Source of the DNA: a virus
Taxonomy: Duplodnaviria > Heunggongvirae > Uroviricota > Caudoviricetes
Reading direction: 5' to 3' (one strand)
DNA length: 4,909 nucleotides
Virus record (IMG/VR): IMGVR_UViG_2703718815_000009
Shown here: positions 1 to 4,909 of the stretch, in pieces
Position numbering within the stretch: position 1 is the first letter of the stretch
How the letters are laid out: each line of letters begins with the position of its first letter
Notes under the pieces: model-generated
What the model saw: the letters and a program-made list of their open reading frames with translations, nothing else
Told to the model about the DNA's origin: nothing
The model's database searches: none
Program-made: the position numbers and the translations under genes

Positions 1-1230
1 ATGAGCAGAGCACTTAACAAACTGAGCGATACACAGCTGAGGAAAATCAACGGCACACCCGCCCAAAAAACAGCCTTTCTTAATGACGGTGGAAACCTGA
101 GCGTCAGGCATTCAACCAGCGGCCTTTTAACCTGGTATTTCACTTACAGGGCCGGAACGGGAAGGGGGGCACCACCGGAACGCATTAAGCTGGGAAATTA
201 TCCTGATCTGAGCCTGAAATCAGCCAGGGAAAAAGCCGCCCAGTGTCGCGCATGGCTGGCTGAGGGGAAAAATCCACGTCATGAGATGAATTACACCGTA
301 CAGGAAGCGTTAAAGCCGGTAACGGTTGGCGATGCGCTCACCTACTGGCTTGAGTCGTACGCAAAGGAAAACCGTGTGGATTATGACCCACTGAAAAAGC
401 GGCTAAATAATCACGTAATACAGCACATTGGCTCTATGCCGCTGGATAAATGCGAGCTACGGCACTGGCTGGCCTGTTTTGATCGGGTGGCAAAGCAAGC
501 CCCTGTTTCCGCCGGGTTCCTGCTACAGACATGCAAACAGGCGCTTAAGTTCTGCCGGAAGCGGCGCTATGCAATCAGCAACGTTCTTGATGATATGAGT
601 GTGGCTGACGTTGGGAAAAAACCGGATATAAGCGAACGTGTCTTAAGCAATAAAGAACTGGGCGAATTATTGCAGGCACTGGACAAAAAAATATTTTCCC
701 CTTACTACGTCGCACTAATCCGCCTCCTGATTGTTTTCGGATGCCGGACAGTAGAACTGAGGTTATCGGAGATCGGCGAGTGGGATTTTACCGAAATGCT
801 CTGGACTGTTCCGAAGGAGCACAGCAAAACGAAGGTAGCCATATTCCGGCCCATACCGGAAGCGATACTGCCGTTCGTCACGCAGCTGGTGGAGCAGAAC
901 AGGCACACGGGCTTATTGCTGGGGGAAGTGAAACAGGAAACCAGCGTATCGCAGTACGGCAGATTGGTGCACAGGAGGCTTAAACACCCTCACTGGTCAT
1001 TGCATGACATCCGGCGCACCTTTACAACGATGCTGAACGATTTAGGCGTGGATCCTCACGTCGTGGAGCAGCTTACAGGACACCAGATGCCAGGGATGCA
1101 ACGAGTCTATAATCACTCCCGTTATCTGGATGCGAAACGCAATGCGCTGGATATGTGGACGGAGCGGTTAGGGATACTGGCGGGAGCACATGAAAACGTA
1201 ACCACGCTACCAGTAGCCAGAAGAAAATAA
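1..1230 (+). CDS. int: Tyrosine recombinase / site-specific integrase, P4-type phage integrase family
   Basis: 409-aa ORF ending at TAA 1228-1230. The C-terminal region has the tyrosine-recombinase catalytic pattern: HDIRRT (His-x-x-Arg box), then GHQMPGMQRVYNHSRY about 30 aa later carrying the second His and candidate nucleophile Tyr. The N-terminus (LSDTQLRK...DGGNLSV...GLLTWYFTYRAG) fits the arm-binding domain pattern of P4-like integrases. The ATG sits on the first base of the window, so the true start could lie upstream. Confidence 0.9.
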   Translation: MSRALNKLSDTQLRKINGTPAQKTAFLNDGGNLSVRHSTSGLLTWYFTYRAGTGRGAPPERIKLGNYPDLSLKSAREKAAQCRAWLAEGKNPRHEMNYTVQEALKPVTVGDALTYWLESYAKENRVDYDPLKKRLNNHVIQHIGSMPLDKCELRHWLACFDRVAKQAPVSAGFLLQTCKQALKFCRKRRYAISNVLDDMSVADVGKKPDISERVLSNKELGELLQALDKKIFSPYYVALIRLLIVFGCRTVELRLSEIGEWDFTEMLWTVPKEHSKTKVAIFRPIPEAILPFVTQLVEQNRHTGLLLGEVKQETSVSQYGRLVHRRLKHPHWSLHDIRRTFTTMLNDLGVDPHVVEQLTGHQMPGMQRVYNHSRYLDAKRNALDMWTERLGILAGAHENVTTLPVARRK

Positions 1231-1247
1231 TTTTTTTCGTGTTTTTT

Positions 1248-1263
1248 CAGTATGCGCATACTG
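1248..1263. repeat. Perfect 16-bp palindrome CAGTATGCGCATACTG just 3' of the int stop
   Basis: Read directly: CAGTATGC is the reverse complement of GCATACTG. It is preceded by T7-CGTG-T6 and not followed by a U tract on either strand, so it is more likely a dimeric protein-binding site than a terminator. Confidence 0.85.
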
Positions 1264-1285
1264 GATAAGCACACAGATACAACGG

Positions 1286-1325
1286 CGAACAATGTGAAAC
1301 AACGTGGAACAACCACGAACAAGAG
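1286..1325 (+). repeat. Four tandem degenerate ~10-bp direct repeats (cgAACAAtgt / gaAACAAcgt / ggAACAAcca / cgAACAAgag), helically phased
   Basis: An AACAA core recurs at 1288, 1298, 1308 and 1318, an exact 10-bp period, in a T-poor, A/C-rich stretch. Phasing with the helical repeat suggests an iteron-like or protein-binding array; function unknown. Confidence 0.6.
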
Positions 1326-1416
1326 GCGAAAAAGCACACAGGTTTATAAGTGACTGATTTTATTTGTATGACTGGTTTTTTATACATTAGCGAATAACGC
1401 TTTAACGCGTGAGAAA

Positions 1417-1445
1417 AAAGGCATAAAACGAGATTTTATGCCTTT
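1417..1445. repeat. Inverted repeat / stem-loop with perfect 12-bp stem (AAAGGCATAAAA ... TTTTATGCCTTT) and 5-nt loop
   Basis: Read directly. On the + strand the stem is followed by GCATTAATATG, a weak U tract. On the - strand it is followed by TTTCTC. Candidate weak int terminator or regulatory hairpin in the int-alpA intergenic region. Confidence 0.4.
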
Positions 1446-1533
1446 GCATTAATATGAATTTAAATGATTTTATCCTGATTGTTCCTCTTTCTGTAAACCA
1501 TACGGACTCAACATTTGCCAACGCTGAATCATC

Positions 1534-1573
1534 CTGACACAATCAGACACAACCCAACCCAATAACCCACCCA
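1534..1573 (+). promoter_or_regulatory. A/C-rich 10-bp-phased direct repeats upstream of the alpA-like start, candidate regulator-binding region
   Basis: GACACAA occurs at 1536-1542 and 1546-1552, followed by AACCCAA / CCCAATAA / ACCCACCCAA. The strand is almost devoid of G and T, and the tract ends 33 bp upstream of the GTG start at 1606. A possible -35-like TTGCAT lies at 1444-1449, but I could not place a convincing -10. Confidence 0.4.
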
Positions 1574-1605
1574 ATGACTCTTTAAGAAACAACAAAGGGG
1601 GAATT

Positions 1606-1794
1606 GTGTTAAGCACAGATCGCTTTATACGTGAAAAAGAATGTCAGCAACTTACAGGCCTGAGCCGCTCATGTCGGTATCGCCTGGAGAAGACTGGACA
1701 ATTCCCATCACGGCGTAAACTCGGCGGTCGTTCCGTTGGCTGGTCTTTATCCGAAGTTCTGGCATGGAAGGACAGCCGCGAGGCAGTTCACTAA
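1606..1794 (+). CDS. alpA: AlpA-family phage regulatory protein (small winged-HTH activator/excisionase-like)
   Basis: 62-aa ORF with GTG start at 1606, preceded by an AAAGGGGG Shine-Dalgarno at 1594-1601. The translation LTGLSRSCRYRLEKTGQFPSRRKLGGRSVGWSLSEVLAW matches the AlpA-family pattern (TG-x-SR-x3-Y ... FP ... KLG-x-RSVGW ... SEV-x2-W). Its position directly after a P4-type integrase is typical. Confidence 0.85.
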   Translation: MLSTDRFIREKECQQLTGLSRSCRYRLEKTGQFPSRRKLGGRSVGWSLSEVLAWKDSREAVH

Positions 1795-2056
1795 TCAGGC
1801 TGGCGGCGCACCGCCGCCACCCATCCACTAACACAGAGATCTAACCATGAATACTGGATATACGCCCGAACAGGGGCGGGGCTTCGTTCGTCCTGGTGAA
1901 ACTAAAAAGCCATGTTATCGGGTATTTTCAGGCATAAAAAAAGCGGCCCCGATAAGGAACCGCCTTTCTGAACAATTAACCTGCTGCGAAAAAAATGGAT
2001 CAGTGCAGGGGAATTATATCAACCGTGTGGCGAAGCGCCACAATTGCCGGATAACA

Positions 2057-2088
2057 GGCAAAACAAAGGCGACCGCAAAAGGGTCGCC
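2057..2088 (-). terminator. Rho-independent terminator for the minus-strand transcription unit
   Basis: On the minus strand: GGCGACC (stem), CTTTTGC (7-nt loop), GGTCGCC (stem), followed by TTTGTTTTGCC. On the plus strand the same hairpin is followed by AGTGGGAAC with no U tract, so it is oriented to stop leftward transcription from the 2691 gene. Confidence 0.6.
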
Positions 2089-2154
2089 AGTGGGAACAAG
2101 GGAAAACAAAAGCATCACCAACAATGCCACATTTGCGGCTGGTGGGCAATGCAA

Positions 2155-2328
2155 TCAGTCTGGTTCAGTTCGTTGCCATACCTGCAATGAGCGCTTTTCC
2201 CTGTACTCTTTAAGGAATTGCTCAAGGGCAAAAGCACATGGCGCGAATCTTTCTGATTCATGCTCTATCTTTCTGCGTCGTCTTTTCCGTGTCGGTGATA
2301 ATGTTTTGGTCAATTCTTTATCGGTCAT
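2155..2328 (-). CDS. Hypothetical small arginine-rich protein (57 aa), doubtful; may instead be a 3' UTR
   Basis: ORF MTDKELTKTLSPTRKRRRRKIEHESERFAPCAFALEQFLKEYREKRSLQVWQRTEPD. ATG at 2328-2326 is preceded by AGGA with a 7-nt spacer. It lies 57 nt downstream of the regulator gene and about 70 nt upstream of the minus-strand terminator, so it is inside the predicted transcript. Against: it uses AGA/AGG/CGA Arg and ATA Ile codons that the neighbouring genes avoid, and no domain is recognisable. Confidence 0.3.
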   Translation of the reverse strand: MTDKELTKTLSPTRKRRRRKIEHESERFAPCAFALEQFLKEYREKRSLQVWQRTEPD

Positions 2329-2385
2329 TGTGTTGTCCTGCATAGCAATGCGCCGTAATACCTTACACCACGGCGCTGGTGATGG

Positions 2386-2691
2386 TTACTCCTGCTCTTT
2401 GGCCTTGCGACGCTGGAGTTCTTCACGCGCGACGGTGACGAGTTGCCCGATCTCCTCGGCAGCTTTAACTCCGATTTTTTCCACCTGCGCCAGCGCATCG
2501 AGCGAAGAAACCAGGGGGTTTTCTCCGCTTCCTTCTGCCTGGCGGCGGGCGATCTCACCGCGCATGGCGGTTACTATGAATCCGGCGTTGCTTTCGCCGT
2601 CCAGTTTTACGGATTCCATGCCTTCAAAAGCATCATGTGGGATACGAATTGAAATCTGTTTTGATTTGTCGTTGATAGTGTTTTTTGCCAT
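2386..2691 (-). CDS. Small putative DNA-binding regulator, possibly ribbon-helix-helix (Arc/MetJ-like) with a charged helical C-terminal tail
   Basis: 101-aa ORF starting at the ATG at 2691-2689, preceded by a strong AGGAGA Shine-Dalgarno with 6-nt spacer (the upstream in-frame ATGs lack an RBS). Codon usage is good. The N-terminus KQISIRIPHDAFEGMESVKLDGESNAGFIVTAMRGEI has the strand-helix-helix spacing of Arc-type repressors (compare Arc FNLRWPREVLDLVRKVAEENGRSVNSEIYQRVM), a fold-level inference only. The gene abuts an operator-like region with inverted repeats. Confidence 0.7.
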   Translation of the reverse strand: MAKNTINDKSKQISIRIPHDAFEGMESVKLDGESNAGFIVTAMRGEIARRQAEGSGENPLVSSLDALAQVEKIGVKAAEEIGQLVTVAREELQRRKAKEQE

Positions 2692-2713
2692 GTGCATTCT
2701 CCTAAACAAAAGA

Positions 2714-2789
2714 TGTGATTCAGTATACACAAAAAAGAATCACAAAAAATACTTGACCTGTGATTCAGTTGATTTTAATTTAAATCACA
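2714..2789. promoter_or_regulatory. Divergent promoter/operator region with two copies of TGTGATT-N17-AATCACA around a TTGACC -35 element
   Basis: TGTGATTCAGT occurs identically at 2714-2724 and 2759-2769. Inverted partners GAATCACA (2737-2744) and AATCACA (2783-2789) lie at the same offset, giving two ~31-bp sites 45 bp apart. Rightward promoter candidate: -35 TTGACC 2753-2758, 17-bp spacer, -10 TAATTT 2776-2781. Leftward -10 candidate: TATACT (reverse complement of 2722-2727). The second operator overlaps the rightward promoter spacer. Confidence 0.6.
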
Positions 2790-2814
2790 CCTCAGTAAGA
2801 GGATGTAAACGACA

Positions 2815-2848
2815 ACGCCCCGAACTGTTTGCGGCAGTAGCGGGGCGT
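2815..2848 (+). other. GC-rich stem-loop in the 5' leader of the rightward operon (ACGCCCCG ... CGGGGCGT, 8-bp stem, 18-nt loop)
   Basis: Read directly as a perfect 8-bp inverted repeat, with additional CTG/CAG pairing possible inside the loop. There is no downstream U tract, so it is not a terminator; it lies between the predicted promoter and the RBS at 2867-2870. Confidence 0.4.
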
Positions 2849-2878
2849 CTAACCAAACCGTTAAACGAGGTAACGATT

Positions 2879-3223
2879 ATGGCTGGAACACAGCATACCC
2901 AAACTCACCCTAAATTTATATACACCTTCCTGGCGGTGCACCGTGATTGCATAGCTGACGGTAAAAGCACTGTACACGTAGCCGCTGATACGCTGGTTGA
3001 TGCCTGCGAGATGCTCAATGACATGGGTTATATCTCGGCAACATGGAAAGGGCGCGAAGAAAACACGCTGTTTATTCAGAAATGCGAAAACAATTTTATC
3101 TGGCGTTTTATCGCCCTGAGCACGGCACAACCGCGCGTGATTACCATTGAGGCCACCAGCGAACAGGAAGCACGCCAGCGTGATGGTATTCGCCGCCCGT
3201 ATTCGTCAGGGGGTACGCCATGA
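2879..3223 (+). CDS. Hypothetical protein (114 aa), first gene of the rightward operon
   Basis: ATG at 2879 preceded by GAGG (2867-2870) with 8-nt spacer; stop TGA 3221-3223 overlaps the next start (ATGA). This is the only credible part of the 458-aa frame 1847-3223 in the ORF track. No domain recognised. Confidence 0.7.
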   Translation: MAGTQHTQTHPKFIYTFLAVHRDCIADGKSTVHVAADTLVDACEMLNDMGYISATWKGREENTLFIQKCENNFIWRFIALSTAQPRVITIEATSEQEARQRDGIRRPYSSGGTP

Positions 3224-3480
3224 GCAATAACACCCGTCCGGACGCAGTCGCCGAAGCAATCAAAACACTGATTGATGCGCTGATTGATATTTCTGTTATC
3301 GCAGACAAGGCGCATAAGCACGCCACCAGTGAAACAGAATATGCCGGGGCTTTCGTTCCTCACTCACTGGCTGTTATGCAACTTAGTGCTGATATGGCAC
3401 TGAATGAGGCTAAAGCCATCCTGATTGCTGATTGTGAAAATGGGGGGGGGGTATGCGTGATGATCGTTTTAATGCCCTGA
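3220..3480 (+). CDS. Hypothetical protein (86 aa); 3' end runs through the G10 tract
   Basis: ATG at 3220 overlaps the upstream stop (ATGA); GGGGG at 3208-3212 gives an RBS at 7-nt spacing. Alanine-rich and predicted helical. The last 13 codons (GGGVCVMIVLMP) lie after the homopolymer and look like out-of-frame read-through, so the true C-terminus is uncertain. Confidence 0.55.
   Translation: MSNNTRPDAVAEAIKTLIDALIDISVIADKAHKHATSETEYAGAFVPHSLAVMQLSADMALNEAKAILIADCENGGGVCVMIVLMP
3442..3451. repeat. G10 homopolymeric tract at the junction of two overlapping ORFs
   Basis: Ten consecutive G read directly at 3442-3451, encoding GGG of the upstream ORF and ending 1 nt before the ATG (3453) of the next. 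G11 would fuse the two ORFs in frame (...ENGGGGMRDDRF...); G9 would end the upstream ORF at GGGYA-stop. Confidence 0.95.
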
Positions 3481-3686
3481 AACAGGAATTTGATGGCGCA
3501 CCGGAAGATACAGATATTGCGCTGTTATGTGTTGCTGACATGGTAAAAGCTGCAAGTTTTTTACTGGAAACCGCCGAACATTCAGGAACGGGTAGCGATA
3601 TTCTCAATATTGCGTCGGACTATGCGGAATATGTGGCAGAGGCGCGTTACAGAAGAAAATTCCCGGAGAATGTAAGCCATGTGTGA
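3453..3686 (+). CDS. Hypothetical protein (77 aa); possibly the C-terminal half of a frameshift-split or slippage-controlled gene
   Basis: ATG at 3453 immediately after the G10 tract; the 5' G residues of the tract (3442-3445) could act as a Shine-Dalgarno at ~7-nt spacing. Stop TGA 3684-3686 overlaps the next start (ATGTGTGA). Acidic and alanine-rich, no domain recognised. Confidence 0.5.
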   Translation: MRDDRFNALKQEFDGAPEDTDIALLCVADMVKAASFLLETAEHSGTGSDILNIASDYAEYVAEARYRRKFPENVSHV

Positions 3687-3912
3687 TATTTACAATGACA
3701 CAGTAGACCGTGCATACCGTGCTCTTGCTTACAGTGAAAACATGCTTGAAATATTGCGCTTATGGCTTGAAACGCTTGGCGATAATGAAAGAGATAAACG
3801 CAACAGCAATATTGCGACGGCGTTAATAACGCTTCTTGAGCCGGTAATAATGGAACTACAAGAAATAGACCTTTTGCACGACAGATATAAAGAACAACAC
3901 ACCGGGAAATAA
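3679..3912 (+). CDS. Hypothetical protein (77 aa)
   Basis: ATG at 3679 with GGAGA (3665-3669) upstream at 9-nt spacing; overlaps the upstream stop by 8 nt. Predicted helical (MLEILRLWLETLG...), no domain recognised. Confidence 0.6.
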   Translation: MCDIYNDTVDRAYRALAYSENMLEILRLWLETLGDNERDKRNSNIATALITLLEPVIMELQEIDLLHDRYKEQHTGK

Positions 3913-3917
3913 AAACC

Positions 3918-4217
3918 ATGAAAAAGAAAATTTCTGGCTTTACTGCCAGCGGCCCCGTTCGGCCTGAAATCCGCCCCGGCGATATTTTCCGGGATAACTA
4001 TGGCGGCACGGTAACGATTAAAGGCATTGCCGGACGGTGCGTTACTTACCGCCGTGATGGGTACGGCTATGACTGCGTGATGCCTGTTTATCAGTTCCGG
4101 CGTGATTTTTCACTGATACAGGCCACGCCATGCAAACAGCCCACCAGCAACGCAAAGGCACGGGCAAATATTCAGAAAATGAAAAACATGATTAACGCAT
4201 TCAGGGGCACAAAATGA
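3918..4217 (+). CDS. Hypothetical protein (99 aa), basic
   Basis: ATG at 3918, 5 nt after the upstream TAA, with a weak GGGAA RBS; stop TGA 4215-4217 overlaps the start of the next gene (ATGA). No motif recognised. Confidence 0.6.
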   Translation: MKKKISGFTASGPVRPEIRPGDIFRDNYGGTVTIKGIAGRCVTYRRDGYGYDCVMPVYQFRRDFSLIQATPCKQPTSNAKARANIQKMKNMINAFRGTK

Positions 4218-4909
4218 AACTGGCACCGAACTTAAAAAAACAGCCACACGACAAAATGACCGAAGTCATTATTTTTGCAGGTAGTGATGCCTGGGCGCAC
4301 GCGAAACAGTGGCAGGAACAGGACGGGCGACTTGCTGGCGACAACGTGCCACCTGTATGGCTTGGAGACAGCCAGCTTGACGAACTGGCAGACCTGAAAA
4401 TTATCGACGATGGTCGCTATTGTGTGCGTGTGTATAAAGCCGGGCACATCAGACCATCAAACATCAATGCCATCGGGCAAAAGCTGGCGGCGGCAGGTGT
4501 ACGGGATGCGAATTATTACCCCGAGGGAATGCACAGCCAGAAGCTGGAGAACTGGCACGACTACCTGCAACGGATCCGCGAACAGGCAGAGCGCGGGGAA
4601 ATTCTTACTGACGAGCAATACAGCCAGCGAAAAACCACGCTACCAATGAGCATTGGATCTGCAGGGTACGACACACAGCTTGATTATGTCGTTAAGGGCG
4701 TGATTCCGGCTAATTCATTGTGTAGCACATACGGCGCGAGCGGTTCCTATAAATCGTTCCTCGCGTGTTCCTGGGCGTGTCATGTTGCCACGGGTCGCCA
4801 CTGGGGAGGCCGCAGGGTGGCGCATGGTTCGGTGATGTATGTCGTCGGTGAAGGTGGCATTGGTGTCCCTCGTCGTATCAAAGCATGGGAAATCGTTAAT
4901 GATGAACGG
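4214..4909 (+). CDS. RepA-like replicative P-loop NTPase (AAA_25 / RecA-fold helicase family), 3' partial, runs off the window
   Basis: Open frame from ATG 4214 (AGGGG RBS upstream, coupled to the preceding stop) to the window end, 232 codons with no stop. Residues ~150-215, SLCSTYGASGSYKSFLACSWACHVATGRHWGGRRVAHGSVMYVVGEG, parallel the P-loop and following strand of RSF1010 RepA-type helicases (GGAGKSMLALQLAAQIAGG...GPVIYLPAED). The Walker-A-like motif GASGSYKS is deviant, with Tyr where the second Gly normally sits. The ~150-aa N-terminal region is unassigned. Confidence 0.75.
   Translation, partial: MKLAPNLKKQPHDKMTEVIIFAGSDAWAHAKQWQEQDGRLAGDNVPPVWLGDSQLDELADLKIIDDGRYCVRVYKAGHIRPSNINAIGQKLAAAGVRDANYYPEGMHSQKLENWHDYLQRIREQAERGEILTDEQYSQRKTTLPMSIGSAGYDTQLDYVVKGVIPANSLCSTYGASGSYKSFLACSWACHVATGRHWGGRRVAHGSVMYVVGEGGIGVPRRIKAWEIVNDER

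Follow-up and report, generated by a model that had tools for sequence, protein, structure and literature searches.

The 4,909-nucleotide stretch of DNA analyzed here (the window) very probably comes from an integrated phage-inducible chromosomal island (PICI) of E. coli, ~15 kb long in all and most likely capsid forming (cf-PICI), of which it makes up the leftmost 4.9 kb. Its assignment to the end of a PICI-family phage satellite that serves integration, regulation, and replication is supported by the gene set, the attachment site, and near-identical relatives (Table 1), all of which agree with an earlier sequence-only reading that had proposed a satellite or PICI-like island. The alpA gene, repressor-like switch, and RepA-like replication gene named in that reading are present as a PF05930 match (1606 to 1794), a divergent regulatory pair (2386 to 2879), and an AAA_25 match (4214 to 4909), respectively. 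Structural phage genes are lacking, as it had also stated: no capsid, tail, or lysis genes were found in the 4.9-kb window, nor any tRNA or tmRNA gene, and Rfam returned no family at E values up to 1 across its whole length. Only the regulatory and replication end is in the window, the remainder lying beyond the end of the E. coli draft contig that carries it, which stops at window base 4909, inside repA. The element type is ordinary and already known; two of its regulatory details may be new.

Table 1 Features of the 4,909-nucleotide window
Feature	Position	Strand	Match or sequence
int, tyrosine integrase, 409 aa, arm-type DNA-binding N-terminal domain	1-1230	+	Pfam PF13356, PF00589
10-bp phased TTGTT repeat array	1279-1322	-	TTGTTCGTGG TTGTTCCACG TTGTTTCACA TTGTTCGCCG TTGT
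Perfect 12-bp inverted repeat, int-alpA spacer	1417-1445		AAAGGCATAAAA-N5-TTTTATGCCTTT
Candidate alpA promoter, sigma-70-like	1515-1543	+	Consensus scan; TTGCCA-17-CACAAT plus upstream TG
alpA, 62-aa winged-helix regulator	1606-1794	+	PF05930, 3e-18
Long open frame, 458 codons	1847-3223	+	Begins 53 nt past alpA stop
Candidate intrinsic terminator, end of leftward ylcI-orf57 transcript	2068-2088	-
orf57, small ORF downstream of ylcI	2155-2328	-	phrog_21027, 1e-15
YlcI/YnfO-family ribbon-helix-helix protein, 101 aa	2386-2691	-	NCBIfam NF041551, 4e-18
Candidate dyad operators (n = 2)	2714-2744; 2759-2789		TGTGATTCAG...GAATCACA; TGTGATTCAG...AATCACA
Candidate internal rightward promoter	2753-2781	+	-35 TTGACC (2753-2758), 17-nt spacer, -10 TAATTT (2776-2781)
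Conserved leader stem-loop	2815-2854	+	ACGCCCCG...CGGGGCGT, then TCTAACCA
Icd-like gene, tandem two-domain form	2879-3223	+	NF033153, 7e-13, positions 1-32 of 48 only
Two ORFs, halves of one 154-aa family	3220-3480; 3453-3686	+	phrog_2512, residues 1-77 and 78-153
77-aa ORF, early operon	3679-3912	+	phrog_2196, 1.5e-38; synteny conserved
DUF4222 protein	3918-4217	+	PF13973, 7e-24
repA, RepA-family (AAA_25) helicase, first 232 of 471 residues	4214-4909	+	PF13481, 9e-21

The int gene lies at the left end and points inward, with alpA coming next in the same direction, an arrangement used as a criterion for Gram-negative PICIs (Fillol-Salom et al., 2018) and described as a satellite layout (PMC10111431). 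Its product (Arm-DNA-bind_3, 6e-18; Phage_integrase, 4e-17) is 95.6% identical to the integrase of EcCICFT073, the prototype Gram-negative PICI, of the classical kind (Fillol-Salom et al., 2018, PMC6092414), and 96.3% identical to that of EcCIEDL933, the prototype capsid-forming PICI from E. coli O157:H7 EDL933 (Alqurainy et al., 10.1101/2022.09.08.507074), as against 23% for P4 Int. The label "P4-type" given to int from the letters alone therefore describes its domain architecture and not its sequence. The attachment core, defined from the empty K-12 site and the attL/attR junctions, is GGACATATTT at attL, 171 to 180 bp upstream of window base 1 and within the 75-bp roxA-phoQ spacer of the source contig, whose flank is 98.4% identical to K-12. 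The K-12 attB core, GGGCATATTT, follows the phoQ stop codon directly within the roxA-phoQ spacer and differs from the attL core by one base. Direct repeats at a dedicated chromosomal site, a further PICI criterion, are thus found on both sides, attL being taken from the source contig and attR from relatives, in which it lies about 9.8 kb past the window end; the GGACATATTT core also flanks EcCICFT073, EcCIEDL933, and other islands. The att sites had been placed outside the window, correctly, with a tRNA or tmRNA gene suggested as the target to look for; neither a tRNA nor a tmRNA gene is involved at this attB. Measured with the core, EcCIEDL933 spans 15.46 kb, in agreement with the published 15.4 kb (10.1101/2022.09.08.507074). 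Sequence comparison shows that Int recombines an attP core GG(G/A)CATATTT with the identical 10 bp immediately 3' of phoQ.

In each attP arm, GGTGTAGTTAAT (x2) occurs together with phased TTGTT arrays. The array in the int-alpA spacer (3 matches versus 0.16 expected) is kept there in six elements; further copies stand upstream of int in the attL arm, within the attR arm, and, in capsid-forming relatives, some 200 bp before the capsid gene, while 53 kb of unrelated sequence gave 0 matches. The repeats may be bound by AlpA or by the arm domain of Int. The inverted repeat in the same spacer, whose right arm and most of whose left arm are kept in six elements, could form a hairpin with a minus-strand T-run or serve as a protein site. 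The alpA promoter is a candidate by consensus match alone, with its TTTGCCA invariant in the alignment. AlpA itself is 96.8% identical to the EcCICFT073 protein, 90.3% to the EcCIEDL933 protein, and 46% to P4 Vis. AlpA is the inducible activator of the PICI cycle, and experiments on the E. coli elements show that they are induced through it, unlike in the SaPI-type Stl/Rpr system (PMC6092414); helper-phage-dependent alpA induction and high-frequency transfer have been demonstrated for both EcCICFT073 and EcCIEDL933 (PMC6092414; 10.1101/2022.09.08.507074). From these experiments on elements with AlpA 90 to 97% identical, we infer that a helper phage would turn alpA on in the window element too, with alpA-dependent induction and transfer.

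At the other end of the window, only the first 232 residues of RepA are encoded, the source contig stopping at that point. This part is 100% identical to that of L009, a locus with 0 substitutions relative to the window, and 97.8% identical to that of the TW10590 island. In L009, three 18-nt iterons spaced 83 to 85 bp apart directly follow repA, and the helicase would act on these iterons 3' of its own gene, the gene being in the window and the origin in relatives only. A DUF4222 gene immediately precedes the replication gene in all relatives, Klebsiella and Escherichia elements included. Farther upstream, a G10 run (3442 to 3451) breaks the 154-aa gene in two; the same run is G9 in L004 and G8 in L006/L012, where the two ORFs are called as a single 154-aa protein. 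Comparison with six relatives revealed a 17-bp deletion between 3177 and 3178 of the icd-like gene, which shifts the frame and removes the conserved C terminus GCVMVFAARIRQG. Among the 12 pairs of the leader stem-loop ahead of this gene, 3 show compensatory changes in five variants; the folding z-score is -2.0, and the structure is also found in Klebsiella and Photorhabdus relatives. It does not match the Rfam covariance models C4 and isrK, which describe immunity RNAs of the P1 C4/P4 CI type and gave no hit at E values up to 1.

What follows beyond the contig end can be read from the near-identical relatives. Five loci (L004/L009, L006/L011, and L012) match the window with 0 to 3 substitutions and all carry a cf-PICI head and packaging module, the order after the window part in those with 0 substitutions being SSB, ProQ-like, capsid, protease, portal, connector, HNH, TerS, and TerL; a cf-PICI module is likewise present on 6/6 contigs encoding an identical integrase. 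The head and packaging proteins of the relatives are 58 to 94% identical to those of EcCIEDL933. No tail genes were found in the five loci and no known defense genes in those with 0 substitutions, and the complete relative L016 also has the capsid-to-TerL module without tails. Since the relatives continue with a head module, the missing half is most likely a head and packaging module and not cargo; the defense or virulence genes that the sequence-only reading had expected farther out give way, in the closest relatives, to SSB, a ProQ/FinO-like gene, and the capsid and packaging module. With such genes the element would build its own small capsids, package itself, and take only tails from its helper.

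These same relatives speak against the left half of a classical, EcCICFT073-type PICI dependent on helper capsids, which we consider unlikely and which predicts a right half with a capsid-remodeling gene, a decoration protein, and a TerS/Rpp-like gene. Classical PICIs use the same att site and the same int-alpA-...-rep layout, the first half being common to both families (PMC10085698), and the closest RepA beyond the identical ones (97.8%) belongs to a classical island at abgR-smrA; however, every near-identical locus (5/5) and every contig with the identical integrase carries the cf-PICI module. Because classical PICIs share the left half and att site, with extensive mosaicism, the cf-PICI call is drawn from the closest relatives only. 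The window copy may be partly decayed, given its frameshifted icd-like gene and split 154-aa gene. Together with the one-base difference between the attL core and K-12 attB, these lesions would also fit a cryptic island, a PICI remnant no longer mobilizable, although this appears quite improbable: int, alpA, ylcI, the DUF4222 gene, and the visible repA show no damage and match complete relatives exactly, the same att core flanks two mobile elements (EcCIEDL933 and EcCICFT073), the split 154-aa gene occurs often enough that PHROG has families for it, and either indel could be an assembly error.

More distant element types fare worse. A temperate prophage, whether complete or defective, or a conjugative or mobilizable island, with the window as one part of it, could account for an integrase, an Xis-like gene, and a replication gene, and for capsid and terminase genes in relatives. 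Such an origin is nonetheless very unlikely, as the relatives examined span 11.1 to 15.5 kb between att cores, in keeping with the small size (about 10 to 15 kb) used as a PICI criterion, and contain no tail, lysis, relaxase, or type IV secretion genes between the repeats, and inward int followed by alpA is the layout of a satellite (PMC10111431). The capsid and tail genes in the flank that, for the sequence-only reading, would have pointed to a complete prophage do not occur together in the relatives, which have capsid genes and no tails. A P4-like satellite, which would use P2-type helpers and redirect capsid size through Sid, Psu, and Delta, is more improbable still, to the point of being hardly credible. 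It would share with the window the arm-binding-domain integrase and Vis/AlpA regulator, a replication gene placed last in the early operon, a weak similarity between the Icd-like domain and the P4 "cI ORF" (E 7e-4), and a long frame right after the regulator, eta in P4, that spans an internal early promoter and control region (PMC10111431). Yet Int is far from its P4 counterpart; sid, psu, delta, and epsilon were not found in L016 (tblastn, E up to 1, noise only); the replication gene encodes a RepA helicase and not an alpha primase; and whereas P4 immunity is an RNA (CI/seqA), the window gives no C4/isrK match and has a divergent ribbon-helix-helix (RHH) gene antisense inside the long frame.

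As a probable cf-PICI, the window element resembles EcCIEDL933 in its roxA|phoQ site and core and in the order int, alpA, open frame, icd-like gene, small ORFs, DUF4222 gene, replication gene. It differs in the replication protein, which in EcCIEDL933 is a DUF927 primase type rather than a RepA helicase (the first ~131 residues are in common, at 66%), and its relatives have a ProQ-like gene in place of PerC and one connector gene instead of two. EcCICFT073 (11.45 kb) shares the site and gene order and also has a ylcI-type gene divergent from icd-like, with identical promoter/operator geometry, but its YlcI is short (59 aa) with another reading strand and GTGGGCCACAC half-sites, its replication gene is a primase, and its late region is classical (capsid-like and decoration genes; no portal, no TerL).

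The ylcI-like gene faces the icd-like gene across the operator region, and its product has the N-terminal strand-helix-helix that is the criterion for an Arc/MetJ/CopG-type RHH protein. Its leftward transcript would end, past orf57, at a candidate terminator with a 7-pair stem (6 G-C) followed by TTTGTTTT; orf57 is 98% identical in EcCICFT073 and EcCIEDL933, its codon periodicity is weak, and its coding status is uncertain. The two TGTGATTC dyads are the predicted target of the YlcI-like protein. The one at 2759 to 2789 overlaps the spacer, -10, and start of the putative internal rightward promoter, where CTTGA is invariant in seven variants and is followed 17 nt downstream by a TAA-type hexamer; like the other promoter assignments, this one is a candidate at the level of consensus alone. 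Dyad geometry is constant while half-site sequence is allele specific, and across seven allele classes the half-sites covary with the DNA-reading strand of the RHH protein, two out-of-sample predictions both being borne out; this covariation may be new. The YlcI-like protein is thus a candidate repressor of the internal early promoter. In the quiescent state, to judge from the comparative data, it would bind both operators, which appear to overlap the internal rightward promoter and ylcI's own promoter, and keep the early operon off. SaPI and Gram-positive PICIs (master repressor Stl/Rpr) also place a divergent regulatory pair after int and ahead of the replication module, with the gene of a small DNA-binding protein reading away from the early operon and an origin following rep; in the window, by contrast, the repressor candidate is on the strand opposite to int and is an RHH protein, not a helix-turn-helix Stl. 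EcCIEDL933 is fully mobilizable yet lacks ylcI, which means that the PICI cycle can do without the RHH protein.

The long open frame after alpA runs antisense through orf57 and ylcI, crosses the internal promoters, and has the Icd-like domain as its final part. No stop codon interrupts it, compared with 25 and 25 in the other two plus-strand frames, and is also stop-free in nine diverged elements; 0/2000 shuffles left it open. Its start context, CAGAGnTnTAACCATG, is conserved, while substitutions from 1847 to 2154 lack codon periodicity and indels occur. The frame is thus held open in all relatives without codon-level constraint, which may be a new detail. Under the logic of P4 eta (summarized in PMC10111431), the alpA transcript would run on into this frame, whose translation would stop the transcript from terminating, and with this read-through, expression would pass the internal control region and reach the icd-like ... 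DUF4222-repA operon. Tentatively, and with some doubt, we propose that the YlcI/YnfO RHH protein may be an undescribed PICI immunity switch that represses the icd-to-rep promoter, its gene lying antisense in an eta-like frame held open only to let ribosomes accompany the helper-induced alpA transcript across the switch.

The identity of the window by itself matters little, since PICIs and cf-PICIs at the roxA-phoQ site have been experimentally characterized and are catalogued in the thousands. It is useful as a clean example of the left arm common to the classical PICI and cf-PICI families, in which int, alpA, and rep by themselves cannot tell the family of an element. The regulatory side results could be of interest to those who study satellites. 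The silencing of Gram-negative PICIs is not settled, their "global repressor" having been termed unclear (Fillol-Salom et al., 2018, PMC6092414), and the operator-allele covariation indicates a specific repressor candidate. The open, unconstrained frame suggests in turn that P4 eta antitermination logic may be general in Gram-negative PICIs. If the proposed switch is real, a protein-based switch with allele-specific operators may serve immunity in many enterobacterial PICIs, and Gram-negative PICIs would gain a "global repressor," with AlpA-driven read-through as the override.

The island occupies the roxA-phoQ spacer, which measures 75 bp at the empty site of E. coli K-12. By aligning this empty site with both junctions of the complete relative L016, we set the att core as a 10-bp repeat adjoining the phoQ stop codon (attB, gtgaagtatGGGCATATTTattcatc; attL, gtgaagtatGG(G/A)CATATTTtatcaatt; attR, gtgataaaaGG(G/A)CATATTTattcatc). 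The sequence-only reading had placed the att sites outside the window and proposed a search for direct repeats, and both were found: the core is present at the two L016 junctions, and in the source locus L015 the attL core lies at 6942 to 6951, i.e., 171 to 180 bp upstream of window base 1. A tRNA or tmRNA target, also envisaged there, was dropped because a scan of the whole window found no such gene; the core lies directly 3′ of phoQ. Measured from the core, EcCIEDL933 is 15.46 kb long, which fits the published length of 15.4 kb (10.1101/2022.09.08.507074), EcCICFT073 11.45 kb, and L016 14.9 kb. Direct repeats of 75 nt, the longest between the two ends of the island, were rejected as att sites since the empty K-12 site places them inside the element, with the true core further out. 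They lie on both attP arms and contain two copies of GGTGTAGTTAAT plus phased TTGTT motifs, and such repeats are the usual arrangement of arm-type and accessory-factor sites. The phased TTGTT array of the window likewise has further copies in each att arm and, in capsid-forming PICIs (cf-PICIs), some 200 bp ahead of the capsid gene, with no match in 53 kb of unrelated DNA, and is a candidate site for AlpA or the Int arm domain.

EcCICFT073 and EcCIEDL933, the E. coli prototypes of classical PICIs and cf-PICIs, respectively, and both studied by experiment, occupy the window's own att site with identical gene order. Their identities to the window are 95.6% and 96.3% for Int, 96.8% and 90.3% for AlpA, 98% each for orf57, and 69% and 65% for DUF4222. 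The proposal of a satellite or PICI-like island is supported by the shared site, gene order, and Int, and we consider the element very likely to be a PICI. P4 Vis is 46% identical to AlpA; the low identity of P4 Int (23%), together with the absence of P4 sid, delta, psu, and epsilon from L016, places the element, as judged from sequence, among the PICIs and not the P4-like satellites. Some match to the window was found in 1,918 of 5,426 complete E. coli genomes, and a match over at least 80% of it in 152.

The window corresponds to L015 positions 7123 to 12031 (contig LOIP01000001.1, assembly GCA_001607335.1), with a left flank (potABCD, pepT, roxA) 98.4% identical to E. coli K-12. The contig stops exactly at window base 4909, within repA, and the right flank (10 to 20 kb) was therefore read from relatives. 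As many E. coli genomes hold two to seven related elements, the break probably reflects a repeat common to a second satellite of the same genome. ORF and family scans confirmed the int, alpA, regulatory switch, and RepA-type genes recognized earlier, as well as the lack of structural genes in the window. An Rfam scan of the window gave no match at E values up to 1, and a C4/CI-type immunity RNA was consequently dropped.

Features of the window, with strand and supporting evidence or remarks
Feature	Position	Strand	Evidence or remarks
int	1-1230	+	PF13356, PF00589
Phased TTGTT repeats (10 bp)	1279-1322	-	3 matches vs 0.16 expected
Inverted repeat	1417-1445		perfect, 12 bp; int-alpA spacer
alpA	1606-1794	+	PF05930
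G+C-rich hairpin	1801-1819		
TCTAACCA, first copy	1839-1846		immediately before long-frame ATG
Long frame, 458 codons	1847-3223	+	begins 53 nt past alpA stop
orf57, 57-codon ORF	2155-2328	-	ORF list
YlcI/YnfO-family gene	2386-2691	-	NF041551 at 4e-18
Leader stem-loop (G+C-rich hairpin)	2815-2848		conserved; TCTAACCA next; three compensatory pairs among five variants
TCTAACCA, second copy	2847-2854		25 nt ahead of icd-like ATG
Icd-like gene	2879-3223	+	NF033153
Three small ORFs	3220-3912		
G10 run	3442-3451		junction of two ORFs
DUF4222 gene	3918-4217		
RepA-type AAA_25 helicase	4214-4909		first 232 codons

Five loci (L004/L009, L006/L011, and L012) differ from the window by 0 to 3 substitutions, besides a 17-bp indel at 3177/3178 and the length of a G run. 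In all five, the right part starts with the rest of repA, an iteron array, an 83-aa ORF, SSB, and a ProQ/FinO-like gene, continues with an HK97-type capsid, S78 protease, portal, connector, and HNH, and ends with P27-type TerS, TerL, and a 94-aa ORF, followed by about 630 bp of noncoding DNA up to attR. In place of the accessory cargo expected beyond the window, these relatives have a head and packaging module, whose proteins are 58 to 94% identical to their EcCIEDL933 counterparts, and PADLOC detected no defence families among the accessory proteins of the closest relative. The opposing case of a prophage with capsid and tail genes was also looked at in these loci, which carry the capsid but no tail or lysis genes. 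A capsid-protease-portal-connector-HNH-TerS-TerL set without tails is, by literature definition, that of cf-PICIs, and the source element, whose contig ends before the head module, is quite probably one too. We do not put this higher because classical PICIs have the same site and left half in common with the window; published phylogenies show this first half to be common to both groups and to be exchanged by them (PMC10085698). In the noncoding stretch at the island right end, L009 (19953 to 20139) has a pair of 43-nt direct repeats with a spacing of 144 bp, which could mark a cos/packaging region or an accessory-gene hotspot.

Two other islands were noticed among the compared loci. In L010 (1 to 19446), a cf-PICI is inserted in a Shiga-toxin prophage, downstream of the genes for Stx A and B, holins, and endolysin and with its int right after the phage HNH and TerS. 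This satellite shares the DUF4222-RepA and head module and has two copies of alpA plus a Bro-N gene. It resembles the helper-embedded satellites described in PMC10111431. L014 (5800 to 16921) has the same early operon and RepA with a different integrase and site; it carries two PerC genes and adjoins an AIDA-type autotransporter. No capsid or terminase gene was called in this island, and its late region may be degenerate or different.

The replication genes of EcCICFT073 and EcCIEDL933, which encode a primase and a DUF927 protein, have in common with the window RepA only the first ~131 residues (window 4214 to 4606; 62 to 66% identity between N termini) and are otherwise unrelated, while a classical PICI at abgR-smrA encodes a RepA 97.8% identical to the window's. 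By sequence comparison, the replication gene has been swapped as a module, and the RepA N terminus itself suggests a shared, exchangeable module that might serve to recognize the origin or a partner.

The element's family is already known and well studied, and the regulatory details are the sole part with some novelty. In both prototypes, alpA is needed for induction, excision, replication, and transfer (PMC6092414; 10.1101/2022.09.08.507074), and with 90 to 97% identity the same role is taken as the default for the window AlpA. The global repressor in Gram-negative PICIs was called unclear in 2018 (PMC6092414). Across five alleles from a first set of relatives, the N-terminal strand residues of YlcI co-vary with the half-site sequence (TGTGATTC, TGTGTTTC, TGGTATTC, GTGTTCAACAC, and GTGGGCCACAC) at constant positions. 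The link was tested out of sample on four further homologues, all encoded between alpA and DUF4222-primase or DUF4222-RepA. A Klebsiella michiganensis element combines the window-type strand with dyads TGTGATTCAG/AATCACA, a Photorhabdus element the strand type of relative L001 with half-sites GTGTGTTTC/GAAACACAC, and the other two pair new strands with new half-sites. This is good comparative evidence that the YlcI-like protein, by binding the dyad operators, represses the early promoter and, probably, the promoter of its own gene. As EcCIEDL933 is without ylcI, the gene is not essential to PICI biology. A full-text search found no papers joining PICI, satellite, E. coli, and ribbon-helix-helix; YlcI/YnfO is named in one 2026 satellite survey.

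The octamer TCTAACCA occurs exactly twice in the window, each time after a G+C-rich hairpin. In relatives from Klebsiella and Photorhabdus, the motif past the second hairpin is kept as CT(A/G)AC(C/T)A; no complement to it turned up in the vicinity. The inverted repeat between int and alpA, conserved in six elements, is terminator-like, with a T run next to it on the minus strand, where no gene is known to end.

In the window, the Icd-like protein consists of two related domains in tandem (KFIYTFLAV...ATWKGRE and NFIWRFIAL...FAARIRQ), and that of most relatives is a single domain. A weak similarity (E of 7e-4) links the first domain to the C-terminal part of the P4 "cI ORF," and tblastn of the Icd-like protein against phages matched one record only, a 16.5-kb "induced prophage." Through the 17-bp deletion (GCAATCTCCTGATGGCT in relatives), the gene is frameshifted and loses the conserved C terminus GCVMVFAARIRQG, present in six relatives; the shifted frame ends at an ATGA that overlaps the following ORF. 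Only contig LOIP01000001.1, seen in two samples, encodes the resulting 114-aa variant, which was distinctive enough to trace the window to this contig. The G10 run, in turn, splits what is one 154-aa family (phrog_2512); among relatives without other substitutions, G9 also splits it and G8 gives a single fused ORF. Its length may reflect slippage-prone variation or sequencing error, and with the second ATG immediately after it, the run could serve as a ribosome-binding site. Deletion and split could each be real decay or assembly error.

The long frame runs antisense to orf57 and ylcI, across the promoters, and closes as the Icd-like domain. It was first read as spurious, since substitutions in 1847 to 2154 lack codon periodicity and indels are present, a view given up because all 13 relatives examined keep the frame open, five different ylcI/operator cassettes included. 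Nine diverged elements show 0 stops in it versus 12 to 34 in the other plus-strand frames, none of 2,000 shuffles left it open, and its start context, CAGAGnTnTAACCATG, is conserved. The wobble position is shared with ylcI, which lowers the cost of keeping the frame open there. From this pattern, the long frame reads as kept open but not constrained as a protein. RefSeq calls for its pieces are inconsistent (L021, 22169 to 22912; L016, 4847 to 5384 and 5564 to 5971): in EDL933, a "hypothetical protein" of 247 aa is annotated, and FDAARGOS_1249 has a pseudogene along with an "Icd-like protein" of 135 aa crossing the promoter region. The CFT073 frame contains a weak Bro-N/Ant-like remnant (PHROG E of 6e-5). 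P4 eta, as Forti et al. (1999) are reported in PMC10111431, lies behind vis, covers both the immunity region and the internal promoter, and needs to be translated from the upstream late promoter if termination is to be averted. By analogy, a helper-induced alpA transcript would be read through the long frame into the replication operon, and the frame would be maintained for the act of translation, not for its product.

Follow-up and report, generated by a model that had tools for sequence, protein, structure and literature searches.

Recombination directionality factors (RDFs) generally bind head-to-tail on repeats that are spaced one helical turn apart (PMC7498355). In phage 186, the direct repeats bound by Apl lie 10–11 bp apart, five of them at att and seven in the pR-pL switch region, and binding was shown to be cooperative and to bend the DNA (PMC7498355). 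Winged-helix monomers of lambda Xis are likewise arranged head-to-tail, one turn apart, on the sites X1-X1.5-X2, giving an architectural bend (PMC7498355). TorI of prophage KplE1 uses the sites GTTCG, GATCG and GTCCG, three of which adjoin the -35 of PintS, spaced by 10 bp (PMC2951348). The TorI sites at attL overlap PintS, adjoin the Int arm-type sites and are located directly upstream of int, and no second, non-att array was reported in that source (PMC2951348).

The closest characterized homolog of the AlpA protein studied here is Vis of P4 (46% identity, PF05930), an excisionase and regulator, entered in the P4 record as 'excisionase and transcriptional regulator'. In an island related to the present one, AlpA alone was reported to bring about excision and replication and also to activate its own promoter, and AlpA was without effect on Pint in EcCICFT073 (PMC6092414). 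Induction of the EDL933 island needs alpA. No defined AlpA binding sites were present in the literature found.

The Window and Its Host Island

The window, by which we mean the whole analyzed stretch of 4,909 nucleotides, comes from a phage-inducible chromosomal island (PICI), of which it represents the left end, and begins at the ATG of int. The int gene (1–1230, plus strand) encodes a P4-type tyrosine integrase, in which an N-terminal arm-DNA-binding domain (PF13356) as well as the central and catalytic domains were detected by Pfam. An intergenic region of 375 bp containing the repeat array separates int from alpA (1606–1794, plus strand), which has a GTG start and encodes a protein of 62 aa matching Phage_AlpA (PF05930, E = 2.7e-18), our proposed binder of the array. 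Small ORFs, among them a DUF4222 ORF (3918–4217), lie between alpA and the 5′ part of a replication gene of the RepA-helicase type (4214–4909, plus strand; AAA_25 in Pfam), so that array, alpA and RepA-type helicase follow each other in this order. A G10 homopolymer at 3442–3451, at the junction of the small ORFs 3220–3480 and 3453–3686, could be a slippage or frameshift site.

By BLAST, positions 1–2425 matched an island of E. coli WP8-S18-ESBL-07 (L001) at 99.7% identity. This island is integrated between roxA and phoQ, contains capsid, portal and terminase genes and is a capsid-forming PICI of the EcCIEDL933 kind. The match was confined to these positions, and in L001 the int-array-alpA module is joined to a P4-alpha-like primase gene. 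The remaining part of the window (2426–4909) was 96% identical to the RepA-type islands L026 and L030. The window is a mosaic and shows modular exchange between an integration/regulation module and a replication module. None of the complete E. coli genomes in our collection contained the whole window at high identity, and the phage collection gave 0 nucleotide matches to it.

A Helically Phased Array between int and alpA

A first-pass annotation had described four 10-bp units with an AACAA core, repeated at an exact 10-bp period within a T-poor tract, and both observations were confirmed. Positions 1285–1324 read GCGAACAATG TGAAACAACG TGGAACAACC ACGAACAAGA, with AACAA starting at 1288, 1298, 1308 and 1318 and hence a period of exactly 10 bp, which was also the period returned by Tandem Repeats Finder; T makes up 7% and A 48% of the tract at 1275–1335. 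The array was found to be longer than first described. An additional in-register unit, TACAA at 1278–1282, gives five copies of ACAA (starting at 1279, 1289, 1299, 1309, and 1319), and these are followed by a degenerate sixth unit, GAAAAAG, with AAAA at 1329. The putative distal operator array on the minus strand (1278–1334) accordingly comprises six head-to-tail 10-bp units (TACAA, four times AACAA, and the degenerate AAAAA), a run of direct repeats one helical turn (10–11 bp) apart that exceeds the three we took as the minimum. Read on the minus strand the units are TTGTTY(G/C) and are oriented towards int. Apart from the last unit, the tract contains no A-tracts of at least 4 bp. Four copies of any 5-mer at exactly 10-bp spacing occurred in 0 of 2000 dinucleotide-preserving shuffles, the maximum being three copies, when the shuffling was done at three scales (the whole window, the 375-bp intergenic region, and the local 81-bp A/C-rich tract).

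Conservation of the Array among Related Loci

The homologous intergenic region was found in 872 E. coli genomes. An alignment of seven homologous intergenic regions (75–99.8% identity) showed that the AACAA columns are invariant and the spacers between them variable, and in the more divergent islands of this alignment the array extends towards the int stop codon. We further surveyed 92 loci, 80 of which were from IMG/VR. The phased ACAA run was kept in all 59 loci that have the AlpA type of the window and at least 400 bp of upstream sequence, so that the repeats were never absent from these otherwise homologous islands, an absence that the first-pass annotation had named as refuting its reading. 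Six ACAA copies were present in 13 of these loci, five in 34, three in 11, and two in a single locus, which has a point change in a unit. There were 21 distinct array sequences among the 59 loci, and in some relatives GACACAA replaces GAACAA as one of the units. The array is real and under strong selection. Repeat number is polymorphic, in that L063 has a GCAACAATGA unit more than the loci most closely related to it, about 329–282 bp upstream of alpA.

Islands with a second AlpA type (61% identical to that of the window) contained no TTGTTCG-type array after int. Instead, AATATC was found three times with a period of about 10 bp directly after the int terminator in L014 (11617–11642), L015 (11618–11643) and many IMG/VR loci (L072–L092), and some other islands with the second AlpA type had no array after the int terminator. 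In L003, a Klebsiella capsid-forming island (vB_KppS-Ant) with an Int of 50% identity, the int-alpA interval contains two 10-bp arrays of opposed orientation (7130–7220 and 7270–7330), consisting of CATTCAACAG/CACGTAACGA units followed by TGTTCAT units, and TATTCAT and ACTCAT units are present upstream of its capsid operon. The sequence of the array after int thus varies by island group (AACAA, AATATC or CATTCAACAG). A scan of genome contigs for AlpA gave three loci, the Geobacter and alphaproteobacterial ones being too distant to compare. In the CP4-57 element of K-12 (L100), a phased pair GCAACCAAAG TGAACCAATG was found at 3311–3332, directly upstream of the alpA start codon; these two AACCAA units are a weak lead.

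Region between the Array and alpA

A sigma-70 promoter of alpA was predicted by consensus match at 1515–1543 on the plus strand (TTGCCA, a spacer of 17 bp, and CACAAT with TG upstream), and its -35 hexamer TTGCCA (1515–1520) was invariant in 7 of 7 aligned islands. A proximal pair of units, TGACACAATC AGACACAACC, lies at 1535–1554 on the minus strand. It keeps the 10-bp register of the distal array, from which it is separated by 250 bp, and its first unit coincides with the predicted -10 of this promoter. At the position of the proximal pair, L005 and L009 contain the canonical GGAACAAT. Besides, a single consensus unit TTGTTCC in the opposite orientation (1478–1484, plus strand) precedes the predicted start site of alpA by about 70 bp, and this unit was poorly conserved in relatives. 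The predicted -35 of alpA follows the distal array itself at a distance of about 200 bp, and the array is oriented away from alpA. The distance between array and alpA promoter was 220 bp in 35 loci and 207–250 bp in others; given this range, the idea of strict helical phasing between the two was dropped. Within the predicted 5′ leader of alpA, a CA-rich tandem with 12–13-bp units (AACCCAACCCAAT twice) was observed at 1551–1575.

Between the array and the alpA promoter, a conserved hairpin with a 12-bp stem (AAAGGCATAAAA/TTTTATGCCTTT) was found at 1417–1445. It is followed by T6 on the minus strand and by TTTGCATT on the plus strand, and its folding was stronger on the minus strand (z = -4.5) than on the plus strand (z = -3.0). 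In L007, one A-T pair of the stem is changed to G-C, as seen by eye in the intergenic alignment. From these features the hairpin looks like an intrinsic terminator, either of a leftward transcript or bidirectional and also ending int. No conserved -35/-10 pair of a leftward promoter antisense to int was found in either island subgroup.

Occurrence of the Unit at att Arms and at the Late Operon

Across the 14.6 kb of the L001 island, phased TTGTTY(G/C) units were found in just four places: the attL arm (TTGTTCCAGCTTGTTTCA), the int-alpA array, the region upstream of the capsid operon, and the attR arm (TTGTTCCACGTTGTTTCA). At this locus the motif was three-fold enriched in the island compared to the host flanks. 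The int-alpA array is on the opposite strand from the att-arm and late units. The attR arm of an island of the O157 prototype type was the same as that of L001. Occurrence at att arms is known from relatives, since the window starts at int; there the units adjoin the Int arm-type sites in attL and attR of L001, in both arms of L014 and L015, in attL of L016, and in attR of L099. Phased pairs upstream of int were present in 23 loci, with constant strand. Upstream of the capsid operon, several relatives have three units about 17 bp from a -35-like hexamer (a promoter predicted by consensus match), and the orientation of the int-alpA array relative to alpA is opposite to that of the units at this late promoter.

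Among the 92 loci, phased TTGTTY pairs were restricted to the att arms, the int-alpA region and the late operon, besides one pair after alpA, and the strand was fixed at each position. In the window, the pair downstream of alpA is GGGAACAAGG GAAAACAAAA (2092–2111, minus strand), and it was found at the same offset in six related loci. Islands with the second AlpA type contain TTGTTCG arrays in both att arms, and in L016 also at the late operon; the helix and wing residues of this AlpA type are conserved despite its 61% identity.

AlpA as the Proposed Binder

Taken together, the array is reasonably likely to be a non-att operator array for AlpA, which on this sequence-based reading would act both as an RDF and as a regulator, like 186 Apl and P2 Cox. 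The islands encode a small winged-helix protein of an RDF family, namely AlpA, and this is the only annotated DNA-binding regulator common to all of them. Among solved structures, AlpA matches 8C3T, an entry deposited under the name AlpA family phage regulatory protein; the paper describing this PDB entry was not found in the literature. Direct repeats one turn apart that occur at att arms as well as at putative regulatory regions, independent of Int and Rep specificity, form the signature of a dual-function RDF. The array was assigned to AlpA because the distribution of the unit fits such a protein and because AlpA is the sole common regulator and a homolog of Vis. The near identity between the unit and the core sites GTTCG of TorI also supports this assignment.

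Comparison with the described systems showed likenesses and differences. As for 186 Apl, a small RDF and transcriptional regulator, the same unit is found here not just at the att arms but also in two putative regulatory regions outside att. Unlike AlpA, Apl does not belong to PF05930 and represses face-to-face promoters, whereas AlpA is a reported activator, and the array described here differs from the 186 arrangement in that it lies 3′ of int and at a distance of about 200 bp from the promoter, and in that both att arms carry units. The order in attL of the relatives is the same as in the attL used by TorI: the core comes first, then two unit blocks, the arm pair and the int start codon. 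Like lambda Xis, whose sites are T/G-rich (TGTTGTG, TGTAGTC), the unit arrangement would place monomers head-to-tail. Any likeness in sequence between the Xis sites and the array unit would be loose, and the Xis sites are three in number, confined to one arm, and unaccompanied by a regulatory array outside it. In P4, a phased array with a 10-bp period precedes the vis promoter, as in the window, and the Int arm sites take the form of tandem 12-bp pairs in each of the two arms, as in the relatives studied here. Unlike the proposed AlpA array, the P4 array is bound by the Cox protein of the helper and not by Vis, and its unit is TTAAAGNCA (PMC3936717). GAACAA-like words are present near the P4 promoter PLL. 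In the P4 sequence (L002; accession no. NC_001609), the annotated 'ori type 2 repeats' at 9176–9205, CCACTTAAAG three times, fit the cox-box consensus TTAAA(G/C)NC(A/C), and two TTTGTTCA words were observed between these repeats and vis (9131–9172); they read GAACAA on the vis-coding strand, with the same polarity as in the window.

Several observations weaken the assignment to AlpA. Islands with the second AlpA type have TTGTTCG arrays at the att arms and none after int; a different protein may therefore use the position after int, or the array may not be essential. The distance of about 200 bp from the -35 of alpA and the orientation facing away from this gene also weaken it, as does the fact that Pint was unresponsive in EcCICFT073, although units lie upstream of int in relatives. 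Furthermore, units are found in both att arms, whereas classical RDFs usually occupy one, and TorI is only a remote relative of AlpA (26% identity, without a match to PF05930).

Other Candidate Functions

In L001, comparison with the empty K-12 site placed the crossover core, GGACATATTT, at about 12669–12680. The array is found in this island at 14129–14185, about 1.45 kb from the core and past the int ORF, which bears out the earlier remark that its position is unexpected for an att site. Both arms of L001 contain a 12-bp tandem pair, GGTGTAGTTAAT twice (12807–12830 and 27218–27241), and one of these pairs is located 22 bp before the int ATG. A doubled 12-bp motif was also seen upstream of int in L004, L007, L014, and L016 and at 4850–4871 and 5083–5104 in L003. 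The motif differs with the N-terminal type of Int, being GGTGTAGTTAAT, GGTGTAGTCACT or TGTGTGGTCAGT, and TGTATAAACA in a Klebsiella relative; GTTAAT and GTCACT are among the words of the 12-mers that differ in this way. It changes even between islands whose AlpA proteins are 97–100% identical, whereas the TTGTTC/AACAA units, like the helix and wing residues of AlpA, are constant across four Int arm specificities. From its position and covariation, the doubled 12-bp motif probably represents the Int arm-type sites. A comparable doubled motif was described for helper-embedded PICIs, where its binder was left open (PMC10111431).

Arm-type recombinase sites and iterons had both been named as possibilities in the first-pass annotation, and neither agrees with these comparisons. 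It is highly unlikely that the units are accessory arm-type sites of Int, used for instance for autoregulation of Int from the 3′ side of its gene. Int does possess an arm-binding domain, P4 int contains one annotated arm repeat, and tandem repeats one turn apart occur among arm sites too. However, the array lies far outside the roughly 200 bp around the crossover core in which arm sites are expected, and it does not covary with the arm-binding domain of Int, its TTGTTC word being constant over the four specificities. A different motif follows Int in this way and shows the arrangement known from P4, with tandem 12-bp pairs in both arms. Iterons of a replication origin, recognized by the initiator of the island, are what the array almost certainly does not represent, even though the minus-strand word TTGTTCC is similar to the type I iteron of P4, TGTTCACC, and the array is followed by an AT-rich stretch. 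Genuine GGTGAACA iterons were found immediately 3′ of the primase gene in L001 and L003, and repeated words 3′ of rep were seen in about 90 loci (in L001 at 18386–18409 and 18514–18540, in L003 at 11720–11950). These words covary with Rep: GGTGAACA for the P4-like primase, GGTAGAC for a distant primase, AAGTGAG/AAGTGGG for RepA, and AACCCGC, GGGACAAC or CGGGATA for DUF927. Because these iterons covary with Rep and the array does not, being the same beside primase, RepA and DUF927 genes, the resemblance to TGTTCACC was rejected as evidence of an origin. The window itself couples a left module of the L001 type (99.7% identity) to a Rep of a different family. The layout of a PICI origin, in which rep is adjoined by an AT-rich region with an iteron set on either side, was likewise found 3′ of rep and not at the array. 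In agreement with this, experiments on EcCICFT073 placed its origin 3′ of rep, and a rep-ori plasmid without the region of the int-alpA array replicates (PMC6092414).

A protein other than AlpA may be considered as the binder. One alternative is that a protein of the helper phage, most plausibly its excisionase, docks on the array and switches on alpA. This appears unlikely, though several findings point that way. The literature found names no helper-encoded inducer of Gram-negative PICIs, cross-talk between phage and PICI excisionases has been reported, and TorI-type phage excisionases recognize GTTCG. P2 Cox activates P4 PLL, which transcribes the alpA homolog vis, via at least six phased cox boxes (PMC3936717), and P4 itself has three 'type 2' repeats of 10 bp, located upstream of vis, that conform to the cox-box consensus; by position only, the array described here is likewise a phased array upstream of the vis/alpA promoter of a satellite. 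The array after int also differs by island group, as if different helpers were sensed. If this were true, an excisionase or other DNA-binding protein of the helper would polymerize on the units and start the positive feedback of AlpA, as a PICI counterpart of P2 Cox at P4 PLL; the inducer pathway of Gram-negative PICIs would be identified, and the AACAA, AATATC, and CATTCAACAG arrays would define helper specificity. Against this, islands with different helpers have one array type, and the island's own att arms and late promoter carry the same units. Since AlpA by itself brings about excision and replication when no helper is present, these arms and this promoter must be responsive to AlpA. Direct repeats at 10–11 bp are also typical of response-regulator boxes, and alpA of a P4-like prophage in Shewanella is under H-NS control. 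These facts, together with the phased and A-rich nature of the tract, would suit a host factor (such as a response regulator of the OmpR/PhoB class or a nucleoid protein) or intrinsically bent DNA. We nevertheless regard this as distinctly unlikely, for the invariant C of AACAA in an unselected alignment indicates base reading rather than curvature, A-tracts of at least 4 bp are confined to the last unit, and both a run of five to six tandem units and the presence of units beside Int arm sites in the two att arms are typical of RDFs and not of two-site regulator boxes; the enrichment of the motif in the L001 island over the host flanks points in the same direction. Exceedingly improbable is a function of the repeats in RNA, within the 3′ untranslated region of int, as an Hfq (ARN)n motif, a Rho loading site or a structured RNA. 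Each unit does contain two A-R-N triplets, the tract between int stop codon and terminator is T-poor and has more C than G, and a ProQ/FinO protein is encoded by some relatives. However, at the att arms and the late promoter the units are on the opposite strand relative to transcription, an exact 10-nt period suits B-DNA, the RNA of the array folds weakly (z = -2.1 and -0.5) with a small stem that is not conserved in relatives, and an Rfam scan of the window by E-value gave 0 matches.

Proposed Role of the Array

Of the functions originally suggested for the repeats, cooperative binding on one face of the DNA, a directionality factor and regulation of alpA are retained here, as far as sequence comparison can support them. 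The array is best filed as a putative operator array of an RDF/regulator, a type known from Xis, Cox, Apl, TorI, and Vis. With AlpA as the binder, we infer the following regulatory outcome. AlpA, a small winged-helix protein of the Vis/Xis kind, would be both the RDF and the master activator of the island, and its monomers would bind cooperatively to the TTGTTY(G/C) units and bend the DNA as in RDF filaments. At the att arms, the units beside the Int arm-type sites would allow assembly of the excisive complex, and upstream of the late operon AlpA-bound units would recruit RNA polymerase. The array and the two units over the alpA -10, 250 bp away, may share in the reported autoregulation of alpA. 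In this, the array would be a high-affinity nucleation or capture site that sets the threshold and sharpness of induction, possibly by looping to the proximal pair, and it may also, or instead, insulate alpA from transcription of int.

AlpA is the master switch of Gram-negative PICIs, including the capsid-forming ones, and the array is the first sequence-level candidate for how AlpA reads DNA in E. coli phage satellites. The unit TTGTTY(G/C), with 10-bp phasing and in four fixed places, represents a concrete and testable candidate for the AlpA regulon, and it separates putative RDF sites from Int arm sites in the att sites of these islands. It may also provide a handle for the search for inducers, for the engineering of PICI-based delivery vehicles, and for the annotation of islands.

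Follow-up and report, generated by a model that had tools for sequence, protein, structure and literature searches.

What is the function of the A/C-rich repeat tract that immediately precedes the alpA gene of this satellite? The tract occupies positions 1534-1573 of the window, i.e. of the whole stretch of 4909 nucleotides that was analysed, and reads CTGACACAATCAGACACAACCCAACCCAATAACCCACCCA. A sequence-only reading had described it as nearly devoid of G and T, with GACACAA occurring twice 10 bp apart, followed by CCCAA-type repeats and ending about 30 bp before an alpA-like start, and had proposed it as a candidate control site for alpA. This description was borne out. The tract contains 17 A, 18 C, 2 G and 3 T; with 35 of 40 positions being A or C it is the top 40-mer of the window (mean 20.6, sd 4.2), and the longest run without G or T in the window (1547-1562) is situated inside it. 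GACACAA is found only twice in the 4909 bases, at 1536 and at 1546, which gives a spacing of exactly 10 bp. CCCAA starts at 1553, 1558 and 1570, and 32 nt separate the 3' end of the tract from the GTG start codon of alpA at 1606. A repeat finder placed the two 10-nt GACACAAY units in register with an upstream 10-bp array at ~1275-1325 (family D1).

With int, alpA and a primase gene, the window represents the left end of a capsid-forming PICI satellite of E. coli. Its int-alpA region was matched in 876 of 5426 complete E. coli genomes. The best match, 99.8% identical, is an island adjoining roxA with capsid, protease and portal genes. The first genes of this island code for an integrase, AlpA, a YlcI/YnfO-like protein, an Icd-like protein, a DUF4222 protein, a primase, SSB and a ProQ/FinO-like protein; the later genes code for the major capsid protein, the prohead protease, portal, connector and HNH. 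This gene set identifies the best-match island as a capsid-forming PICI satellite. EcCICFT073 of strain CFT073 occupies the same integration site and is ~87% identical over the alpA upstream region.

The alpA-like reading frame proved to be a true alpA. It extends from 1606 to 1794 on the plus strand and codes for a winged-helix regulator/recombination directionality factor of the AlpA family (62 aa; PF05930, 66 bits), which is 97% identical to AlpA of EcCICFT073 and is labelled in RefSeq as helix-turn-helix transcriptional regulator. By reading the sequence, a Shine-Dalgarno motif AAGGGGG was located at 1595-1601 (plus strand), 4 nt 5' of the GTG. A PDB search returned one AlpA-family structure, 8C3T (E = 5e-7); a literature search for a paper describing 8C3T found none.

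Homologous upstream regions were compared from 21 islands. Seventeen of them carry the promoter described below (types A-D), whereas four more-distant islands are without it; the promoter alignment comprises 11 variants. Type A consists of the window, AST20, CFT073, EcPNK004 and ETEC1748, and type B of 93_0495, CD45, Shigella flexneri, PK8241, PKF4, RM9245 and strain 4. The O157:H7 strains and E597 form type C, which fits EcCIEDL933 by description, EDL933 itself having been left out of the comparison; type C' is UTAK-2 and type D is KY176. An AlpA-based scan of one genome per species gave 3 loci only, and a word-based protein search found 19 close relatives of AlpA. Four of these 19 were examined in context: int is separated from alpA by an additional gene, and the operators are palindromic GTGATATCAC instead, so that the four islands were unusable for extending the promoter alignment. 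A 14-mer scan of viral contigs yielded mostly chance matches and 5 real islands, all of type B or C.

A consensus scan of positions 1150-1900 identified a single sigma-70-like promoter, TTGCCA-17-CACAAT with a TG extension. The predicted -35 element TTGCCA is located at 1515-1520 and the extended -10 element TGaCACAAT at 1535-1543, both on the plus strand; the hexamer CACAAT (1538-1543) overlaps the first GACACAA unit (1536-1543). TTGCCA agrees with the consensus in 5 of 6 positions and CACAAT in 4 of 6, including the A at position 2 and the T at position 6. The same pair ranked first in a relaxed scan of both strands (1231-1660). TTTGCCA and ACAAT are unchanged in 11 of 11 variants, the -10 hexamer reading [C/A]ACAAT throughout, and the spacing is always exactly 17 nt. 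The spacer itself is ~35% identical between types A and C. Hexamers and spacing that remain fixed while the spacer drifts are a classic promoter footprint, and the invariant TTGCCA 17 nt 5' of [C/A]ACAAT makes the first GACACAAT the predicted -10 element of alpA. We consider it very probable that TTGCCA-17-CACAAT is the alpA promoter, PalpA. Judging from the position of the -10 element, transcription of alpA would start at ~1549-1551, inside the second unit GACACAAC. In the papers searched, no mapped PalpA hexamers, start site, operator or binding sites were found. Alternative AlpA-dependent promoters were sought just 3' of the distal array and 3' of the tract, and no conserved -10 was found at either place.

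The tract is thus located in the control region of alpA as had been proposed, but not upstream of the promoter: the -10 element and the predicted start fall within it, together with the leader's first ~25 nt. For the most part it is an ordinary promoter with its leader, belonging to a gene whose tight regulation was known before.

Two further elements are found upstream of the promoter. The conserved block TTCTGTAAA (1489-1497, plus strand) lies at a fixed distance of 17 nt 5' of TTGCCA and is unchanged in types A-C, while its flanks diverge. Two roles are conceivable for it: that of an upstream element (promoter or activator), or that of the -35 hexamer (TTTACA) in a promoter reading divergently on the minus strand, for which TTTACA-19-TAAAAT is the candidate. 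Between int and alpA there is a hairpin with 12-nt perfect arms (1417-1445; I5). All 8 distinct sequences contain it, each with six T's after the hairpin on the minus strand. This hairpin probably insulates alpA from int read-through and/or ends a short minus-strand RNA.

The part of the tract downstream of the GACACAA pair differs between the islands. The CCCAA-type repeats correspond to a tandem duplication AACCCAACCCAAT/AACCCACCCAAT (1551-1575, plus strand; Tandem Repeats Finder, two copies, period 12-13) and are present in type A only. In type B the respective stretch reads CCCAACGCAATAGAACACGAAAT, and 10 nt of the leader are lost in type C and 20 nt in type C' (UTAK-2). The distance from the -10 element to the downstream block GACTCTTTAAGAAAC is 32 nt in types A and B, 22 nt in type C and 12 nt in type C', i.e. 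it changes in exact 10-nt steps. In ETEC1748, a member of type A, the second unit is changed to GACCCAAC, which yields three successive CCCAA. The natural variants show the CCCAA part to be a type-A-specific leader duplication and not a conserved control site. EcCIEDL933 has been studied experimentally and is alpA-dependent (bioRxiv 10.1101/2022.09.08.507074). Since the type C islands match EcCIEDL933 yet are without CCCAA, the CCCAA part is probably dispensable. We conclude that the 3' two-thirds of the tract are a lineage-specific, low-complexity leader. Of the candidate control site proposed for the whole tract only the GACACAA pair looks like a real one: its units are conserved, whereas the CCCAA repeats have changed in type B and are missing from the O157-type islands and UTAK-2.

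The GACACAA pair resembles a family of boxes, GAACAAY/TTGTTCG, that recurs in these islands. The most prominent array of the window, which the sequence-only reading had listed as a first repeat tract, consists of five 10-bp-phased GAACAAY boxes directly after the stop codon of int (~1275-1325, plus strand), with the units GATACAACGG, CGAACAATGT, GAAACAACGT, GGAACAACCA and CGAACAAGAG. This distal array is kept in all variants, and F8492 adds a sixth 10-bp unit. A box matrix was built from 17 units of arrays other than the tract. With this matrix a single strong inverted box GGAACAATCA was found at 1476-1485 on the minus strand (10.5 bits, rank 5 of 9800), ~65-75 bp 5' of the predicted start; it is not conserved in CFT073 or in the O157 types. 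A phased pair, GGAACAAGGG and AAAACAAAAG, is situated 3' of alpA (2093-2112, plus strand), its first unit scoring 12.1 bits (rank 3 of 9800), and CFT073 has CGAACAAGGG 3' of alpA at position 6514 of its locus L002.

Further units are present outside the window. In the 18.6-kb locus L001 four units of opposite orientation (CCTTGTTCCA, GCTTGTTTCA, CGTTGTAGCC, CTTTGTGCAA; 7681-7720) are found directly before a doubled 12-mer, GGTGTAGTTAAT GGTGTAGTTAAT, which is followed by the start of int; the arrangement in CFT073 is likewise. Three more units of L001 (ATTTGTTCGT, GGTTGTTCCA, GGTTGTTCGG; 15104-15131) follow a strong terminator and lie 5' of the capsid gene. NDM4, a complete island with a divergent alpA allele, has the doubled 12-mer at each end, with 3-4 TTGTTCG-type units next to it. 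After int the NDM4-type island carries AATATC repeats and not GAACAA, and the post-int array is therefore not uniform across alpA lineages. From the annotation of P4, we infer that the doubled 12-mers near the island ends are integrase arm-type sites. The candidate AlpA-box family would extend from the att sites over the alpA promoter to the capsid operon.

How well do the two units of the tract fit into this family? Runs of [ACT]ACAA at exact 10-bp spacing occur three times in the window, compared with 0.12 expected from composition-preserving shuffles, and the tract pair is one of the three; in L001 there are five such runs (0.48 expected). The second unit (1546-1553, plus strand) covers the predicted start and is 10 bp in phase with the first. 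On the box matrix the first unit scores 7.0 and the second 5.9 bits, which are ranks 14 and 20 of 9800 positions (top 0.2%), as against 9.6-13.3 bits for the five distal-array units of the window. In types C and D the first unit is the canonical box GGAACAAT. The second unit retains GACAC in types A, B, C and C' and has GCAAC in type D. Its ACAA core is weakened in type B, and the second unit is GACCCAAC in ETEC1748, as mentioned, and GACACCTG in UTAK-2; from these two variants it follows that the ACAA core is not obligatory. The 10 nt 3' of the -10 element are conserved at ~7 of 10 positions (~70%) between types, compared with ~35% in the spacer. The 8-mer GACACAAC of the second unit also occurs in the distal array of CFT073. 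The 10-nt steps by which the islands differ in length 3' of the -10 element likewise speak for membership in the family. It should be considered that ACAAT is constrained anyway as the -10 hexamer, and the box likeness of the first unit may be a by-product. A change of GACACAAC to GACGTCAC in the second unit would spare the -10 element.

That the two GACACAAY units are 10-bp-phased weak copies of the GAACAAY/TTGTTCG box, and as such a candidate AlpA operator, is a reading we put forward tentatively. For the tract as a whole, core PalpA plus the first ~25 nt of the alpA leader with the GACACAA pair as an AlpA operator, we see the chances as about even; the promoter and leader probably carry a weak autoregulatory operator.

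The main alternative is that the tract is promoter and leader only. In this case the doubled GACACAA and the CCCAA repeats would be slippage duplications, RNA polymerase would be the sole binder, and the A/C richness would serve to keep the leader unstructured. The strong promoter footprint agrees with this explanation, as do the slippage-like steps in which copy number and sequence 3' of the -10 element vary, the weak fit of the tract units to the box matrix, the degenerate second unit in ETEC1748 and UTAK-2, and the ordinary folding of the leader (z ~0). Against it speak the ~70% conservation of the 10 nt after the -10 element next to spacers that are ~35% identical, and the presence of the same 8-mer in the distal array of CFT073. 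Moreover, phased ACAA pairs are rare by chance, and types C and D have a canonical box as their -10 unit. We regard the explanation by promoter and leader alone as rather unlikely.

If the GACACAA pair is an operator, which protein would bind to it? As regards the integrase, the arm-type 12-mer GGTGTAGTYANT had no match at up to 3 mismatches in 1500-1600 and only chance-level matches elsewhere in the window, and the tract was consequently rejected as an arm-type site. Box arrays located away from the arm-type sites fit a transcription regulator rather than the integrase. The layout of the boxes is like that of the sites of Xis/Vis/TorI-type excisionase-regulators, which makes AlpA the likely binder, and the helix-turn-helix region of AlpA is highly conserved among the islands having TTGTTCG-type boxes. 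The phased TTGTTCG boxes are best read as AlpA sites. Going by the site layout, AlpA likely binds the GAACAAY/TTGTTCG boxes.

Several known systems are arranged in a comparable way. The closest is PalpA of EcCICFT073 (Fillol-Salom et al. 2018, PMC6092414), a homologous locus with the same TTGCCA-17-CACAAT, followed by GACACAAC CCAACCCAAT. In P4, four phased (G/T)TCCG units are found beside the annotated doubled 12-bp arm repeats and int, which is the same layout as in the island, and three 10-bp repeats TGNCTTTAA are located upstream of vis, the alpA homologue of P4. The P4 boxes (G/T)TCCG and TGNCTTTAA differ in sequence from the GAACAAY of the island. Vis binds to attP and to its own promoter region, and the helper excisionase Cox activates the promoter PLL. 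Vis acts as a repressor of PLL; for AlpA, by contrast, activation of PalpA is reported. A further difference is that PLL depends on P2 Ogr/P4 Delta with a TGT-N12-ACA dyad, while PalpA looks like an ordinary sigma-70 promoter.

Similar arrangements of small repeats at an att site and at promoters are known for 186 Apl (pR-pL), KplE1 TorI (attL/PintS) and ICEMlSym RdfS. TorI, the KplE1 excisionase, recognizes the cores GTTCG, GATCG and GTCCG at three sites 2 nt apart (PMC2951348); the core GTTCG resembles the TTGTTCG of the island. In general, recombination directionality factors recognize direct repeats spaced by one helix turn, and several of them act on promoters as well (PMC7498355, PMC11963761). 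Binding is cooperative, the individual site being weak (PMC7498355, PMC2951348, PMC11963761). In its arrangement the candidate box family matches the regulator sites of Vis, TorI, Apl and P2 Cox. The likeness has its limits: RdfS is without a consensus motif while the island boxes have a clear one, and Apl and TorI repress, in contrast to the net activation of PalpA by AlpA.

The published behaviour of alpA bears on the sign of regulation. AlpA of EcCICFT073 is needed for induction and activates its own promoter (PMC6092414). Transcription of alpA rises in lambda or phi80 lysogens upon induction but does not respond to mitomycin C alone (PMC6092414). EcCIMP1 is reported to behave in the same way (PMC11773190). 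The sequence-only reading had assumed that alpA is kept silent until a helper or SOS signal; the helper part agrees with these data, and the SOS part is contradicted by the response to helper phage and AlpA (PMC6092414). We mapped the published primers: the AlpA-activated PalpA-lacZ fragment covers 5855-6310 of the CFT073 locus L002, corresponding to ~1198-1663 of the window (PMC6092414). The reporter pJP1290, which is longer but has an identical 5' end, responds to the induced helper prophages lambda and phi80 and not to mitomycin C when a helper prophage is absent (PMC6092414). Because the PalpA-lacZ fragment holds both arrays, it cannot separate their effects. The published arabinose-driven pBAD-alpA clone of EcCICFT073 starts at ACACAACCCAACCC, i.e. 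at window position 1547, and the leader is therefore included in that expression construct.

With AlpA as the binder, the following course of events may be envisaged. The first GACACAAT supplies the extended -10 element TGaCACAAT 17 bp 3' of TTGCCA, and transcription would begin within the second GACACAAC at ~1549-1551. AlpA would nucleate at the stronger boxes and, once accumulated, cooperatively fill the weak pair over -10/+1, thereby feeding back on its own promoter. By its position the -10/+1 pair would cap alpA transcription, and the net auto-activation that has been published would be due to the five-box distal array. The weakest step of this account is the sign of regulation at the -10/+1 pair. 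Binding over -10/+1 would be expected to repress, but in the published work the net effect of AlpA on the fragment as a whole is to activate.

A different binder would be a helper-encoded protein of the Xis/Cox/TorI type, which would bind to the phased repeats (the tract and/or 1276-1325) and turn on alpA in the manner of P2 Cox at P4. Read as its reverse complement, the second unit has GTTGTGT in common with the stretch ATGTTGTGTTTT of the lambda P arm, which we take to be the Xis site X1; this match, though, is a 7-mer found post hoc. In P4, vis is transcribed from a late promoter that P2 Cox activates. The three TGNCTTTAA repeats of 10 bp 5' of vis, which likewise speak for a helper protein, presumably fit the Cox-box consensus (Saha et al. 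1989). As described above, alpA needs an induced helper prophage and not mitomycin C alone, and no report of the inducer was found (PMC6092414, PMC11773190); a literature search also gave no published answer as to the helper inducer of alpA. Excisionase cross-talk among co-resident elements is documented (PMC11773190). On the other hand, the helpers lambda, phi80 and Kapi1 have different excisionases, yet all of them induce, and repeats that overlap the -10 element would be at an odd position for an activator. Direct activation by such a helper protein is in our view quite improbable. A combined form, in which the boxes are an AlpA regulon that takes in the att arms, the promoter of alpA, the early region and the capsid operon, and in which the -10/+1 pair and the distal array trigger induction via a helper excisionase-like protein that nucleates or mimics AlpA binding, as Cox of P2 does at PLL, is improbable too. 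If true, a helper-excisionase trigger would answer how helper phages induce Gram-negative PICIs.

The tract could also act as a nucleic-acid structure or at the level of RNA: as a CA-rich translational enhancer, through pairing of its C-runs with the GGGGG of the Shine-Dalgarno motif, or through a G-quadruplex on the template strand that impedes transcription. The tract would be transcribed, and the A/C bias of the region is kept in every type (0.61-0.81). In the minimum-energy fold the CCC at 1566-1568 pairs with the GGG of the ribosome site. Just downstream, the conserved block GACTCTTTAAGAAAC (1576-1590, plus strand) provides a CUCUUU able to pair with AAAGGG of the Shine-Dalgarno region. 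ACTCTTTAAGAAAC is identical across types A-C, and a small CUCUUU/AAAGGG hairpin is predicted in types B and C. By eye, a ribosome-site-sequestering hairpin of other sequence was recognized in KY176 and in the distant islands L024, L028 and L020. However, the folding energy of the leader was no better than that of shuffles in the four variants folded (z ~0). An Rfam covariance-model scan of the whole window gave no match with E up to 1.

As for the G-quadruplex, the canonical motif GGGTGGGTTATTGGGTTGGG at 1553-1572 on the minus strand (template strand, four C-runs) is the sole (G3N1-7)x4 motif both in the window and in the 18.6 kb of L001; 6% of shuffled windows contain such a motif. It hinges on one base specific to the window/L001 allele: compared with EcCICFT073, of which the window is a capsid-forming relative, one base change adds the fourth C-run. 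A conserved G-quadruplex element was rejected because the motif is missing in the 7 other variants checked (CFT073, AST20, ETEC1748, types B-D). Both the C-runs and the quadruplex are missing in CFT073 (strict motif), in types B, C and D and in the O157 type. We give a function at the level of structure or RNA very little probability. A DnaA-box-like TAATCCACC in CFT073 was discarded as too weak by eye (2 mismatches).

Finally, a -10-like hexamer just 3' of the real -10, as at the loading sites of lambda Q and P. aeruginosa AlpA, could cause a sigma-70-dependent pause that loads an antiterminator (lambda PR'/Q, PalpB/AlpA), and indeed the second hexamer of type C is CACAAT at ~-2 to +4 (PalpB: CACGAT at -1 to +5; PMC9371919) and the helper phages are lambdoid and encode Q; but the pause hexamer is not conserved, reading CACAAC in type A and CACATC in type B without the essential final T, and P. 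aeruginosa AlpA, with eight helices (functional residues to position 142) and a reported 21 Q-like fold, appears from the descriptions unrelated to the 62-aa PF05930 AlpA of the PICIs, so that this extremely improbable explanation was rejected.

The analysis provides concrete coordinates for tests, namely the conserved TTGCCA-17-CACAAT, a candidate weak operator pair over the promoter and a phased box family. These are of interest as alpA is the master switch of the PICI satellites of Gram-negative bacteria, elements that interfere with phages and disseminate genes for virulence and defence. If AlpA does not bind to the boxes, the tract amounts to no more than a promoter with a low-complexity leader behind it. 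If AlpA binds to them, the wiring of the satellite would follow the pattern of P4 Vis, TorI and Apl, and the search for the helper signal could narrow to ~330 bp.

Directly 3' of the int stop codon, at window positions 1276-1325, five GAACAAY boxes follow one another in 10-bp phase. They make up the first repeat tract pointed out in the sequence-only reading. This array was kept in all variants compared, with a sixth unit in the island variant F8492, and probably serves as the principal AlpA array of the int-alpA region.

Boxes of the TTGTTCG type were also found at the island ends, where a common architecture consists of three or four phased boxes directly adjoining a doubled 12-mer (GGTGTAGTTAAT x2). 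This arrangement occupies 7629-7748 in the roxA-int intergenic region of L001, the locus nearly identical to the window, 4516-4635 in the CFT073 locus L002, and both 6838-6905 and 17300-17400 in locus L151. The complete NDM4-type island carries boxes and doubled 12-mer at both ends. The layout is shared by P4, in which (G/T)TCCG boxes adjoin the annotated doubled arm repeats.

Downstream of alpA a phased box pair, GGAACAAGGG and AAAACAAAAG, is situated at 2093-2112, within a stretch annotated by RefSeq as a truncated pseudogene; AlpA may act here on the transcription unit that comes next. Three phased TTGTTC boxes also precede the major capsid gene, behind a strong terminator hairpin (L001 15060-15131), and their presence there suggests that the protein proposed to act at the other boxes controls the capsid operon too.

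Further elements were identified between int and alpA. A conserved hairpin (1417-1445), behind which the minus strand reads T6, is present in eight of eight distinct variants, and a candidate minus-strand promoter, TTTACA (1497-1492)-19-TAAAAT (1472-1467), makes use of an invariant CTGTAAA block. The predicted promoter together with the hairpin and T6 (1411-1497, minus strand) might give rise to a divergent transcript about 50 nt long, for which Rfam has no match. At 1394-1412 the window contains the imperfect palindrome ACGCTTTAACGCGT, in place of which other variants carry the perfect palindrome CACTCTTTAAAGAGTG. Since the dyad symmetry is maintained despite changes on both sides, the palindrome would function as an operator or else form a small hairpin.

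In every lineage an upstream anti-Shine-Dalgarno segment is able to pair with the alpA ribosome-binding site (window 1577-1601; directly upstream of alpA in L010 and in the more distant islands L024, L028 and L020). The paired sequences differ from lineage to lineage: CUCUUU/AAAGGG, CUCCA/UGGAG, GCUCCUUGC/GCAAGGAGC, GGAAUGUCCUUG/CAAGGACAUUCC, and CGUCCUCG/CGAGGACG, the last with a U run after it. These lineage-specific pairings suggest that translation of alpA is masked.

Four TGTGATTC-type half-sites (2714-2794) sit between a divergent YlcI/YnfO-like gene and a rightward operon. Two of them are direct 11-mers, TGTGATTCAGT, at a distance of 45 bp, and the other two are inverted; the early promoters probably have their operators here. 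A run of ten G (3442-3451) lies where the ORFs 3220-3480 and 3453-3686, both small and rightward, overlap; this slippage-prone homopolymer could shift reading frames.

L021, an NDM4-type island of a divergent alpA lineage, shows three 10-bp-phased AATATC repeats after int, with no GAACAA boxes there, and two CGAAC units in phase with each other about 120-137 bp ahead of alpA (repeat sites at 214-245 and 445-470). In the more distant islands L020, L023, L028 and L029 an additional gene of 255-300 aa separates int from alpA, and two perfect GTGATATCAC palindromes precede alpA. This arrangement implies that alpA would be regulated differently in these islands.

Follow-up and report, generated by a model that had tools for sequence, protein, structure and literature searches.

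In the immI regions of phages P1 and P7, organised as c4-icd-ant, translation of Icd reportedly governs transcription of what lies downstream, and control in P1 is exerted by the c4 antisense RNA. For P4, the passage of PMC10111431 that summarises Forti et al. 1999 places a constitutive promoter inside eta and describes Kil as a truncated form of Eta; in the same passage, translation of eta prevents termination and thereby allows an upstream late promoter to read through. Within the P4 genome itself, the start of the ORF at 8168-8812(-) overlaps the end of the alpA homologue vis/ORF88, the C-terminus of Eta carries an Icd-like domain (NF033153, E=1e-20), and the C4 (CI) and isrK (seqA) RNAs lie inside eta, where they were recovered as the positive control of an Rfam scan. 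In the literature on the Gram-negative PICIs, the global repressor has been described as unclear (PMC6092414), while transcription from an upstream promoter on helper induction is AlpA-dependent (PMC6092414; PMC11773190).

The window considered here, a stretch of viral DNA of 4,909 nucleotides, covers, as judged by its ORFs and by profile searches, the left end of a P4/PICI-like island. It contains int, alpA, DUF4222 and a helicase gene and stops before any late genes, whereas a Gram-negative PICI or P4-like satellite would also be expected to have genes for capsid redirection or packaging; in E. coli chromosomes, homologous islands are adjoined by roxA. The rightward operon begins with an Icd-like gene and continues through several small ORFs to DUF4222 and the helicase. 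Two genes run in the opposite direction, and this minus-strand cassette most probably serves a P4-like (PICI-type) satellite as its repressor (immunity) module, accompanied by a small accessory gene. The original prediction had described a well-formed minus-strand gene with an AGGAGA ribosome-binding site, a downstream 57-aa ORF containing an RKRRRRK stretch, an intrinsic terminator behind the latter and an inverted-repeat operator in front of the pair. All of these elements are found at the locus, joined by a second terminator and a second repeat (Table 1). It had also placed the cassette between alpA and the rightward operon, which overlooks a plus-strand reading frame, open from 1832 to 3223, that spans the entire cassette.

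Table 1. Features of the window, from left to right, with the evidence for each.
Feature	Position	Strand	Basis
Integrase gene	1-1230		tyrosine recombinase by annotation of homologous islands
alpA, counterpart of P4 vis, directly upstream of the eta-like ORF	1606-1794	+	PF05930, E=2.7e-18
eta-like leader ORF, 458 codons, with the whole cassette antisense within it	1847-3223	+	ORF listing; C-terminus homologous to P4 Eta/Kil
Second, stronger intrinsic terminator t2 (stem + U7)	1936-1964	-	dG -19.8 kcal/mol
Intrinsic terminator t1 (stem 2088-2068, T-tract 2067-2058)	2058-2088	-	z = -4.6
57-aa Arg-rich small ORF	2155-2328	-	phrog_21027, E=1.5e-15; 34 intact homologues
Shine-Dalgarno AGGA of the small ORF, 7 nt before its ATG	2336-2339	-	sequence
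Conserved RNA hairpin between the stop of the candidate repressor gene and the small ORF; module junction	2350-2376	-	86% of cells paired
Candidate repressor gene of the YlcI/YnfO ribbon-helix-helix (RHH) family, 101 aa + stop	2386-2691	-	ATG at 2691; NF041551, E=3.7e-18
Shine-Dalgarno AGGAGA of the candidate repressor gene, 6 nt before its ATG	2698-2703	-	sequence
Putative operator O1, TGTGATTC-N15-GAATCACA	2714-2744		repeat search; layout conserved in 15 lineage groups
Putative rightward promoter P_R (-35 TTGACC 2753-2758, -10 TAATTT 2776-2781)	2753-2781	+	sequence
Putative operator O2, TGTGATTC-N16-AATCACA	2759-2789		repeat search
Nested in-frame Kil/Icd-like gene with its own RBS, first gene of the P_R operon	2879-3223	+	NF033153, E=7e-13
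DUF4222 gene, rightward operon	3918-4217	+	domain search
AAA_25/RepA-type helicase gene, rightward operon	from 4214	+	domain search

The product of the first minus-strand gene belongs to the NCBIfam YlcI/YnfO family (NF041551, an N-terminal 42-residue model with a curated cut-off of 30 bits), which it matches over residues 9-50 with 65.3 bits, and phrog_6522 covers it over its full length. A homologue search returned more than 200 sequences at E<=0.001, from Escherichia, Salmonella, Citrobacter, Yersinia, Serratia, Edwardsiella, Enterobacter, Klebsiella, Erwinia and Photorhabdus, and a separate genome scan added one from Pseudomonas. Their alignment shows invariant positions, conservative replacements and in-frame indels, among them a clean indel of four residues. 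Replacements have a mean BLOSUM62 score of +0.16 in the YlcI frame as opposed to -0.93 in the mirror frame, and sites that alter the mirror alone outnumber those that alter YlcI alone by 8459 to 1663; it is YlcI, rather than its mirror, that is under amino-acid selection. As a side observation, T is avoided before CAN codons in ylcI (2/317, compared with 16% overall), a suggestive figure, but one based on too few independent substitutions to carry weight by itself.

The AlphaFold2 (AF2) model of YlcI (pLDDT 80) has an extended segment at residues 12-18, helices at 19-28 and 35-52, a linker, and a C-terminal helix of 40 residues (61-100). The strand-helix-helix of the N-domain is modelled with a pLDDT of 82-89, the intersubunit sheet being beyond the reach of a monomer model, and in the sequence G32-E-S34 precedes the second helix as an RHH-type G-x-S/T/N turn. 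A ribbon-helix-helix domain with an extended C-terminal helix is also seen in the best structural neighbours of the model, the RHH antitoxins MazE/EndoAI of B. subtilis and MazE4 of M. tuberculosis; short RHH forms of 59 aa, which do without the C-terminal helix, occur as well. A Foldseek search of the PDB was uninformative. A weak helix-hairpin-helix-like match to Hef in a PDB profile search (E=0.018) was rejected because the AF2 model shows one continuous helix at that place. Since ylcI and the small ORF share a frame, with no more than one TAA and 19 sense codons between them, fusion or readthrough of one into the other was also considered, and was dropped: the extra length of a 173-aa homologue (P0107) is an N-terminal extension instead. 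No match to a PADLOC defence system was found for YlcI or for the 57-aa product, and a literature search for functional work on the YlcI/YnfO family found no paper.

Upstream of the gene, a divergent region of 187 bp contains the two repeats, O1 and O2, which stand 45 bp apart in identical register. O1 encloses a conserved TATACT (2722-2727, minus strand) that is the putative -10 of a leftward promoter with no recognisable -35 element. O2 overlaps the spacer and the -10 of P_R, which itself sits within the long plus-strand ORF. A strict promoter scan of the window did not call P_R; the TTGAC at its position is kept in all genera compared. The same layout of operators and promoters is found in 15 lineage groups from seven genera, and a comparison of these groups revealed that the half-site motif changes along with the beta-strand of YlcI. 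Thus the strand SKQISIRIP is paired with TGTGATTC in E. coli and Yersinia, SQLTTVRVP with GTGTTTCA in E. coli and Photorhabdus, and SQSLTARIP with GTAAGAC in E. coli and Enterobacter, and further beta-strands are paired with further operator motifs. From this comparison of half-sites and strands we infer that the operators are recognised via the YlcI beta-strand. In the O157:H7 island, the place of the ylcI gene is taken by an unrelated 63-aa ORF of the Arc/HicB-like RHH type, which comes with differing repeats of its own. At the sequence level, the joint change of strand and operator, together with the O157:H7 replacement, is the signature of interchangeable immunity modules, and it is this signature that provides the main reason for the repressor reading, one of two offered in the original prediction. 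The co-variation likewise speaks, with the profile match and the modelled N-domain, for the DNA-binding regulator with an Arc-like N-terminus that had been predicted from the start. Most likely, YlcI represses the rightward replication operon in a sequence-specific manner.

The second minus-strand gene lies in a slot whose content varies. Behind the hairpin, the slot is occupied by the 57-aa ORF family in 47 loci, by a 75-aa ORF in four and by a lipoprotein-like 50-aa ORF in three, and 15 loci have no ORF there at all; in L028 and L043, hairpin and small ORF are cleanly missing. In six other genera, the terminator follows directly 3' of the YlcI homologue, with no small ORF, and the small ORF in its turn is also found behind four different RHH genes. 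The family is tiny, with 32 clusters, all of them from E. coli/Shigella where the source names the organism, and nine representatives among 1.8 billion proteins. Of 5426 complete E. coli genomes, 1223 have a match to the 261 bp at 2140-2400, which span the small ORF together with the ylcI 3' end; strains with the island include E203449, 100% identical over these 261 bp, and JE86-ST05. A tblastn of the small ORF against phage genomes gave no match. As for the two terminators, neither t1 nor t2 has a downstream U-tract in the plus orientation.

The variability of this slot has a direct bearing on the other reading in the original prediction, a type II toxin-antitoxin-like pair in which the RHH protein would be antitoxin and autorepressor and the 57-aa product the toxin. 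In such a pair the two genes would be expected to travel together, but many YlcI islands have no small ORF or carry other cargo in its place, and in other genera the regulator stands alone before its terminator. The 57-aa product matches no toxin family and none in Pfam, NCBIfam or PADLOC, and AF2 models it as a highly basic single helix with a disordered, Arg-rich N-terminus rather than as a toxin fold. The genes, moreover, are 58 nt apart and non-overlapping, with a hairpin between them, and the operators lie on the promoter of the replication operon, which fits an immunity repressor. We regard the toxin-antitoxin pair as very improbable; a toxin role for the small protein is not supported by either the family searches or the model. 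A different objection, also raised in the original prediction, is that the small ORF may not be coding at all. It could be a 3' UTR that is open as a by-product of constraint on the opposite leader frame, in that the ORF shares third codon positions with the plus-strand ORF in a frame that has few stops in any case (6 per 349 codons), and the plus frame demands in-frame indels too. The doubt was reasonable: neither the N-terminal nor the C-terminal part shows any constraint on its amino acids, the family is small and limited to E. coli/Shigella, rare alleles are frameshifted (P0015, P0032), and some loci dispense with the ORF cleanly. Against this, the ATG is intact in all 34 complete homologues among the fetched loci, an AGG is found 9-13 nt before it in 16/16 distinct upstream variants, and the region is kept in a sizeable number of E. 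coli genomes. The core ERFAPCAFALEQFLKEY has a pN/pS of 0.29, the lowest among the six frames (the whole ORF has 0.49), and its replacements are conservative in the small-ORF frame (+0.47) but not in the mirror (-1.30). This same core coincides with the 20-aa conserved helix, modelled at a pLDDT of about 90, and the distant 75-aa relative, which otherwise shares nothing with the 57-aa ORF, has the same FALE-F--KY motif (hhalign E=3e-4). The non-coding explanation is thus one that we take seriously while holding it to be doubtful, and the balance is towards coding.

If the small ORF is coding, its product might be no free cargo but a partner dedicated to the RHH repressor or to the repressor mRNA, for example as a hairpin binder or a co-repressor. 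The ORF appears repeatedly with four unrelated or divergent RHH genes and always behind the same hairpin, the pairing of which is preserved by G.U pairs that are valid only on minus-strand RNA, and the disordered Arg-rich N-terminus beside the helix would suit such a role. However, covariation in the hairpin is not above that of shuffled controls, the hairpin is still there in islands with other cargo in the slot or with an empty one, and the ORF is missing from many islands and from all other genera. A dedicated partner therefore strikes us as unlikely. We prefer to see the small ORF as probably encoding a protein, and as an accessory gene rather than an obligate partner of YlcI, on the strength of these comparisons of loci.

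In its sequence, the leader ORF that surrounds the cassette corresponds to P4 eta, down to the Kil/Icd-like gene nested at its end. The latter gene makes up the last 114 codons, and the start region of P4 Eta/Kil aligns with the start of this gene (BLASTP E=9e-5); tblastn of the Icd-like protein against phage genomes gave no match. Over 1832-2878 the leader frame is free of stops, whereas the remaining two plus frames have 21 and 16. With the plus frame that shares the third codon positions of YlcI as the yardstick, the same situation was found across the YlcI loci, 88 in number, in nearly all of which this frame is open across the whole gene; the open stretch is typically 300-700 codons long, and in most loci its phase agrees with that of the Icd-like gene. 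Stops were also counted on either side of ylcI in 20 lineage representatives: the first 180 nt rightward of the ATG contain 5 in this frame versus 107 and 101 in the others, and the 300 nt beyond the ylcI stop contain 15 versus 62 and 175, counts that are not formal probabilities because the lineages share descent. Loci with two cassettes in tandem still have an open frame (805 and 650 codons). Most lineages have an ATG with a good Shine-Dalgarno sequence after alpA or the preceding gene; in the window, the leader starts 53 nt after alpA with a weak one (AGAGA). In Photorhabdus, Pantoea, Xenorhabdus and Pseudomonas, the start of the leader ORF lies 4-8 nt ahead of the stop codon of the plus-strand gene in front of it, and in the last three of these the leader ORF ends 4-11 nt past the start of the next gene. 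Exceptions, in which the frame is broken or out of phase, are L008, L009, L043, L072 and L086-L090. By coordinates, the small ORF of the window shares third positions with the plus-strand ORF, as do the Arc-like RHH gene and the small ORF of O157 with the plus-strand ORF there. In one locus (L031) the starts of YlcI, a short RHH gene and the 75-aa ORF are mutually in register, and these genes, like the lipoprotein-like ORF, were assigned to the plus frame by coordinate arithmetic. Conservation of the plus-strand translation is not seen outside the mirror of YlcI and the Icd-like end.

Two opposite alternatives to such nesting are that the long plus-strand ORF is an accident of composition or that it is the sole real gene, of which YlcI would be the shadow. 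The former has something in its favour, as YlcI contains no tyrosine and synonymous shuffling leaves its mirror open with a P of about 0.2-0.5 per lineage. Because openness of the mirror is only mildly unlikely, the strongest evidence for a maintained frame comes from the non-genic stretches, which are stop-free in the leader frame in about 17 of the 20 lineage representatives, and from the phase; the frame also outlives large indels, cargo swaps and tandem duplication, and has coupled starts and ends. For the shadow it may be said that PGAP at times annotates the plus-strand ORF and not the minus-strand genes. Yet the pattern of substitutions described above favours the YlcI frame over its mirror, and the gene has a strong ribosome-binding site, a terminator, a confidently predicted fold and operators that match. 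Neither explanation seems to us to have any but the slightest chance of being right. The antisense nesting would itself account for the inconsistency, from one genome to another, of automatic annotation at this locus.

With YlcI as an immunity repressor, the following picture can be envisioned. The RHH protein would bind O1 and O2 in the divergent region. Occupancy of O2 would shut P_R and with it the operon of the kil/Icd-like gene, DUF4222 and helicase-primase, leaving the island quiescent, and the overlap of O1 with the repressor's own promoter would provide autoregulation and limit YlcI synthesis. The leftward transcript would run through the hairpin into the variable slot and end at the tandem terminators t1 and t2, and the basic, single-helix protein of 57 aa would be an accessory or partner made from the same mRNA as the repressor. 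On helper induction, AlpA-dependent transcription of the plus strand would cross the cassette. By analogy with P4, translation of the eta-like frame may shield the plus-strand RNA from Rho and avert premature termination, such that the upstream transcript would supply the replication operon independently of the repressed P_R while colliding with ylcI transcription.

A broader reading can be built on this, and to our minds the case for it is about evenly balanced: one family of Enterobacterales satellites may have swapped the RNA immunity of P4 for antisense repressor cassettes inside a translated eta-like leader, with YlcI/YnfO as the "missing" master repressor of the Gram-negative PICI-like elements. 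The leader, 350-800 codons in length, would be kept stop-free by selection with its amino-acid sequence unconstrained (a statement that applies over the YlcI overlap only), and the need for a stop-free leader would explain why the nested genes, four kinds of RHH gene and three kinds of small ORF, all lie in the one antisense frame that shares its wobble positions. If this is true, translation of the leader would serve as a switch that combines anti-termination with convergent transcription and overrides the repressor.

Whatever the fate of the broader reading, the analysis gives the YlcI/YnfO family a testable function as operator-specific repressors and makes YlcI a candidate for the global repressor of Gram-negative PICIs. 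It also points to a conserved, multi-genus case of antisense nesting in a frame whose openness seems to serve translation as such rather than the protein made. This would be a natural system for the study of convergent transcription, of anti-termination that is coupled to translation and of the rules that govern antisense overprinting. Neither the P4 leader nor the RHH repressor is new in itself; what seems not to have been described before, within the reach of our literature searches, is that one is nested antisense to the other, that genera share this arrangement and that the frame rule holds for it.

The known systems closest to the window include P22 immI Mnt/Arc and F-like TraM, which have an RHH domain with a C-terminal oligomerisation helix and no significant sequence similarity to YlcI. 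The Stl/Rpr repressors of SaPIs and Gram-positive PICIs (PMC6092414) are alike in that a divergent repressor governs the replication operon of a satellite, with an accessory slot adjoining, but their protein family is unrelated to YlcI; unlike the SaPI arrangement, the window has int and alpA co-oriented with the replication operon and the repressor gene nested antisense. With the c4-icd-ant region of P1/P7 the window shares an Icd-like ORF at the head of the operon, whereas a C4 match is absent from it: no match at E<=1 came up when the full window was scanned against Rfam, and the window therefore contains no immunity RNA of the C4/IsrK type. In the immunity region of P4, the order is the same (an alpA/vis homologue, a long leader ORF, and a separately translated C-terminal Kil/Icd-like part) and, as in the window, a promoter, named P_LE in P4, and an immunity determinant are embedded within the leader ORF. 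The leader is longer in the window (458 codons versus 214 in P4), and the nature of the determinant differs. In P4 the immunity factor is an RNA (C4/CI) with its isrK/seqA target, both on the eta strand; the window has in its stead an opposite-strand gene for a predicted protein repressor, a small ORF, two terminators and putative DNA operators. Given the eta layout, the shared Icd-like domain and the aligned kil start regions, the window has, as far as such comparison of gene order and sequence goes, the architecture of P4, except that an opposite-strand cassette for a predicted protein repressor stands where P4 has its CI RNA.

A conserved GC-rich hairpin in the minus-strand RNA of the cassette, between the repressor gene and the small 57-aa Arg-rich ORF (see the table), is retained 3′ of different ribbon-helix-helix (RHH) genes and 5′ of different cargo. 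Across 15 variants 86% of cells are paired, and its G.U pairs are valid on the minus strand only; when covariation in these 15 variants was tested against shuffled controls, no excess was found. Downstream of the variable slot, the cargo position 3′ of the repressor gene, the conserved motif ATTTGCGGCTGGTGGGCAA is retained even in loci from which the hairpin and small ORF have been deleted, and also in one Enterobacter locus. Two further hairpins are listed in the table.

Short sequence features in the window
Feature	Position	Strand	Location
GC hairpin without U-tract (z=-4.2)	1801-1817		directly 3′ of the alpA stop
Extended -10-like TTGATATAAT	2013-2022	minus	between t1 and t2, within region 1936-2022
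Conserved motif ATTTGCGGCTGGTGGGCAA (minus-strand GCCCACCAGCCGCAAAT)	2128-2150		downstream of the variable slot
Conserved GC-rich hairpin	2350-2376	minus (RNA)	between repressor stop codon and small-ORF ribosome-binding site
8-bp hairpin	2815-2848		leader of the rightward promoter, 5′ of the Icd-like ribosome-binding site
G10 tract	3442-3451		junction of ORFs 3220-3480 and 3453-3686

Between the intrinsic terminators t1 and t2, the extended -10-like TTGATATAAT could drive a transcript of ~70 nt ending at t2. GGTTGATATAAT is present again in 9 of the 94 fetched loci, on the YlcI (repressor) strand wherever orientation is known, and a whole-window Rfam scan (E<=1) gave no match to the region holding TTGATATAAT.

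In the YlcI family alignment, recombination has reassorted the predicted DNA-binding N-terminal region independently of the C-terminal helix, and nearly identical residues 46-101 are attached to very different beta-strand regions; this pattern suggests a common surface, either for oligomerisation or as an anti-repressor target. Tandem pairs of RHH-plus-small-ORF cassettes, oriented as in the window, occur in loci L041 (1968-4385) and L031 (2492-4444), where the enclosing plus-strand ORF is 805 codons long in L041 and 650 in L031, and where short, RHH-only YlcI forms of 59 aa are found; such a 59-aa form precedes the 57-aa ORF in locus L094.

RefSeq calls for the cassette region differ among genomes (L003 2807-3550, L002 2807-3400, L093 1304-1751). 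The 57-aa minus ORF is called in some; in others the long plus ORF appears as a 247-aa hypothetical protein or as an “Icd-like, incomplete” pseudogene, and the O157 Arc-like RHH ORF (L003 3250-3441, minus strand) is without any RefSeq annotation.

Further rightward, the two ORFs meeting at the G10 tract are the two halves of phrog_2512, a single 154-aa family. The tract at this junction ranges from G4 to G11 in related loci and could therefore act as a switch, with slippage either fusing or splitting the gene; alternatively, it may be a sequencing artefact. The Icd-like protein (2879-3223) has 114 aa in the window, as against ~66 aa in most related islands, and seems to carry two copies of a hydrophobic motif (FIYTFLAVHR and FIWRFIALST).

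Follow-up and report, generated by a model that had tools for sequence, protein, structure and literature searches.

Which element keeps the replication operon of a Gram-negative PICI silent? In the Gram-positive PICIs (SaPIs) this task is performed by the master repressors Stl and Rpr. For the Gram-negative PICIs the global repressor has been described as unclear and induction has been explained through AlpA alone, which was published as the necessary and sufficient inducer of PICI and cf-PICI elements. The question is raised anew by a 4,909-nt stretch of viral DNA, here called the window, in which a duplicated inverted repeat lies between alpA and a set of replication genes. The original prediction, made from the letters of this DNA, saw in the repeat the operator of an autoregulated repressor that also controls the replication-side operon, and called it the likely master switch of the island.

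The window covers the left end of a capsid-forming PICI (cf-PICI) of E. coli and comprises int, alpA, the switch, an Icd-like gene and a RepA helicase. The genes and signals that matter for the following are:

1-1230: P4-type integrase gene (int)
1606-1794, plus strand: alpA (Pfam PF05930, E=3e-18)
2088-2068, minus strand: terminator of the leftward operon, 3' of the 62-aa ORF
2155-2343, minus strand: basic 62-aa ORF 3' of the regulator gene (PHROG 21027)
2386-2691, minus strand: regulator gene for a 101-aa protein of the YlcI/YnfO family, predicted to be of the ribbon-helix-helix (RHH) type (NF041551, PHROG 6522)
2879-3223, plus strand: first gene of the rightward operon, encoding 114 aa whose C-terminal motif is Icd-like, i.e. 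resembles a cell-division inhibitor (NCBIfam NF033153, E=7e-13)

The regulator gene and the 62-aa ORF make up the leftward operon, which is closed by the terminator. The rightward operon contains, within the window, the Icd-like gene, small ORFs, DUF4222 and a RepA-type helicase. At 99.6% identity the window matches an E. coli contig (L018) in which the block runs on into genes for SSB, a ProQ/FinO-like protein, capsid, protease, portal, HNH and terminase beside roxA. Through this contig the island presents the gene set of a cf-PICI, i.e. int, alpA, a replication module and its own capsid, protease, portal, connector, HNH, TerS and TerL genes without tail genes, located between roxA and the flank. 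The STEC299 relative carries the identical set. The experimentally studied prototype, EcCIEDL933, occupies the same insertion site, and its int and alpA share 90% DNA identity with those of the window. Related islands are present in 1,918 of 5,426 complete E. coli genomes.

The motif TGTGATT-N17-AATCACA matches the window exactly twice, at 2714-2744 and 2759-2789, with the two units starting 45 bp apart. Its chance expectation is 0.00, and none of 200 dinucleotide-preserving shuffles contained even a single match. Both strands together contain four copies of the heptamer TGTGATT, where 0.93 would be expected, and a single stretch of 76 bp accommodates them all. The 11-nt direct repeat TGTGATTCAGT is found at 2714-2724 and, with a spacing of 45, at 2759-2769. 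Both the arrangement of four half-sites in two units and the identical 11-bp core, as originally described, were thereby confirmed. The putative operator sites and the predicted promoter elements are:

2714-2722, plus strand: site 1, TGTGATTCA, 2 nt downstream of the leftward -10 and covering the predicted leftward start (~2716); class-specific sequence at a position conserved in relatives
2723-2728, minus strand: predicted -10 TATACT of the leftward promoter P_L (regulator gene), lacking a convincing -35
2736-2744, minus strand: site 2, TGTGATTCT on that strand, AATCACA core at 2738-2744, flanked by the -10 and the -35 region of P_L
2753-2781, plus strand: predicted rightward promoter P_R, read from the sequence, with -35 TTGACC (2753-2758), a 17-nt spacer and -10 TAATTT (2776-2781)
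2759-2767, plus strand: site 3, TGTGATTCA, abutting the rightward -35 within the promoter spacer
2781-2789, minus strand: site 4, AATCACA core at 2783-2789, just past the rightward -10 and covering the predicted rightward start (~2788)
2790-2802, plus strand: small 5' stem-loop predicted for the rightward mRNA, CCTC AGTAA GAGG; relatives have equivalent hairpins of other sequence (e.g. CCTTGA..TCAAGG)

Measured from centre to centre, consecutive sites are separated by 24, 21 and 24 bp. With about two helical turns per step, all four are exposed on almost the same side of the double helix. For RHH proteins, which normally bind adjacent subsites, such a spacing is unusual, and it counts against assigning the array to a protein of this type.

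We next to this array find the regulator gene, whose product belongs to the YlcI/YnfO family. It scored 65.3 bits against NCBIfam NF041551 (cutoff 30) with residues 9-50 covered and matched PHROG 6522 with E=2e-58; RefSeq names the close homologues YlcI/YnfO, and some sources label homologues CopG or Arc-like. In total, 214 homologues were found across Enterobacterales. A β-strand at about residues 12-18 (KQISIRIP) is followed by two predicted helices (19-28, 35-52) and, at the C-terminus, by a long third one (59-100; AF2), which fits a β-α-α layout. When profiles were compared with hhalign, residues 8-30 aligned to Arc residues 5-27 (E=0.0035), and QISIRIP fell in register on the β-strands of Arc (QFNLRWP) and Mnt (HFNFRMP). 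The protein has the elements of the RHH fold, a strand in register and two helices, at weak scores. A Foldseek search of the PDB with the AF2 monomer retrieved no RHH structure and no meaningful match, an uninformative negative outcome that is expected for the monomer of an obligate dimer. As a lead only, residues 45-86 weakly matched the helix-hairpin-helix domain of Hef in a PDB sequence profile (E=0.011). In an alignment of 20 homologues the protein is conserved throughout apart from the β-strand, which splits into discrete types. It is predicted from these features to be an RHH DNA-binding protein that reads DNA with its β-strand. A literature search of incomplete coverage found no characterised member of the YlcI/YnfO family (NF041551). 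The ylcI gene of K-12 sits in a different context, beside the DLP12 cos/nohD region, and no comparable operator was found there.

We collected 50 loci, 27 of them with distinct switch sequences, from 10 genera (Escherichia, Enterobacter, Erwinia, Xenorhabdus, Photorhabdus, Serratia, Phytobacter, Klebsiella and Edwardsiella, plus one contig labelled Martelella), and anchored their alignment on the -35 hexamer. All loci share one layout: site 1, TATACA box, site 2, TTGACn, site 3, -10, site 4. The sequence of the sites changes in concert with the β-strand of the regulator while the positions remain fixed, and six classes can be distinguished:

Class A: strand KQISIRIP or RQISIRIP, site TGTGATTCA
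Class B: strand QLTTVRVP or QLFTVRVP, site TGTGTTTCA
Class C: strand QSLTARIP, site TGTAAGnC
Class D: strand Q(L/V/M)KN(I/V)R(I/F)P, site GTGTGTA, with the sites in the order forward, forward, reverse, reverse
Class E: strand QQ(L/I)NARFP, site GG(T/G)ATTCA
Class F: strand QTVAARVP in a short 59-aa form of the protein, palindromic site GTGTTnAACAC

Classes A and B differ by one base per site. For four proteins the sites were predicted from the β-strand before the loci were fetched, and every prediction proved correct. An E. coli locus (P0048) had Xenorhabdus-type sites, a Klebsiella locus (P0097) had Enterobacter-type sites, and TGTGATT was present in an Edwardsiella (P0076) and a K. michiganensis (P0116) locus, whose proteins are 65-71% identical to that of the window. 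One further locus (L001) has kept the N-terminal half of the regulator together with the operator and has a different C-terminal half. In a crude count, to which we give no weight, the 9-mer of site 4 matched sites 1-3 at 7.5 of 9 positions within a class and at 5.8 of 9 between classes, a difference that is blurred by register offsets and by the single base separating A from B. Because the operator is only 23 bp away from the regulator start codon, co-inheritance explains part of the association between strand class and site sequence. Since linkage contributes in this way, the argument rests on the concerted change at four sites and on the independence from other linked genes.

Such independence is seen for AlpA. 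The repeats could be AlpA sites from which AlpA would directly switch on the rightward operon, as AlpA was published to be necessary and sufficient for the induction of EcCICFT073 and EcCIEDL933, and alpA is encoded on the same strand ~900 bp upstream of the repeats. We consider this highly unlikely. An identical regulator and operator occur with five unrelated AlpA/HTH_17 types (23-36% identity) and with five integrases, and conversely one AlpA type is found with two to three operator classes (a 68-aa AlpA with A and E, a 92+73-aa pair with A, D and E). EcCIEDL933 shares int and alpA with the window, as noted above, yet has another operator, and alpA itself is adjoined by different repeats, GAACAA and GACACAA, in 10-bp phasing. 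The 62-aa ORF of EcCIEDL933 is 98% identical to that of the window despite the different operator, and for this reason it cannot be the site-specific binder. The first rightward gene also varies independently of the operator. The equivalent position in EcCIEDL933 is taken by an RHH gene (..FRMRISPELKEQF..) that is not homologous to the regulator gene and lacks annotation; it comes with a repeated operator of its own, GGTCACC. A host factor that would couple the island to host physiology is extremely improbable. TGTGA and TCACA are indeed the core pentamers of CRP half-sites, and TGTGA-N6-ATACA at 2714-2729 resembles a weak CRP site; however, TGTGA and TCACA are separated by 21 nt and not by the 6 of TGTGA-N6-TCACA. 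Moreover, in E. coli alone the same four positions can also hold TGTGTTTCA, GTGTGTA, GGTATTCA or GTGTTnAACAC, and five site types in one species could not be followed by a host factor.

It is likewise improbable that the RHH protein only autoregulates the small leftward operon, in the style of an antitoxin or accessory gene, without any rightward control. RHH proteins are common antitoxins, the regulator has a weak Pfam match to the PSK_trans_fac/Rv0623 family (E=0.015), and a small basic ORF lies 3' of its gene. But in all classes sites 3 and 4 lie on either side of the rightward -10 and adjoin the conserved -35, the 62-aa ORF is missing from many loci with the same regulator, and the position of the module between alpA and the replication operon is constant. 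The idea that the repeats arose by chance, or are a functionless relic of a 45-bp unit duplication, has a probability close to nil: one tandem duplication would yield both units at once, but the two units have little in common beyond the site sequences, and the four-site layout recurs with different sequences in 10 genera, the flanks diverging while the sites are maintained.

The promoters are predicted from positional conservation only. A TTGACn hexamer occupies a fixed position in 24 of the 27 distinct loci, the aligned rightward -10 reads TAAAGT, TAATAT or TAACAT in other classes, and two loci (L009 and L049) have a full TATAAT that overlaps the rightward -10 position inside the same N17 spacer. 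The proposed rightward elements TTGACC and TAATTT are present at a conserved position, but a generic sigma-70 scan of the window reported neither P_R nor P_L, and TAATTT matches TATAAT at 3 of 6 positions. On the leftward side, the proposed TATACT is found on the minus strand at 2728-2723, and classes A and B keep a TATACA box in the gap from site 1 to site 2 (L006 reads TATAAT, minus strand); a recognisable -35 is missing from this promoter.

The comparative evidence, in which the sites follow the β-strand and are independent of AlpA, the 62-aa ORF and the first gene, strongly supports the core of the original prediction, i.e. an autoregulated repressor that also controls the rightward operon. 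We assign a probability of about 0.72 to the reading that 2714-2789 is the four-site operator of the adjacent RHH protein, which would repress the replication operon and autoregulate its own gene. According to this model, transcription would proceed from back-to-back promoters, the rightward one (-35 2753-2758, -10 2776-2781) driving the Icd-like gene and the replication operon and the leftward one (-10 2728-2723) the regulator gene. Either -10 falls into a 17-bp interval bounded by two sites, and the outer sites lie over the predicted starts, so that both promoters would be occluded when the sites are occupied. RHH dimers would sit one to each 9-11-bp site, possibly bridged via the long C-terminal helix, and keep RNA polymerase off the two promoters. 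Occupancy would keep the replication operon of the satellite silent and the repressor autoregulated. From the sequence comparison, the regulator gene, operator, leader and first gene are best explained as an exchangeable 'immunity-type' cassette (~2386-3180), with at least six specificity classes in enterobacterial PICI/cf-PICI satellites.

Downstream of the operator, a GC-rich hairpin in the leader had been proposed as a second layer of control. The hairpin is indeed conserved with covariation, but the structure is selected on the minus strand and is most likely not a fold of the sense leader. The elements concerned are:

2815-2822 and 2841-2848: arms of the GC-rich hairpin, ACGCCCCG and CGGGGCGT, 100% complementary
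2806-2886, minus strand: predicted cis-antisense RNA of ~80 nt, based on a strand-biased fold, covariation and sub-threshold Rfam matches
2892-2897, minus strand: candidate -10 of the antisense RNA, TATGCT, placed 7 nt before the 5' stem begins

Compensatory changes affect 11 of 18 pairs of the conserved leader. In the window the minus strand folds with -31.6 kcal/mol (z=-3.9) and the plus strand with -27.7 kcal/mol (z=-1.9). The antisense fold is the more stable one in 25 of 25 homologues (means -34.0 versus -22.7 kcal/mol for sense), and RNAalifold gave a consensus of -29.2 kcal/mol with 25 pairs for antisense as compared to -8.8 kcal/mol with 10 pairs for sense. When the helices are read on the sense strand, the non-Watson-Crick cells comprise 44 A.C and 2 G.U, which means that wobble pairs can form only in a minus-strand RNA. 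From its 5' end, the predicted RNA would consist of a stem-loop, the spacer UGGUUAGA, the GC-rich hairpin (2848-2815) and a U-rich tail. The loop of the 5' stem-loop, CCUCGUU, is an anti-Shine-Dalgarno sequence, and the stem-loop has complementarity to the SD (2867-2870) and to the ATG (2879). At the position of the candidate -10 the relatives read TATGAT, TATAAT, TACGAT or TAGACT, with T1, A2 and T6 kept in nearly all classes while the codons differ. Several of these candidates have an upstream TGn, and no -35 was found for the candidate promoter.

On the whole window or the leader no Rfam family scored above threshold. The R1162-like antisense RNA family (RF00043) gave a full-length alignment in the window at 18.6 bits, well below its gathering threshold of 55, and SymR (RF01809), likewise aligned over its full length, scored 33.3, 32.0 and 24.7 bits on the antisense strand of relatives, well below a gathering threshold of 61. 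RepX of R1162 is a 75-nt antisense RNA of two stem-loops joined by a GUUA linker; it covers the repA RBS and is bound by FinO. Like RepX (R1162/RSF1010) and SymR, the RNA predicted here is cis-antisense, about 75-80 nt long and built of two stem-loops and a 3' tail; it would start near the start codon of its target and cover SD and AUG as they do. The GUUA linker of RepX has its counterpart in UGGUUAGA, and, as with RepX, the target operon encodes a RepA-family helicase. Islands of this type, including the nearly identical L018, also encode a ProQ/FinO-domain protein. Unlike in RepX and SymR, the target would be an Icd-like gene instead of repA or symE, and the RNA is a prediction. We moderately favour the view that an ~80-nt minus-strand RNA pairs with the RBS and start codon of the first gene in the manner of RepX/R1162 and SymR. 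The GC-rich hairpin is probably the terminator of this RepX/SymR-like RNA.

Alternatively, the hairpin might function in the sense leader, where it could serve as an attenuator or form a processed immunity RNA like P1 C4 and P4 CI. In the P1 c4-icd-ant operon the c4 RNA precedes icd, and the present element likewise stands upstream of an Icd-like gene and has an ACCA-containing tail 3' of the stem. The helices with compensatory changes score on the sense strand as well, and C4 and isrK matches have been reported in the literature for some Gram-negative PICIs. Nevertheless, this alternative is unlikely. The Rfam models C4 and isrK remained unmatched at E<=1 over the window and even at E<=10 over 2770-2900, the ratio of A.C to G.U cells and the consensus energies both point to the antisense strand, and a U-rich tail follows the hairpin on the minus strand only. 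Returning to the antisense RNA, it would run from ~2886 to 2806 on the minus strand and end at the GC-rich hairpin, thereby covering the RBS and start codon of the first gene.

A third feature is an open reading frame that crosses the switch:

1847-3223, plus strand: long ORF in frame with the Icd-like gene, starting 53 nt after alpA, antisense to the 62-aa ORF and the regulator gene, then passing through operator and leader

In 21 of the 27 distinct loci the frame of the Icd-like gene is open for 660-1230 nt upstream of the ATG, whereas the other frames close within 2-120 nt; the long open frame is absent in 5 of the 27. Within the intergenic part alone, with its AT-rich operator, it contains 0 stops versus 2-9 in the other frames (P ~0.003-0.025 per sequence). 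Start codons of the long ORF abut or overlap the stop codon of alpA or AntA. The designation 'master switch' was too strong, given the published role of AlpA as a necessary and sufficient inducer and the conserved long ORF that crosses the switch; the operator is one layer of a multi-layer switch.

The nearest precedent for this layout is the immunity region of P4 (P_LE, CI RNA, kil/eta), in which vis, an alpA homologue, is likewise followed by a long ORF in frame with a nested gene. There, immunity is overridden when the long form is translated from transcripts arising upstream (PMC10111431). The long ORF of P4 starts upstream of an internal early promoter, and the nesting of 2879-3223 in 1847-3223 follows the same plan. 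Unlike the present locus, P4 has no protein repressor embedded in antisense orientation, and its immunity depends on a processed sense-strand CI RNA (Rfam C4 clan), which was not detected here; the likeness is one of layout. By analogy with P4 eta/kil, the conserved ORF may permit an AlpA-driven, translated read-through, a suggestion that we make tentatively and hold at clearly less than even odds. A transcript from the AlpA-controlled upstream unit, translated through 1847-3223, would then bypass both the repressor and the antisense RNA. Such a bypass could explain how a repressor is compatible with the published induction by AlpA alone.

An RHH repressor acting on divergent promoters is of a known kind, as exemplified by Arc and Mnt of the P22 immI region. 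These are small, autoregulated RHH repressors that place a β-strand in the major groove at operators over divergent promoters, and Mnt has a C-terminal helical oligomerisation domain that compares with the long C-terminal helix of the 101-aa regulator. They differ from it in that there is no significant overall similarity and their half-sites are adjacent at ~11 bp, as opposed to four sites 21-24 bp apart. The Omega repressor of pSM19035, another RHH protein, binds WATCACW heptads, which are contiguous, present in 7-10 copies and accepted in direct and inverted orientation. AATCACA fits WATCACW, and this tolerance of orientation parallels the orientation switch between classes, which we regard as a lead. 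Stl and Rpr resemble the present system in that the repressor gene diverges from the excision/replication operon of a satellite with the operator in the divergent region, but they are not RHH proteins, have no homology to the regulator and are derepressed by a helper-phage protein. In its location and the geometry of its operator the present system would suit a repressor of this kind. Apparently new are the protein family, the four-site geometry with its wide spacing and readable specificity code, the combination of antisense RNA and read-through, and the Gram-negative PICI setting. A literature search (incomplete coverage) on RHH proteins in PICIs, Icd-like proteins in PICIs and SpLE2 sRNAs found no prior description.

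It is conceivable, at somewhat less than even odds, that the cassette represents the missing repressor system of Gram-negative PICIs and cf-PICIs, consisting of an RHH strand-operator code, an antisense RNA and an AlpA-dependent read-through override. On the same reading, the module may have been hidden because its repressor gene lies antisense within the 'unknown gene downstream of alpA' and has no annotation in EcCIEDL933. If true, the repressor gap of Gram-negative PICIs and cf-PICIs would be closed by a conserved cassette of repressor and operator, exchangeable and situated between alpA and the replication genes, and the YlcI/YnfO family would gain a testable function. Natural matched pairs of RHH protein and operator, as little as one base per site apart, would then be at hand for the study and engineering of DNA recognition. 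The antisense RNA and the read-through ORF would tie PICI regulation to P4 and to IncQ plasmids. Finally, exchangeable specificities would suggest how several related islands coexist in one genome. When we asked whether modules of the same class avoid co-residence, the class A module, too rare to be informative here, was found in 35 of 5,426 E. coli genomes, in single copy every time.

The start of the Icd-like gene, with which the rightward replication operon of the island begins, is overlain by a long open frame on the same strand and by a predicted RNA on the opposite one.

1847-3223 (+), 458-aa ORF in the same frame as the Icd-like gene
2806-2897 (-), predicted antisense RNA of ~80 nt with two stem-loops, -10-like box included in the coordinates, covering both the SD and the ATG of the operon's first gene
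2897-2892 (-), TATGCT, -10-like box of the predicted antisense RNA

In the window, the 458-aa ORF runs without a stop along the antisense strand of both leftward genes and on across operator and leader. Such a long open frame is also present in 21 of the 27 distinct related loci, where it begins directly beside the alpA or AntA stop codon. The encoded peptide looks junk-like, so it seems to be the openness of the frame rather than its peptide sequence that is under selection.

The architecture of the predicted two-stem-loop RNA resembles that of the known cis-antisense RNAs RepX and SymR, and the GC hairpin is predicted from the sequence to serve as its terminator. A candidate chaperone for this RNA is a ProQ/FinO-domain protein, the gene of which adjoins SSB and PerC and is frequent in islands with this switch (5596-6138 in L018, a locus 99.6% identical to the window; also L017, L019, L020, L021 and L039).

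The leader, the predicted antisense-RNA element and the start of the Icd-like gene are shared by two phage genomes, and the leader recurs in the prototype cf-PICI EcCIEDL933.

L054 (EcCIEDL933, NZ_CP008957.1), ~42600-42870 (-), unannotated RHH ORF (..QFRMRISPELKEQFDKEAQSDGISLANWLKELG..)
L002 (Klebsiella phage P12620-1), 2300-2570, leader/predicted antisense-RNA element and Icd-like start
L003 (phage mEp460), 2460-2580, leader/predicted antisense-RNA element and Icd-like start

The RHH ORF of EcCIEDL933, which lies antisense within a gene downstream of alpA that is annotated as a 248-aa 'hypothetical protein', is non-homologous to the RHH protein of the window. After this ORF come TTGACA, two repeats that contain GGTCACC, and the same leader as in the window. 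In P12620-1, the leader element adjoins an RHH gene of the EcCIEDL933 type and an inverted-repeat operator located after TTGACA.

As for the regulator of the window (the 2386-2691 product), its C-terminal half contains the helix-hairpin-helix-like LDALAQVEKIGVKAAEEI, and residues 45-86 give a weak profile match to the Hef HhH domain 1x2i (E=0.011). Short, 59-aa members of its family lack this region, and their sites are palindromic.

The int-alpA spacer of the window carries repeats that are distinct from the TGTGATT sites.

1275-1324, five GAACAA-type repeats with 10-bp phasing
1417-1445, perfect 12-bp hairpin
1525-1554, two to three GACACAA repeats immediately upstream of alpA

Candidate roles for these elements are as binding sites for AlpA or Int and as an int terminator. 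The Rfam search returned no match to the int-alpA RNA motif RF02996 in the window; the motif was found in an Edwardsiella relative (L047, 6143-6211), scoring 45.8 bits against a gathering threshold of 35.8.

Some islands with the same switch (L034, 5808-8231; L016; L025) are integrated within a prophage terminase gene, in agreement with the published 'helper-embedded PICI' configuration. This insertion yields a TerL-integrase fusion ORF of 807 aa.

Further along the rightward operon, a ten-G run (3442-3451) lies between the ORFs 3220-3480 and 3453-3686. The two ORFs match the two halves of a single PHROG family (phrog_2512, 154 aa), and three related loci (L023, L027 and L028) have them joined as one 154-aa ORF. 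The run could represent a frameshift, a slippery tract or a sequencing error.

Follow-up and report, generated by a model that had tools for sequence, protein, structure and literature searches.

What is encoded by the five small genes that lie, chained to one another, between the regulatory region and the replication gene of a phage satellite? The question is raised by a window of 4,909 nucleotides (the whole stretch of DNA analysed here), in which the original prediction had placed an operon of five small, translationally coupled ORFs without recognisable domains, upstream of a replication ATPase gene. Comparison with related loci identifies the five small genes as real and conserved, and as those with which the replication operon begins in a common E. 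coli PICI (phage-inducible chromosomal island), and the window as the left arm of an EcCICFT073-type PICI that adjoins roxA in an E. coli draft genome. The features of the window are collected in Table 1.

Table 1. Features of the 4,909-nt window (a point in the strand column marks features given without a strand)
Feature	Position	Strand	Basis
Tyrosine integrase, 409 aa	1..1230	+	Pfam Arm-DNA-bind_3 and Phage_integrase
AlpA-family regulator, 62 aa	1606..1794	+	Pfam Phage_AlpA, E 2.7e-18
Small ORF of 62 aa, the distal one in the leftward unit	2155..2343	-	Ortholog of annotated CFT073 C_RS30800
YlcI/YnfO-family protein (ATG 2691, 101 aa), divergent to the operon	2386..2691	-	NCBIfam NF041551, E 3.7e-18
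Operator-like inverted repeats around a -35-like TTGACC (2753-2758) and AT-rich -10 region	2714..2794	.	Repeat search
GC-rich hairpin, presumed ORF1 5' leader	2815..2848	+	Inverted repeat ACGCCCCG/CGGGGCGT
ORF1, Icd-like with N-terminal extension, C-terminally frameshifted allele, 114 aa	2879..3223	+	NCBIfam NF033153
17-bp deletion site, GCAATCCCCGGCTGGCT present in relatives	3177..3178	.	DNA alignment with L001 and L002
Conserved Icd C-terminus, out-of-frame remnant, VMVFAARIRQGVRHEQ*	3180..3230	+	+1-frame translation
ORF2, small acidic helical protein, 86 aa, last 9 residues set by tract state	3220..3480	+	phrog_5146 and N half of phrog_2512
G10 run where ORF2 meets ORF3, of variable length among natural loci	3442..3451	.	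Longest homopolymer in the window
ORF3, small acidic helical protein, 77 aa, own ATG immediately past the G run	3453..3686	+	phrog_24341 and C half of phrog_2512
ORF4, small acidic helical protein, 77 aa	3679..3912	+	phrog_2196, E 1.5e-38
ORF5, DUF4222/RgdR-family, 99 aa, pI 10.25	3918..4217	+	Pfam PF13973
Replication protein (rep) 5' part, N-terminal domain and AAA_25/RepA helicase, cut by contig end	4214..4909	+	Pfam AAA_25, E 8.7e-21; phrog_2850

Setting of the operon in a PICI left arm

EcCICFT073, from E. coli CFT073, is the prototype Gram-negative PICI (Fillol-Salom et al. 2018, PMC6092414). The window shows the arrangement expected of such an element: an integrase gene at one end, at a PICI-specific chromosomal site; alpA downstream of int; and a replication gene of its own (pri-rep) 3' of the small-gene block, here cut by the contig end. 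The source contig carries potABCD-pepT-roxA immediately upstream of the integrase gene, and the integration site (roxA/phoQ) is common to the window element, EcCICFT073 and Sakai Sp7. The integrase is 96.3% identical to Sakai Sp7 ECs1574 and 95.6% identical to the EcCICFT073 integrase, AlpA is 96.8% identical to its EcCICFT073 counterpart, and over residues 1-131 rep shows 62-66% identity to the primases of EcCICFT073 and Sakai, at their N-termini. The window contig stops inside rep; two close relatives, L001 and L002, are islands of ~10 kb that encode SSB, a major capsid protein and a head decoration protein, and they fit the PICI size of ~10-15 kb without phage lysis or tail genes. SSB, major capsid and head decoration genes have also been described for EcCICFT073 (PMC6092414). 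Beyond int, AlpA and rep, no P4 hallmark genes or RNAs were found in the left arm with Pfam, NCBIfam, PHROGs and Rfam.

Parts of the operon are present in 1808 of 5426 complete E. coli genomes (about a third). A phage genome collection gave 0 nucleotide matches to the whole 1.6 kb operon stretch and no protein match to ORF5, and the Icd-like protein matched a single 16.5-kb 'induced prophage' record there. DUF4222 patterns, too strict to gauge how widely the family is spread, found one locus, in Shigella, among the GTDB species representatives.

The conservation across related islands that the original prediction had made a test of its claim is borne out, as the order Icd-like, ORF2, ORF3, ORF4, DUF4222 and rep is common to EcCICFT073 and 143 related loci. 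In EcCICFT073, a divergent YlcI/YnfO gene is followed by an Icd-like gene, genes of the ORF2, ORF3 and ORF4 types, the DUF4222 gene c1493 and the replication gene, and the G-tract junction discussed below is likewise present (as G8TT). Unlike the window, EcCICFT073 has a short (66 aa), intact Icd-like protein, an extra 76-aa cassette after the Icd-like gene, and a replication protein of the primase type rather than the RepA-helicase type. Optional cassettes are inserted 3' of the Icd-like gene in related loci as well.

All five ORFs were recovered at the coordinates and lengths first proposed, and so were their junctions: ATGA between ORF1 and ORF2 (3220-3223), ATGTGTGA between ORF3 and ORF4 (3679-3686), a 5-nt gap between ORF4 and ORF5 (3913-3917) and ATGA between ORF5 and rep (4214-4217). 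To these we add the ORF2/ORF3 junction, absent from the original prediction, which is a 28-nt overlap (3453-3480) just past the G10 run. The ORF4/ORF5 gap is the same in 101 of 102 related loci and the ORF5/rep overlap is kept in 109 of 109; ORF3 and ORF4 share an 8-nt overlap in 58 loci and are separated by 1 nt in 42. The usual ORF1/ORF2 junction in relatives is an 11-nt overlap, ATGTGCAATAA (77 of 92 loci), and the ATGA of the window results from a 17-bp deletion in ORF1. G-rich Shine-Dalgarno-like motifs lie 6-14 nt 5' of every start, and a terminator scan found no plus-strand terminator-like sites between 2750 and 4909. The conserved junction geometry supports a coupled, co-directional operon that ends in the replication ATPase gene, and its proposed place between the regulatory region and the replication gene of a satellite is that of a PICI operon.

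Upstream of ORF1, the leftward 62-aa ORF has no Pfam family and is followed by a terminator-like hairpin (2088-2068, minus strand). The YlcI/YnfO protein, which matches phrog_6522 over its full length and gives a weak ribbon-helix-helix-type Pfam hint (PF07704, E 0.015), is a candidate repressor. The operator-like region holds the inverted repeats TGTGATTC (2714-2721)/GAATCACA (2737-2744) and TGACCTGTGATT (2754-2765)/AATCACACCTCA (2783-2794) and two copies of the direct repeat TGTGATTCAGT; the exact pattern was found again in only 6 of 149 loci. Since a consensus promoter scan called no promoter at 2753-2781, the operon promoter can only be presumed to lie near these repeats. The leader hairpin (2815..2848) folds at -32.4 kcal/mol (z -2.6) and has no Rfam family.

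ORF1, ORF5 and the proposed role of the operon

Profile searches, one of the checks proposed with the original prediction, return named families for ORF1 (NF033153) and ORF5 (DUF4222), contrary to the claim that no domain is recognisable; for ORF2, ORF3 and ORF4 the claim holds in Pfam and NCBIfam, and their PHROG families are unnamed.

ORF1 matches the Icd-like profile in two stretches with 48.4 bits (cut-off 25), covering profile positions 1-32 of 48 only, whereas intact relatives cover positions 1-48 at 65-78 bits. It thus lacks the complete Icd-like domain (1-48, including the CVMVFAARIRQ segment). Residues 1-101 are 98% identical to the Icd-like protein of L001 and the sequences diverge beyond. 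The 17 deleted bases are present in 58 of 58 loci with a comparable Icd variant, and because of their loss the missing C-terminal segment lies out of frame, where the remnant matches CVMVFAARIRQGV in the Icd-like proteins of L001, CFT073 and Sakai. The exact ORF1 protein is seen on the source contig only, and the deletion, as read from this draft assembly, is private to the window sequence. With its conserved C-terminus frameshifted, the Icd-like protein of this isolate is therefore probably inactive, and the island in this strain, whose contig also ends inside rep, may be defective. A PDB sequence search with ORF1 gave no match.

The Icd-like family matched by ORF1 takes its name from a phage inhibitor of cell division, the Icd of phage P1 (immI operon c4-icd-ant). 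P1 Icd is a small protein that heads a translationally coupled operon, as does ORF1. Unlike the P1 operon, the window has no antirepressor gene downstream of ORF1, and it has no P1-type C4 RNA upstream, since Rfam and tRNA scans of the window gave no match. Compared with P1 Icd, the Icd domain of ORF1 is duplicated and without the C-terminal third of the domain.

ORF5 scores 83.5 bits against DUF4222 (PF13973; gathering score 27) and is 64.6% identical to RgdR (ECs1581; Sakai Sp7/CP-933C/O-island 51) and 68.7% identical to c1493 of CFT073. Like these, it is a basic protein of 99 aa whose gene begins 5 nt past the preceding small gene and shares an ATGA overlap with the replication gene. Experiments have characterised ECs1581 and c1493 as regulators of type III secretion and motility, which act on host promoters (LEE1, motility) and bind DNA weakly and non-specifically (Flockhart et al. 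2012, PMC3378721), and the RGD motif of RgdR was important in some assays (PMC3378721). Unlike RgdR, ORF5 has P at position 20 (PGD in place of RGD at residues 20-22); among 118 close ORF5 homologs, 77 have P and only 5 have R at this residue. No PDB sequence matched ORF5.

The best explanation of the locus, and one that we consider likely, is that the five genes come first after the promoter in the rightward (early/replication) operon of an EcCICFT073-type PICI, an operon that is induced by AlpA and encodes coupled, host-directed accessory proteins together with the helicase. In the resting island, the operon would probably be held off by the divergent YlcI/YnfO protein at the inverted repeats. 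AlpA of EcCICFT073 activates PICI genes on helper-phage induction (PMC6092414) and, by analogy, helper phage would turn on the operon through AlpA; helper-phage-dependent induction, replication and packaging have been shown for EcCICFT073 only (PMC6092414). A single transcript, starting probably near 2790, would run through the five coupled genes into the replication helicase gene, and the products would be accessory factors delivered along with the replication initiator. By analogy, an Icd-like protein may target the host, by blocking division or by being toxic, and the RgdR-type ORF5, which would bind DNA weakly and non-specifically, may modulate transcription, perhaps as a cofactor associated with RNA polymerase. 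The remaining products, those of ORF2, ORF3 and ORF4, would be satellite-specific accessory proteins.

A reading that is compatible with this explanation, and that we regard as possible but rather unlikely, is that the operon serves chiefly for abortive infection or superinfection exclusion: a phage protein would be the trigger, and the Icd-like protein, the small proteins and rep would arrest or kill the cell. Its model is the prophage-encoded programmed-cell-death operon of ECOR61, whose genes act together in a phage-triggered growth arrest; the effect required all six linked genes, including the primase gene, and was lost on removal of the Icd-like gene (Silas et al., bioRxiv 10.1101/2023.04.06.535777). 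By its layout that operon is like ours, with an Icd-like gene that has an N-terminal extension, small overlapping hypothetical genes and a replication/primase gene, and its hit-gene spans (~366, 186 and 192 nt) and six genes resemble Sakai Sp7 ECs1577-1582, which belong to the same operon class. In addition, EcCICFT073 shows interference with lambda, for which candidate genes lie among c1499 and c1500 (PMC6092414). However, the likeness to ECOR61 is one of layout and coordinate spans, and the small genes of the latter two spans resemble ORF2 and ORF3 less closely than they do Sakai ECs1578 and ECs1579. Unlike in ECOR61, the Icd-like gene of the window, and with it the presumed effector, is frameshifted; no PADLOC model matches any ORF (PADLOC-DB at E <= 1, searched with ORF1, fused ORF2/3, ORF4, ORF5, rep, YlcI and AlpA); and the arrest could be the known toxicity of uncontrolled PICI induction (PMC6092414).

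The Icd-like name and the ECOR61 growth-arrest operon lend some backing to the early guess that the small genes serve host takeover or interference. The outcome named as speaking against it, homology to structural or housekeeping phage proteins, did not appear, since no ORF matches such proteins.

ORF2, ORF3 and the G tract at their junction

ORF2, ORF3 and ORF4 are satellite-restricted proteins. ORF2 (pI 4.66) is 45% identical to its 73-aa ortholog in EcCICFT073 and ORF3 is 54% identical to the ortholog there; the exact 86-aa form of ORF2 occurs on one contig only and the exact ORF3 protein on 43. ORF4 has homologs in 487 clusters, nearly all of 77 aa, and is 73% identical to the 77-aa protein of EcCICFT073 and 26% identical to Sakai ECs1580. 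Pairwise hhalign comparison of the ORF2, ORF3, ORF4 and ORF5 profiles gave no paralogy (probabilities below 1%), and neither fold nor profile matches (Pfam, NCBIfam, PHROGs, PADLOC, hhalign, Foldseek) offer a functional clue for ORF2, ORF3 or ORF4. In structure prediction, also put forward as a check at the outset, the ORF5 model is an SH3/Tudor-like barrel with a basic helix, and for the fused ORF2/3 product AlphaFold2 gives a helical model (pLDDT 59.6), for which Foldseek against the PDB found generic helical bundles only (E >= 0.29).

Being a homopolymer, the G tract would slip among three states: a canonical 8-nt stop/start overlap of ORF2 and ORF3; the 28-nt overlap with a 9-residue ORF2 tail seen in the window as assembled; and an in-frame fusion. 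Among 143 related loci these states make up 50%, 24% and 27%. Counted as the G run plus its T or TT (9-14 nt), the tract is G7TT in 33 loci, G8TT in 61, G9TT in 30, G10TT in 5 and G11TT in 2, with interrupted runs in 12; the modal G8TT gives the canonical ATGCGTGA coupled junction. More than one tract length occurs in 8 of 18 groups of loci with identical 400-nt flanks. The frame distribution over 107 unique alleles (54/28/25) favours the canonical two-gene state (chi-square p 0.0008). In all tract states ORF3 keeps its ATG, its length and its constraint (dN/dS of 0.22 in split loci vs 0.23 in fused loci). Fused proteins of 154-155 aa are common (phrog_2512 has 154 aa), and the Met that starts ORF3 is invariant in them; in one of them, P0001, a G8 tract joins this very pair of proteins, and the window differs from it solely in the tract. 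Longer fused proteins (P0413, P0423 and others) were set aside as apparent gene-calling or repeat artefacts.

Homopolymer contingency loci undergo slipped-strand phase variation in Neisseria, Haemophilus and Campylobacter. The tract resembles these loci in being a G run of 7-11 whose length differs among otherwise identical or near-identical sequences and which shifts the reading frame. It is conceivable, though we judge it improbable, that the tract is a selected, reversible phase-variation switch among three protein configurations with different activity. That alleles from G7 to G11 all occur, that identical-flank groups are polymorphic, that all three frames are populated and that the window and P0001 differ in the tract alone would agree with such a switch. 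However, there is no obvious ON/OFF, because no tract state abolishes either reading frame: unlike in contingency loci, a change of length alters only the last 2-9 residues of ORF2 or fuses it to ORF3, which keeps its own start. The bias towards the canonical frame and the equal dN/dS values fit near-neutral slippage around a preferred state; runs are interrupted in 11 of the 107 unique alleles; mismatch repair is intact in E. coli; and there is no RNA structure 3' of the run, the fold of 3400-3500 being no better than that of shuffles (z 0.01). Programmed frameshifting at the G run was rejected for want of a stimulatory structure in the same fold. No relevant publication on homopolymeric tracts in PICIs came up in a literature search. 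If the switch were real, its configurations would be ORF2 and ORF3 as two proteins, ORF3 with a tailed ORF2, or a single fusion, and these would differ in how they engage the helper phage or the host.

Another reading is that ORF2 and ORF3 are one gene (phrog_2512), frameshifted by sequencing error or decay, in a degenerating four-gene operon. It draws on the match of the two ORFs to the N and C halves of phrog_2512, the frequency of the fused proteins, the identity of P0001 save for the tract, the damage to ORF1, the draft state of the assembly and the single contig that carries the exact ORF2. It is rejected on the population and representative data, which largely refute it for the family and leave it very improbable. 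Across the tract, 73% of the 143 related loci are out of frame, including the Sanger-sequenced CFT073 (G8TT) and Illumina metagenome contigs; split forms occur on dozens of contigs; the modal tract gives the canonical coupled junction; split loci have an intact ORF3 under the same constraint; and distant representatives are mostly separate N-type and C-type proteins, the latter beginning at the ORF3 Met. Their comparison points to ORF2 and ORF3 as ancestrally separate genes, and the natural fusion implies that the two proteins probably act together. The G-rich run probably also acts as the ribosome-binding site of ORF3.

Finally, the notion that the five frames are open by chance, or that this DNA is regulatory and non-coding, to which the small size of the ORFs and the lack of Pfam and NCBIfam families for ORF2, ORF3 and ORF4 might lend colour, has a negligible chance of being right and is refuted by conservation: pairwise dN/dS among relatives (0.22-0.31 for ORF2, 0.22-0.23 for ORF3, 0.30 for ORF4 and 0.35 for ORF5, vs 0.7-1.8 for the same DNA in the other two frames) indicates that the ORFs are under purifying selection at 0.22-0.35, lengths and junctions are conserved, PHROG families match at E 1e-29 to 1e-39, and homolog clusters number in the hundreds. 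A first extraction, with only 7 loci, had given a dN/dS of 0.36 for ORF3.

Implications for PICI biology

The analysis does not overturn current views of PICIs. It maps the module onto the genetically tractable EcCICFT073 and defines the genes that are intact in the window, those that are separate and the junctions that are conserved. The operon sits where the phage satellite turns on, and of its genes only the RgdR type has been studied so far, and only for its side effects on virulence genes. Two concrete leads follow from the comparison. One is the connection, by way of the Icd-like gene, with phage-triggered cell death; the other is that ORF2 and ORF3 occur fused in nature. Should the G tract prove to be a switch, it would be a case of a phage satellite that varies in phase by fusing and splitting two genes, the products of which are a protein pair present in hundreds of E. 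coli genomes.

Layout and coding status of the operon

The coordinates, lengths and junctions predicted originally for the five small ORFs upstream of the replication gene (rep) were all confirmed in the window. ORF2 to ORF5 are real genes, as judged from dN/dS, conserved lengths and conserved junction geometry. Median pairwise dN/dS across related loci is 0.22-0.31 for ORF2, 0.22-0.23 for ORF3, 0.30 for ORF4 and 0.35 for ORF5, and the other two frames of the same DNA, used as an off-frame control, give 0.7-1.8. Homologs of ORF4 are almost all 77 aa long and those of ORF5 almost all 99 aa. The ATGA junction of ORF5 with rep is found in 109/109 related loci, for helicase-type and primase-type rep alike, the 5-nt ORF4/ORF5 gap in 101/102, and ORF3 and ORF4 are joined by an 8-nt overlap (58 loci) or separated by 1 nt (42). 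The ORF2/ORF3 junction, omitted from the original prediction, is a 28-nt overlap that starts directly behind the window's longest homopolymer, a G10 run (3442-3451). A G-rich Shine-Dalgarno-like motif lies upstream of every ORF start, and a terminator scan found no plus-strand terminator-like site within the operon.

Coordinates of the operon genes in the window
Feature	Position	Strand
ORF1	2879-3223	+
ORF2	3220-3480	+
ORF3	3453-3686	+
ORF4	3679-3912	+
ORF5	3918-4217	+
Replication gene (rep)	start 4214	+

Many of the small proteins, in the window (3219-3230 and 3677-3686) and in relatives, have the C-termini S-H-V, S-H-A or similar. Since the last codons contain the start of the next gene (GCC ATG NNT GA), this 'motif' is imposed by gene overlap rather than being a property of the proteins.

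Gene order is constant in 143 related loci: a divergent YlcI/YnfO gene, an Icd-like gene, an optional cassette, ORF2, ORF3, ORF4, the DUF4222 gene and rep; in some, ORF4 is missing or an unrelated small ORF takes its place. EcCICFT073, which is the prototype Gram-negative PICI (phage-inducible chromosomal island), has an ortholog of each window ORF in the same order: a 66-aa Icd-like protein; ORF2 and ORF3 orthologs of 73 aa each (45% and 54% identity); a 77-aa ORF4 ortholog (73%); and c1493, a DUF4222 protein 69% (68.7%) identical to ORF5. It differs in having an extra 76-aa cassette between the Icd-like gene and the ORF2 ortholog, and its replication protein is a primase, the first 131 residues of which are 62% identical to the window rep. 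Small-gene cassettes are swapped at this same site among loci L005-L147, the types including 63-76 aa proteins like Sakai ECs1579 and a 70-aa protein as in the close relative L002. The operon is built like an array of cassettes whose junction sequences are conserved. Rep residues 1 to ~130 (window 4214-4606, plus strand; 8601-9000 and 5742-6140 in the related loci L004 and L148) also form a shared module, 62-66% identical between PICI replication proteins of the RepA-helicase and primase types and always preceded by a DUF4222 gene with the ATGA overlap.

A variable G tract between ORF2 and ORF3

ORF2 and ORF3 match two halves of one 154-aa PHROGs family, and fused forms 154-155 aa long are frequent; one of these (P0001) equals ORF2 plus ORF3 except in the tract. 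A first reading, that of one gene broken by a frameshift, was rejected on wider data: tract lengths, frames, constraint and distant relatives. A junction scan of 143 loci (90 from IMG/VR, 53 from metagenomes) gave G7TT in 33, G8TT in 61, G9TT in 30, G10TT in 5, G11TT in 2 and interrupted runs in 12, with ORF2 and ORF3 in frame across the tract in just 27%. With identical haplotypes collapsed, the canonical frame class has 54 members, the window's class 28 and the fused class 25 (non-uniform, p 0.0008). In the modal G8TT state, which is also that of Sanger-sequenced CFT073, ORF2 stops at a TGA overlapping the ORF3 start as ATGCGTGA, the geometry of the ORF3/ORF4 junction. The window's exact ORF3 is present on 43 contigs, and the 79-aa and 86-aa forms of ORF2 on dozens each. 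ORF3 is intact, with dN/dS of 0.22 in split and 0.23 in fused loci, and ORF2 is likewise equally constrained. The family has only 64 members among 1.84 billion representatives, most being either an N-type or a C-type protein on its own; the C-type begins exactly at the ORF3 Met, and more distant N-type proteins are without the Gly run. These frames, split forms, constraint and distant relatives establish the two-gene state as ancestral and modal.

The G run is probably the ORF3 ribosome-binding site, and it slips in length, varying within 8/18 groups that share identical 400-nt flanks. The window is in a minor state, in which ORF2 gains nine hydrophobic residues (VCVMIVLMP). About a quarter of loci tolerate a fusion, suggesting joint action of the two proteins. 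Folding found no RNA structure downstream of the run, so programmed frameshifting is unsupported. Our literature search found no report of PICIs with a poly-G tract of this kind.

The Icd-like, ORF4 and DUF4222 proteins

The absence of recognisable domains, as originally described, does not hold for two of the ORFs. Two stretches of ORF1 match the NCBIfam Icd-like model (48.4 bits against a cut-off of 25), which makes it a tandem, N-terminally extended form. Its match ends at profile position 32 of 48; intact relatives cover 1-48 at 65-78 bits. Alignment with the close relatives L001 and L002 reveals a 17-bp deletion after position 3177, and the conserved C-terminal segment is still encoded out of frame at 3180-3230 (VMVFAARIRQGVRHEQ, then a stop). 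The 17 bases are present in all 58 loci whose Icd variant is comparable, and this contig is the only known source of the exact 114-aa protein. The deletion therefore created the ATGA junction at 3220 as a side effect; the native form, seen in 77/92 loci, is an 11-nt overlap, ATGTGCAATAA. ORF1 is probably a loss-of-function allele, which would be unsurprising for a toxic gene. The ORF1 frame is open for another ~1 kb upstream (1847-3223, plus strand), giving a 458-aa ORF antisense through two minus-strand genes. The equivalent stretch was annotated as a CDS, ECs1576 (247 aa), in the older Sakai annotation, and RefSeq CFT073 annotates the minus-strand genes instead; the long frame is probably an antisense artefact. 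The L001 annotation backs the start at 2879.

ORF4 is an acidic protein (77 aa, pI 4.7) of phrog_2196; its 487 homolog clusters come almost entirely from E. coli, and it is weakly related (26% identity) to ECs1580 at the same position in the Sakai prophage-like element Sp7. ORF5 is a DUF4222 protein (E 7e-24), 64.6% identical to RgdR (ECs1581), but has PGD where RgdR has RGD, as do most of its close homologs. Expression of RgdR or c1493 activates type III secretion and represses motility; DNA binding by ECs1581 is weak and non-specific, and a cofactor role was proposed (PMC3378721; review PMC10877973). In the AlphaFold2 model of ORF5 (mean pLDDT 73.6, core ~87), a basic helix comes after an SH3/Tudor-like barrel of five strands. 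As a working idea, ORF5 could reasonably be a small cofactor associated with RNA polymerase or DNA, though so common a fold does not itself carry this. It could equally well act with the N-terminal domain that both types of rep share, because the overlap with rep holds for both replication types.

Satellite context, control and function

The source contig (LOIP01000001.1, E. coli draft assembly GCA_001607335.1) stops inside rep at 4909 (compare 11690 in the related locus L003), and several related islands in one genome may have collapsed the assembly there. Upstream lie potABCD, pepT and roxA; the roxA-side site is also occupied by Sakai Sp7 (= CP-933C, O-island 51) and EcCICFT073, whose integrases are 95.6-96.3% and AlpA 96.8% identical to those here. 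At another site (tRNA-Pro), close relatives form ~10-kb islands encoding SSB, a major capsid protein and a head decoration protein, content that matches EcCICFT073 (PMC6092414). Of 5426 complete E. coli genomes, 1808 contain parts of the 1.6-kb region, at up to six places per genome, and the module is a mosaic, since only five genomes hold 80% of it in one place. Among 50,697 phage genomes there was no nucleotide match to the region, no protein match to ORF5 and one match to the Icd-like protein: the operon genes belong to satellites rather than to phages.

The 187-bp region between the YlcI/YnfO gene (NF041551; weak ribbon-helix-helix hint) and ORF1 contains two inverted-repeat pairs built on TGTGATTC that flank TTGACC and an AT-rich stretch. 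A consensus scan called no promoter in it, and the exact pattern recurs in few loci only; control of the operon may run through this operator-like region. AlpA-dependent activation on helper induction is known from EcCICFT073 (PMC6092414). A stable GC-rich hairpin (2815-2848, plus strand; region z -2.6) in the presumed ORF1 leader, without an Rfam match, could act in regulation as an RNA element or as a protein-binding site, and weaker structure covers the ORF1 ribosome-binding site. The leftward unit (2155-2691, minus strand) encodes the YlcI/YnfO protein and then a 62-aa Arg-rich protein without a family, and ends in a terminator-like site (2088-2068; GC hairpin and T run); CFT073 has the same gene pair.

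A rival, overlapping explanation is a growth-arrest operon like that of ECOR61, in which a phage accessory protein triggers an arrest that needs an N-extended Icd-like gene, the next two small genes and the rest of a six-gene, primase-ended block (bioRxiv 10.1101/2023.04.06.535777). The gene sizes and count of ECOR61 fit the Sp7 layout, but architecture is what links it to the window operon, and PADLOC models gave no match in the operon. Helper interaction, interference or host takeover had been guessed from position for five domainless genes; our analysis supports that interpretation in part. The coupled satellite operon is real, and three of its genes have no assigned function, but two ORFs fall in named families, one with an experimental literature. 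Only two features were unexpected: the fusion/fission polymorphism at the poly-G tract and, in the Icd-like gene, a private frameshift. The best-supported reading is that of an AlpA-induced early operon, which would couple small proteins, host-directed and accessory, to the replication initiator.

Follow-up and report, generated by a model that had tools for sequence, protein, structure and literature searches.

Length variation of a poly-G run at the boundary of two small genes in a probable phage satellite of Escherichia coli

A run of ten G residues lying where two small open reading frames overlap in different frames may be read in several ways: as a switch, as a site of programmed frameshifting, as the trace of a decaying gene, as an assembly error, or as the boundary of two ordinary genes. 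We asked which reading suits such a run in a stretch of 4,909 nucleotides, called the window below, which is the final 4.9 kb of contig LOIP01000001.1 in the E. coli draft assembly GCA_001607335.1. The run is the only homopolymer of 8 nt or more in the window. A G10 is expected by chance 0.01 times per window of such composition, and any G10 at all was produced in 1 of 200 dinucleotide-preserving shuffles of the window. ORF2 is read in the −1 frame relative to ORF1. The run and the 28-nt overlap of the two frames had been reported in a first-pass annotation, with which our coordinates and translation agree (Table 1). Rebuilding the junction with tracts of G8 to G13 showed that G11 gives a single fused ORF, reading ...CENGGGGMRDD... 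across the junction, as the annotation had proposed; the computed size of the fusion is 155 aa, and not about 164 aa. With G9, ORF1 terminates at GGGYA-stop, again as it had stated. A second fusing length, G8, which restores an in-frame fusion of 154 aa, was absent from the annotation; it is the length carried by locus L001, the nearest complete-genome relative.

The genes surrounding the run are listed in Table 1. They form a rightward operon of small overlapping genes, which runs from the Icd-like gene through ORF1, ORF2, the phrog_2196 gene and the DUF4222 gene to the RepA/AAA_25 helicase gene; a divergent gene of the YlcI/YnfO family is also encoded in the window. In L001, an SSB gene and a major capsid gene are found downstream, and a tRNA-Pro gene upstream. 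Based on the gene set of the window and on this continuation in L001, the element is probably a PICI-type, capsid-forming phage satellite of E. coli. Related sequence was present in 1271 of 5426 complete E. coli genomes, at up to 6 places per genome. The Icd-like gene of the window lacks 17 nt compared to locus L098 and other relatives, and its conserved C-terminus, ...QQSPDGCVMVFAARIRQGVRHEQ, is replaced by an out-of-frame tail; the window copy has thus undergone at least one genuine indel.

Table 1. Coordinates of the features of the window
Feature	Position	Strand	Remarks
Integrase	1-1230	+	Tyrosine integrase; marker of PICI-type element
AlpA	1606-1794	+	Marker of PICI-type integrative phage satellite
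Icd-like gene	2879-3223	+	Upstream in the same operon; 17-nt deletion after position 3177 replaces the conserved C-terminus
ORF1, N cassette	3220-3480	+	86 aa, ends in ...CENGGGVCVMIVLMP before the stop; matches phrog_5146 and the first half of phrog_2512
Junction block, very low nucleotide diversity	3400-3485		Third-codon-position diversity 0.00-0.13, versus 0.3-0.47 in gene bodies
G10 homopolymer	3442-3451	+	Gly-Gly-Gly near the ORF1 C-terminus; 1 nt upstream of the ORF2 ATG; predicted Shine-Dalgarno element
ORF2, C cassette	3453-3686	+	77 aa, MRDDRFNALKQ..., own ATG; matches phrog_24341 and the second half of phrog_2512
ORF1/ORF2 overlap (long-overlap frame state)	3453-3480	+	28 nt; 8 nt in canonical relatives (ATGCGTGA)
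Small cassette (phrog_2196)	3679-3912	+	8-nt overlap with ORF2 (ATGTGTGA, 3679-3686)
DUF4222 gene	3918-4217	+	Replication module of the satellite
RepA/AAA_25 helicase gene, 5′ part	4214-4909	+	Replication module; the window ends with the contig, inside the gene

At the protein level, the conceptual fusion of ORF1 and ORF2 matches positions 1-153 of the 154 positions of phrog_2512 (E = 2.4e-73), ORF1 covering positions 1-77 of the profile and ORF2 positions 78-153. Three PHROGs families are therefore met here, one fused (phrog_2512, 154 positions), one consisting of the N half only (phrog_5146) and one of the C half only (phrog_24341). All PHROGs matches of the two proteins are labelled ‘unknown function’. 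Searches with the ORF1 and ORF2 products gave sub-threshold noise only in Pfam and no match in NCBIfam, nothing meaningful was obtained in a PDB profile search (best E = 0.73), and no Rfam RNA family was found in the window. An AlphaFold2 model of the fusion, of low confidence (mean pLDDT 54.7), had helical hairpins on either side of the junction, whose residues 75-95 were below 50. Two modules connected through flexible Gly residues would be in agreement with such a model.

To what extent the run varies among relatives was examined with a pattern scan in which only the flanks were fixed, AAT-G(n)-TT-ATG, tracts below G7 being permitted by the pattern. Across 144 related Escherichia and Shigella loci the tract ranged from G7 to G11, and its length varied in isolate, metagenome and complete-genome data alike. 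In IMG/VR, where 91 junctions were available (90 loci from the scan, and L001), we counted 23 tracts of G7, 35 of G8 (34 with a TT linker between run and ATG, one with a single T), 18 of G9, 4 of G10 and 2 of G11; the tract was interrupted in the 9 others. The 53 loci from metagenome contigs comprised 27 G8, 12 G9, 10 G7 and 4 others. Scanning genome contigs with the pattern yielded 2 matches only, one in Shigella flexneri and one spurious. Complete genomes contained G7, G8, G9 and G11. In complete RefSeq genomes, G7+TT gives the fused protein of 154 aa and G8+T is also fused, G9+TT gives the 28-nt overlap, and G11+TT the 8-nt overlap. The split forms are labelled there as ordinary genes and not as pseudogenes, and an overlap of 28 nt identical to that of the window is annotated in the complete genome NZ_CP059835.1.

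Sorted by reading frame, 71 of the 144 loci (about 49%) had the 8-nt overlap ATGCGTGA, with the N half ending at GGGYA-stop. The two halves were fused into a protein of 154-155 aa in 39 loci (27%), and 34 loci (about 24%) had the 28-nt overlap of the window. The excess of the canonical, 8-nt overlap frame is significant by a chi-square test uncorrected for phylogeny (p = 2e-4); it fits a mild preference or shared descent, and shared ancestry could account for it instead of selection. Protein databases give the same picture, many fused entries of 154/155 aa being found alongside separate entries of 79, 86 and 77 aa. Single split and fused proteins each recur on 30-84 contigs, and with the same alleles turning up in dozens of independent assemblies, the variation cannot in general be put down to random consensus error. 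Length also differs among close relatives, as it does in contingency loci: of 10 haplotype groups of IMG/VR loci with identical flanks of ±250 nt, 6 contained mixed tract lengths. A G10 uniform in all homologues, which the first-pass annotation would have taken as the mark of an ordinary gene overlap, is thus not what is found. The homopolymer is hypervariable, and the window is an ordinary length variant.

The haplotype of the window, in which a single T separates the run from the ATG, itself exists in three lengths: five assemblies have G9, ETEC1732 has G8 (fused), and G10 is found in the window and in locus L103. Locus L098, which is the same element as the window, differs from it by 0 substitutions over 4441 nt, and yet it carries G9. 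Together with the mixed lengths found between identical flanks, this indicates that the run changes faster than point substitutions arise in kilobases of flanking sequence. The G10+T allele of the window has one G more than the canonical allele, G9+T, the last nine residues of ORF1 (VCVMIVLMP) being an out-of-frame tail that results from the G10 length. The single-T haplotype derives from G8+TT by a T to G change which keeps the frame and produces G9+T, and ETEC1732 represents the −1 variant.

Are the two halves one gene or two? Relatives were sought among 1.8 billion cluster representatives. Proteins related to the N half only or to the C half only were recovered, at 40-57% identity, and the relatives of the C half begin exactly at the residue equivalent to the initial Met of ORF2. 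In distant relatives without the tract, each half is found alone, with its own GGAGG or GGGG ribosome-binding site. Stand-alone N-half genes occur in L105, L147, L167, L171 and other loci, and the gene after them is either a small unrelated one (L105, L147, L167, L181) or a different partner. They overlap the next gene by 8 nt (ATGCATGA, ATGAATAA), as in the canonical allele, and G-rich or GGAGG sites are present inside their 3′ end. Stand-alone C-half genes of 75-76 aa follow Icd-like or other genes (L187, L188, L190), with ribosome-binding sites of the caGGAGG type and overlaps of 4 or 8 nt. For one distant N half (P0189), no relative was confirmed in viral contigs. In the assembly collection, 73 blocks have a separate gene for the exact ORF2 protein, in every case after an N-half gene of 79 or 86 aa. 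Both halves are thus independent of each other in relatives, as expected of coupled genes. On these comparisons, the two-gene state with an 8-nt overlap is canonical and the fused protein of 154/155 aa derived, because each half stands alone in tract-free relatives. Of the first-pass claims, that of a tract prone to slippage is borne out by the G7 to G11 range among orthologues, while the premise of a single interrupted gene gives way to two independent cassettes.

Within the poly-G group, every class of N-half length co-occurs with every class of C-half length. Third-codon-position diversity falls from the values of the gene bodies to those of the junction block within about 40 nt of the run (Table 1), and it drops also at the outer ends of both genes. 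Diversity distributed in this way is characteristic of exchangeable modules with conserved boundaries, and the junction would be at once a cassette boundary and a translation-initiation region. Both halves are open in nearly all loci. For each half and in each frame class (fused, canonical or long-overlap), pN/pS was 0.29-0.37, with pS of about 0.3-0.4. Both halves are under purifying selection in every frame state.

Evidence on the start of ORF2 points in the same direction. Its initiating Met is invariant in 120 of 120 fused homologues, and besides this start of its own (ATG 3453) the downstream gene has a predicted ribosome-binding site, two features expected of coupled genes. The duplex between the G run and the anti-SD sequence is predicted at −11.0 kcal/mol, the strongest among the gene starts of the operon; ORF1 and alpA starts likewise use G5 sites. 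The run ends 1-2 nt before the ATG, and SD spacing is normal for its 5′ part only. In E. coli reporters, G_GG.G runs were found to act as SD sequences by Sharma et al. (PMC4066793). The upstream stop lies 28 nt into ORF2 in the window, which is beyond typical coupling distances, whereas canonical alleles have an 8-nt overlap, a coupling geometry identical to that of the ORF2/phrog_2196 gene overlap. ORF2 would be initiated independently, from the G-rich site, in all states.

We consider it probable that the run is a DNA-slippage-prone homopolymer bounding two independent, translationally coupled small genes of an early operon, and that changes in its length are largely tolerated. The run would play a double role, both as Gly codons close to the 3′ end of the upstream gene and as a G-rich ribosome-binding site from which the downstream gene, with its ATG 1-2 nt further on, is initiated. 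Slipped-strand mispairing during replication would alter its length. In E. coli, indels become exponentially more frequent as a run lengthens, and G:C runs of 8 bp are already outlying hot spots (PMC8510543), so that a run of G7 to G11 is expected to slip in replication. Three states would be produced: the canonical two genes with the 8-nt ATGCGTGA overlap (G9+T or G8+TT); two genes overlapping by 28 nt, the upstream product ending in 9 out-of-frame residues (G10+T, as in the window); and a single gene in which a Gly linker joins the halves in frame (G8+T, G7+TT or G10+TT). Whatever the frame, ORF1 would either end within 2-9 codons or run through the Gly linker into ORF2, and both modules would stay encoded. 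That all three states are common would follow from the position of the run at a gene boundary, where every outcome leaves both modules encoded, and a length change would be largely tolerated instead of working as an on/off switch. The distribution of lengths (7, 8, 9, 10, 11) is smooth and unimodal, without 3-nt periodicity, and fits mutation combined with weak selection. Persistence of the run over diverged alleles (pS about 0.35), with about 10% of tracts interrupted, is more than simple neutrality predicts, and selection for mutability might contribute. The ribosome-binding-site role, the conserved boundary block and selection for mutability are all possible reasons why about 90% of the tracts remain uninterrupted.

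Two other explanations take the split form of the window as something damaged, either in the assembly or in the gene. Were the extra G a homopolymer error of sequencing or assembly in the draft, the true sequence would be G9 and the 28-nt overlap an artefact. It is true that the exact 86-aa ORF1 product is found on one contig only, that of GCA_001607335.1, and that L098, an otherwise identical element, carries G9. However, G10+T recurs in L103, which is a different element in an independent assembly, the same frame state is that of about 24% of the 144 loci, including the complete genome in which the 28-nt overlap is annotated, and the 17-nt deletion of the window copy is no homopolymer artefact, so this lineage does have real indels. 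Since L103 shares the allele, and the frame state is frequent elsewhere, the extra G is in all likelihood a real variant, and an assembly error is quite improbable. The annotation had also proposed a recently decayed pseudogene, in which a frameshift within the run would have disabled a single gene of 154 aa. In keeping with this, the nearest complete-genome relative has G8 and an intact ORF of 154 aa, and the adjoining Icd-like gene of the window copy carries the frameshifting 17-nt deletion. But most loci are split (about 73% of the 144), purifying selection acts equally on the intact halves whether the allele is split or fused, and each half is a stand-alone gene in tract-free relatives. 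With intact halves, pN/pS of about 0.3 in all frame classes and stand-alone homologues, the pseudogene was rejected; we give it almost no credit.

The other two explanations make the run a functional device. In the first of them, also suggested at first pass, programmed recoding, by −1 ribosomal frameshifting or by transcriptional slippage, would yield the 155-aa fusion from G10 at a set ratio. The sequence G GGG GGG formally fits the X_XXY_YYZ motif, the −1 frame is the fusing frame, and a family of fused 154/155-aa proteins does exist (phrog_2512); moreover, low-level compensatory frameshifting takes place on a G7 run in herpesvirus thymidine kinase (PMC5009743). Against this, the heptamer class concerned is among the least shift-prone in E. 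coli, G_GG.G_GG.U having given the lowest −1 frameshifting among the heptamers tested (0.018%, PMC4066793), and the bacterial transcriptional slippage documented in the literature cited occurs where A or T is repeated about 9 times (PMC5009743). No stable structure was found downstream: the predicted fold of region 3436-3530 has −20.1 kcal/mol (z = 0.30) and is equalled or bettered by 114 of 200 shuffles. Nor is there a conserved frame relationship, as required for −1 frameshifting. Three relationships exist at 24-49% each, canonical-frame alleles having to move by +1 or −2 and long-overlap alleles by −1, so that no single event is conserved; and ORF2 has its own conserved ATG and occurs alone in relatives. 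Programmed −1 frameshifting was rejected on account of the poor motif class, the absent downstream structure and the non-conserved frame relation. We regard recoding as very improbable; low-level slippage, ribosomal or transcriptional, may occur but is not needed to explain the locus. A selected contingency (phase-variable) locus is a likelier reading, while still being improbable in our opinion. Here the poly-G would be kept because it is hypermutable, and populations would hedge stochastically, with mixtures of separate and fused proteins or of doses of the downstream protein, and would so diversify the interaction of the satellite with helper phages or with the host. Like such loci, this one has a homopolymer of about 7 or more in or beside a coding region, and a length that alters the reading frame, all three states being annotated in RefSeq genomes. 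The tract persists at pS of about 0.35 although third positions of Gly codons are synonymous, with about 10% only being interrupted; pure tracts shorter than G7 were not found, despite being allowed by the search pattern; none of the three states is rare in either of two independent data sets; and tract length outpaces any substitution in 4.4 kb. On the other hand, smooth unimodal lengths without 3-nt periodicity are the expectation from mutation alone, and the ribosome-binding site and the boundary, where nearly invariant sequence extends over about 70 nt, account for conservation of the run as well. Interrupted, locked alleles do occur, both in split frames (among the loci) and fused (among the protein matches). 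A slippage-prone gene boundary whose length changes are largely tolerated is the reading that we retain as probable.

Several consequences follow for annotation. The locus explains why one satellite family is spread over three PHROGs (N half, C half and fused) and why its database proteins measure 79, 86 or 154-155 aa, and it argues against labelling the split forms as pseudogenes, as well as against taking the fused form as the reference. It documents a G7-G11 tract at high frequency, in three frame states, in natural E. coli and Shigella populations, and the tract makes a convenient natural marker of homopolymer instability. For the window itself the consequence is small, namely one G, a 9-residue altered tail on a small protein and a longer overlap. 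If the states differ in function, the locus would be a candidate stochastic switch in satellite-helper interactions. A contingency switch, if true, would be a case of SSR-based phase variation both in a phage satellite and in an enterobacterium with proficient mismatch repair; a literature search on homopolymers and phase variation in PICIs, satellites or E. coli prophages returned nothing relevant on either. Homopolymer length variation at an ORF junction is a known phenomenon, and it is the setting, phage satellites of E. coli, that is unusual.

Poly-G/C contingency loci are well known in Campylobacter jejuni, Helicobacter pylori, Neisseria and Haemophilus, and some of them join or separate two adjacent ORFs. 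The locus described here resembles them by its G run of 7-11 in or at the end of a coding region, variable among close relatives, and by the fact that length sets whether the ORFs are read as one or two. It differs from them by its host, a mismatch-repair-proficient E. coli, and its carrier, a phage satellite, and neither state would be a plain OFF state, as the downstream ORF keeps its start and its predicted ribosome-binding site. Coupled overlapping genes (ATGA or ATGNNTGA) of phage and satellite operons have the geometry of the canonical allele, ATGCGTGA, which is seen again at the ATGTGTGA junction of the window (3679-3686) and in tract-free relatives; what sets our locus apart is that the predicted ribosome-binding site, which lies within the upstream gene, is a pure and unstable homopolymer, and that the overlap is polymorphic (8 nt, 28 nt or fusion). 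With the G7 run of herpes simplex virus thymidine kinase and its ‘savior’ indel (PMC5009743), it shares a frame shifted by an indel in a G run, and low-level slippage may still give some product of the other frame. The shifted viral gene is otherwise non-functional, and under drug selection, whereas the downstream ORF is independent here. At programmed −1 frameshift and transcriptional slippage sites, such as those of dnaX, of IS elements and of Shigella spa13/mxiE (PMC5009743, PMC4066793), a slippery run is likewise placed where frames overlap, but these combine A/T-rich motifs with stimulatory elements and with a frame relationship that is conserved, contrary to the G run of the satellite. 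Closest in organism and in mutational mechanism are the 8-bp G:C runs in leu tRNA genes of E. coli (PMC8510543). Those were observed at other loci in mutation-accumulation lines, while the tract of the window is longer and its variants are of high frequency in natural populations.

Synonymous diversity collapses at each gene boundary of the rightward operon, the poly-G included, when loci L107-L186 are compared over the region equivalent to window 3220-3686, which comprises ORF1 (the N half) and ORF2 (the C half). All combinations of N-half and C-half length classes were found to co-occur. The small genes of the operon behave as exchangeable cassettes whose boundary sequences are conserved. 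Joining of the N and C halves is not the only boundary fusion present in the satellite protein family. Among related proteins retrieved by protein searches, P0008 (222 aa) fuses both halves with an upstream ORF into a single protein, and P0156 (167 aa) joins the C half to a different upstream protein, with Leu at the position of the C half's start Met.

The window was also compared with L098, a locus carrying the same element with G9 at the tract. A stretch of 17 nt present in L098 is missing from the window, and no substitution separates the two over 4441 nt. The loss shifts the frame of the Icd-like gene, so that the protein ends ...RDGIRRPYSSGGTP in place of ...QQSP(D/A)GCVMVFAARIRQGVRHEQ, the C-terminus conserved in L098, in the related loci L245 and L246, and in L001, the nearest complete-genome relative. 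The deletion may have inactivated a toxic cell-division inhibitor.

Features located in the window

Feature	Position	Strand	Details	Basis
Three ACAACGNNGAACAA-like 14-mers	1279-1322		10-20 nt spacing; immediately 3' of integrase gene	
Perfect 12-nt hairpin	1417-1445		downstream of integrase gene	
458-aa open frame	1847-3223	+		ORF listing
Exact repeat TGTGATTCAGT, two copies	2714-2724 and 2759-2769		45 nt apart	repeat search
Imperfect inverted repeat TGACCTGTGATT / AATCACACCTCA	2754-2794			repeat search
17-nt deletion	3177-3178		inside Icd-like gene (2879-3223)	comparison with L098
Helicase gene, 5' part	4214-4909		source contig stops inside gene	

The 458-aa open frame runs antisense to the YlcI/YnfO-like gene and then continues in frame with the Icd-like gene. 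Because a family search with its 5' part gave no match, and because it is absent from the gene callers' predictions, the frame has most likely stayed open by chance.

The window does not include the packaging half of the satellite element. Related satellites can occupy as many as 6 places in one E. coli genome, so it was probably repeats that broke the assembly at the contig end, 4909.

The TGTGATTCAGT pair and the inverted repeat are all intergenic, with the divergent YlcI/YnfO-like gene on one side and the rightward operon on the other, and are candidate operator sites of the satellite control region. For the 14-mers and the hairpin near the integrase gene, possible roles are those of arm-type or regulatory binding sites and of a terminator.
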